From Fimicolochytrium jonesii (Eukaryota), in NCBI RefSeq assembly GCF_025526975.1, contig NW_026515678.1:496001-560000 (forward strand): a stretch of 64,000 bases of DNA, read 5' to 3'. The notes under the pieces were generated by a model that did no database searches, was not told the origin of the DNA, and saw only the letters and a list, made by a program, of their open reading frames with translations. Within the stretch, counting starts at the first letter, position 1; every line of letters begins with the position of its first letter. Both the position numbers and the translations under genes were made by a program. Shown one piece after another: positions 1 to 64,000 of this stretch.

Positions 1-265
1 GTGTGGAGAGATGAATGGGGGAAGCGAAGGTGGTTGGATGGTGAGTACCAGGATCAACCCTCGACCATCAAACATTGAACAACAGCCATCAACACATCAA
101 CAAACGATACCCTGTGCTTGCGACGAGGATGTTTCGTTGTGTTGAGCAGAAGCGTAGCTCGCTCCGCTCGCGCTCGCCCGCGTCAAGCATCCCTTCTCCT
201 CGCTGCGCTCGGCGCAGTCCGCCTTCGCTCCAGGTCGCGGCTCCCTTGCGCACCGTTCTTCTCAC
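1..265 (-). other. Long first intron (at least 265 nt, acceptor just outside window) with GA-hairpin motifs and TTGATG tract
   Basis: GTGAG donor at 265; sense-strand CCGAGCGCAGCGAGG (198-212) and GCGAGCGGAGCGAGC (157-171); TTGATG repeats (plus 54-103); branch site and polypyrimidine tract. Confidence 0.6.
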
Positions 266-500
266 CTTCATCGCCCAACGGATTGTAAGCTTGTTTCCGC
301 CCACCACCCGATCTCCCACCCGCGGCTTCATCCCCACCGTCTCCGCCCCCACCCATACTCAGCGGGTTATTGGTGCTTCCATGGGTAGTATGCAACAAGA
401 ATTGCGGAGTCTGCGATGTCCTGCTGCTGCTGTCAGCAGCGGTAGGCGGCGCTTGGTTCGGCTGTGCAGAAGCGTTGCTGCTGCTGCTGGTGGCGTCCAT
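266..500 (-). CDS. Probable first exon of an unidentified gene continuing off the left end of the window
   Basis: ATG at 500 opens a low-complexity S/G-rich ORF (MDATSSSSNAS...AYNPLGDE). A GTGAG donor follows at 265, with a TACTCAC branch-like site (plus 41-47) and a pyrimidine tract running to position 1. Product not recognisable. Confidence 0.5.
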
Positions 501-1154
501 CAGTGCTCTCTGCCCTGTTTATATTGTGGTGGTTTGGCGATATATTGACAATCCAGGATGTATTGGGCGAGTGGTAGAGTTTCCGTGTTGCGCCCTTTAG
601 GGGGGCTTTTCGCACGCGACCGGCGAACCTTTGGCCCCGCAATTGCTCCTGGGTGTTGGGTACTGGTATCACGCTCCTGATGTGCGCATCCCACGGGATC
701 CCTCTCAGACAGCTGTGCAAGATGGGTGAGATCGCTTGACGGCGACGGCCTGACGACCGCTAGCTAGTATTGGGTGGGGTTAGCTATGTCTTGTCTGACA
801 GCGGAGGTCCCCACGATGTCTGTGCGCCCGCTTGGCGAAAGTGGCTCGTTCGTTGCGATCGGAGCGTTACTAACACCCGCTTCTCTTCTTCTCTTAGAGA
901 CGCGCGCCGCTTCAATCCTCGTGCAAGCGGTGAGAAAACAGGGAAACAGCAAAGCGCAGCCGCGTAAACCACTGTGACGAACGCAAAATCAACTTCAACG
1001 CGTCGGTCGGTCGCGCGAAGCGAAGCCTCGTCTTTCGCACATCTGAGAATTCCCGAAATATGGATCCAGCTTGAACACTTGAAACATGCCCAAAACCTCC
1101 TCAAAACCACCACCCCCGACGTTTTCATCCCGCTCAAAGGCTCCGACCAAGCCG

Positions 1155-2306
1155 ATGTCTAAAAGTTCAGCCAGCAGCAACATCACGCCCGAGACCGTCC
1201 TCAAGTGAGTTTACGGAGGACGGTGGGAGGGGGGCGAATACCAACGCCTTTCTTGTCGACTTTTACAGATGTTTGCTCATAACCTTCATCGTTTGTCAAT
1301 AGGTATGACAAACCGTCCGAAGGGTTTCTGTGTCCTATAGATGCGAATAAGTACTTCGAGGTGCGTCGGTTGGGGAGATGTGCGGTCTGGGAGTGGATAT
1401 GGCATGTGATGTCCGGGATGACCAAGGGAAGGTGTACCCTGCCGAAGCATTCATACTCATGAGTCGATTTCGGCCGCGCACATTCAGTTCCTGGAGTTCC
1501 GGATCCGAGATATGGAATCAAACAAGGTGCGGTTTGCAGAAGTTGCGTAGGTTCATATGGGGAACGATCAGAACCATAGATTAAAGAACGCAAAAGCCTA
1601 ACATCTCCTCGCCTTCCCTCTGCTTACAGATCATATTCGAAGTCCTCCGCCCCTCCCACGAAATCGACTGGACCCACCCCACCCCACCCGGGTAAGCCGC
1701 CTTTCCCTCCTCCTTCCCTTGCCTTCCACCCCCTCACCCGCGCCGTCCACAAATATATAGCACCGACGACACCCGCACTATAACCTACACATTCCTCGCC
1801 TCCCTCCTCGCCACCCCCACGATCGGCACAACCCTCGTCTTTGCCGTCTGCCCACAGGGTATCCCCAACTTCCGCATGATCGAGCGGCATTATTTCAAAG
1901 GGAGGCTGATCAAGGGGTTCGATTTCGTGTTTGGGTTTTGTGTGCCGGGAAGTGTCAATACGTGGGAGGCCGTTTATGAGGTGCGTGTCAGGGAGAGAGG
2001 GTGTGGGAATGTTGGGAGGGTGATGCTGATGTCTTCGTCTTTTTTTTTTGGGTTTAGATGCCGGAGATTAGTCAAGAGTTGCGTAAGTACCCCCTTCCCC
2101 ATCACCCATCATCCATCACTCCCCACCATGGACGCCTAGTATCCAACTCCCGATCTCTTTCATCCCACACAGAACAAGAAATGATAGCATCACCAGACGA
2201 AACAACCTCCGATAGTTTTTATTTCATCGACGACCGTCTGGTGATGCATACCAAGGCGCTGTATCGGTATGAGGAGTCGGGGGAGAATGATGCGGGGGAT
2301 TCCTGA
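1155..2306 (+). CDS. UNC119: UNC119 homolog (GMP-PDE delta fold, lipidated ciliary cargo chaperone), about 7 exons
   Basis: Spliced translation gives [92 protein letters not shown], the UNC119 signature motifs. Confidence 0.92.
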
Positions 2307-2644
2307 TCGGTGTATACCATTGGAGGAAGCGGACAGTACATAGGATTTTGGGTTTTCTGTTCTGTACAAAATGACATATCGCAAGTCAGATCATTGACTT
2401 TTTGATGATAACGATGGTTCGATTAAAATGACGAAAATGGAGTAGATACGACAGGAAAGTTGAAATAAATAACCTAGACCCAAATCTCATCCTACGAACT
2501 AAGAAAACAAAAATGCACTTTCTGAAGAACAGTAGCCATACGGCCAATGGTGGGTGAGTAATGATAGTATACAGGTGATACGGGGTGATGATGGGGGAGG
2601 TGATGATGGAAGTGGAGAGGAATGATGGCGAGGAGTGGAAAATC

Positions 2645-5067
2645 TTAACGGTGACTGGCGGACCCGTTCCCACGCTTGCCCGAGAACAAGTGCTTGGGCT
2701 TCTTGACCTGAATCGCGCGGTCGGACTCTCCAGCTTTGGCGAGGAGGTTGGACCGTGTTTGCGAGCGCTTTTTGATGTTTTCTGCCACCGCTTGTTGCTA
2801 TTGGTTGGAAGATACAGGTCGTTAGCTATAGTGTAAAAATGACAAGAATGCGAAGAGATACGAGGACACTTACCGAAGAGTTCCGAAGCCCCATAGCACT
2901 CCGATCGCGAACCTGGCTCGTCGCCTGCCTCTTATTCGGGTTCTGGCTCTGACTCCTAACAATCTCATCGCCCGCCCGTGATTCCGACCGGGCACGCTTA
3001 CGAGTCCTGCTCCGTGCGCGCTCGACAGCCGCATCCGACCCGACGCCCATCCCCGCGAGATGCTGCTCCAGCTGGGCCACGTTCCGCCCGACCTGCTTCT
3101 TGATCGGGATGACGGGGCGGTTCTTGCCTTTGCCGGCACGGTGGGCCTGCACGATGAGGTCCGTCTTGGCGCGCACCTCCTTGGCAGCCTCCTTGAGCGC
3201 GATCGCGTCGTCGTCGAGGATCTCCTCCTCCTCGTTGTAGAACCCTTCGGCAATGAGACGGTCCTCCTCGCGCTCCAGGGCGTCGAGCTTGGCCTCAATG
3301 TCCGGGTCGACAAAGTCCATGACGTTCTTGCCGTCCATGATCTCGGGGATGGTGTCGTATCTCCATTCGGGGTCGTCGAGCTGGTAGGGTTTCTTAAGGT
3401 CGACGTTGAACACACCGGCGCCGCCGTTGTCGCGCTCAATGTCCTTCTCGAGCGTCCGCCTGTTGGGGTCGTTGATGTCGTACTTGACGCGGGTCTTTGC
3501 GGAGTCGGGGATGGCGGCGGGACGGTCGCGGTCGTCACGGGCGATGGGTTGGGAGAGGTGGAGTTTGTTGAGGATGTCGGTGACTTTGCTGCCCTTCATC
3601 TTCATCTCGACACGGGAGGCGAGGAGCTTGTCGCAGGCCATGGTTTTGACGTCCATCACACCCTCGTCGGTGAATGTGCTCATTTGGACCATGGTGACGT
3701 TGTCCAAAGCCGCAATGTCGTCCAATAATGCCTTTTGCTCAGGCGCCAACTGTTCTGGGCGCATCACATCGATCTTGTTCACGACGAGCAGGGTGGGCTT
3801 GTTGGCAAAAAGAGGCTTGATGGCATGAAAAAGCGCCACTTGGTCGGCGACGCTGTAGCCACACTGCTCAGAAAGATCCATGAAGAACATGATGCATGCA
3901 CGTAAATGGGCGAGGGCCGTGATGGACTGCATCTCGATGGTATTTCTCTCCTCGAGAGGGTGGTCGAGAATTCCTGGGGTATCAATCACCTGAAAAAGAA
4001 AGTTTAGCGTCAGAACAGTGATCCATATCGAAGTCGATAATCAAGACAGTCCGTTTCTCGCCTACGCACCTGCCACCTGAGGTACTTGTAATCCATGTGC
4101 CCAACAAACAGACTCTTTGTCGTGAAAGCATAAGGCTGCACCTCAACCTCAGCCCTGGTCAATTTGTTCATGAACGACGACTTTCCAACGTTCGGGTAGC
4201 CGCACACGAGCAGAGTACGGGTGTTTGGGTCGATAGACGGCAACCTAGCCAAATGCTGTCGGACCTGCTCGAGGTACGCCAAACTGTCCTTCTGCCTCTT
4301 CATGATGGTCGCCATACGTCCGAGGGCCGCCTTCTTCAGCTGCTTGCAACGGTAGAGGGAGTCTCCGAATTTCAACAGACGGGCGTAGTCCTTTGCAACA
4401 TTATCTATCAGGTGTTTTGCCGTGTTGATCTGTCCAAGAGCAAGCTTGTAGTGATCCCTGTCATACAACACGTTCATCAAGTCCGCATAAAACGGGTGGA
4501 TTTCCTATAGGAAAGAGGGACAAAACTTGCGTTAGCAGTGTTCCGATAGACAATCAACCATCAACCCATCAACCATCAACCCATCAACCCATCAACCCAT
4601 CAACCCATCAGCAATCAACAATCCAAGATCCACCATCGCGGAAAAGCAGATCGCTAAGAAGTGGTGCTCGCTTCGCTCGCTGAGACTCGCTAAGAGCCGT
4701 TGTTAGGGGAAGCGCTCGCTGTTGCTCGCGGAAGGCGTTCGCTCGGGTCGCCTTCGCTACGCTGCAGACTCCCAGAACAAACCAAGACCCCGCCCTACGC
4801 TACAGGCCCCTAGAGCGAACCAAGGCCTCACTCCGTTCGGCTACTTACATCCAATTTAGGAAACTCCAACAGAATATGATCCAATTTCTCATCGAAACAA
4901 TCCTGAGCGAATTTGACTTTCCGCATATAAAACTGGCGAATCCTAGAAATCTGGTAGTGGGCGTGAACGACTGTGGGAGTCTTCCTTTGAATTTTGGAGA
5001 GAACAATGTCGACAAAGTCTGAGGCGGTCGGTACCACCTGGACCTTCTTGAAGTTGTAGATTGACAT
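2645..5067 (-). CDS. NOG1: Nucleolar GTP-binding protein 1 (60S biogenesis GTPase), multi-exon
   Basis: [22 protein letters not shown]1 [18 protein letters not shown]3 DTPGILD; NKID; C-terminal [11 protein letters not shown]; first intron 4505-4848. Confidence 0.97.
4551..4622. repeat. Tandem (CCATCAA[C])n repeat in NOG1 intron 1 (GTTGATGG on sense strand)
   Basis: About 8-9 imperfect 7-8 bp units read directly from the sequence. Confidence 0.9.
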
Positions 5068-5852
5068 GGCAGTGGTAGTGGGTCAGGGTGGTGGTGCGGG
5101 TGAGGGTGGAGGGTCCGGTCCTTAGAGTTGTCGGAATGGGGGAACAAAGGGCGGAATGAAGTAGCGTTCTTAGCGGAAACGCTGGTTGGTCTGCAAAGGC
5201 CCGGTTGTGAAAAGCGACCCTGATTGCTTCTAGTCTCTTCTCACACACTCCCTTTCTGTCCGTCTTCAGTTGACAAGAACGAAGTTTATCTAACGGCGTA
5301 GTGGACTGTTCGTGTAGGAATGGCAAGGCAGCCAATAAGTTCCTTGAGCCTGCTACGAAAAGAAAAACGAGCGCTGACACACTCTGCAGCAAGCCGAGAG
5401 GGAGACTTGCCCTTGCAAATCCTGTTCTGCTAGTCAGTCGCACGGCGTCACACACGCGGATCCCTGCGAGAGCGAGAGTCACGTGGATGAAGAGATCGGG
5501 CAGTTCGCTTATGTCATTGCGAGTGGCGCTGAGAAGGCGGTGCATGTGGCTTGCGCCCTGTCCTCCTCGCCTGTTGGGAATGACCGCATGGGACGCCAAA
5601 AGGCAAGGTTTTTGGCAACAGGTGGGAAGGCAAGGCATTTCGCAAAGCAGCATACAATAAGTGCTGATTCTCATTACGCTGACCCCCATACTCAGTATCT
5701 GCTAGCCCACACTCTCCCTCCCAGAGAAACACCTCGGGTCCCACATAGTAGATCGACAACGGTCGACGCATATAAGCTTACCCAGAACTTTTTCACCTTG
5801 CTGAGTTGGACACCTCAACCCTATCGAATTCAACGAACACCATATTGACAAA

Positions 5853-7536
5853 ATGGCCGACGCGGACGTAGATAAGAATGTGGAGCTATGGAAGATGAAG
5901 AGGCTCATCAAGAGTCTAGAGGCCGCGAGAGGGAACGGGACTTCCATGATCTCCCTTGTCATTCCGGTGAGTTTCGAGCGGAGCCAGGAGAAGCGCGAGC
6001 GACAGGGAACCCCATGGCGGGTTCCGAGCGGTAGCGAGCCTAGCGCGAGCGAAGCGAGCGATGGTAGCCCGAGCGATAGCGAGCCCGACCTTTGCAAACG
6101 CCTTCGCGAGCTACAGCGAGCCTCAGATCTTCACGAACGAAAGGAGCGATCTGGTTCTGTTCAAAAGAACCTCGCTGCGCGAGTTTAAACCATCTCGTTG
6201 ACGGTTGTTGACGGTTGATGATTGATGGTCGGAATACTAGGGCTAAAATTCATGTCCTCGATTCGCAGCCAAAGGATCAGATTTCACGGGTAGCAAAAAT
6301 GTTGGCAGATGAATACGGAACAGCCTCCAACATCAAATCACGGGTCAACCGATTGTCCGTGCTCTCCGCCATCACCTCCACCCAACAGCGTCTGAAGTTG
6401 TACCCACGAGTCCCCAATAACGGCCTGGTAGTCTACTGCGGAACAGTGGTGACCGACGAAGGAAAGGAAAAAAAGGTCAACTTCGATTTCGAGCCCTTCA
6501 AGCCCATCAACACGTCTCTGTACATGTGTGACAACAAGTTCCACACGGAAGCCCTCTCCGAATTGCTCGAATCCGACCAAAAGTTCGGGTTTGTCGTGAT
6601 GGACGGTCACGGAAGTCTGTTTGGAACCCTGGCCGGCAACACCCGCGAGATCCTGCACAAGGTCTCTGTCGACCTACCGAAAAAGCACGGCCGCGGTGGT
6701 CAATCCGCGCTCCGTTTCGCGCGTCTGCGTGAGGAGAAACGCCACAACTACGTGCGTAAAGTTGCCGAACTCGCCGTCCAATTCTTCATCACCGCCGACA
6801 AGGTCAACGTCGCGGGCATTGTCCTTGCCGGGTCCGCCGACTTCAAGACCACGCTCGCCGAATCCGACCTCTGGGACCAGCGTCTCGCCGCAAAAGTCAT
6901 CAAAGTCGTTGACGTCTCCTACGGCGGCGAGAACGGGTTCAACCAAGCCATTGAGCTCTGCGGCGAAGTCCTGCAGAACGTAAAGTTCATCCAGGAGAAG
7001 AAGCTCATCCAGCAGTACTTTGACGAGATTTCGCAGGATACCGGGAAATACTGCTTCGGCGTGGACGATACCCTCAAGGCACTGGATTTGGGAGCGGTCG
7101 AGACGCTGATTGTGTGGGAGGATCTGGATATTACGCGATATGTGCTGAAGAACCCGGCGACGGGCGAGGAGATTGTGAAGCATTTGAATAAGGAGGCGGA
7201 GAAGAATTCGGATAACTTCCGCGATCCGGAGAACAATGTGGATTTGGAGACGGTTGAAAAGATGTCGTTACTGGAATGGGTAGGTGTCATGAATGTCGAC
7301 AGGTATGTTACATCCCTATCCATCTGCTCACCGCCCCACCTCTCTTCATCCAGTTCACATCGGGCCAGCCATCCAAATACAAAGATTTCGGCGCCAACCT
7401 CGAGTATGTGACTAACAGGTCACAAGAAGGATCGCAGTTCGTGAAAGGGTTTGGAGGGATCGGGGGCCTGCTCCGGTACAAGGTCGATTTCCAGCAGATG
7501 ATGTACGATTCGGATGATGAGTACCTTAGCGATTGA
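5853..7536 (+). CDS. SUP45: Eukaryotic peptide chain release factor 1, 3 exons
   Basis: [40 protein letters not shown] motifs; intron 1 at 5967-6268, intron 2 about 7280-7354. Confidence 0.98.
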
Positions 7537-8451
7537 GAGGCGTAAATCGATGAGTAGTTGGATGCGTGGGGTTGGGGTTCATTGGGTAAGTGGAATGGTT
7601 TCGAGAGGAGGTGCTGCCTTAGGAATGGCTAAGGAACTCATCTGTGGCTATTTTAGAGCAGGATGATTGCAAATCACCAGCTGTTGGCACGAGACTGCGG
7701 CGACATGCGGACCCTCGCTCCACTTGATCTAGAGCGTCACATAGAGACCCGCAGCCGCCTCTGTACCTCACCTGCGACATATCTCAAACCCCGACTGGAC
7801 CGTCTGTCTGTCGCTGAGAACACGATTCACCCACCACCGATTCCGATCGGCTTTTCACCTCTTGTTCTCTCTTGGCCCGTTTTGCATATTTTTATCTTTT
7901 TCTCCCACCACCACCACCACCACCACTCTACATGTATAAATATTCGTTTTGATACAGTACTCGCTCGCATGTTGCTAACCCTGTCACCATAATGGATGGG
8001 AGAGTGCGGTGAGTCAGGCTCCGAGGGAGACGCCATTGTGTCGCCATGTTGCGCCTTCTGCGGCCCTTGTCCCTTATGCACGCGTGACCCTGTGGGAGCG
8101 ACCACATGCAGCGCATCCGCCGCCCACCTGCGCTCCCCCTTTTCTGCTTCCACAACCCGTTTTTTTTGGCTGCCCAGAACGTGCGCAATGTTCGCTACTT
8201 CTTACTGCTCCTCTCTATTCCACCCGCCATAGCATACGGCTATTTAGCCTAGCGTCAGCTCCTGTTCGCTTCTTGTGTTGGACATTATCTTCTTTCGTAT
8301 ATCCGTGCATACCGTCTTCTGATTCTTGAGGCGGACGTCCACTTCGCCACGGTCTGTTTCGAACCACCGCAAATTTCGAGAGCGGGCACATACATATATA
8401 CCCCCGGCTCTTATCTTCCCGCTATACCCGGCGCAGCCAACCACAGCAAAT

Positions 8452-10308
8452 ATGTCCGCACCCATCCCCTCGCCCCTCACCATCCCTTCCTTCCGCGCCC
8501 ACCGCCCCTCCGAAGTCCGCCATCCCGCCCCCATCACCGCAACCTCCTCCCCGCGCTCCATCCTCGTCTTCTCTGGCGGCTCCGCAATGAACACCTTCGT
8601 CAGCATCCTGCAGGGGTTTACGGATGACACTGCCTACATCATGCCTGTGAGCGATGATGGGGGCAGTACGAGTGAGATTATCAAAGTTTTGGGTGGGCCG
8701 GGGATCGGGGATTTGAGGAGTAGGGTTGTGAGGTTGGCGGAGACGAGGGGGTTGGAGGGGAGAGCTGTGCATGATCTTTTGAGTTATCGGTTGCCGTTTG
8801 ATGAGGTTGGTGGAGGAGCAACACCAAAGCAGAATGGGCATGGAAACGGAACATTAGCGAGCCCGAAGAAGAAGTTATCGGCGAAAGAGGAGTGGTTAGA
8901 GATGCTTGAAGGAAGACATCACCTGTGGGACGGCATCTCACACCCGTATCGCGAGACGATCCGGACCTTCCTCGCCCATTTCCAGCACGAACTCTTCCGC
9001 TCGGCCACACGCAAACCGCTGTTCAATTTCCAGGGCGGATCCATCGGCAATTTCTTCCTCACGGGCTCGCGGTTGTTCTTTGACAACCTCGACGCGGCGG
9101 TGTTTCAGTTCATGCGGATCATGCGGGTGCCGCCGCGTACCGAGGTCGTGCCGGTGCTGACGACGACAAGGGGCGCGGTGGTGATTGCGGCCGCGCAGAG
9201 GGATGGGGGGGTTATTTATGGGCAGTGTGAGATCTCGCATCCGGGGCAGGTTATGCCGGAGGGGGCGAGGACACGGTCGGGGTCGTTGAGTGCACGGGGA
9301 GGTATAGGTACAACGGGGCGGAATGGTCCGTCGGCGGCGGCTGCATCACCGACAGGGATAACGACAGGGATAACAACAACACAATCGTCACTACTGTCAA
9401 CAGAACCCACCCTCATCCCCTTCACCTCCGTCACGCGCAGCCCCTCCCAAAACCTCATCTACTCCAAAACAACCTCCCAATCCCTCTCTTCCCCCCTCCG
9501 CCGCATCTACTACGTCAACCGCGAGCGCCAGGAAATCTTCCCGGACATCAACCCCGTCGCCGCCGCACAGCTCTCCCGCAAACGCACAATCATCTACGGC
9601 TGCGGATCTCTGTATACATCCATCCTGCCGTGCCTCGTGGTTCCGGAGGTCGGACGCATGCTTGCGGATAACACGAAAAGTGGGGGGATTGCAAGTCCGT
9701 ACCCGATCAGGGATGGTACACCTCCCGCGGCCCGTGTGAAACTACTCCTGTTGAACGGATCTCACGATCGCGAGACGGAGGGGTACACCGCCCTCGATTT
9801 CGTGTACGCCATCACCGACGCGCTCAATTACTCATGCATGGTCGAGCAGAAACGCGGGACGGCACATCGACCCTCCCTCCCGGACATCGACGGAAACTCG
9901 TCCCTCCCGTTCACCCGCGACCGGGACGGCAAGCCCGTCGGTCTCGACTGGTGGGTCTCCGCCACCAGTCCCACCAGTAACGGCCACACGAACTCAGAAG
10001 ACGACGACGAGGGCCTAACAATGCGCACCTCCCGCCTCTCCCTTACAAATTCACAACACAAAGCGGAAATCCTGACAGCAGACTCGGGCCGCACCTACCT
10101 CGGCTCGCCACACCCGCCCGCGGCCTACATCACGCACCTGCTGTACCCGGAGGACGGGGAGGTGAGGATTGATGTGGAGAGAGTGGAGGCATTGGGGATT
10201 CGGTGTGTTCGGGTGCGCAAGGCGGCGCGGAGTGTTGGGCTTGGGCAAGGGAGGGGGTTGTATGGAGTTGAGGAGTTGGGGGAGGTTTTGGATTGTTTGG
10301 TTATCTAA
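8452..10308 (+). CDS. UPF0052 / YvcK-CofD-like family protein (yeast YNL011C-like), intronless
   Basis: ILVFSGGSA, PVSDDGGSTSEI, GGPGIGDLRSR, SIGNFFLTG, GQCEISHP, IIYGCGSLYTSILPCL, LLLNGSHDRET motifs typical of the family. Confidence 0.88.
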   Translation: MSAPIPSPLTIPSFRAHRPSEVRHPAPITATSSPRSILVFSGGSAMNTFVSILQGFTDDTAYIMPVSDDGGSTSEIIKVLGGPGIGDLRSRVVRLAETRGLEGRAVHDLLSYRLPFDEVGGGATPKQNGHGNGTLASPKKKLSAKEEWLEMLEGRHHLWDGISHPYRETIRTFLAHFQHELFRSATRKPLFNFQGGSIGNFFLTGSRLFFDNLDAAVFQFMRIMRVPPRTEVVPVLTTTRGAVVIAAAQRDGGVIYGQCEISHPGQVMPEGARTRSGSLSARGGIGTTGRNGPSAAAASPTGITTGITTTQSSLLSTEPTLIPFTSVTRSPSQNLIYSKTTSQSLSSPLRRIYYVNRERQEIFPDINPVAAAQLSRKRTIIYGCGSLYTSILPCLVVPEVGRMLADNTKSGGIASPYPIRDGTPPAARVKLLLLNGSHDRETEGYTALDFVYAITDALNYSCMVEQKRGTAHRPSLPDIDGNSSLPFTRDRDGKPVGLDWWVSATSPTSNGHTNSEDDDEGLTMRTSRLSLTNSQHKAEILTADSGRTYLGSPHPPAAYITHLLYPEDGEVRIDVERVEALGIRCVRVRKAARSVGLGQGRGLYGVEELGEVLDCLVI

Positions 10309-10842
10309 AGGGTATTTTTTTGGTGTTTGATGAAGGTCGCGAGGCTGGTGAGTTGATGTTGAAGAGGTCGGCGGCAGGACCTGCCGACGTCTGAGGTCTT
10401 TGTGTGTGCTGCAATCTATATCTTTTTTTGGAATTGTGCGTTTGTTCCTTGGTGGACGGAACCTGATGTGTACTTATGTAAATTGATTGATTGAGTTGAC
10501 TCGATGGTTGCCTGGCATGAACCTCTTCTCCATGGACAGAACCTGTTCATTCATGCTTTTTTGCGAAAGCTACGAGTTGGTTCTGGACTTAAAAACATCG
10601 GTGGAGGCTCGGAGGGCAAGGCCTTTTGACGGGGCTTCCCGCGCGTCAGAAGTTTTGACAGCGAGTGGAAACAATACCAGCCCTCCAAGCACCTTCTGCA
10701 CGCAGTAAGTTTCCTTTATGACACACTAAATGTGGGCCATCGGTCTGTCAGGTATATTCACAGCGGCGTAGATGTCTCGGGCGTCCTTTGTACAACATTC
10801 TCCACCGCAACCGAAAGCCCACAAGCACCTCCCAGAAACAAA

Positions 10843-11310
10843 ATGTCCAATAAAGCGCGCATAAGCCCCGTCGAACCCGCCCCGACCCCCTTCCACCGCC
10901 TCACCCAAGCCCTCAACCCCACCGATCGCCCCTGGGCCTGCTCAGCCGACGGGTTCCGCCTCATCCTCCCACACGGCCTTGACCACGCGCGTCGCATAAC
11001 CGAACGTGCCGGCAAAAAAATCGCAGCGGGGTGGGATGGCGTTGTGGTCGTGCCATGGAGTCCCGCGGTGGATATCAGCAGAGTGGCTGCGGCCGCGAAG
11101 ACGGTGGTTGTTGCGGTACCTGCGTTTCTGTGGACGCCGGCGTTTACGAAGTTTGTGGATGCCCAGGAAAATGTTGGGATCTATCGGTTGAAGAGGACGA
11201 GCGTGAGGGGGCATGTACGGACGGAGTTGAGCGAGGTTCAAAAGGGGTTTCTTACCGTTAAGGCCAGCAAACTGTTGACGCGCGGGGGGAATGTACATTA
11301 TATAGAATAG
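10843..11310 (+). CDS. Hypothetical protein, about 155 aa, intronless
   Basis: ATG in AAAATG context; open frame with the same C-rich then G-rich codon pattern as real genes here; no family recognised. Confidence 0.45.
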   Translation: MSNKARISPVEPAPTPFHRLTQALNPTDRPWACSADGFRLILPHGLDHARRITERAGKKIAAGWDGVVVVPWSPAVDISRVAAAAKTVVVAVPAFLWTPAFTKFVDAQENVGIYRLKRTSVRGHVRTELSEVQKGFLTVKASKLLTRGGNVHYIE

Positions 11311-11563
11311 GCGACCGTCGTCATGTGTCCCGGCACTGACACCGGGTGCACAAAGGCGTCCTGCGGCGACCGTACCGAAGGGTTGGGGGAGTGTCAGGGC
11401 GGCGCACTTATATTGGCGATATTCCATTCCCCGAAAGAAGAACGATGGACAGACGGCTTCCTATAGTCCGAGCCAAGGTAAGTAAAATGTCGCCAGCAGC
11501 CCCATCCTTTTCACGTGAGTGCAGAGATGTTCCCCTGTCCAGAAGATGTATGCAAAGGAGTCC

Positions 11564-11822
11564 CGCCTGTACAGGCACGTTCCCTCGGACAAGTGCTAGG
11601 ACGTAAGCGTAAGAGCCTTGCCAGGGTTGCCTGAGTATACAGTCAAACAGTCCCGAGGCCATTGCTGGCCTCCGCCACACATCACCCATGCCAAGTGGGA
11701 GAGACTCGCGCCTATACAGGCACGTTCCCTCGGACAAGTGCCAGGACGTAAGCCAGCCTTGCCAGGGTTGTCCCAGTATACAGTGGGACAGTCCCGAGCC
11801 ATTGCTGACTCCCACACACTCA
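11564..11822. repeat. Imperfect tandem duplication, period about 145 bp (two copies of about 115-120 bp)
   Basis: CGCCT(G/A)TACAGGCACGTTCCCTCGGACAAGTGC(T/C)AGGACGTAAGC...AGCCTTGCCAGGGTTG...AGTATACAGT...ACAGTCCCGAG...CCATTGCTG present at 11564 and again at 11709. Confidence 0.92.
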
Positions 11823-12223
11823 GCAATCACTAGTCAGGTGGGTGAATCAAAGCGCCAGTACTTATCTTTTGGCTTGTCTTCCGCGATGAGATGATTGGCG
11901 CACGCGTTGTTTGGTGGCAAGGACGAGCCGCAGAGTTTTGTTGCGAGTTGCCACTTTGAAGCTAAAGCTTTCCGAGAGGTCCCTTGCCGTGTGAAGGAGA
12001 TGATCAAAATCGCTAAAGCACTCTCCTTCCTGAATGGTGGGGGGTTGTTGAGGTTGCGCTCGTCGGGTTGCTGGTTGCGCGCGATGGGATGCCACATACA
12101 GAACCGACAGTTGGTTCGTGTCCGGACAGCTCGGACATCGCGTTGGTGTCGCGGGCGGCGCGTTTGAACGGCGAACGCCCAACGGCCCCCCAACCGCAAA
12201 CTTTCGCCAGCATCGCACACAGA

Positions 12224-13411
12224 ATGGATCGCCCAGAGTCAGCCTTGAGCGCTGCTGACTTTCTCTCCGAAAATCCAGGCGGCACGAATCACGAATTCCT
12301 GCAGTATCTGGCGGATCTCCGAGCTAAGGAGGTCAAGTACTCGCAAAGGTTGACAGCGGCGGATACCCGCAAGCTCGAACATCATGCCCGCAGACTCAAA
12401 CGTTTGCGTCGACTCGAAAGCACGGTGAGTATCCTTGCTCTTGCAAGCTACCAAGCAGGCTTTCGACTCATTAGACTTTCTAGAGCGAAGCAGATTTCGC
12501 TGCGGCAAAGGCGGAGACTGCAGACCTGCAAACGAAGGCAGCGGATGCCCATCAATCCCTGTCAACACACGTGGCGAGCCTGTCGGCTCCACACAAGACG
12601 CTGATGAATCACGTGTTTGTTGCGATGAATCCCTTGCGGACTGAGTGAACCAATGATGTTTACTATCTCATGCCCTTCGCAATTCTGCCGTTCGTCAGCC
12701 TACGCTACGGGGATGGCGCTTCGGCGGCGGATCGCGACGACAACCGGTTGCGGACGTCAAAGGGGATCGGCAAAAAGGTCGACTACGACTACTTTGTGGG
12801 ATCGCGCGAGCTCGGCGCGGGGGAGAACTCGGGAGATTCCCCCACCAAAGAAAAGGTCAACGGGGATCTCATCGCCACTATCAAGGTGCGAACTCGTCAC
12901 TTTAGAAAGAATCCCCAATACTCACACTTCTTTCACGCTATAGCTGGCGATCAGCCAGATCCGCAAAGTCAAGAAAGAGGTGCTCGCGGATCTCCCTTTG
13001 TCGGATCGCTGCAAAGATGCGACCAACATGGCAGCGATGATCGCCCCTCCTTTTTTTGTTGTGGAACGCCATATGATCCACTTCTTTGTTCTTTGTGAGA
13101 TCGGCAGCGAGATCTTCCCGGTCAAAAAATGCGGAGCGATCCCCTTTGGCTCGGCGCACCAGGATCTCCTGCCCTTTGCGGGGCTTGCCCGGCAATTTTT
13201 GTTGTTCCAGGTGAGGTCCACAGTTCTGTCTGTCTCTCAACCTGCTCTGCTGATCCCATATGTTCATTAGCAATTGGCGATCCAGGCGAGCCCCGCCGCG
13301 GACTCGGCCAAGCTGCGTACGCAGGAGGATCTCGCGCTCCGCTTGCCCGTGCCGGATCACACTTTCGTCCCTGCCTATGCCGTTAGTCGACACGCGGGCG
13401 AGCTGGACTAG
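12224..13411 (+). pseudogene. Four-exon gene for a PD-(D/E)xK (restriction-endonuclease-like, Crinkler C-terminal type) protein with one in-frame TGA
   Basis: Introns 12425-12483, 12886-12943 and 13211-13270 all join in frame. Product has TE*TND..RYGDGASAADR..GKKVDY..ELGAGENSG..DLIATIKLA. Single stop at 12646-12648. Family assignment is by motif resemblance only. Confidence 0.6.
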
Positions 13412-13979
13412 GTTTCTGACGTCTGGGAGGCGCTCAAGTCCATTTCCACGATGCCATGCCGGGCGCCGAGGCGTTACTTGATGCCGAGCCTGTATTAGCC
13501 CCAACAACTAGGTCGGAATGGCATGAGGATTTCGAGGAGGCGAGTGGACCGGGTGCCTCAGAAATGCCACGAGATTGCTGTGAAAAGTGTCAAGCCGACC
13601 GTGCTTAACTTGGCGGTGTATACAATCCCTTTTGAACGTGCCTCGTCCTCTTATGGGGAGGCGGAGGACCTTTGCCGGTCACTCCCATAAAGAAGGATCT
13701 TCTTCTCACCAAGGCCATGAGGAAAGCGAGCGTCCCAATCCCCGGTCCCACGCCCGGCAAACTGAGGCGAGCGGATCCCCCGCAACACGACTCCCCGACG
13801 TGATCCCCGTTTCCCCGCAACGCGGATTCCCTACAGCATTTGATCCCCCACATTATATGATATTTTTTTTTGATATGATAGGGATTTGTTAAATCCACGG
13901 CCTCCATATTAGATCCACGGCTTTCCGAAAAAAATTAGCGCCACGGCCTACATAATTAGGGACACGGCCTGGCATCGCA

Positions 13980-14984
13980 GTGGAAGCTGAATACGGATCT
14001 GAGGGCACGCAGACAGCCTGTGTCCCGATCCTTTTGGGTCTCCTTTCCGTTCTCGGACAATGCGTATCTCGACCGGGCGAAGATGTGGTGCACCTTTCGA
14101 AACCCGAGCTGAGGCACATGCTGGAGCAAATGTGCGATTCGGATATATGGGCTCACGTGTGCCATACTTACGACGCGGACGCCGACCTGCCCAACGACAA
14201 CCTCGAGGAAACCAACGTGCTCCAGATCTCGGTCCAGTGTGGAAGCCAACCCCCACCCGCTTGCGTCCCCAACGGATTCGCTGCTTCCCTCTCCGATCTT
14301 CAACGAGGATCCTTGCTGGACGCGTATCTTGCTGGCCTGATAGATCTCGATGGGCTCAAGGCGACCCGCGACGTATTTGCATCACGGGTCCGCGGGGGCT
14401 GGGTGCAAATAGCACCGTATCACGGCCTTGATATGCATCCATCGTTCGGTTTGATGAAGCCTCAGAAACCCAAAGCCCACATTGCCGCTTGTCTCGTTAA
14501 GACGCTGGTACCAGGGCTGAAATGCGAAACTGGAGAGACCAAGCCCTCGATTGTCACTTCGAAACTTGGGTCTGGCACAGGGTGCGGACAGCAGCCGGAA
14601 GAGACACATTTGATCATCTCCTCGCTCCTCGGACCCGTGACGAAAGGAGACATGGCAACGGTGTTTGCCCCTGAAAACGATCTCACGGTCTCCGGGACAA
14701 CAATGGACCAAAAGCCGCCCGGTAACTCAGCAAGCAAGGACTTTCTGGTCTCTGCTGTAGTGAACCGGATCGCTGTCAGGCAGTGGATGTGCATCTGCAT
14801 CACGGCGCGGGCGGACTTTCTTGAACGTCTAGCAAAGTGTCTGAACATTGAAGTCGCCGTCTTCGACGAACCGGTCACGGCAAAGCCGTTGATCGCGGCA
14901 CTGCTTCTTCTTCACTTCTCCGCAGCCTTACCGATGCCGGCTCCACTTCGCAACTGCAGCGGTGGCGAGACTACCCACCTTTAG
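13980..14984 (+). CDS. Orphan intronless ORF of 334 codons (start uncertain; possibly relic)
   Basis: 1-kb open frame beginning at GTG; first ATG about 46 codons in; no recognisable motif. Confidence 0.35.
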   Translation: MEAEYGSEGTQTACVPILLGLLSVLGQCVSRPGEDVVHLSKPELRHMLEQMCDSDIWAHVCHTYDADADLPNDNLEETNVLQISVQCGSQPPPACVPNGFAASLSDLQRGSLLDAYLAGLIDLDGLKATRDVFASRVRGGWVQIAPYHGLDMHPSFGLMKPQKPKAHIAACLVKTLVPGLKCETGETKPSIVTSKLGSGTGCGQQPEETHLIISSLLGPVTKGDMATVFAPENDLTVSGTTMDQKPPGNSASKDFLVSAVVNRIAVRQWMCICITARADFLERLAKCLNIEVAVFDEPVTAKPLIAALLLLHFSAALPMPAPLRNCSGGETTHL

Positions 14985-17096
14985 CACGTTACCCATTCGT
15001 AATCACGCCCACGCAAGCGGAGTTGCTTACGTCACGCCTGACCGAGATGTTTGACAGTTGAAAAAAGTGTCAACCAGATCAGTTCAGATCCACAAGTTCA
15101 GATTCTACTGTTTTCAATCAAGAAATCCACGCCACTTAGTCGAAAGTAGAATCCATATCCAAACTCAACCCTAATCTCTCGTACAACGTAGCATCAACGG
15201 TCTATGCAGCGCCCGTAAACCGGCCCGTCATGGAGGATACGGGGTATACTAACGAATATGAGGAGCTCCACGCGCAATCGCATCTCGCAGTCGTGTTCGA
15301 GATATCGGACATACACTGAAAGAGGTCCTTCCACCAAAGACCTCCTGCGTCAGAATCAGTTGAAATCGCATGAGCTCAGCAATATGAAAAGAGCCGAAGA
15401 CACTCACTCGATGGGCTTTTCCGTCTCGACACCAAACGCTTTATTGATATGGAACCCAATGCTATCATTCCGGGGTCATGGACCACCGTCCCGCCATCTG
15501 AAACGTTCACACTGGGCAATGGAGTCGTCCTCCTATCTGGGACGACCTACAGGCGGATAGAGGTGCGATCGGGTTGAGAGTCGTCTGTCCGATTATTGTT
15601 GCCACGACAGGGGGTAAAGAGGGGAAAACGGATGATAACGAGAAAGACTAGGCGCAGCACGGGATCCAGTCCGCTGAAGCAACGTTGTCTAAGCCCTTCG
15701 TGGTCAACGTCCTGCCAACAGATTCTGGAAAGAAGGGCGTGTGCACTACCTAGAAGAAGGGACAACGGGACGGCGTTTTGCGGCTTTCCCCGGGGGTCGG
15801 TTACTCAATTAGTGTGAGTAGACTGAGGAGAAGCTGTTCAAGCATTTTATGGCGGAGAACCGTTCGACCACCGTTCTGGCGGATGCCAACTGGTTGGGGA
15901 AAAGTGAGGAGGTTCTCGAGAGAATCTTTTGCGGATATGAGGAAGAAAGAAGGCATTGCTGTACAAGCTCTTTCGAACAAGGACGGGTTAGAGATGAAAG
16001 AGAGAATCGCCTTCTCCGCGGGAACTTCTCGATGTAGGCTTCCGCATCGAAAAGGTCGCGACCGCCATTCGAAGTACGAAACATGACGATTTGGGACTAA
16101 ATGGGTGTACATATATCAGAAATTGCGTGTGTATGCATCGTACGCTCGAGTTGTGTGGCGGTAGTGACAAAGGAAAGAACTCATTATTATATAACATAAT
16201 AAGGAGGACATTGTCATTTAGCCAACTCTTCAAGTTGCGTGCATCAGTACGTTTCATCGGTACAGATCACTATATGTATGAGCGGTTGGCCGCTACCGCT
16301 ACGGAAACGGTCAACGTCCCTTTGCCAGACAGCTAAAATCGGTCTTTCGCCGTGTGCTCGGTCGTACAGTAGTTGAAAGTTCTGATGACGAAGAGACCTG
16401 CTGTTATCCTCTGGATGCCAGCACATCGCAAAACGTTCAAAAGGTCTCTTCAAAAAATTTTGCTTATATGGAGAAATGGACGTCCAAAAGGTAGGCCGTG
16501 ACATGCTATTCGAGAAAGAGATTAAGAGCGTGGACCGACGGTCATCCAGCTTCATAGCACCGGCCGGACTGCACGTTGCCATGGCTGACACAGGCCGTTT
16601 GGAATTCTACGTAACAGAGGGTTCCGAGAGCTGTTCCGTTCCGTCGCTTGAATTGTTGACTTTGACTGCCGTGGCCCGCAGATGTCTGCCTGATGAAGAA
16701 AGAGCAAGGCTCACGCGTCCAGAACCCGCCCGGCCTTTGATCGACAAAACCGATGGCCCCCCAAATTCTAATCATCTGCCTAAACCAACATAGCCAAACG
16801 TTTTCCATCTTTTAGCTGACGCTTGTTTGCCAATCGAGCGTGCTCAAAACGTACGTACGTGAGGACGTGAAGTTCACATCACAAACATAGGAAATTCCCA
16901 CGCCCACAAAACCCTTGCCATTTCTACCTCAGCACCCGCATACTACCTCAAGCGCCGTATCTATCTCTCATTGTTCTTCCGACATCGGAAACCGCTAGGG
17001 AACGGAACGCTTCTAGTGGCACTCCTACGCGTGGTAAACAAGCAACCGTGCCCGTTAGCTCCACAGAGGAACCAATTATCTGCTCGCGCGCCTAGG

Positions 17097-18125
17097 ATGA
17101 GGGAATACAAACTTGTTGTGCTGGGATCCGGAGGTGTGGGAAAGTCAGCTTTGGTATGTTGCCTGGAAATGGACGCGGGGATTGGGGGACGATGGGTGTA
17201 CAAGATGATTCCTTCTGCGGGATTATGCGTGGCAAGAGCACCGCATAGGTGATGAAGCGAGGTGTTTGCAACTTAGGTTGCGGGCATTATTGCAGAGAGG
17301 TCCCGGAGATGACACCCGTAGCTTATACCAGGAAAAGTTGTTCTCCAAACCGTCCCATAACCCCTACTCTGACCTCCTGACTTCTGTTACTGTGGCTCAC
17401 AGACAGTGCAATTCGTCCAATCCATCTTCGTTGAGAAATATGATCCTACAATCGAAGACTCATACCGGAAGCAAGTCGAAGTCGATGGGCAACAGTGCAT
17501 GTTGGAAATTCTTGACACGGCAGGAACAGGTACGTACTGACACACATCGAAAATCTCACCATGATACACCATGTTTCTGATGCGTCGCGAATGAATTTCG
17601 TCGTAGAGCAATTCACGGCGATGCGTGATCTCTACATGAAGAACGGCCAGGGATTCATACTCGTATACAGCATAACATCGCAAGCCACTTTCAGCGATCT
17701 AGTCGAGTTACGGGAGCAAATCTTGCGAGTGAAAGATACCGAGAAGGTGAGATACGGAATTGCGCTGGCTGCCATCACACGCGTAGCTGCTGGGTTTCCG
17801 CTCAATGTTGTTTCCCACGGATTTTCAGGTTCCAATGGTGCTAGTAGGGAATAAATGTGATTTGGAGGACGACAGAGTGGTATCAAGAGATCAAGGGGGC
17901 GGTCTAGCGTCCCAATGGAGCAGCACATTCTTGGAAACGAGTGCACGGAAGAAGATAAATGTCGATGAAGTGTTTTTTGACCTGGTCCGTCAGATCAACC
18001 GGAGTATGCCAGACAAGGTACGGGCTTGGGGTATCATGTCGATGTGAAGGCTAAATCCAAACTGATTGGCAAAATTGTATTCGCAGGACAAGAAGAAAGA
18101 CAAAAAGAAATGCATCATCCTGTAG
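17097..18125 (+). CDS. RAP1: Rap1/Rsr1(Bud1)-type Ras-family small GTPase, 5 exons
   Basis: [39 protein letters not shown] (Rap-specific T61), NKCD, ETSA, polybasic tail and CAAX CIIL. Confidence 0.96.
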
Positions 18126-18641
18126 GAGATATCCTCGCGCGACCTTCCTGTTCAACCCGAATCAGCTCCAACAACCCAAAAGGCCTTTGACCTGATTCTC
18201 TCTCAACGACCGCGCAAAACCATTACTTCTCCAAAAGCAAAGGCGGAACGACACCCACATATGCTTTTGGAGGGTTGTGTGTACTGCGTGACTGTCAAAT
18301 TACTCTAGATACCCGACATTGGGCTTTGCTTGGGGTGTTTTGGGGTGGGAAAGACGATCGATGTAGGACGCGCTGGCCACCGTCCAGGACTCCAGAGACG
18401 TGCCTTTGCGTAGTCTGTTGGTGATTGTGCAATGACTGGCTTCGTTTCCTTAGGATATCGCATCTTACGTTGTTATGTTACCTTTTCCTTTTGTTTGTTT
18501 CGTGATACCAGTGGTATATGTGGAATATCCCGCGTAATAACTATCGCGTTAGCCCGTGTCCCTATCTGAGTCAAAACCTAACTTTACGCCGATGATGAAA
18601 CGAAGAACCGGTAATGAAGCTCCGCAAAAGCAGCTAGTCTA

Positions 18642-21600
18642 TCACTCCCATATCTCAACCCACGCATTCCTAATCAACTGCACAGATTCTTCATTTCCAG
18701 TCTCAAGTCCCCGAAGTCGTTGCAGAACCTGCTTCACCGCCTCCCGGCACGTGGGCGAAATCCTGATACGCCCGGTTTTACTTCGTCGGTCAGCCGTCTG
18801 CGATGAGGCGCTGGTCGTACACTCCAGCAGACGGATTAGACGTTTGATAATCTACGCAGGTCATTGTGAGCATTAAATGAGCCACCAAGATGCGGACAAC
18901 ATATGAAGACGGCTGCCATATGAATGAGCACATACCTGTTTTCTAGTGGAGTCTTCAACTCCTCCATCCCTAGAGAGCATCCGCGGCAACGCAAGCACCA
19001 TCTCGCATCTCGCTCCCTCCCACCATCCCTCCCCGCCATCAACCACAACGCTCATCACATCCTTATCGTCAGCAGCGTCATCCTCACCCTCCACATCCCT
19101 CCCAACAATAATCCCCGCCGCCGCACGCTGCCACGCCATCTCCACGGCTATCCCTATCTCCGCAACGTCTGCATCGCCACCCACCGAAGCAAGCAGCAGA
19201 ATAATGACGTCCATCACAGTGACGACCCATCTCGCCCGCGCGTTCAAGCCGTCCCCACTCCGGCTGGGCGTCATGTTCTCAACACACGTGCACAATGCGT
19301 CGATGGCGGCGCTCCACAGTTTTGGGTTGTCTGGGGAAAGGAGGGCGGTGCGGGTGCTGTGCATGAGGAGAGCGGGAGGGGATGTGAATGAGCTGGAAAA
19401 GTGAGTGGAGAGATGCGTAAGGATGTGCGGGTTCGCGGGTGCGAGTTCAGCGAGGCGGGCCAAAGTGTGTGTCGGGGGTGGGCTGGTGAACGTGGAAATC
19501 AGGTACGAGAGGGCAGCTACGTCGCTGGCGATGCATGTGACCAGGGAGCGGATTGTACGAATTTGATCGGCTGAAGACGGCAATGAGGGAATGTTGGCGT
19601 GAGCGCGGACCAGGACCCGGAGAAGGTCGGAGCGTATTGTTGCCTGGTTGCCATTTGACGCATCCGTGGTGGCTGTGAAATGCGGCAAGATAGCTCTCGA
19701 CAACTGAAGCTGAATATCCTGATGCTCAGCTTTCTGAGTCTCCTTAAAAACCGCTAGGATCGCGCTCTCAAAGATCTGTAGGACTTTGCTTCCCGCCACC
19801 GGTGCAGAAGAAGGAGGGCTGGTCTTCGTGCTGTTCTCCTTCCCAGCATCCTCCTCATCAGGATATAGCCCTCCAAGCTCCAACAATTTCGGTACGCCTT
19901 TTTCGGTCGCAAGCAGTGCATGTGCCTCCAAATCGGATGCATCGCGCGCACGAGCGACAACGTCGGATATCGCAGACAAACAGAAGCCGACCAAGGATCT
20001 CGCAGATGTCGGCGACGCGTGCTTTGCGGCAAAATCCAAGCAAAGAGATTGCATCTCTTGCTTGGGTTGTGCATTTTGCACTTGCTTGATTAGAACCGGG
20101 GTCCAATCGACGGGCGGAAGTGGTACATCCACCTCGATGAGAACTTGCACCATGGTGAGGATACCCTCGGGCGTCGATTTGACGTTGAGGGATCCCGCGA
20201 GTAGATCCCATACACCTTTCAGGTAACTGGACCCAGAATGCAGTCTGTTCAAGTTCGCAGGATCCTTCTTGCTCGCTTGCACTTCACTCGCGGCACCGAC
20301 AACTTCTCTCCGATCGGTGTTTTCCACCCGGCATTCCGAAACGATCAGTCCAAGCACCCACCCCGCCACTCGCGCGATCTTGGGCTCCGGTCCCATGACT
20401 AGCGTCCGCAGTGTATCCGCCGTCCGGCGTAAATCACTTTGATCAGCATCTACATGCGTATCGTGGGAAGCAACACTCCAGTCCATGCCCAGCATAGGAA
20501 CGACGGCCAAAGTGTTCGCAATACGAGCGTTAGCAGACATCGCGGGTGAAGTTAGGAGACTCAGAGTACTGGAAATCGGTTCCTCGACCAGTTGTGGATC
20601 AGTCGCGCGAATCCGAGCTTGGAACGCGCGCGTGTAAGATACAAGCACGTGAGGGTAGCTCGAAGCGAAACTTCGTTTGCCGGCTGCCTTCTGGACGCAT
20701 TGGTGTAGGAGCACTACGATTCTATCGGAATCTTCATCATCCACCCAGTGGTTCTTGACGGCCACTGATAACAACCAGGCCGCTCCTTCTATCGCTGATG
20801 CTCCTTCCGTTTCCGGGATGAGGTCATCCTTGAATTGCGCTAGATGCAGGATACAATCGTGCAACATCTGCTGAACGGACTCCTTCTCTTCGTCATCTGC
20901 TTCGGACATTTGCGCTAAGATCGAAGCCAATCCCATGTAGAATCCGGTTCGAATTGTCATCGGGCTTCCTGCTTCGTAGCACAGATTCTTAGCGGTCGCT
21001 ACTTTCATCTGGCTAGTTCCCGTCATGGCAGCCAGCCCATATGCGGATGCAAACTGGCTCCATTCGTGTTCGTCGTTCTTGGCGCGCACGCCTTGCTCGA
21101 ATACCGCAATAATCCGCTCCGTTCGCGTCTCATCTCTGGATCTGAACGTGTTGGCCAGATGTGCTAACGATATCTTGGCAGCAAACTCTACGTCGTCCCC
21201 ACACTGTACGTCGTTCACTTCCGCAGCTGTATCGCCGCTCAAATACTTGACAATCAGCATATCCACCATACGCGAAGCTTGCTCTGCCGCTTCTGAGAGT
21301 CCTAGCCTTGCAGCTGCCACAATAACTCCAGCGGCAGCTAGGAGGATCGATACCGTTGTAGAGGGAACCCTCGACTCGGCAAGCTGCACATCCAGTAGGT
21401 CTGCCACGAGCGCAACAAAAGTCTCTCCAACATGTTTGATCCGATCCTTCTTCTCCGCTTCCAAGTCTCCCAAAGGAGTACCGTCCCGTTGACGCCTATC
21501 CCCATGAAACTTGAATATCGCGACGAGCGCAGAATCCCAGTACTTTATCCAAGCAGGGATCGCTTCCAGTCTGAGGATCGAGTTGTCACCTAGTGCGAAA

Positions 21601-24345
21601 TCGCGGAGTGCGCTGCTCAGGCGGTTGAGCGGCGGGAGGTCTCCTTTGCGGGTGCTCGGTTCATGCCTTCTCAAGGCTGTGGAAGGAGTAGTCGTCATCA
21701 AGCCGAATGCTTCAGTTCGACAAAACAGAAGAGTAAGCATCGTTGTCGCCACATAACCAGCGCAAGGCTATCCTGACTCACCTGTCAATCCAGACCTCAG
21801 GCCCGGCTGAGCCCTACCACCATCCCAAACACCGGTAACGTCTGCAACGATATCCTTCAAAACGTCTTTCGTCTGCCCTGCACCGTCCCGTTCTCGGGTC
21901 CCTTCCAGTCGAGCTCCTCCTACAGCCGCTAATCCTTTGAAGACAGCACGTCGCATGTTGATGCATTCGTGCTCGATTAAGCTTGCTAGCAGAAAAGCAG
22001 CTGATTTGACGGGATTGGGGTCGGTAGCAATGGAGGTCACAAGCTCGCGGGGCGAAGGTAGCAGCGGATATAGATCTGGGGGGGCAAACGAGGCTAGGGC
22101 TTTCCAAGCCGCTTCACGGACGTCCGAAGTATCGTGCTTCGTCAGTGGCATAAGACACTTCTCGATAATCTCGGGCTTGAAGGTTAGGTATGCTTCCGAT
22201 TGATCGTCTTTCGCCGCTACCAACGCATAAAAGGCGCAGATCTCCACGAGAATTCCGGCCGGGAGAGCCGCGCCCGATTGTCCGACGTAGTGATGCATGA
22301 ACACATTCCAGACCGCTCGAGGATCTGCTACATCCTCCTCAACACATATGTTAGTCGCTTGCAATGCATAGACTGCAGTTGTCGGATGCAAGTCAGTCGA
22401 CTGCAGCAAAGAAAACAGCACCGGCAATAAATCCTGGCAACAGTTTGCGGCTCTCGTTTGACAGGCATCCCTTATTGTGACTGCGATTGTCACTTCCATC
22501 TCGACCTCATCCGCCCACGTTTGCTTTTGAGCCCAACGAATCGGGCGTCCGTGTTTTCTCCGTTTGACCCAGGTCACCAGGTGTCCCTTTAGCTGGGGCC
22601 AAATCCTCGGCTGCCTCTTCCAGATTTCGAGCAAGATGCGGATGCCGATGCCGCCCAGGGGACTAGTTCCGACGTCACTTCCGTTACCGAGGAAGGATTG
22701 CACGACGTTGAGGACGCGAGATGTTACGAATGCATCGTTGGCCTCCACTAAGGAGGGGAAAACGCGCAGAAGGATATGCATTTGGACACGCGCAGATGGG
22801 TCGTTCTTCAAGTTGTAGAGCAGAAGTGGGAGAGCCGACATGCATAGGGAAGGAGATGCAGGGAAGAGCTTCGAAAGCTTCGTGAAAGCTTTGATTCTTC
22901 TGTCTTCGTGCGCATGGAATGTCGATGCTGCGGCAATGTATGCCTGAAGCGAAAGGTCTGAGCTGCAGACAACAGGGACTTCATCTGAAGTTTCCGGAAT
23001 GCGCATCAGAGCACCAACAGCGGACAGCAGTACTGCTAGTTTGCCTGAGACCGGAGTCCCATCCAGCCATTTCTTCTAAGAAATCACATCGCATGAATAA
23101 TATTGACACAGGCAAAGTGTTTTGTACATGCAATTCACATACATCAAACGCATTGCTCCCTCCATCGTTCATCTTTCGCAGAACTGCACGTTCTAAGATG
23201 GTGAGAATGTCGAAGGCTTTTCGCTTGATTTGGTTGTGAGAACTCTCTGCCAATGCCTGAAGAAGTGGTAGGACAGCTGCCGACAGCGGCCCTTGTATCT
23301 GGAAATTGTCGACCTCCATGACTCGGATCACTTGTAGCATCAGCTGAACGATCACCCCTCCCTGGTCACTGTATTCGGCAACTCCAAAAAGGCAGAAAGA
23401 GAGGGCGGAGAAGAGGCTTAGCTGAACTGCACCGTCCAGTTTACGATCTTGAATGATCAGACGAAGATAGGAAAGGGGCAGTGACAAGGATCTTCCGTTT
23501 GCTTCGCAATCCAGCAGAAAGTTGAGCAGACGATAGATTACGGGCGTCGTCGATCCTGTATCGGTTCTCGACGGTTGCGTGCACAAGAGCGATAGGTTTT
23601 CAAAGATCGTGATCTGCGTAGTGATACAGCCGTTTCCGACAATTGGCAGGTCATCCAGGATCTCACACAAAATCCGAATCAAGTCTCCTGCGCATGCTCG
23701 TTCCGGTGAGGCTCTACAAAGCACTGCTAGCACAGTTGCTTGCGACTGCCCAATGAGCACATCTGGCAACATCGCCGCCTCCAGACACGTGTATCGGATG
23801 AACGGCTCCAGCATTCGGTGCACAATCGTCCCGTCTCCTGCGACATTGAGCATTCTCCGCAACTCGACGATCAAATCTGGCCAAACCTCCGGCCGCGCAA
23901 TCACTAGAGGAACGAGCGGATGTGCTCTGCGAGTTTTTACACCAAAAGGAGTGGCGTATGCAAAGGTTGGCGTCGCTTTCCGCTGTCTTTCCTGGAGTTG
24001 AACGTGTAACGACAGCAGCTCCGACACTAACCGCACCGCATAGGCCAATGACTGCGAGGGTACCGTCGATATCTGCCCAACGACCTGGTTTATGGCTTCG
24101 TGCCAGTCCAATATCCCGTTTTGAACAAGGGAGAGAATCGCTTCCCCACATCTTGCTGCTAGAAAAGCCGAGTTCCCTTCACTTTCGTGTAGCAGACCTT
24201 GCCATAAGAGTTGAATCGGAGAGTGTTTATCACTCAGCTGAGTGGGTCTCTCGGATATCGCCGCCGTAATTGAGATCACTGTCGAACTCTGCAAGCCACG
24301 GAGCCTATGCTGCAATTTTCGCCGCAAACTCTGAAGGTCGTCCAT
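18642..24345 (-). CDS. FOCAD: Focadhesin / RST1-like large ARM-repeat protein, about 4 exons
   Basis: N-terminus (LQSSTV..QLLWQ..RCGEAILSLV..HPLVPLVIARPEVWP) matches my recollection of animal focadhesin. Three long ORFs are joined by short GT-AG introns; last exon ends ..NAWVEIWE*. Confidence 0.82.
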
Positions 24346-24704
24346 CGCAACAAGACCCAACGCTCTTCAAGAACGTGCAATTCCGGGAGGGGTTATGTGA
24401 ACGTCAACTCGTTTTGTAGTCCTTTCCAGTAGGAGCTAACCTCCTCTGCCTCTGCTACAGCCAAAGGCAAACACGAACGCTGGCAGAGTCTCAGGAGATT
24501 TCATCCTTGTCAAAAGGAACTTGAAAATCGTCGCGTCTGGTCCAGCGTCGGGTCCAGCGTTTGGTCTCTGGGAACTCGCTTTACCTCACGATCTTCGCAA
24601 TTGTGCTTGAAATTGCGATTGAAAAGGTACCACGTTGAACCCCTACCACAACGAATATTTCGACTCAGCGCAACGCTTCTTCGCCACCCACATCGACTGT
24701 GAAA

Positions 24705-25036
24705 ATGGTCAAAGATCTCCTTACTTTCACGGTGAAGTCCGTTGTTTATGGCGGCACAATAATAGGAGCGGGATATCTCATAATGAAGGCTACCGTTCCT
24801 TCTAACGAAGACATGGCACAGGTGTGTCCTTCAAATCGTTTGCGGAGAGAACAGCTTTCCTTTGTGAATGGCTGATGTATCTCTCATTGCCCTTCTCGAA
24901 TTATCAGAGACTGAGAGAGTCAGGCCGTGCAAGCCACTTTAACTCACCGGAAGACAAGAAGAAACTATCAGACTTGGCGGCTCTGATAAAGGAGAATGCT
25001 GGTAGCGACAGACCGGCCTGGGACGTAAGAGTGTAA
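24705..25036 (+). CDS. CBP4: Cytochrome bc1 assembly factor Cbp4/UQCC3-like, 2 exons
   Basis: Spliced product MVKDLLTFTVKSVVYGGTIIGAGYLIMKATVPSNEDMAQRL...IKENAGSDRPAWDVRV: one TM helix, then T.P..E....L and C-terminal SD.P.W as in Cbp4. Confidence 0.8.
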
Positions 25037-28031
25037 GTACAAGAAATCATGGGAAGGGAGTCTGATTGGTGGTGGAGGACGGAAGTATTCAACAAATCTT
25101 GATCTGTCTGATAGGATCGATTCCCAACGAAAGTAGGGCGAGACGAGGTGAAGGAACTATTGATATACTAGGGGAGATTAGGGCATAGCACGGGAAGTGT
25201 TTTGTAGATCATTTAGATAGCGACCAGTGAAATTCATGCAGTTCATTGGGCGAAAGAGTTTTTGGAATCCAAAAATCATATTAGCAATCTCAAAGCGCAC
25301 AGTATTGCTGACATTCGCGACGGAGAGCGTTCCTATACGAGGGCTGCGGTGGACAGTGACGAGCGACAGGCCAAGCAACCTCTAAGATTGGCAGATAAGC
25401 TGGGAAACGACAAGCTGGTCACCGAGGGAGGAACTACAAGACGCGCGGCAAGGTCTTGGAGAACGAATCGGAATCAATGGACAAGATATTGATGGGCTTC
25501 TTGGCTTCTTGGCTGGTCATGATCGAGGAATGCTCAAGTGCTTGATGGGAAATATCTGGTCGGTGGCTGTGAGAGAGTGCCTCCGCGATCGGATGCCTGT
25601 TTGAAACATATTCACAGCTGGGTCAAGAGATAGCTTCTGCAGCGGTACTTGGGCGTCCGGAGACACGGCTGGATCGTAGTGCACCTGGGCACACCGGGCG
25701 CGCTCTCGTGCTCTCAAGGGGGAAGTCTGCGGGAAGGCTTTTACAACGCCGGGCAAGTACGCCAACCATCTGTACAGCACATCTGGCCCAACTTGACGCT
25801 CACCGGCGAGCCGGGATGTCATCGAGTCTACCGTCTGGGCCGCGCAACTAGCTTATGCGGGCGGAGGGGTACAAGTCATGAGGCCAACCCACTGTGGCCC
25901 CTGCCCTCGTCGGCGCCATGGGCAAGAGACACATTTGGAGACCTGGATGTGATGCCGGTGAATGGAGGGGCAAGTAACGGATTACGAGGTTGCCCATGTC
26001 GGCAGTCTGTTGTAGGCTATCACACATCATAGTGAGCAGCAAACGGCAACGGTGGCGGTGAAGCAAGGGAAATGCCAAGGCCCGAAGGTAGAGGAGCCAC
26101 TGGTAAGAAAGGCGTGCTCCAAGACGAAGCAATTGTTCCGTTGCAGCTCAATTTGTCCATCGATGAAGCAGGCGTTGAAGAAGAAGCGGTGCCGCTGCGA
26201 CGAAATGGAAGACGTTGGGTCTTCACAGAAGTCCAGGACCCGCCCCTACGTTAGGGAGCTCAAGGTGGCGTTTCTCTGTCGGATGGCATACGTCGCCTGC
26301 GATAAGGGAGCGGTCATCCCCGCCCAGGCCAAGGGGTGCTGAAGATGATGGTGAAAGACGACGAGACAGATCTCCGCCTTGCGTTGGCCGACTATGTCAA
26401 CAGCGGTGACAAGGCAGATCCCAGGAAAATGATTGACCGCATCGTGGCCCCCCCGCGGCCCCAGTGGCAGAAGGGTTTAAAGGCGATGGAGGGCGAAATC
26501 TGCCGCGTGACGATGAGGACGGCGGGGTCCTTGACCGGGCCTCCCATGAAGTGCGGTATCGTCGTAGATCAAGAACGCTGCAACGTGACTGTCGGAGATC
26601 TCACTGATGCCGCTCGCCATTTGAAGGTATACCACGGCCCTCCTGGCAGGAACCGGAAAAGGAGAGAACATCCGTGAATGCGGTGTTGATTACTGCCAGC
26701 TCTGCTCGACATGGCTTGTCGGGCGCCATGCATTCAAAGCTACACGTTGGGCTGCACCTCGACAGCGATCTTGCCGGATGGACCCACAACGGCCACTCCT
26801 TTGCATCTGATGCGGTAATATCGGAGCTTTGCCCTCGTTGGGAATTTGACGAGTCCCTGCACGCAGTGGAAAGGACGAAGTCTCACTCGTCGCCTTCATC
26901 TGGTCGCAGCGGTGGTCGGGATCTCATTATATACCAACCGCCTTCCACTTGCAACTAAGCAGTATTCCCGCTGTCAGTCGGAACTGACAGCACAGCTGTC
27001 ATGGGCTCACGTGATTTTCCCCAAGCCACCCACGCCACATTCGTCGTTTCCTCCCGCCTATAAAAAGGGGCCCGTAGCTGCAGCCATTTTTGAAAATCCA
27101 AAAGCATCGAATGCAAGCCACAGTCGTCCCTTCCTTAATAGGGTCGGATTGCCAGGACCCATAGCGGTCCGTCGCATTCAAGACCAAGGTTTACCAAGGG
27201 GCTCTTATAGGAAGTGATCTCGACGCTTTGGCGAATGAGATGATTCGCGCTCCGATGAGTCCCAACATTTCAAAACGATTAGCCATGTGTAGTGTGCTGT
27301 TAGTTTCCGATTCGACTCCAGACGTCTTTGGACGGCGTGATGTGCCCGGGGGCGATCGTGCACATGTGAAGAGATGAGAGGTTCTGCCTCGGGGAGACGG
27401 CCCTTGCCATCAGAGCCGGTATTTGTGGCTGCCTCGCCTACGCTTCAGTTGTCTCAAGTTGTCGCTGCATAGTAACGAAGAGATGCAATGGCCGATGGGA
27501 CCCTCGAGACAGAATCTTACACCACTATTGAGGATAGTATTTTGCGGTGCTTGAGCTTGCGCTGGACATCACAATCCTCAATGAACGCAGGGAAGTTCTG
27601 CACCACCTGCTTCTAGATGGCACACGTACTGTATCCTTAATCAACGGTGATTGCGTTTCTTTCCGTATTGCTGGGAGGTGATGTTTACCTGGGAGCTATC
27701 CGCTATAGGATTGCTGAGGCCAATAGGATCAGTAGTCCTTTCTTTCCCATCTTCATTACTTTATCTGTTACTACAGGGTGCTCCCACGGATTGGGGCAAA
27801 GATCGTATGGCAGCAAAACCTTTCGCTTTCGAGGATGTTGCGCACTTTGATGACATGCCGGCCGGATGGAACTCTAGCTCATGTACATAATCTACTGTAC
27901 GCATCTGACGGCTCTCGATCTGCAAAGCAGTCTTTCATGGGGTATATATGGCCGCAATTCGTTGATCCGTTTCCCAAAATATGTTGTATGGTGAGGGCGA
28001 TGCTAGTAAGCCCCTGATGATACTGGTGGTA

Positions 28032-31000
28032 CTATGGCTGACCCCATCCTCGCAATAAGCTCAGTTTCTCCTCCACCGCCTGCAAGGATGAGAAACGGTC
28101 GTTAGAGCAAGCTCAAACCACCAATCTTACAATTGAACACCATAACCAACCTGCAAAACAACCTTCCGATCTGTCTCCATCTCCAGCGCATCAATCTCAC
28201 CTTCCAAAACATGATACAGCACTTCCAGATTCCGCACATTCATCCCGTTCGTCAACGACAGCAAGTCCGTCCGCAATTTTGCCAGGTCTCCGCCTAGTTG
28301 CGCGACTTCTCGTTGCGGACGGTGGGGAAGGGTCAAGTCTTGTGATTCGGCTATCTCCATGTGGGAGGAGGTGTTGTGCCCGGGAGATCCGGATGTGCTC
28401 GAGTTCTGCGTAATGGCTGGTTCCGTGGTTGATGGAGGGTTTGTGCTCGCTGCGGTGCGTTCTGAATCTGAGGATAGAGAGAGCCGCCGCCGCTTATGTG
28501 CCGATGAAGGTTTGAAGAATGTTCCTACAAAACCAACGTACGTGTGAGATTTCCGTACAGAAAGAGAGCACAACAGATACAATGGCCGTTCCTACTATTG
28601 GATTCTGTGCCATTGGATTGTGTGCCATTCGATACCGTCCCCGCCGCCTCGCTAACTGGTGGCACAACCTCTTTCGCGCCTTCAACCTTCCTCCACAGCG
28701 CCGCTTGTAAGTAATTCAGGCGATACGTGCTAGGGATGCTTTGCACGAATGCATGAGCGTCGTCGCGAAGTTCATGTGCCTGCAAACCCCGAGTTAGCTT
28801 CTTTCTCCCTATGCCCTAGCCCCTCCCCAGTGATGATAATTAGCCGTACCTTGTGTACAATCTCAGATCGGGGATAATTATACTCCGACGCATTCTTCCA
28901 TATCTGCTCAATGTCCTTAAGCCAATCTTCCGGAGTCTCATATTGGTCCGCATCGAGTTTCGTCATCATCTCCCCCATATCCATCGGTTCAGTAACCACC
29001 TCCCTATAGTCCGAGTACCGCGACTCATCCACCGGGTGACAGAAGACGCGATACTTGGTCTTGCCGATATCCTTGTGGAACAATCTCAGCCGTTGTTTTA
29101 AGTCTTGCAGCACGTTCCAACATTTGGCTTCCATATTCTTTTTTTGGATGTTGGTGAGCACGGGGAGGGGTGGGCCTTCGGCTAATGGAAGGATGGCTAG
29201 AGCTGTTGGTGGGATGGCTGTTTGCGCGGAGTCTGGTAGTGTTGCTATGGACTCTAGTAACGGTTCGAAGAAGAACGCGCGCTTTTCCTGGAGGAGATTC
29301 AGCGGATGTTGGAGATTTTGGAGTCAGGAGCTAACGCTTCTCATGAGGCTCTCATACCTCCGTGGGAACACTCATCTCGAATATTGCCCGGAATCCAAAC
29401 AACGCATTGATATCGTCTTCGGTACCATTCATGAATTCCTTAATTTGGTCGCTGATCTCGCTCGTCGACTCCCAGGTCGCAAACACGAGAATGGAATGGC
29501 TTGCGATGCGTAGTTGATCATGCAGAAAGGTGATCGATTCCGCCGACCAGGAATCAAAGTTCTGTAGGACAATGCAAGGGAGTGCTTCGTCTCTTAATGC
29601 ATAAATCGCCGAGGTGATACTCTGACTGTGATGCTAAGAAGTGTGTCAGCCGCCCGTGGCTTCCAACGGGCATTTTGATATCTCACGTACCTCGGAATCC
29701 AGGACATTCTGGATAATTTGCACCCTGAAGCCCCACTCCATCAATTGACCCATTGCCATGGACGAGATTTCCATCTGTCCAATATTAGGCGGCCCAGCAA
29801 CCATGACGCGTGGTTGTATGGTGGAGAATGCAGTACCAGCTGATCGTCGACTGAGAGCCGTATGGATCACCCGCAACCGGCGAAGGACACCATCCCACAT
29901 GTCAGAGACCAGCACTTGAGCACGGGACGATGGTGGCGGGCCGTTTGCATCGCCAATGCTACCGCTTGGCTTCACATCTGCATTACGAAAACTTTTAGTA
30001 CCCAATACCCTGGACATTCGAGGAACGTGCTGACGTACCTCTGAGGGCTTGATCAAAATCGCGTTGTGTGACCTTGACGAGCGCCGGATCAACATGCAGC
30101 TTCTGAGGAGCGGTATATATTTGGGGATATGTCCTTCGCAGAGCTTTGAAGTATGCGTCGTTGCATAAAGACTGCAGGAAAAAGAAGAAACCGGTCAGCT
30201 CAGGGTCCTGGCTTCAAAACGCTTATAGCATATGCAAACCTTCAAGTCCGCGCCACTATATCCATCGGTTGCACTCGCAACCCGTTCCTTCAGACCCTGC
30301 TCGAGCTGGAAATGCTGCGTTCTGATGTCGATGATCTTTTGTCGCGCGCCCCGATTTGGCCGCTTGAACTGCAGACGTCTATCGAACCGGCCAGGACGGA
30401 GTAATGCTGGATCCAAGGTGTCCAATCGATTTGTAGCTCCGATAACGATGACACGGCCTGTGTTTCCAGTAAAACGAGTTGAACACTTCCATCATCGGAT
30501 GCTTTCGATTAAACCCAACTCACCTCTATCTTCAAGGCCGTCCATTAGCGTCAGCAACGATGTGACCACCGAGTTGTGAGGCGTCGCGTTCTCCCCGGAT
30601 GATCGAGCCGGTACCATGCCTGTGCAATCGCAAAGTCAGTGCCATGCTATAAATGCCGTCGACGAAGTACTGCAACTTACCGTCAACCTCGTCAAAGAAG
30701 ATGATAGCTGGCTCATTTGCCTTAGCTTGATCAAACAGCTTCTTCAAGTGCTTCTCTGACTCGCCAAACCACTTCGAGTGGACGTCGGCCGCTTGGCACT
30801 CGAAGAAGGACACTGGGACCTGGAAACTCGAACAGCTCGAAGCGATGGCTCGCGCTAGATGTGCAAGTCAGCATGCTTCTCCCACAAATAATTCACGCCA
30901 GCGCGTAACATACCCATCAGTGTTTTCCCGTTTCCTATAAAGGAGCTTCGGTTAGAACAGGTACGTCTTCCCCTTCTCAACCATATCGTCATATCTACCT

Positions 31001-32310
31001 GGTGGTCCATAAAACATGACACCTTTGATAGGATCCGCATTTCGTGCCAACTCAGGGTATAGGAGCGCAATCTTGATCATCTCTTGAATTGTCTTGACGT
31101 GTTCTTCGTGACCCCCAATCATATCGAAAGTGACTCGGTTCTCTGTGAACGGGAGAGAAGCGGGGAAGTCGTTGTTTTCTAAATGCGTCTGTAAGCGATC
31201 TTTGTAGTATCCTTGCGTGACTTCGGGTAGTTCCTTGAGGAGAGCGGTGCATCGCGCGTATTGTAGCATGGGTTTCCCCATGTCGCCCTCATCATCTGAA
31301 TCGTAGGTGGGGCCTCCTCCCGTTGTTGCCATCGGAATTTTGCGTGGCCTCGCTATGTTGTTGGGAGAACCCCATGGTCTTCCACCATCTGTCGAGTGAC
31401 GAGGATGTCCTTCACGTATATCCATTTGGTCCAGCAGCATTTTGAAAACGCGGCCCTCATTGTAGTCAACAGCCTGGCGGTTTCTGCTGGGGCGCCCTCC
31501 GCTGGTTTCGGTCATGTTGATATCGATCTCATCGTTACGCCGCCTGCCCCCATAGTCCACAGGTTTCCGTTGACGGAACGCGTATCGCGAACTTTCGCCT
31601 TCTCCAATATCAAGTTCCGCGGTCGTCATTAAATCATCAGGGTGCCTGTCATCGGCGGGTAGCTTCCGCTTCCGAAGGATGCGATTGGTCGATCCGCCTG
31701 TTAGAGGTGGCATATCGGTAGCCCCGGACTCAGCGTCGCGCCTTGCAAATGAGAGTCGCCGAGAAGAGCGGCGGAAGTCGGCGCTGTTGTCTTGTTCATC
31801 TTCGTCGTCCCCATCATGCCCATTAAGAGCACGAGGTTCCGTTGGCGATTCGGCTAGAGACGTCCTCTCCGCGGTTACTGCGGCAAACTCTGTTGACATG
31901 GAGTTCCGCGTGGCTCGCCCATGACTTTTTGCGGGCGCAGGGGTTTGAGGCGGATAGGGGTGACTTCTGGAGCTCCGCCGTGTAGATGTTCGTACTACAT
32001 GGTCGGAGGATCTGGGATTTCTCAGCTCTGCACTTTCATCGTAAGATACACTTTCATCTTCAGCCGAGTGTGCCCTTTCGTCATAGTAGCTTGGGGTGCG
32101 CACAGACCGGCCGTAGCGGGTTGTCTTCACCTCACCGTCCCTTTTCCCAGAAGATGGGTGGGAGCTTCTGCGCTCGCGCAAAGCGTTTGCCTCTTCCGCT
32201 TTCCGCTGGTCATCTATAAATCTTCTTGGCGCAGTTTTGGGTCTGGTAGAGTGCCTGCGCTCAGAAGCACCAAAGTCCTCGCCGAAGGCCTCGCCGTCGT
32301 CAAAAGCCAT
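28032..32310 (-). CDS. YTA7: Yta7/ATAD2-like AAA+ ATPase with bromodomain, multi-exon
   Basis: VTFDMIGG, GVMFYGPPG/NGKTLM (Walker A split by introns), SKWFGESE, IIFFDEVDG, GATNRLDTLDPALLRPGRFDRR, degenerate second AAA, bromodomain FCHPVD..DYREVVTEPMD..NASEYN. Confidence 0.9.
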
Positions 32311-32893
32311 GTTGGGGGTTCTACGATTAATAAAGTGTCGACTGTGAGCAGGACAGCGGTTATTCACCCAAGGCGTTTCAGAGCATGTAATTTGACGCTA
32401 TGGAAACTGCTTGAAGCTTCGGATAAGCAGCTGCGATGTTCGTGGGAATCCGAACGTCTATATATGTATAGGCAAACTCAGCGAGCAAGAATTGGAGTGG
32501 GAAGTCACTTTGCTGCGAGAATGCGTTATACCCGGAATGTATTACGTCAGCACTTCGGACATTTTTAACCCTGGGACTCCGCTGTCGGCTGCTGTCAAGT
32601 CTCCATCCATGCATTGGAACCTACTGACCATAGCTTGGGAGATCTCATGCTGACGCCTTTGGGAACAGGAGAACAAATCGCGGGCAGGATTGGAGTCTCT
32701 CTATCGATGCTGCTCGTTTGTTTTCCTCAAGCCCTGCATATATGCGCACTAGCCTGGTTTCAATTCGGATTGGACCTACACAAAAAGACATCATCTCGCG
32801 TAAGCAGTTTATTTGACCTCGGGAGTTCTGGTCATGTTCCCCCCCAGTATGTTGTCCAAGGAATCAACAACTTCTCACAAACATAGAAACAAA

Positions 32894-33145
32894 ATGCCAC
32901 AACTATTGATCTCCCAATTCTTTCCACGAATCGACCCGACAAGCCTACGCCCAGCGGGTCGACAGTCTAATGTCGCAAGAGATGAACTTGAGATTCCGCC
33001 CTCCACTGCGACTCGAAGGTCCTCGAGTCAGCCAACCCTCCACGACATGATGCGAAGAGCAGGCATCGTCATGCTGCGTCCTAAAGCACCCGCTGCCCCG
33101 AAACCTCGACGCAGCAGGCACAGAGAGGATAACTCCCCTGCTTAG
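32894..33145 (+). CDS. Putative 83-aa microprotein with N-terminal PIP-box-like motif
   Basis: ACAAAATG start; MPQLLISQFF fits Qxx[ILM]xxFF; basic, disordered remainder; coding status unproven. Confidence 0.35.
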   Translation: MPQLLISQFFPRIDPTSLRPAGRQSNVARDELEIPPSTATRRSSSQPTLHDMMRRAGIVMLRPKAPAAPKPRRSRHREDNSPA

Positions 33146-34274
33146 GCCAACATCCGGAGATGCATTGACCTCCTGCCCTTACTTGAAACCCCGAAGACGT
33201 ATTCATCCGCCGCCTTCTAAGCGTCGTCGCTGTACAAACACGTACGGTTCGAAGAACTCGGTGGAATCGCATCCGTTGAGAAGGGAGGACATCAAAGATC
33301 TCTTACCGATCTATATATCCAATGTCTAGACTGAATCGAATTTGCAACGAGAAAGCATACGTATCATTTCAATGGGACGGGTGTATGAAGAGAGTGCAGG
33401 GCATAAATCACGGAGGGACTTCGGTCATTTGATCCTCAGAAGTAGTATTATTTCACGTTCTTTTTGATAAAATGACATTTGACTCTGAACATTGATGAGC
33501 TCGCTACATTTGTTTCAGCCCGTCGCAGCGAGCGATGAGCTATTCACTTTATCCAGGCGAACTATGAAAAGCTAATATATACGGCCGACAATGGGACTTG
33601 ACAGATTGAAGGCGTGGCTCGCAGTCAAAACCCACGCACGTCCAAGGGAGCGCACATGGTAGGTATAGAGACGAAGCACCGGCCATCTTGCAAGATTGTA
33701 CACTAGTATGGAGTGAACAGAAGCCTCAGTAGGTACGCAGAGTTTGGAGGGAAGGCTTCGGTTGCGCGCAAACGACAGCCGCATACCGGGCCTGCGAAGC
33801 GGTTGGTTCTATCGTCCCATACGATATAAAAAGAACAAAAACAGAAGCACAATCCCGTTGGGGCGGGTAGCTGACTGGACCTCCGGAGATCGCTCAATAC
33901 CATTGAGAGGATCGCCCAGTACAATTGAGAGATCACGAACCACTGTCGGGAGACAGTGGCTCCGCCTGTGTGCTCGTTTCATAACCCTGCACAGGCAAAC
34001 CTGTACATATCCGGTGTAGAGCCCTGCATCCCGCCCCTGCTGCCGTGTTCCAGACGCCTATTTCTAAAGTACTCGACGTCGCTTCGGATTGCAATTGCCG
34101 GTGTGTGAGGGAGAACGCCCTCTTTACTGGAAAAAATGGCATGAGTCACACGGTCATCACCTGAATAGCTGAGCTTCGAATTATGGCACTTCAAATCCTC
34201 TCAACAACAACCAGCACAACGACGTAAAAGACAAGAAAAGGCCAGGCGAGGAAGCATCACCAGCACTGGGAAGG

Positions 34275-37868
<3,594 letters not shown>

Positions 37869-38280
37869 GAGCGGAATGTCTTGCCAGTGTCCCGCTCATT
37901 GGCACGGACATCGCCGGAACCGTTTGAGCGTATGCGTAACACTTTTCATTCTGCAACGGGATTGTATGGGACGGCGCTTTTTCTCCCACATAACGGCAAT
38001 TGCATCTAAACGGCGTCGCGTCTCATATACTAGCAAATGTGATCTAAATATAAAGTGTGGAGCCGCAATGTTGCATCTACGTGAGGTTGTGGCTGGCCTA
38101 CGTGCTACGGATTTGGAAATGTCAACTACTCTCCGAAAGGTCTCTCCCGCGAAGGCGGGCAGTATGAGGGCGGGAGCAGTGCTGCTTTCAAGGGCCTGAG
38201 GTAGTCCCAAAGACTTCCATGCTGAGTATGATCAATAGCCGTTATGCCGCTATACGTGGAAGCGGACTCTGTCGGCATTA

Positions 38281-40052
38281 TCACGAGCGAAGCACACACT
38301 GTCGCTCAAAAGATGCCCGGAATTCGATTGTGCTGACGTTTTTCCCTAAAAGCCAAGGTCTTAATATCTGCCACGTTCAGCATATTGAACTTCGTCTCCA
38401 CACCTACCTATAACAACCACCTTATTCACCCTCTCCTCACCCTTCGCCCACTTCGCACCCTCCTGTACATCATACAGCTCTCTTACCGCCTGCGCGACGT
38501 GTTTCCGATCCGACCCGTCGGCGTTGATGAGTGCTTTGAGGCGGAGTATTTCAATTTGGGTTGTGGGTTGGTCACCGACGGTGTTCTCCCACAAGAGGTT
38601 TTGGAGCCAGGTATTTAGTGAGGGGAGGGATATTGTGCCCGGGAGGGTGAATGTGACGGTTTGCACGGACTGCGGGAATGCGAGATGACATGAGCATTAA
38701 TCATTTACCAAGAAAGCTCATAAGCTATAACTTACCTCGTCAAGGTGTTTCCTCGCCCCTGCCGTCGACTTTTCCAATATCAGCTGTTCCGATCGTTCAT
38801 CAAACGCATGCAGATCCAGCAAGTGCTCTATTGGCACATCTGACCGCGTCGTCTTCGTCAAAGGCGCCACAGCATTGATGTCTCTTATCGACTCCTCAAG
38901 ATGATTGACCTGCTCGGTCGAAACTGTGTCGATTTTGTTCAGGATAATGCGGTCTGCGAGTGCTATCTGCCTAGCCTGGGGAGATCAGCAGTTGTCATCT
39001 GTTTTACGGTGGGACGACGCGACGTACCTTATTGCTTCATTGAGAAGCCCGTCGGGCTTCTTCTCTTGCAGTTGCTGAGATTGAGTGGTGACCCTCACGT
39101 CAGTACGCGCATCAGCGGGACAGGTGAGATCGACCTTCACTCGATGTATACCTGTAAGCCAAACTTCGCATCTACAACTGTCAGGATGGCGTCGAGGTAT
39201 ATCTCGCTTTGCAGCTCATTGTCTAACCAGAACATGGATGCGATGGGACCTAAAGAACCCGATGCGTTGAGTGGGATGTCGAGGTCGAGCCACTGACCAC
39301 TCACGCACCTGGATCCGCAAGTCCGGTGGTCTCCAGCATGATGTAGTCGAACTTTCCTTTCTTCTTCATTAGGTTCTCTACCGCCTTCACACCAGCATCC
39401 CTAGAAAATGTTCAGTGCCTGCCCAGCCGCCTCGCCTCCGCATCCGCAGCTACTCACTTCACAGAGCAGCACAGACATCCTGCAACGACGGATTGGTTGA
39501 ACGCGGTTAGCGATGTTCAGAACCCTCCACAGCATAGATGACATCAAACCGTTCGCCATTTCTAGCCATTCCTCAGCCATCTCCCCATCTTTGTTCATCG
39601 TTAGACTTCGATCTATTCCCGAACCTGACGTTGAAGGAGTTAGCCACAAAAGTCCCAGAGCATAGGGAGGTTATGTGAAGGTCGGGAAGACTCACTTTCA
39701 CCGAACTCATTCAGAATGACTGCGATGCGTTTCTTATGAGTCGGGTCTTTAAGGAGCCTCGTTATCAGTGTTGTCTTGCCACTTCCTGCAGTTAAGAAGC
39801 GTCAGGCACGAAGTCCGCGAGCTTTTATTCCAACCTCCCCTCTCGCCGTACCCAAAAAGCCCGTCACGATAGTCACAGGGACCGTCTTTTTCGGCTCAGT
39901 AGCCTCACTAGCAGTGTATTTTGTGAGCATCCGTCCTGGCAACGTGCAGTCTGTTTCACTTTCACTGCTACTTACCTCGTTAACGGCCCGGAGCTGAGAG
40001 TTGCGATCGCGCTCTCGTCGACCAACAATGGAGGTTCGTCAAAGTCTGCCAT
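38281..40052 (-). CDS. ZNG1: COG0523/CobW-family zinc metallochaperone GTPase (ZNG1/CBWD-like), multi-exon
   Basis: [33 protein letters not shown] (CxCC), [13 protein letters not shown], CobW_C domain; N-terminal DEPPLLV resembling the METAP1-binding motif. Confidence 0.92.
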
Positions 40053-40572
40053 GATAATCGTTGGGTTCGAAGCTTAATAGACTAGCGGAGGCTGTGGTTG
40101 TCCTTAGAACTGGGACCACGTAATACTCTGTGCTGGGTTCTCTCGACGCAGGTTAATGCTCCTTGGGAAACACTCGCAACCGGGAAGGTCTCACTGCTGT
40201 TGACGTAACAGGCCTCGAGACAGTTTAAAGCCCCATGCACGTGATACAATGCAACAAGAGCCTCTTGTCCGAACGCTCTTTCGGACGGGATGGAAACTTG
40301 GCCCTCGTTCCACCGCAGTAGGGCTCTGGACCAGCCCCCAGCCCTTTGCAATCAACTATCTCTGAGGCAGCTGTCTGGAAAGCAAGCACCGCTACCGCTA
40401 CGGTACCGCCAGCTACGTACAGGCTTTGCTCCCCAGCAGACAGCAGTCAAGCAGTCTCGTCGTCGTCATCGTCGTCGTCGTCGGACATTGGAAACAGAAG
40501 ACAGCGCATGGCTCGGTCGGACCGTGAAGAGCAGTGAGCTTGGAACAAAACTACAAAGTCGAGCCAAACCCA

Positions 40573-43564
40573 ATGGGTTACGTGGCTTTCGCACAGCTGG
40601 ATGACGTTTATAAGCGATTGAAAGCAGACGCTTCACAAGGTGGTGGTTCCGCAGCTTCCACGGTCCTCATTTTCGTCAGTCCCGACGCTGACGCTCTGTG
40701 CGCCCTGAAGATATTGGTGGTGAGTTGGGGGCGAGCGTTGATGAGCATGCTATTCCAATGCTGACTTCGAAATCGCCCTCTGACGTACACTCTTTGTCTT
40801 TGTATGGTGGCTGGTAGACCCTGCTAAAGTCCGACTGCATAGCACACAAGGTTGTGCCCGTTGCGGGGTATACAGATTTGAGCGGAGCCAATGAAGACCA
40901 TGTGGAAGACAATGAGGAGGTACGAAGGATTTCACATCTCAGTAGCGAAAGGTTAAGCGTACTCACACCGGTTGTAGTTGCGGAGTATCGTCATGCTCAA
41001 CTGCGGGGGGTTGGTCGACCTCACGGAGCTGTTCACTCTCACGAATGCTATGACCGTATATGTCTGCGACTCGCATCGACCTCTCAATCTGCGGAGTTTG
41101 TTCGGCCATGATCAGGTGCGTGCGACTGCTGTTGTTTGCCTCAGAACTGAGCACCTGCTGATGACTCCCGTTCATAATCGTGATGAAGATCATATTTATG
41201 GACGACGGAGACGTGGACGATCTGAACGAGTTACGGCAGGCAGTCGAAGAACTAGAGGTAGTTACGGGATCGGAAAATCGAGGAATGCATGCATATCCTG
41301 ACAATCGGTCGGTTTCCAGTTCGAAGACTCCGATGACGAAGACGACGACGAGTTTGAGGAAGCGGACGATGCCGAAGATGAGAACGATGGGAACGACTCT
41401 TCAGGCGATAAACCTGATGGAGACGAAGAGACGTCCGATATAGAGAACGATGAGGATGATATGGAGGATGCGGATATGGAGGTTCGTAGATGTCATTCAT
41501 CATCGCAGAGCATTCGTTTGATGGTGTTGTGTACAAGAGGACTGAACGGGATATTTGTACAGGCTGGGGGAAGCAGAAAACGGAAACGAAAGCCACCAGA
41601 GTCGAGAAACGCAGGGGATCTGGAAAATCCGCCGAAGAAAGCGCGGCTTGCGAGGAGGGCGAAAAGGAAACGAAGGCAGCGTCATCAACGACTCATTGCG
41701 GAATACTATTCTGAGGGCGCGTACTATGGACTTTCAGTAGCAGGGATGCTATACAATCTTGCAACGCTGCTGGGCAGGGCATCGAACGATTTCTTATGGT
41801 AACATTCACCAGCCAGAGTTGATTTCACTGGGTTTTTTGCATCTGCTAATGCGGCTCGGCTCATTAGGCTTGCACTGGTTGGTCTAAGCGATCAATATCT
41901 CCACGACCGAGTGGACCATCGGCAGTACTCAGCACAAGTCTCCACATACAAGGGCGAGGTCTTACGATACAACGTCACCAGCGGCCCCGGCTCCCAGTCA
42001 ACCGATATGGACGATCTCGAATCACTATTCGGCGAATCTCTGGATCAACAAGGGCGCACGGATCAGAGCAGACATAGCGCTGGGCCGGTGATCCGGTGTG
42101 ATGATGAGTTTCGGCTCATGTTGCTGAGACATTGGACGATGCATGAGTCTCTGCATTACTCGGTTTACGTTGGAACGAAGCTGGGGATATGGAAGGAGAG
42201 GGGGCGGCAACGGTTGACGAACTTTCTGGTCAAGATGGGGTATGGTCGGTAGTGCTGTGAAGTATCCGATAGCAATACTTGACTGACCTTTCCTATCGAT
42301 AGACTACCACATAAGGAGTCCCAACAGCGCTTCACCGAAATGAGTCTACCATTCAAACGATCGATCAAAGAGAAGCTCATAGCAGTCTCCCCCCGCTTCA
42401 ACATGACGGAGATCGTCTTCCCATCATTCTACAAAAGTTTCGGCTTCCGAGGCCTCATGTCCGCCCCCGACGTCGTCTACTCCCTGACGTCCCTCCTCGA
42501 CGGCGGCGCAGAGTGGATAGCACAGCACGGAACAGGGTCGGGGTACCCCGAACTGATGACAACCGTCGGACAACTGGGCGGTGGATCTAGACAAAGGAAG
42601 AACGAAGGCGCCGAGGCGGATGTCTTTTCGGGGAGTCTTGCTGGCGTGGGTGTGGGAACGCGCACGGGGATGGCGGCGTTAGCGATGCGGACGGGGGATA
42701 TGGCGGGGATGCCTGTTGATACGGATGAGGAGGGGAGTGTGGTGGAGGAGGATGCGGAGGATCCGGGGAGGAAGGCGAGGAAGGAGAAGGAGAGGGCGTG
42801 GGTGCGGAATTTTTATGTGGCTTATGATGCTCTTGATGGGTGAGTGTCGATTTGACCGTTAGAGCCGTCATCGACTCCGATTATGGGTACGCCTTATTGA
42901 CCGTCCACTATACGATAGGTTCGACCTCCTACAACACGGCATCCATCTAGCAATGAACTTCCAACGCGCCCTCGTCCAAACAGGCATCGCCATCATCGAA
43001 AAGAAACTCACCCAAACCCTCCGCAATTTCCAACTCACCGTGCTCACCGGCGAAGGTCTCGGGTCAGGGGTCGACGTCACAGGCGCGCTAAACGACGACA
43101 ACAATTTTACCCTGTTTGGACGGAGTCCGGCGCATTTGGGGCGGTTGGCCAAGTTCTTGGTGGAGGCTTTCAAGGTTGGTTGCCTTAGACATGCTAGTGG
43201 TTCCAGTTTGAAGTGCGGGCTGATTGTGGGTGGTGGTGACAGGAATTCAAGGAGAAGGATCTTCCGCTGGTTATTGCGGCCTTGAACGAATCCGCTGATG
43301 CATTTTTGATCGTTGGGTATGCGGGCATGACAAGAAGGGGCGTCATTCGCAGAAAGTGAGTTGACTTGGGCTTGCCATCACATTCACCACGCAGAGACTT
43401 ACATACCTTCTGATGTTTTCAGTACATTCGGACCAGCATTCCAACAAGCCGCCGAGCAAACCAACGCCAACGTCAAGCACGACGGGTTCGAGGCGTCGGT
43501 TATGGAGGTTAAGCGGGAAGATCTGGGCGATTTTTTGGAGACTCTGCAGAATTTGATGCAGTGA
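40573..43564 (+). CDS. CDC45: DNA replication initiation factor Cdc45, multi-exon
   Basis: VLIFVSPDADALCALKIL, PVAGYTDL, MLNCGG, DSHRPLNL, acidic insert, LMLLRHWTMHESL, KLGIWKERG, FGPAFQQAA. Confidence 0.96.
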
Positions 43565-44672
43565 TTTAGATCGATGGTTGTTTGGGGGGTTGGAGGGGGG
43601 TTGGTTTGTGGAGGAGAATCGGTGGAACGGTGGATTTGGGCAGCTGCTTCTTTGAACATATATGTCAATGATGATGTTTGCGCTGCACGCACACTCTGCG
43701 CTTTTTCATCCAATCCCGACTGACTCATGAACAGTTCCAAGCTTCAGCTCGAGAACCTCGGTTATGCATAAGTGCATCCAGGGTAGTTTTCCAAAGCAGG
43801 TCGGGGAGGACGCCGTGATTCATCGCCGTAGTTAGCCGCCCCCAGCTTGTGGTAACGGTTGTGAAAATGCGGCGTTTTTGCAGAGTTCGTGGTTGATGAG
43901 TTAACTCAACTCAACTCGAAAAACATAGTTTGTTATACGACTGTGGAGTTGCAGCATGCACAGAGAAGCAAGGAGAAAGTAATGACTTCAAGACCAGCAG
44001 GCATACCTTCGCAGACACCATTATTGAAAACATTCGCTGTGGGAGCAAACGCCAGAGAACAGCGTGTCCTTGAAAGTCCGATCCAGGTGGCTGTGCACTC
44101 CACAATCATCTCGTAAGCAAACGCGTTCATTGGCCACCCTCTTTTTCAGCGGGCTAAGCCACACTTCAGGCTGGAGTATAAAAGTCAGCGTATCGCTCAC
44201 AACGTCCTGTTTTTTTCTCTTCACCGGTCTCGGGCTTAAAACCTCGAGGCCAGCAATACAAATAATACACATATCACCCGATGAAGAGAACCAGCGCTGA
44301 ACAAGGACTTGATCCTTGAGTTCCGCAGAAGATAGCGGAGGGTGGCCTATGGTGTTGATTGTATTATGTGTTGTATTTGGAATCTGCGTTCCAGTCCGAT
44401 TGCGGGATCGTCCCCCTCCGTAGAGGGTAGCGGATCTACGATATCTGCGAGTCATGTCGGGGACTTTTGGCTTCATGCCCTGACAACCATAGCAGCGTTG
44501 TCGGGGGTTTGAGCCTTGAAGTTCATCGGCGCAACTCGGCGGAGTGACGACTCGTAGGCTTGTATGGCAGTCGATTGTCTTGATTCAGAGATGTATTCCT
44601 CTGCGAGAGATCTATGTATCTACGTTCGTCGAAACGAATTATCTGTACGCCGCAAGCACTGCTATTGTAAGA

Positions 44673-46199
44673 CTATGCTATGCTTGCAAAGGTGATTTGT
44701 ACAGCCCATCCAGGCCCGGCAGCAACCGCCACATGCAGCGGGTCCAAACTATGTATGAAAGATCCTACCGTTTCAAGCCCGTCTTGCATGAAAGTGACGC
44801 ACCTAGCGTCCGCCCGATACCGGCACATCAAGACCGACCCGGCCTCCACAGCTGGCACAACTCCCCTTGTGCCAGGTCTCCCAAAGCAGAATGAACCCTG
44901 GTATACCCGTCCGTCGTCCGTGTGATACCCAATGCTGCCGTACTCCCAGCCAATGTGGTAGAACGAAGAGCAGGGGTGTGGTGCGAAGCCCAGGGAGAGA
45001 AAGGATGGGTTGATGTTTGTTGAGGGTGGGGCGGATATGATCTTGACGGTGAATTGGAAATCCTGGGAGAGGTCGATTGGGAATGTTGAGATTGCCGAGC
45101 AGGGGTTCGGGTTTTGGGTTTCGGTGAGTAAAGGTGGGAAGGTGATGAGCTCGGATGTTTCCGATTCATCTTGTTGAATGTCATGGATAATGTGTACGAT
45201 GGGTAAATCCGCGACCTCTTTCGGGAGGCAGTTGGGAACCATCCTCATTGGGCATTCCTGATCGAGCAGCGGCTGTCGGACAAAATCCCGATGCATTCCA
45301 CGAAGGGCATCGTTTGCCAAAGTGAATCTGAAGGGTATTTCGCCGAGGTTGACGCCAACATGGCAAGGTCCGGCTGCCGAAACGACTGGGAACCAGTTAT
45401 GTCGGTAGTCAAATGGGGTGGTGTGTATCGTGTGTGGTGCGTCGCCGACCCAATGCCCGTTCAGGGTGAAGAAGATGACCGCTCTCGACATGGCGAATGG
45501 TGCCCGCGCTGCTTGTCCTTCAGCGGTGCTTGCTTCCGAGGGTACATGAACGTAACCACACCCAACAACATCCCCGACCTTCCCCCACTTCGCCGCAAAC
45601 TGGAAATGCTCGCCATCCCTGTGCCCAAGGGCCAACGACCCGTCATCGCTACAATACCCTACACTGCGCCCCACAGATCCCGGCGGATGCTCAAAGGAAT
45701 GATCCTCACTTCCGAGTCCGACCTCCATCCCACATTCGTCCACGCCAACTTCCAAAATGGTCACCTCGTAATAGGCTATCCTGCAGTTCCTACCCTCATT
45801 CCACGGCTGCGGCCGAGCGTACAGCGGCATCCCACCCGCGACCGCTCTGTGTCCCTTCTTCCGCAGACCGAGAAACAGTCGGTTGTAGCTAACTATCCCG
45901 TTCACCTCAGACATCGAGCTGATCTCTCTATCGAACTTCGGTGCCGTCAGATCGTCGCCCGTTTGAGCGAACCGCACGACTTGCTGTCTCCCGCCCATGC
46001 AGCCGATGGTGACGAATGTGTCGTCCCCATTTGTGTGCACCGTCCAGCGGTCAATGTTGTCTCCAAGTACATTATAGATGCGTTGACATGCTTGCCGGAA
46101 TAGCAGATAGGTGTCGGCGTCAAGGTAATCGGATATGCGGAGGAGGAGCTCGTGGGGTATTGTGCTGATCGATGCAATCCTTCCTGCATGCAAAGTCAT
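44673..46199 (-). CDS. F-box protein with two SPRY-like domains, intronless
   Basis: N-terminal IPHELLLRISDYLD..FRQACQRIY (F-box); YYEVTI..PGSVGRSVGYCSDDG..GDVVGCG..IFFTLNG and a second IGWEYGSIGYHTDDG (SPRY). Confidence 0.85.
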   Translation of the reverse strand: MTLHAGRIASISTIPHELLLRISDYLDADTYLLFRQACQRIYNVLGDNIDRWTVHTNGDDTFVTIGCMGGRQQVVRFAQTGDDLTAPKFDREISSMSEVNGIVSYNRLFLGLRKKGHRAVAGGMPLYARPQPWNEGRNCRIAYYEVTILEVGVDECGMEVGLGSEDHSFEHPPGSVGRSVGYCSDDGSLALGHRDGEHFQFAAKWGKVGDVVGCGYVHVPSEASTAEGQAARAPFAMSRAVIFFTLNGHWVGDAPHTIHTTPFDYRHNWFPVVSAAGPCHVGVNLGEIPFRFTLANDALRGMHRDFVRQPLLDQECPMRMVPNCLPKEVADLPIVHIIHDIQQDESETSELITFPPLLTETQNPNPCSAISTFPIDLSQDFQFTVKIISAPPSTNINPSFLSLGFAPHPCSSFYHIGWEYGSIGYHTDDGRVYQGSFCFGRPGTRGVVPAVEAGSVLMCRYRADARCVTFMQDGLETVGSFIHSLDPLHVAVAAGPGWAVQITFASIA

Positions 46200-47071
46200 T
46201 GTCGGTGTCCTCGTGAATTCCGCTGGACTCGTTGTCGGACATGCCGGTGAGAGTTGCTGAATGTCCCAAGTCGATGCGATGTTCCTGCGTCAAATTTGCG
46301 AGGATGGCAGGTAGCTCAGAGAAGGTCAGGAGTGATTTGGGTGTTTCGCGCGACGGACGTGAGTTGCTGACTAAGCGCGTGCGTTCGCGGTCCCGTCATT
46401 TGGCTTCCAGGAACTCCTGCAGGTTAACAACTTCAAGAAAGATCACGGAGCGAGACCCGCCGCAAGCTTCACTAGGATATCTCCGGTGAGGCGAAACTGA
46501 GGCGAGGAAGTCATGGGGGAGCTCATCAAGTTCTCCGTCCATTTGTAAGTGCCTCGGAGTCCCGCTGAGAGGCACGGGTTCCTAATGTTTGGGCAACTGG
46601 GAGACCCTGGAGATAGTAAGTGGATACTAAGATGTGCTGAACAACTGGACCGGATGAGCATATAAGGAGCAGCTGGAGCAGGCTGGTCGTGCAGCATACC
46701 CTGCACTGCAACAAGAGTTGGAGGAGGATGGACGGTGGGCACGAGGAGGGGAAGTGTCCGAATGAGTCCGAATCGACCGACGCGCCGCGCCCATTTGTTC
46801 GACGTCGGGCTCCCCTTCCCTTTCCTCCTGCTTTCCTCCACTTTTTCTCGGAAGCCAGCGCGAGACCCACAAAAAGATTTACTGCAACTGCCCGCCAAGG
46901 CGTCAAGAGAACGCTCCGTTGACAGCTCTCGGCAACCTGTTTGCAGTCAGCGCATGCCAGATCGTGCGGAGGCGCTCCATGCGCTTCGAAGTGTGAACTC
47001 TGTTTCTACCTAAAAACCGACACACTACCCAGCTGCTGGACGGCTAGATCAGTACACCCTACAACACCAAC

Positions 47072-49705
47072 ATGCTCGCCTCAATCCTCTCACGACGTCG
47101 TTTTCCGCGCCTTCGTCAGCCCATAAGGCGCGTGCACGGCAGCCCAACGGTGGGCGCCACGCATCTCCTATCCATCTTGCCACCAACATACGCCCCCGAC
47201 CCGGCGTCCGTAAACGCGCGACCAGAATATGACGTGGGGGAGTTCAGGCAGCCGACCAAGTTGGTGTGGAGAAACGCGCTGAACGATCCGTGCAAACCGG
47301 CGTCGCTTGATGCCTTCGGGACGACGGACTTTGAGCCGTCGGAGGAGCAGCAAGCCATTTTGGACCATGTGAGAGGAGGGACGAGCGACGTGGTGGTGTT
47401 GGACGCAAAGGCTGGGACCGGAAAGGTAGGGTAAACAGCTAAGCTATCTTTATGTTCGTAGGTGAGGATGGATCTAACGTCTTGACCCCTTCCCAGACCA
47501 CCACACTTCTACGGACACTGCTCCATATGCCAAGTACTTGCCAGAACGTAGCGATACTTGCTTACAACAAGGTTAATGCTGACCTTATTGCTGAGCGCGC
47601 CGCCGACATAAAAAAGCGGCACGAACTACCGTTTTCGATTACCGCTCGGACGTTCCACGGAGCCGGGCTCGATGCATGGACCGAATACATCCGCGGAGAC
47701 GCCAGCTCCATCCACGTCAACCCAGAAAAGTCATGGCAAATCTTTCAGGCGATGCTGACGTGGGATGCAATCATGCTCTATGGGAACGAAGTCGCTCAGC
47801 TAGTGAGCATGGCGAAGATGCACTGCTTAGCTCCTGAACATGCCTCGTTGAGCGGCATAACGGTTCCAGACACCCCCGACGCATGGAAAAAGTTAATGAC
47901 TTTATACGACATCAAGTGCAAGCCGGACGCCAAGGAGGATAAACTTATCGATATTGCTCAAAAGTGTCTCCGACGGTCTCTACAGCTGGCTGGAGGTTTG
48001 CAGGACGGCAACACGTTCTTCCGAAGGCGCCTAGCGACAACAACATCTGCCTTGTTACAAGACCTGCGGGGCATCGAAGACCTTCAAACCCATAACGCGC
48101 AGCTCGCATTCGAACTGCATCACGGGGATGGCATGCCTAACATGAACGAGTTTGCCAAGCGCCAGCTGGACATGGCGATCACTGCCTGCAGGCGGAGCAG
48201 GTTCGTGCTGGACTATGACGACATGCTTTACCTGCCGCTCGTGCATGGGGCGCCGTTCCCAAAGTATGACCACGTTCTAGTTGACGAGGTATTCTGGAGT
48301 ATGCAGCATAGTCATGGTTCTCCCCTTTTCAAGGATGTCTATCAACCCTTCGATGTTTCATTCGCAGGCCCAGGATATGTCGCATGCACGAGCGGCAGCT
48401 GTCCAAAAGATGTGCGCACCGGGAGGCAGGCTGCTTCTTTTCGGAGACAACAGACAACGTATCTACCAGTTTGCGGGCGCGACCCGGGACTGGTTTTCAG
48501 AAATGCACGATGAAGGATTACGACAAGCCGGCATTTCGGTTGATGCACCATACAATTCAGCTAACTCGACAAATCTCGGATTCGGTCTTCCCCTCGCTGA
48601 GCATCCCAGGCGGACTTATACCCACGACGCGAACCTACCCGTCGCCGACGATACCCAAACTTCCAACGCTTCCAAAAAACCATGGGCGTCAGTCACCCTC
48701 CTCCCACTCTCCGTTACCCGCCGCTGTCCCCAGTTAGTGGTTAAGCTAGCCCAAACACTCGTTCCGGAAATTCAATCGGCGCCAAATGCAATCGAAGGCG
48801 AGATCGTTTCGGAGCCAAAGTTCGAACTCGCTGAGTTTTTCCGTGGAGAAACAACCATGGTGCTCGCGCGCAACAACCTGCCGATCCTGAACTTTGCCTA
48901 CTACCTGATGGCCCATGATTTTCGCGTTCAGGTCCCCGGCCGTCACATTGGAGAGGATGTGATGCACCTGCTCGAGTTTGCATGTACAACATTGGAAGTC
49001 AAGGACACCGACTGGACGGACGACTTGGCAGCAAAACTGTACCTCTTCCGCGAGTCGCTGACCGCGGATACGTTGGAAGAACGCGTCGGCGAAAAGCTGG
49101 CCATCGGCGGACTAGAGGCTTTCGACGACCGGCTAGACTCGATCATGACCATCCTAACCTACTGCGTCGGCCGGTTTTCGCACTCGCGCAGCGTGCTCGA
49201 TCTCAAGAAGTACCTGCTGTACCGACAAAACGACCCTCCCGACGTGATCCTCACCACCTTCCACAAATCGCGCGGTCTCGAGATGGACAACGTCGTCATC
49301 CTCAACCAGATGGACCACATCAAAAAGTTCGACTCCTCACACCGCCGCACATTCCGCAACCAAGACACCGAAGAAAACCTGATGTACATCGCCTACACCC
49401 GCGCCCGCCGCCGGCTCCGCTTCATGGAATGGCTACCGGAAGGCCAACACCAGTCCTACGAGTACGTCCGCTCGCGCGACAAGTGCCCGCTCACGGGCCA
49501 CGTTGTCGAACACCGGATACGACCCTACGTCACAACGGACCTACTCGAACGTGTGGAGATGGAACGGGACGCGCAGGAGGCGTTGCGGAGGAACAACACC
49601 CCGGGTTTGGGGATGAGTTCGAGGGAGTTGGAGATGTTGACGGAGATGATCGAGGAGCATGTCGCGAAAAAGAGGGTGGGGTGTGCGCCGGGGTTGACGG
49701 GTTGA
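47072..49705 (+). CDS. UvrD/Rep-like superfamily 1 DNA helicase with putative mitochondrial presequence, 3 exons
   Basis: SEEQQAI (Q motif), AKAGTGK/TTTL, LAYNK, RTFHG, LVDE/AQD, GDNRQRIYQFAGA, LSVTRRCP, VLARNN, TTFHKSRGLE, NLMYIAYTRARRRL; introns 47426-47496 and 48289-48367; Arg-rich, acid-free N-terminus. Confidence 0.92.
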
Positions 49706-50422
49706 TACCTCTCAGCTGATTTCGGGTGCTTGCGTCTGTGGGACGCTTTTTATCTTGTAAATACGGTTTTCGTTCTTTTCTTGCCCTCCGGCGTGTTGAT
49801 CCGGCTTACGTAGGCGTTATCCCGCTCCGCCTCCGTGGCCCTCGTCGCGGCGTTTCTACGTAGTACTTATACCTTCCCCTTTTCAGGCGTTTTCGCCTTT
49901 GTTTTGCTAGCATGCTGTGCTTGCTTTGTAAATAGCTTGCTTTTTTCTGAATAGGAAGACTTTTGTCTTTGAGATGAATACGAGGCTTCGTGTCTGTGTC
50001 CGCAACCCTTCCATTTTCGCCAAATGAGGGCATAGGCGTGAAGCTCTGTCTAATATCACGCTCATTTTCAAATATGTTACAGACAAAAGGAAAACCGGTC
50101 TTAATGTAAGGAACTCTAAACGGGGGAAGGAAGGGATAATAATGATAGTGATGATATGAGGAAGGGAGGAGGAAAACCCCAATGCGAGGCGATGGCGAAC
50201 GATCCTAGCAAGATGCAAAATATGTGTCCAAGTGGTTGAGAGGGAACAGACGGTGGTTTTCGAATCCGGCGCCGTCGGAGACTCACGCCTTCAATTCTCC
50301 ACATCCATGAGCGGAATGAAGGGGCGTCCGCCGACGGGTGTATATGTGCAATGAGCGGGCGATACCGGTTTGATGTTGTGTCTGCCCGGCCGACTGTCGA
50401 GCAGGATTCCTGGACCTAGCAT

Positions 50423-52900
50423 CTACCACTGTCCGTCGAACCCGACGAAACCGGTAAGCAAGAAGATGGGGAAGTACTTCTTCTTTTCGAGGGTCGAGCA
50501 CCAGTTCCATGCCGAGGTGAGACGGCCATCGATACATGAGCCAGCATCTAACACACATTGCCAAGGTCAGCTTATGCCAAATCAAAGAGTAAGACCAAAA
50601 CAAGAAAACGAAACACCTACCAAAGAAGTTATCAGCCCCACTCCCATCGAACGCATGCCTGAAGAAATCCGCAAGAATCGTCTTGACAAGCATCTCGGTC
50701 CCGCCAAACTCGCCGTCGACGTACGCGCGGATGCCTGCGTCGCGCTCGCGCACGGCAGCGATCTGCGAGAGGCAGTTGACGATGGGCAGGAGGATGCGGT
50801 AGATTTGCGTGTATTTGTCGATGAACATGAGGGCGTTGGGGACGTTCTAGGGATTTGACGACGGGATGAGATTGCGCGACTCTAGGGGGTACGGAAGCAC
50901 GCCGAACTTACGTGATCACCCAAATGGATGACAGACGACCCGACCCAATACCCAACCTTCTTCTGCGCGCGATGCAGAATCGTATGCATGATCCTCGACA
51001 CCTTCGGCGCAGCCTGCACACGGTTCAAACCCTGACCTGTATCCCTCAACCTGTACATGTTCCCCTCCGCAAGCAGATCCTGTTCAGCCAACGACCACAC
51101 CATGAACATATCGTGCATGATTTCCCTCCACAAGGTGAGCGACTGCAGCACGTAATGGTATTGCTTGGAGTGGTCGTGCGAGAGACGCGCGCCGCCGCGG
51201 CCAGCGCGGATGGCGAGCGAGAACTTGTCTTCCATGGCGTCTTCGCGGAAATAGGTTTGGAGGTACTCGATCATCTTATCGCAAGGGTCGCGGTTGACTC
51301 GCAAGAAGGCGTGGTTGTCGCCAATGGAGTACAGACATTGACGGATCTGGTCGGGTTTCAGGTCATTCGCGGCGTATTTCCGTGCAAGCTGCTCGATGGC
51401 GCGTTCTTTGAGTTTGATGTCGGCCTGCACTTGGTGTCGGCTGCGGCCGTCGGAGGTGATTTCCTGCGTCGCGATGGAGATCAGGTCATCTTGGAGGAGG
51501 GCGAGGCCGTTCTTGGTCGAGGAGAGGAGGGTGTATACGGTTTTGACGGGTTTGACGCAGGCGAACTGAAGCATTTCGCGGACTTCGGGGATTTGGGAGT
51601 CTTGGAGCATGTAGACGAGCTTGCCGTAAGTTGCCCTCATTTTCTCGGGGTTCATGATCTTGTGTCGGCGGCCGAGCTCGAAGCTGGGGTGGTTAGGGAT
51701 GGACGTTAGCCAAGTCTTTGCCTCAGCTCAATCATATACTCCGTGCCGACAACGCATGCCAACTTACATCTCCTGGAAGAAAGCTTTGTTGTTCTCGAAA
51801 TCCCTGTCCTGGAATAGGTCCTGCCCGACCTTATAATCCGCAGCAAGCACCAGCCCCGACAAGATCGCACACAACTCTTTGATCTGCGCAACGATCCGCT
51901 TGCTCTTGTTTCCATACGTCAAGATGTCGATCTTATCCGTATACTCAGAAACGCTCAGACCTGCTTCGAGGAGCCGCAGGAACTTGCGTTCTTCGAGGCT
52001 GAGACGCACAGGGATGTACTTTGAGCGCTCAAGGAACCAGTCGCCAACCGGCCGCTTGCCTGTCGGCTGAGCTTCGAGGAGTTTCCAGTCGTCTGCTCCC
52101 GCCACCCCTTCTGTTGTGGTAGCCGTTTCCTCGGGCGTACTCCTCCCCGATTTGCCCCTCTTCTGCTTCTTCTGCGACACGGGCGTCACCAACGCCTTAC
52201 TCGTATGCTTTTTCCGATTCCCCTTCCTATGCTGCGAGTGGAAACACACATCGCAGTAATCATCGGCGCACTGCTCGCAGAACACCACTGCCGGCTGATC
52301 CTCGCACTCGACGCAGTACCCCTGCGGCGCCGGCGCCGGCTTCTTCTTCTTGTTGCCCCCGTTCCGCGAGCCGCTGCCGCCCTGCACCGGCTCGGCGTCG
52401 TGCGACTCGGCGGAGGATGAGTCGCCGTCCTCGTCCGAGTTGCCCGTGTGCAGCTGCTCGACGCCGCCGTCGAGGATGTCCTCCAGACGTACGGGTTCGG
52501 CGGGCGCTACTTTCGACGGCGCAGGCCTAGCTTCGGTTTTGACTGCCGTCTGTTTGTGTTGTGTCGCTGCTGCGCGGACATCTACCTCCCTCGCTCCGAC
52601 GCCGACAGCATGATCAGGAGCGTCCACCTCCATCGGTACGTGGTTGTCGTTATGGTTGTCGTTCTGTTTGTGATCCTTCCCGTTCGCGAAAATCCCTTTC
52701 TTCCCCTTATTCCCAGCAGCAGCAGAAGCGGCAGTACGCGGCGGCGAACTCGAAGGCGAGGGCGTCGCAGACCTCACTGTCCAGTTGTCACAAGTGGCAA
52801 TGGGCCGGGCGACAAGGATAGACGACGACGAGGCGGCGGCAGCGTCGGAGTTTGCTGTTTGGTTGGCAATGTCTCCGTTGGCCGCGGCAGGCTTGTCCAT
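50423..52900 (-). CDS. UPF0652 (DUF2009) family protein with B-box-type zinc finger
   Basis: CVECEDQ..CEQC..DYCDVC..QHRKG..H; KYIPVRLSLEERKFLRLLE; MNPEKMRATYGKL; GARLSHDH; FDGSGADNF; AGSCIDGRLTSAWNWC. Confidence 0.88.
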
Positions 52901-54279
52901 AGTAGGGGATGTGGGGAAAAGTCCGTTGTGTCGTGCTGGTCGGCGAACAGTTTCTCAGGTTGTGGGAATGTGTCGTTTGCTCTGATGCTTGAAAAGTGCA
53001 AGCGAATGTAAGTTGGGGTCCATAAAAAAAAGAGGAGCGAGCCTCAGGTACAACAATACATAGTGCACATTGCCTACCAAACGTCAAGAAGCAAACTGGA
53101 GTTGGACACGGGTTTCGAAGACACAGAAATGCAGATATACGAGGACGTTGAGGCAGCTGCTTGCACCTTGCGTAGGTGGGAAGATGCGGTCGTACAGTAT
53201 GTTGTGGGAGGTCACCCACCGACAACCACTGAGCATTAGGAATGTGAACGGGACCCGCGAGGGACATTCGGTTGGCAAATTAAACAACCGCATGGTCACG
53301 TGCTTCTCCACACCACAACGCGTCAAGCCCATTCTCACTCACTCACTCACTTATTATCATTGGCGAGAAATGCAAACGGCCGATGGATGGTCGTTCTATC
53401 GACAGTGTGAACCTCTATCTGACCTCTTGGCTGTGATGGATGCCGTGTCCCTCCAACCTTCGGTATTGTTGGTGGAGCTACCCTCGGATGGGGCGCCAGG
53501 ATGGAGAAGATGGGGGGGGGCCAGTTTGGAAAAACCAGACGCGCGAAACTGTCGCCCACAGCGGAATGCCGTTTGCAATTCTCAACTCCAACATGCTATC
53601 CGCCCGGGCAGACGTTACATATGCGAACCGCGATGCCTATGTACCAGAAAGGAGTGCAAGCGGCCAAGCCTTTGCATCGATCCAGTATGTTGCTGAATTG
53701 AATATACGTAACAGACCAACAGTGGTCAGAAACATCACATCTCTAGAGACCACGCTTGAATTCTTTCTCTCGTCTTCCATCAATTGGTTCTCTCGTCTTC
53801 CATAAAATACTTTACTGTACTTTTCGAGCGTAACAGGTTCTTAGTGACTGACCGCACAGCGTTTTGAGCCGGGCTAGTCCGAGACGAGATTCAGATCTTT
53901 TGATTGCGTTGGAACACAATGCCATCGACAACGATCCCATCCCCATCCCAGCGAGAAGATGGAGGAGATGCCGAGCAAGATGATATTCGGCCCAGGCCGA
54001 AATACATTATTTTTACACACGATCAACCAGATTTTGGGCGAGATCAGATAAACGATAGAATGCGCTGTGCACGAAAGTATGTTGTCATTGATGCATTTTT
54101 CTCGATAGTATACAAGGGAAAGCGAGAGAGAGAGAATGCTTAGGGAGCTGAGAGCTCCCAACAACAGAGGGTATGCTACTATGGGAGTGAATTGAGAGGG
54201 CCGATATATGTAAGCGTTTCGAAACGCTGGCACAACTCTTGAAGGGACGACGAAGAGACTTGGAGTGGAAGGGCTTGAC

Positions 54280-55467
<1,188 letters not shown>

Positions 55468-55893
55468 ATGACTGGTCGCGGAAAGGGTGGAAAGGGTCTC
55501 GGAAAGGGTGGTGCTAAGCGTCACCGCAAGATTCTTCGTGACAACATCCAGGTAAACTACTCCGAAGCCGTTGCAGTCTCTCCCAACCACTCTCCATACC
55601 ACTCTCTAGCTCTGTACTCATCCATCCACCCCTCTCTGTCTCTCTGTCTCTCTCGTACTCCTCAGGGTATCACCAAGCCCGCTATCCGTCGTCTCGCCCG
55701 CCGTGGAGGAGTCAAGCGTATCTCCGGTCTCATCTACGAAGAAACCCGCGGTGTCCTAAAGTCCTTCCTCGAGAACGTCATCCGCGACGCCGTCACCTAC
55801 ACCGAGCACGCAAAGCGCAAGACCGTCACCTCCCTCGATGTCGTCTACGCCCTTAAGCGTCAGGGCCGTACCCTCTACGGTTTCGGTGGATAA
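55468..55893 (+). CDS. HHF1: Histone H4, 2 exons
   Basis: [38 protein letters not shown]...TLYGFGG; intron 55552-55665. Confidence 0.99.
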
Positions 55894-56712
55894 ATCCATT
55901 CGCTTCCGTTCTCCTCCAACTACATCCACCGCCAACCCATCCATCCACCCTCGCTTGCTTGTTGCTATCGACCCTCTCTCTCTCTACACACACACTCTTG
56001 TAATCTCCATACCCCAGCGCTTAGCAACGGTGTTTATCAACGCCAAAATTCCCCTCTCTCTCTCTCTCGCTCGCTCTTGTATAATACCATCATTGTAACT
56101 TGAGAAAAGATTGCGCACAATATCAAACTCCATGATGACAACCCATACTTTCTGTTCTTTCTCGTTTCGCTTCCGCTTTTGAATTGGCTCGGTTTGGCTG
56201 AGGTGCTTGGTTTGGGATCCGGTTTCTTCTTTCTACTCGGACCTTTGATTGGAGCCTGACCTGGTCGTCATGGTTTCCATATACTCTTCTGAACATTGCA
56301 CATGGCAAAATCTATTGTCGATACCTAGTTGACTTACCGGGACGAGCGTTTTTGCCGAGATGAAACACAAGAGGGGCCCGCGCAACGGTCATTGAGATGC
56401 CTCCCAGCCAGTACGTAGTAAAGCAAAGCGGCAAAAATGAAAAATGTGTTATTCGGCCATGCAATACATCAGCCAGACAGGGAAAAAAGGGATAGAAAAA
56501 CAAGCGGGTAAAAAGTCGATAATACATGCATGCGTAACGGTGGAAATATGAGATGCGATGCGGGGGGGTGATCGTAAAAGAATGCGGAATGGAAAATTGT
56601 TTTATCATATCAGCAGGAAAACGGGAAGGGGAAGAGAAGCGAAAGGGGGATGGGCTTGGAGATATGGGCAGGGCTAATCTTGAGATTTGGATTTGGTTCT
56701 ATGAGACGATAA

Positions 56713-59700
56713 CTACGAGGCCGGAAACGCTTTCAAGATGTAATTAAACAACGTGAGGATCTTGCCCTTATCGCCGTCCATAATATCTGCATCACCAAGT
56801 ATGAAACATCAGTCAAATTCAACCCTCAATCTCCATCCCCCCCCCCCCCCCCACCGCCATCTCATTTTTGTTTCTTACCCTGCGGCGTACAAAACCCCCC
56901 CGGCGCGATCCCCTTCTTCGCCACAAAATTTAACGCCACCGCGATATTGTCGATCTTGAGCACGGGGAGCATCGCTCGCTTATTGTACTTGCCGACACTT
57001 TCGCCCGTCGCGTCCTACAAAAATCAACCATCATCATTAATTCCATTGTTGTGGGATGCCGGAAATGACGGCTTTTGATGGTCACCTCGAGGGCGTAAAT
57101 GAGGTTCAACCCGTCGCCGAGAGACGTGTAGAGGTTGTCGACTTGGATGTTGTGGGAGTGGAGGTGCTTGTTGAGCCAGTCTAGACCGCCCTACAAAAAA
57201 GTCAAATATTGCGTATTAGCAACTGGGCCGACGAGTGGGGAAACCATTACGCCACGTACCTTCTCGATGGCCCTATCGTCTCCGCTCGTGCTTGCTTCTT
57301 TGCGTTTCAGGTTCTGTAACGGCGAGACAAGCATATTCAGATTGACGGCAAACGTAAAGAGACAAGATTATGATCGTTCCTCTTCACGTACCAAGGTTGT
57401 ACCGTTGAACAAATCAGGGTTAGACCGCAGCGGGGCACCGGTTGCTCTTCGCATGGGCGGTGAGCCGACGGGTAATTCCTTCAAACACGTGCGGGACACT
57501 GTGTCAGTTGGAGTAATCAAGTACTTCACATTTCCACAACAATGATACATACCTCCTGTGCCTCAACCTCCGCATGTAATGCTTCAGCACCCCCCTCCTC
57601 TCCCCCACTCGCCTCTCTCGAATGCCCTCTCGAAAGCGGATGCTGGCCCACAACTCCGCCATCATCCCCAATCTGATCCTGACTCGCACTCCTCCCAAAC
57701 CCACCCCCCTGCCTTCCCGTCACAGCCGCCGCAAGGGCTCCCAGTGCTCCATGGTTAGTTCCAAACATTCCCGGAATGCGGCGTGGTTTGGGTGATTCCA
57801 CCGGTGGAGCGGGTGCAGAGTCTTCCGGGATGGTTTGTTCTCCGGCGTGAGAGGGGGGGGAGGGTGAGTCGACCGAGTATGTTGATTGCGGCCGTTCGTT
57901 GATCGGAGTCTGAGCGGCGGCGTGCGAAGGGGATCCGTAATGGGAAGGCGGGCGTTCGCTGTAGTGGGATTGGGGGCGTTCGCTATACTGCGATTGTGGG
58001 CGCTCGTTGCCGCCGGCGGTGGAGGTGGAGATTTGCGAGGCGGGGCGGACGGATGGGACTGGGCGGGGGCGAGGGGTGGGGATGGGGACCGGGTGCGAGG
58101 CCGCCGCGCTGTGTTGGGAGGATTCGGAGGCCGTGTCGTCAATGTGGGAGCTGCGGCGGGGTTTGGGTGGGATCACGGGCGCCGAGGGTGAGTGGACGGG
58201 AGGAGAACCTGCACCTTCCGAGGGACTCGGAGCCGGAGCGGGGACGGGAGTGGGATAGACTCCGCTCATTCGGTGGGCCGGAGACTGCACCGGTTTCGGT
58301 GGCCGACGAGGCGCCGAGCCGTCCGAAGACGGCGAGGTGCCTTCATCCTCATGCACGGTGTTGCGGCGTTCGTTATTGTAGATGGTCGACATGGGACGCG
58401 CGGGCCGCGGCGGGGGTTGTTGGGGGTGTTCAGCGCTTATCGGCCCTTCGGGCTCTGAATACACGCTCTGACGCTGTCGGCTGCGTATGCTCGCAGTCTC
58501 GTCTGCATCTGACGCAGCGTCGTCCTTGGCAGGGCCTCTCATGACGTTCGCCAACGCGCTCATGGCGGCGTTCTGAGGGGGTCTGCGGGGCTTGGATGGA
58601 GCCTCGGAGCCTTCGGTACCTTGCGAGTCGTATCCGGATGCGTTGGATTCGGCCATGGACCCGGTCCTGCTGTGTTTGAACTCTTCCGGGTGGGCGACCT
58701 CCTCCGGCCGGGGCTGCGGGTTCACCTGCGATGGGGGACGTTGCGGCACCACGGGTGCAGGCGCAACGGGCTCCGCGCGTTCTTCTACGTGCTGAGATAC
58801 TGGTTCGGGTTCCTAAGGAATGTGTAGGTTTAGATTCAAAATGGGGGCGTATTGGTCCATTTGCCATCACGTTACCTCCACAGCATCCGCATCGTCCTGT
58901 CCATCATCCTTCGAACTACTCTTGGCCTTCTTCGGCCTCGACTTTGTCAAATGACTCAACATGCCCCTCAATCCCATCTTCGGAGACTTCTGCGCTTTAA
59001 GCTTCTCACTCGCCTTCCCAGCCGCAGCGTTTCCACCAGGCGTAAGGTGCTGAGAGGCCACATCTTCCGCGGTCGGACCATCATGGGACTCCCGGGGAGT
59101 GGAAATCGGCGTCTGCACAGCGGCGGGTGGTGCCTGTACTGATGCTGGGGCAGCGGCGGGCTGCACATCATGGTCGTACTCTGCGCCATCATGCGGTTCA
59201 TCTGTAACACCGATGCGAGCAGGTGGACGGGGCGGGATATCGGGAGTGGGTTCGTTCTCATCATTCACCCGTTCCTCTTCCTCCGGGGCCCTTTGGACTG
59301 GAGGTCGCGCGAATTTCGGTGGAGGTCCTGAGAGCATCCTGTTCAAATTGGCTGCAAGTCCACCCGGTTTGCCGGACTGAGGTGCGTCCGCAGCTCCCTG
59401 ACGCGCGACAGGTTCCTCCTCAATAGAATCCGAGCCATCCGTTGCCTCATCAGACACAGAAGTTCGCGACTTTGCAACTGGAGACCGTTCAATCGCTGGT
59501 GGGCGAGAGGGTGGGGAAGGACCGGTAGTCACAGCTCCGTGGTTCACAGCCATGCTCTTTGGTCGGGGTTTGGTAGAAAGAGGGACCTGTGGAGGTTGAG
59601 AAGGATGTACTACTTCGGACGCCGGACGAGGCCCCGAGTCGGCTACCGGACGCGGCACGGCGGCGGGGACGAAAGCTTCGGACGCTACAGATGGCGGTCT

Positions 59701-60452
59701 TGGCTGTGCCGCTGCGGCCTGTTGTGGTCTCGATTCGACAGCGGGAGGCTGAAAATCACATGGCCTCATCAGTTATCCGACTGACAGGGAAGCTACCGAA
59801 TGCGCGAGACATTGAGTCTATACCTGAGCAGGTTCAGCAATCGCCTCTAGCTTCTGAGAGACCCTCTGCACTCTCGTTGCCAGAGACTGTTCGACGGCCG
59901 TGTTTGCTGAATCGAGCATAGCGGAATACAGATCGCGCGCGCCGGTGCGGAACCGAGAGTCGATAAAGTTCAAGACGACCGCATCGAATTCCCCCACCAG
60001 GTCGATGCTTCCGGCTAGCTCGTGGAGGTTCTGCCGACACTGCTCCGCACGTTCGTCGCCTGCCAGTATAGTCATAAGCAATGTGCGTGGAGAGGGCCAC
60101 ACGTAGCAGTCATACACTCACTGTTGACGGTTGGATCCTCAGCACCCTCAGCCTCGAACACGAAGCGCACCTCATCCACCAAAGCGTCCGCCAGTTTCAC
60201 CCACTCCCTCCTAACAGCAGCATCCGCTTTCCCGACCGCATCTCTAAACGACGATTTGAGCGCACGGACCAACCGATCATCGACAGCCTTCGGTGCGTTC
60301 CTCGCCAGCCCAGTGACCGTCTGCGTCGAAGAGTCTACGTCCTCCAATACACCATTCGCAGCGCGGAGGATACTGTGACTTGCTCCGGGGGAAGACGGAG
60401 TGGACTCGGCACGAGCTATGAGGTCTTTGAGCCTCATGGCTCTCGAGGCCAT
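56713..60452 (-). CDS. Proline-rich protein with helical N-terminus and C-terminal calponin-homology (CH) domain, multi-exon
   Basis: Long Pro/Ser-rich ORFs joined by GT-AG introns; last exons splice to LDWLNKHL..VDNLYTSLGDGLNLIYALE..KIDNIAVALNF..DIMDGDKGKILTLFNYI, a CH-domain pattern. Confidence 0.75.
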
Positions 60453-61535
60453 TGCAGGGGTCGGGTACCGTCCTATTGGAGCGGAAATCGCGGAGTGAGA
60501 AATTTGGAGTCATCCAAACGTTTCATGGCCGCGAAAAAGTGCCCATTTGCCTCCCAGCCAGTCCTCCTATGTCGTCCGCCTATCCTGAAACCTACCGGCG
60601 GTCGTCGACATGATAAAGTCAGAGCCAAACCACGGTCAAGATGGAACAAGATGAACTGGTTTTCCCAGAAACGCCGCTGTACCAACAAGGATACTAGATG
60701 TGAGCAGCTCGTCGGGTGGGTATGAGAGCAAAGCCCCTGGCTCCCTCACCTCCGCAAGCACTTTCCGAAGCCGATAAGCGATCGTTGACTCTGGGGGTAT
60801 GGGATACGTTAGGGTGTGTGAGACGGTTGCTCCAGTCGAAAGCTGCTGTCGACGACCGCCCGCAAGCGATCCGCGATGAGCAGGGGGACGTCACTTCGAA
60901 TAAGGCCCCTAGGTCTAAGTCTTTGAGAATATGGCCCTGACTTGAGCGACATTCAGCAGCAGCTCCTAATCCTCTGATAAGAATGGACGCCTGACCTGCG
61001 TTTGGGGTTTAACGGGCCAATATTAAATACCCAATCGACCGGTGGTTGGCGCAAAATATAATTATTCATACCCAGCGGATATATCAGACTCCAGACTCCA
61101 CAAGTCCTGATGAGATCCAAAGAGAAACCCAGAAATGCTACTATGACACTGTGATAATTCTAAGAAAATGCGAATAGATTACAAAATTGGGGGGGGGGGG
61201 GGGGGGGTTCGGTTAAATGCAAAACGTCCAGACCAAGAACAAATGGGTGGAGGGGTATATAAAGAGAAAATAATCCCAAACGGCCAGACGGGGTGGGGTT
61301 GTATCATATGTCCCTACGCAAACTGGGGATGCCCTGTCCGGAAAATCGTTTCTTCTTGGAATGACTGGCAAGAATGTTGAGATGCTTCGCATTATGGATG
61401 GCAAGTCATGGTTGACTTGGGTGTCATTCGTGCGTTCATGTGTGTGACGCATGAATGGAGGACTTGCGTGGTGTATGCGAGTAGTGTTGGTGGAGCGAAT
61501 GAGAATCGTGGGTGGTGAGGCATGACTCTCGGCGG

Positions 61536-64000
61536 TCACCCCACAGTGGGCACCGCCAACGATTTCCGTGACCGCACGAGCTTATCAATCTTGGCAAACA
61601 GATCTGGTTTCGAGTACGGCTTGGTCACCAGGTCGTCCATCCCCACCGACAGGGCTTTCTGCAGGTACTCGTTCCGTGCATTTCCCGTAATCGCGACGAT
61701 GGGCACGCGCGCGCCGTGAGGTGTTGCTATGCCGCCGTTGGCTACTTCCAGTTGTCGGATCTCGGCGGCGGCTGTGAGGCCGTCTTTTACGGGCATCTCG
61801 AGGTCCATGAGGATGATGTCGAACTGGGACCCGATGGCTACAAACAGGTCGACTGCTTCGCCGCCGTGGTTCGCTATCCGTACTTTGTAGCCCACGTTTT
61901 CAAGCTGCTTCTTGAGGACCTTCTGGTTGACCTAAGCAAGTGAACGTGTGAGACATATGGGAAATATTAAACCCTTCTCACACCACCCGGTACTTACGAC
62001 ATTGTCCTCCACAACCATCACCAAAGATTCTTGCAAATCCGATGTCACCGACAGTGACGACGGCGTACTCCTGAACCCTTTACTAAGCGATCCAGACGAC
62101 AATTTCTGCGACAGCTTCTGCTGCGATCCATGCTTCGGCCGCGACGACCCTTCAATCGGCGTGTTCGGCGAGAAACTCCGCTTGCGCGTCTCAAGCCCCA
62201 GATGCTTCTGCGACTCGGTGGTGCGAGTCCGGTCCGGCGGATTCGCTGGTGGATCTCGCAGCTCGTACCGAATGTAGAACTTGAATGTCGTCCCAACGCC
62301 TTTGGTGCTCTCAACCAATATTTGACCGCCCTGCAGCTCGACAAGCTTCTTGGTGATGAAGAGTCCTAATCCTGAGCCGCCGAAATCGCCGTACGTTTTT
62401 ATGGCGGGTTGGGAAAAGCGACGGAATAATTGCTGTTGCTCGTCTTGGGTCATGCCGACGCCTGTATCTGATACGCTGATGGAGATGTAGATGGGTGGGC
62501 CTGGAGAGGTCACTTCGATGTCAGTGTGTTTGGCGGATTCTGAAACAAACACGCTTATGATCAGTAAGAGCGCAGATCGTCCTGACGGTCAGAAGTATGG
62601 GTATAATTACCACCAACACTAGACTCAGCATCGTCAACGTTCATCAAGTCTTCATCGAGCATCCTCGGTGCGTCGAAAGGCTGTGCAGAGCTGGCATTCA
62701 GTAAAACTTTGATCTCTCCCTTCTTGACCGGATTTGTGAAGCGCATTGCATTCGTCAACAGGTTGAGCTGTAATCGAAAGAAACAGGAGGTCAGATTCTT
62801 CGCCCACGTACAGCCCTTGCCAAATTCCACTTCCAAAAGCCAAGTATAACCCACCATGATCTGACTCAGCCTCTTCGGATCTCCACACACCCAATCAACG
62901 CCAAGCTTCTCATATTCCGGATCCACAATAAGGGACAGACTCGTGCCCTTGATCTTAGCCTCCGTCTCAAACACGCGGATCGCATTTTTGACCTCCACAT
63001 ACGGCTGGAAGCTATCGTTCGAAATATGCAGCAGGTTCATCGAGATCTTCGACACCTGCAGCACGTCGTCCGCGATGTTTTTCTGGTGGTGTGCGCACTG
63101 TATGATGGTTTCCACTGCATCAACGTCATGCGTCAGTTCCTCTTCCATTTTGTTGAGCACATTCTCCAGACTCGCCATGGATGGCTCGTTGGTCTCGCCC
63201 CACTGCATCGACCCGAGGGTTTTTCGCATCATTTGTGCTTGCCGGTTGACGTTTTGCAGAGATTCATAGACCAGATCCGCGTTGTGATATATCCCATTGA
63301 GCGGGTTTCGCAGCTCGTGGCAGGTCATGTCAATGAAAAGCTCTTGTTTCCGTTTCACAGACTCGGCCTCCTCCGCACGTCGTCGCTGGTACTTCTCCGC
63401 CATCTCCAAAGCTTCTAACCGCTCTTTCTCCAACCGCTTCCGCTCAGTCAGATCGGTGATGGTACCAAGAAGTCCTATCGACCGGCCCTCCTCGTTGTAC
63501 TCCAGGATGGTCTCTTGCAACACCCAGTGCTCGACGCCTTTGGTCTCATCGTAATACCTGAACTCTGCTGAATGGCGCGGCAACTTTAGCGCTTTCTGCC
63601 ACTCCTCTTTGGCGTGGTCGCGGTCTTCGTGGTGCACTGCGCCGAAAATCTTCTTGCCCGCTGGGTCCAGCACGCGATCGTGCATGCTGATTTCCCAGAA
63701 CTTCTCGTTGGCGTAGGTGAGGTGGCCCTTATTATTTGACTTGAAGATCCCAACTGGGCTGAGGCTCGACATGGTTTTGTACCGCCACTCCGACTCCGCA
63801 AGCTCTTTCGTCCGTTCTTGGACCCTCTTCTCCAATTCCAGTCGCAGTCGTGACACTTCTAGGTGTGATTGTACGCGTGCTTTGAGCTCCTTTCCAGAAA
63901 ACGGCTTGACTAAATAGTCATCTGCACCCATTTGCAAACCATCTACTCTCGCTTCCTCGCCCGCTCTCGCCGACAGCAGGATGACCGGTATCCCCTTCGT
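61536..64000 (-). CDS. Hybrid histidine kinase, 3' part (REC-PAS-HisKA-HATPase-REC); 5' end outside window
   Basis: [20 protein letters not shown] (REC), PVGIF..VHHEDR (PAS), CHELRNPL (H box), [40 protein letters not shown] (REC). Confidence 0.95.

Follow-up and report, generated by a model that had tools for sequence, protein, structure and literature searches.

The window, a 64,000-nt stretch of fungal nuclear DNA, carries in its left 7.6 kb the gene for DP, the E2F dimerisation partner (minus strand, running past the left edge), an UNC119-like gene carrying Pfam GMP_PDE_delta, and the genes for NOG1 (minus strand) and eRF1 (plus strand). The genome was placed among the spizellomycetalean chytrids from the identities of eRF1 exon 2, which is 100% for the Fimicolochytrium jonesii protein and 89-91% for the next ones, from Spizellomyces, Gaertneriomyces and Powellomyces. 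DP exon 1 (266-500, minus strand, 78 codons plus 1 nt) showed a 100% match to a 551-aa E2F/DP-family protein, at the N-terminus of P0122, and this match rules out the left gene as a ribosomal protein. Since DP is a transcription factor, the class of translation-related genes suggested in a preliminary description of this DNA fits two of the three host genes. DP, NOG1 and eRF1, which are neighbours, have no function in common, and each is a member of a divergent pair.

The first coding intron of DP occupies positions 1-265 of the minus strand, with the donor at 265 and the acceptor just left of the window according to the annotated left-gene protein. Intron 1 of NOG1 (4505-4848, minus strand) and intron 1 of eRF1 (5967-6268, plus strand) are 344 nt and 302 nt long, respectively. 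Removal of these two introns gives continuous proteins, and in a relative an RNA-like contig lacks a net 344 nt at NOG1 and connects the exons on either side of the eRF1 intron, so that the proposed bounds are upheld by continuous translation, annotated proteins and the relative's contigs. Two sequencing runs covered exons only. Most introns are indeed short, as had been proposed, with 52 of 68 measuring 50-130 nt (median 74.5) in a crude, unvalidated gene model that misses the first introns of DP and NOG1.

Hairpin units in three first introns

The nine hairpins listed in the preliminary description were all recovered, each on the sense strand of its host gene. The DP intron (minus strand) contains GC-GA-GC-GGA-GC-GA-GC at 157-171 and CC-GA-GC-GCA-GC-GA-GG at 198-212. 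In the NOG1 intron, also on the minus strand, GCC-GA-AC-GGA-GT-GA-GGC (4825-4841) begins 7 nt past the donor and bears the sole inner-stem change; CGC-GA-GC-AACA-GC-GA-GCG (4713-4730) and GC-GA-GC-GAA-GC-GA-GC (4666-4680) follow, the latter overlapping a G-T wobble unit absent from the earlier list, GC-GA-GT-CTCA-GC-GA-GC (4675-4690). The eRF1 intron (plus strand) carries C-GA-GC-GGTA-GC-GA-G (6025-6038), CGC-GA-GC-GAA-GC-GA-GCG (6044-6060), C-GA-GC-GATA-GC-GA-G (6070-6083) and GC-GA-GC-TACA-GC-GA-GC (6106-6121), and a near-copy with one mismatch (5975-5987) stands 8 nt past its donor, placed like the first NOG1 unit.

A strict pattern (C-GA-R, a 2-bp inner stem, a loop of 3 or 4, GA-G) gave 12 matches in the window, compared to a shuffle mean of 3.1 (maximum 8 in 100 shuffles). 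Nine of them fall inside the three introns, which total 911 nt (DP 2, NOG1 3, eRF1 4), where 2000 shuffles of each intron reached maxima of 1, 1 and 2, respectively. The other three matches all lie within predicted genes, and no copy was found in the intergenic DNA or in the other introns of the window. With a looser pattern the whole window gave 31 matches versus 22 ± 5, which is far less striking. We also listed YGAR words without demanding pairing, in order to avoid selection for it: pairs 9 or 10 nt apart occur 10 times in the introns versus 3.6 expected (P about 0.001), and the inner stems so enclosed are Watson-Crick in nine cases and a G-T wobble in one.

The hairpins had been described as confined to the sense strand, which holds for the strict units, with nine sense and no antisense matches in the three introns, but not for plain GNA mini-hairpins. 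Each intron also has one such mini-hairpin, without tandem GA, on its antisense strand. The sense bias amounts to three independent events, one per intron, which would agree by chance with a probability of 1 in 8. The clusters sit 120-400 nt downstream of the start codon, and the 5' thirds of the three introns are rich in G (40-45% versus 22-24% C).

Pairing, loops and known DNA structures

Covariation of the stems, claimed in the preliminary description, is present, but it is weak and its controls were not convincingly cleared. The inner stem shows a single compensatory change, confined to one copy, and the outer stem two flips; the second outer pair is broken in two of the ten units; and among 500 shuffles, 19-62 reached the observed value for four of the five measures, and 371 did so for the remaining one. 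Departures from the GCGAGC 6-mer come as pairing-preserving couples in three units. CGAG is paired on CGAG in nine units, the tenth having CGAA on TGAG.

All six triloops (five units and the near-copy) are G-N-A, with N being G, C or A, and this variation matches the rule for DNA mini-hairpins because N is the one position that the rule leaves free. Half of the ten units hold a measured DNA core (GCGAAGC twice, GCGGAGC, GCGCAGC and GCGATAGC) with a Tm of 71-76 °C. Two more are near-fits, one having a GGTA loop, absent among the measured loops, and the other an AC/GT stem without the second G-C pair, and three loops (AACA, TACA and CTCA) break the rule. The sequences support the reading that the unit loops fit the DNA rule better than the RNA rule.

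Nearest-neighbour folding as RNA or DNA showed no excess stability for the whole introns (z -1.1 to +2.9) or for the clusters (z -0.4 to +2.1; 0 to +2 for DNA alone). According to a review, nearest-neighbour models cannot explain mini-hairpins (PMC13037366). The pre-mRNA structure proposed earlier as an alternative received no energetic support (z about 0 to +0.5). The structural evidence inside the window is modest, the loop rule being the better argument. Two RNA candidates were rejected. The units are symmetric 2x2 loops and not K-turns, the L7Ae-family sites in which a C-G stem is followed by a 3-nt bulge and then tandem G·A, and a scan for these returned two loose long-range cases, in DP only; for an intronic snoRNA or another Rfam family, the introns gave no Rfam match with E values as high as 5, and no C and D box pair was visible by eye.

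The likeness to very stable DNA hairpins drawn in the preliminary description was borne out, as the unit matches both the GCGNAGC and GCGATAGC mini-hairpins (PMC13037366) and the CGAG blocks with sheared G:A pairs (PMC10085684). Judged from its sequence, the unit is chemically familiar, combining a mini-hairpin of the Hirao DNA type with a stacked CGAG block of sheared G·A pairs. In the review, cores of this kind have melting points of 70-76 °C in the DNA form and are far less stable when made of RNA, a related RNA core melting at 39 °C, and natural DNA mini-hairpins act as single strands in the phage G4 and ssiA priming sites and in the N4 promoters; the word "intron" does not occur in it (PMC13037366). 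The likeness to d(GCGNAGC) and d(GCGNNAGC) lies in a two-pair GC-GC or CC-GG stem with a GNA- or GNNA-type loop, five of the ten units being exact, whereas the chytrid cores are extended by the tandem G·A block, are clustered and stand in nuclear spliceosomal introns.

A second paper describes CGAG blocks with sheared G·A pairs, solved by NMR, in the human AUTS2 promoter, with a regulatory role proposed but unproven (PMC10085684). Its hairpins resemble ours in the C-G, G·A, A·G and G-C blocks, in the GNA or GNNA caps, in the vicinity of the transcription start and in alternative registers (PMC10085684). The AUTS2 repeat consists purely of (CGAG)n and precedes the start (PMC10085684), while the chytrid hairpins are scattered, contain a single block and lie in three first introns together with a second repeat. 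No contiguous (CGAG)n tract with 4-nt register shifts was found in them; there is one block per unit, and four YGAR pairs have a spacing of 4. The search consensus for AGCGA-quadruplexes, four AGCGA with 1-20-nt spacers (PMC5442326), is matched at 4651-4691 in NOG1 and at 6033-6082 in eRF1, nowhere else in the window and, in particular, not in the DP intron. The loops of the solved quadruplexes are mostly held by G-G pairs (PMC5442326), whereas the chytrid spacers have no G tracts. The 3-4-nt loops would favour simple hairpins over this quadruplex.

The same words could also serve as sites in duplex DNA, GCGAGC recurring every 9-10 bp, or about one helical turn, and forming an enhancer within the intron to which a dimeric transcription factor would bind. 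In most units this one 6-mer is directly repeated, the spacing peaks at 9-10, and all clusters are promoter-proximal in genes belonging to divergent pairs. Such sites do not account for the pairing-preserving couples in the three departing units or for a spacer held to G-N-A, and all three introns have the sense orientation although enhancers are usually orientation-free. We consider this explanation quite improbable.

Second repeat, local copying and viral cores

All three introns follow one order: donor, GAGC/AGCGA cluster, TTGA(T/C)GG repeats, branch and acceptor. The TTGA(T/C)GG repeats, common to the three introns before the branch point, had escaped the preliminary description. They are found upstream of the likely branch point in DP (TTGATG(G/T)-type, 53-103, minus strand) and in NOG1, where the 8-nt unit GGGTTGAT forms 7.5 tandem copies (4553-4610, minus strand), and, in eRF1, ahead of the 3' end of the intron (TTGA(C/T)GG, 6197-6228, plus strand). 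The introns hold 13 of the 59 TTGAYKG words of the window, all sense. A role of these repeats in 6mA at ApT was discarded, the ApT density of the introns (4.2-4.4 per 100 nt) being below that of the window (5.6). A sequence design is established by the units with their strand, spacing and confinement, by the TTGAYGG repeat towards the 3' end of the introns and by the high G content of their 5' thirds.

This order could represent a splicing code in RNA, in which splicing proteins would bind purine-rich GAGC/AGCGA words close to the donor and UUGAUGG repeats ahead of the branch and would aid the recognition of introns three to five times longer than the usual 50-130 nt, the hairpin look being a by-product of a repeated quasi-palindromic word. 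It would explain the strand directly, and it agrees with the motif order, with the TTGAYKG words and with the similarity between introns, whose sense alignments score 111-120 compared to means of 45-48 (maxima 74-84) for 412 window tiles and 52-59 for antisense. It leaves unexplained the invariant G-N-A loops, the 9-10-nt spacing and the paired flips, and its structured-RNA version has no energetic support. The 249-nt first intron of a Rap1-like gene, moreover, has neither the hairpin array nor the TTGAYGG motif. We hold a splicing code to be rather unlikely. No array was found in the histone H4 intron or in the other 58 kb, which include histones H3/H4; because the Rap1-like and H4 introns and all other introns are without it, neither intron length nor high expression suffices for an array.

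When both repeat words were masked, the intron alignments dropped to background (16-17 versus a random-tile mean of 18), so that the three introns are not end-to-end homologues; they have a common vocabulary in a common order, and local copying has left its signs. In NOG1, a block some 50 nt long (4714-4764, minus strand; inverted-repeat arms I1 and I14) resembles 6071-6121 of the eRF1 intron with a score of 48, compared to a mean of 19 and a maximum of 27 in 300 shuffles. Flanking words of 17-29 nt are common between introns at 76-94%, and since they recur in this way, slippage and copying over short distances probably enlarged the clusters. All three introns lie within 6.3 kb.

We then scanned metagenome contigs for eRF1 genes in which a GT donor falls at this codon boundary, and obtained three distant fungal contigs with 76-82% protein identity to this eRF1. 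Their introns at this position, which are 298, 25 and 25 nt long and AT-rich, contain neither the hairpin nor the TTGAYGG motif (none of three). The same donor pattern also had six matches in prokaryote genomes, taken as chance. The eRF1 intron position, used in distant fungi too, is therefore old, and the intron content is not fungus-wide. The element had been called selected; with no hairpin in the three orthologous introns and with covariation controls not convincingly cleared, this qualification could not be sustained.

Introners and introner-like elements are similar introns that are always sense-oriented. The present introns are likewise similar and sense-oriented, but differ in having no end-to-end homology, no terminal repeats and, at eRF1, an old position, which rules out a fresh introner insertion there. 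A mobile intron family was rejected because similarity falls to background after masking, and a lineage-specific new position because that of eRF1, the only one compared, also bears an intron in the three distant contigs. Neither defined ends nor target duplications nor dispersed copies of MITE or Helitron type were seen in the 64 kb among the matches listed. Double-hairpin elements (DHEs) are small GC-rich hairpin elements in mitochondrial introns of chytrids; they share with our units the character of small hairpin elements in chytrid introns, and are set apart by description as mitochondrial.

The 15-nt GA/GA core is abundant in viral contigs, with about 3700 stretches as estimated from 3 of their 64 parts, and it is also present in giant-virus bins. 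An AG/AG control pattern is commoner still (about 5100), so that raw abundance proves nothing; the AG/AG excess probably comes from its reading as common codons. The outer stem is paired in about 370 viral stretches and unpaired in 61. The base pair adjoining the fixed core on its outer side obeys Watson-Crick rules in 58 of 149 and in 54 of 113 distinct contexts, compared to shuffled means of 33 and 28 and maxima of 52 and 43 (2000 shuffles), which supports stem pairing of the viral core as judged from sequence. Further hairpins near these cores lie 35 times on the same strand versus 7. The GA-zipped GNA hairpins in non-coding DNA of phages, giant viruses and plasmids thus resemble the chytrid units in their identical 15-17-nt cores, one-strand clustering and stem pairing past the core. 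Their flanks differ in lacking the TTGATGG repeat, and a 25-nt block shared by NOG1 and eRF1 had no match in the viral contigs.

The arrays may then be a neutral residue, a hairpin cassette of a virus or mobile element copied locally into the introns by insertion, gene conversion or slippage, of which only the purine-rich orientation would survive, as its complement, rich in pyrimidines, would look like a 3' splice region. The closeness of the introns, their common flanking words and 50-nt block, and the frequency of the core in viral contigs, including giant-virus bins, are in its favour, as is a giant-virus capsid gene reported on a host-like contig of Fimicolochytrium jonesii (PMC13533422). 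It is at odds with the alignment of the masked introns at the level of random tiles, with the old eRF1 position, with the intergenic DNA of the window, which has no strict copy, and with the viral contigs, which do not contain the 25-nt block; terminal repeats and target duplications were likewise absent among the matches listed. We judge a neutral origin unlikely on balance.

Non-template-strand hairpins as candidate cis elements

The reading that we prefer, tentatively and at less than even confidence, is that the hairpins of the three introns fold in the non-template DNA strand during transcription and act in cis. Mini-hairpins on tandem G·A blocks, clustered on the non-template strand of the three first introns, would fold when this strand is unpaired behind RNA polymerase II, in vivo presumably in the transcription bubble, in an R-loop or in supercoiled DNA. 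They could be read by a structure-binding protein or through slower re-annealing of the duplex, and as promoter-proximal cis elements may affect output or splicing. We count for this reading the nine of 12 strict matches in 911 nt, all sense, the G-N-A triloops and the 9-10-nt spacing, together with the measured cores, the CGAG blocks, the pairing of stems in viral contigs and the excess of G in the 5' thirds of the introns. Against it we count the orthologous introns (none of three), the weak covariation, the rule-breaking loops and the DNA z of 0 to +2, as well as the neighbouring hosts without common function, the 58 kb of other genes without arrays and the AG/AG control in viral DNA.

A wider proposal, that long first introns of spizellomycetalean chytrids carry a two-part code made of phage-origin-type single-stranded DNA hairpins on the non-template strand, recognised by their structure as transcription proceeds, and a TTGATGG repeat ahead of the branch point, appears improbable to us at present. 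The structural unit is known, and its occurrence in fungal introns is new as far as the literature search reached; in agreement with the preliminary description, no earlier account was found for fungal or chytrid introns, most subscription journals lying outside the search. Spizellomyces punctatus, a relative of this chytrid, can be transformed. Given this relative, several natural variants and a small genome, structure can be tested against sequence by compensatory mutants.

The finding bears on the role of sheared-G·A DNA hairpins in eukaryotic nuclei, for which the human cases rest on oligonucleotide structures. Should the clusters prove to be neutral copies, they would still reveal hairpin words of viral type that spread within the introns of a host. 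If the two-part code is true, the chytrid would offer a natural system, open to mutation, in which a non-template DNA strand controls, by folding, the output of RNA polymerase II or splicing in the nucleus of a eukaryote.

GNA-loop hairpins on the template strand and in a viral repeat family

Plain GNA-loop hairpins, without the tandem GA, were present on the template strand of two of the introns, at window positions 152-158 in the intron of the E2F dimerisation partner gene (DP) and at 6171-6183 in that of eRF1. A dispersed repeat family was found on a single 403-kb viral contig (stretches L263, L266, L267, L294, L302, L305, L323 and L338), where the GA/GNA hairpin of the intron arrays caps the tip of a long stem whose arms are variable and paired.

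Other genes and gene-poor stretches of the window

The window also contains an intronless gene of 618 codons with a CofD/UPF0052-type domain (8452-10308) and a divergent histone H3/H4 pair (54351-55893), with one intron in each gene and GA/CT microsatellites both in the common promoter and downstream. Two gene-poor stretches, 10800-17000 and 25300-28100, are repeat-like, the first including a tandem duplication of 145 bp (11564-11819) and an open frame (13956-14981). These stretches, which contain no strict hairpin units, are possibly relics of mobile elements.

The eRF1 gene in other fungi

Two metagenome contigs of fungal origin (L002 and L003) have, at the position of intron 1 of eRF1, GT-AG introns of 25 nt, much below normal fungal intron length. 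After intron 2 (window 7280-7380), the annotated protein has a 10-residue stretch where L003 and a third fungal metagenome contig, L001, have FAEKYK, a difference reflecting either a lineage-specific insertion or a wrongly placed acceptor.

The DP/UNC119-like divergent promoter

Upstream of the UNC119-like gene, a putative plus-strand intron in the 5' UTR (726-898, bounds set by eye) showed a GTGAG donor, a CTAAC branch and a pyrimidine tract; the hairpin array is absent from it. In the promoter between this gene and the divergent DP, positions 1008-1030 contain two overlapping GCGAAGC cores and also the word TCGCGCGAA, which is similar to an E2F site. Autoregulation of DP through this promoter is possible.
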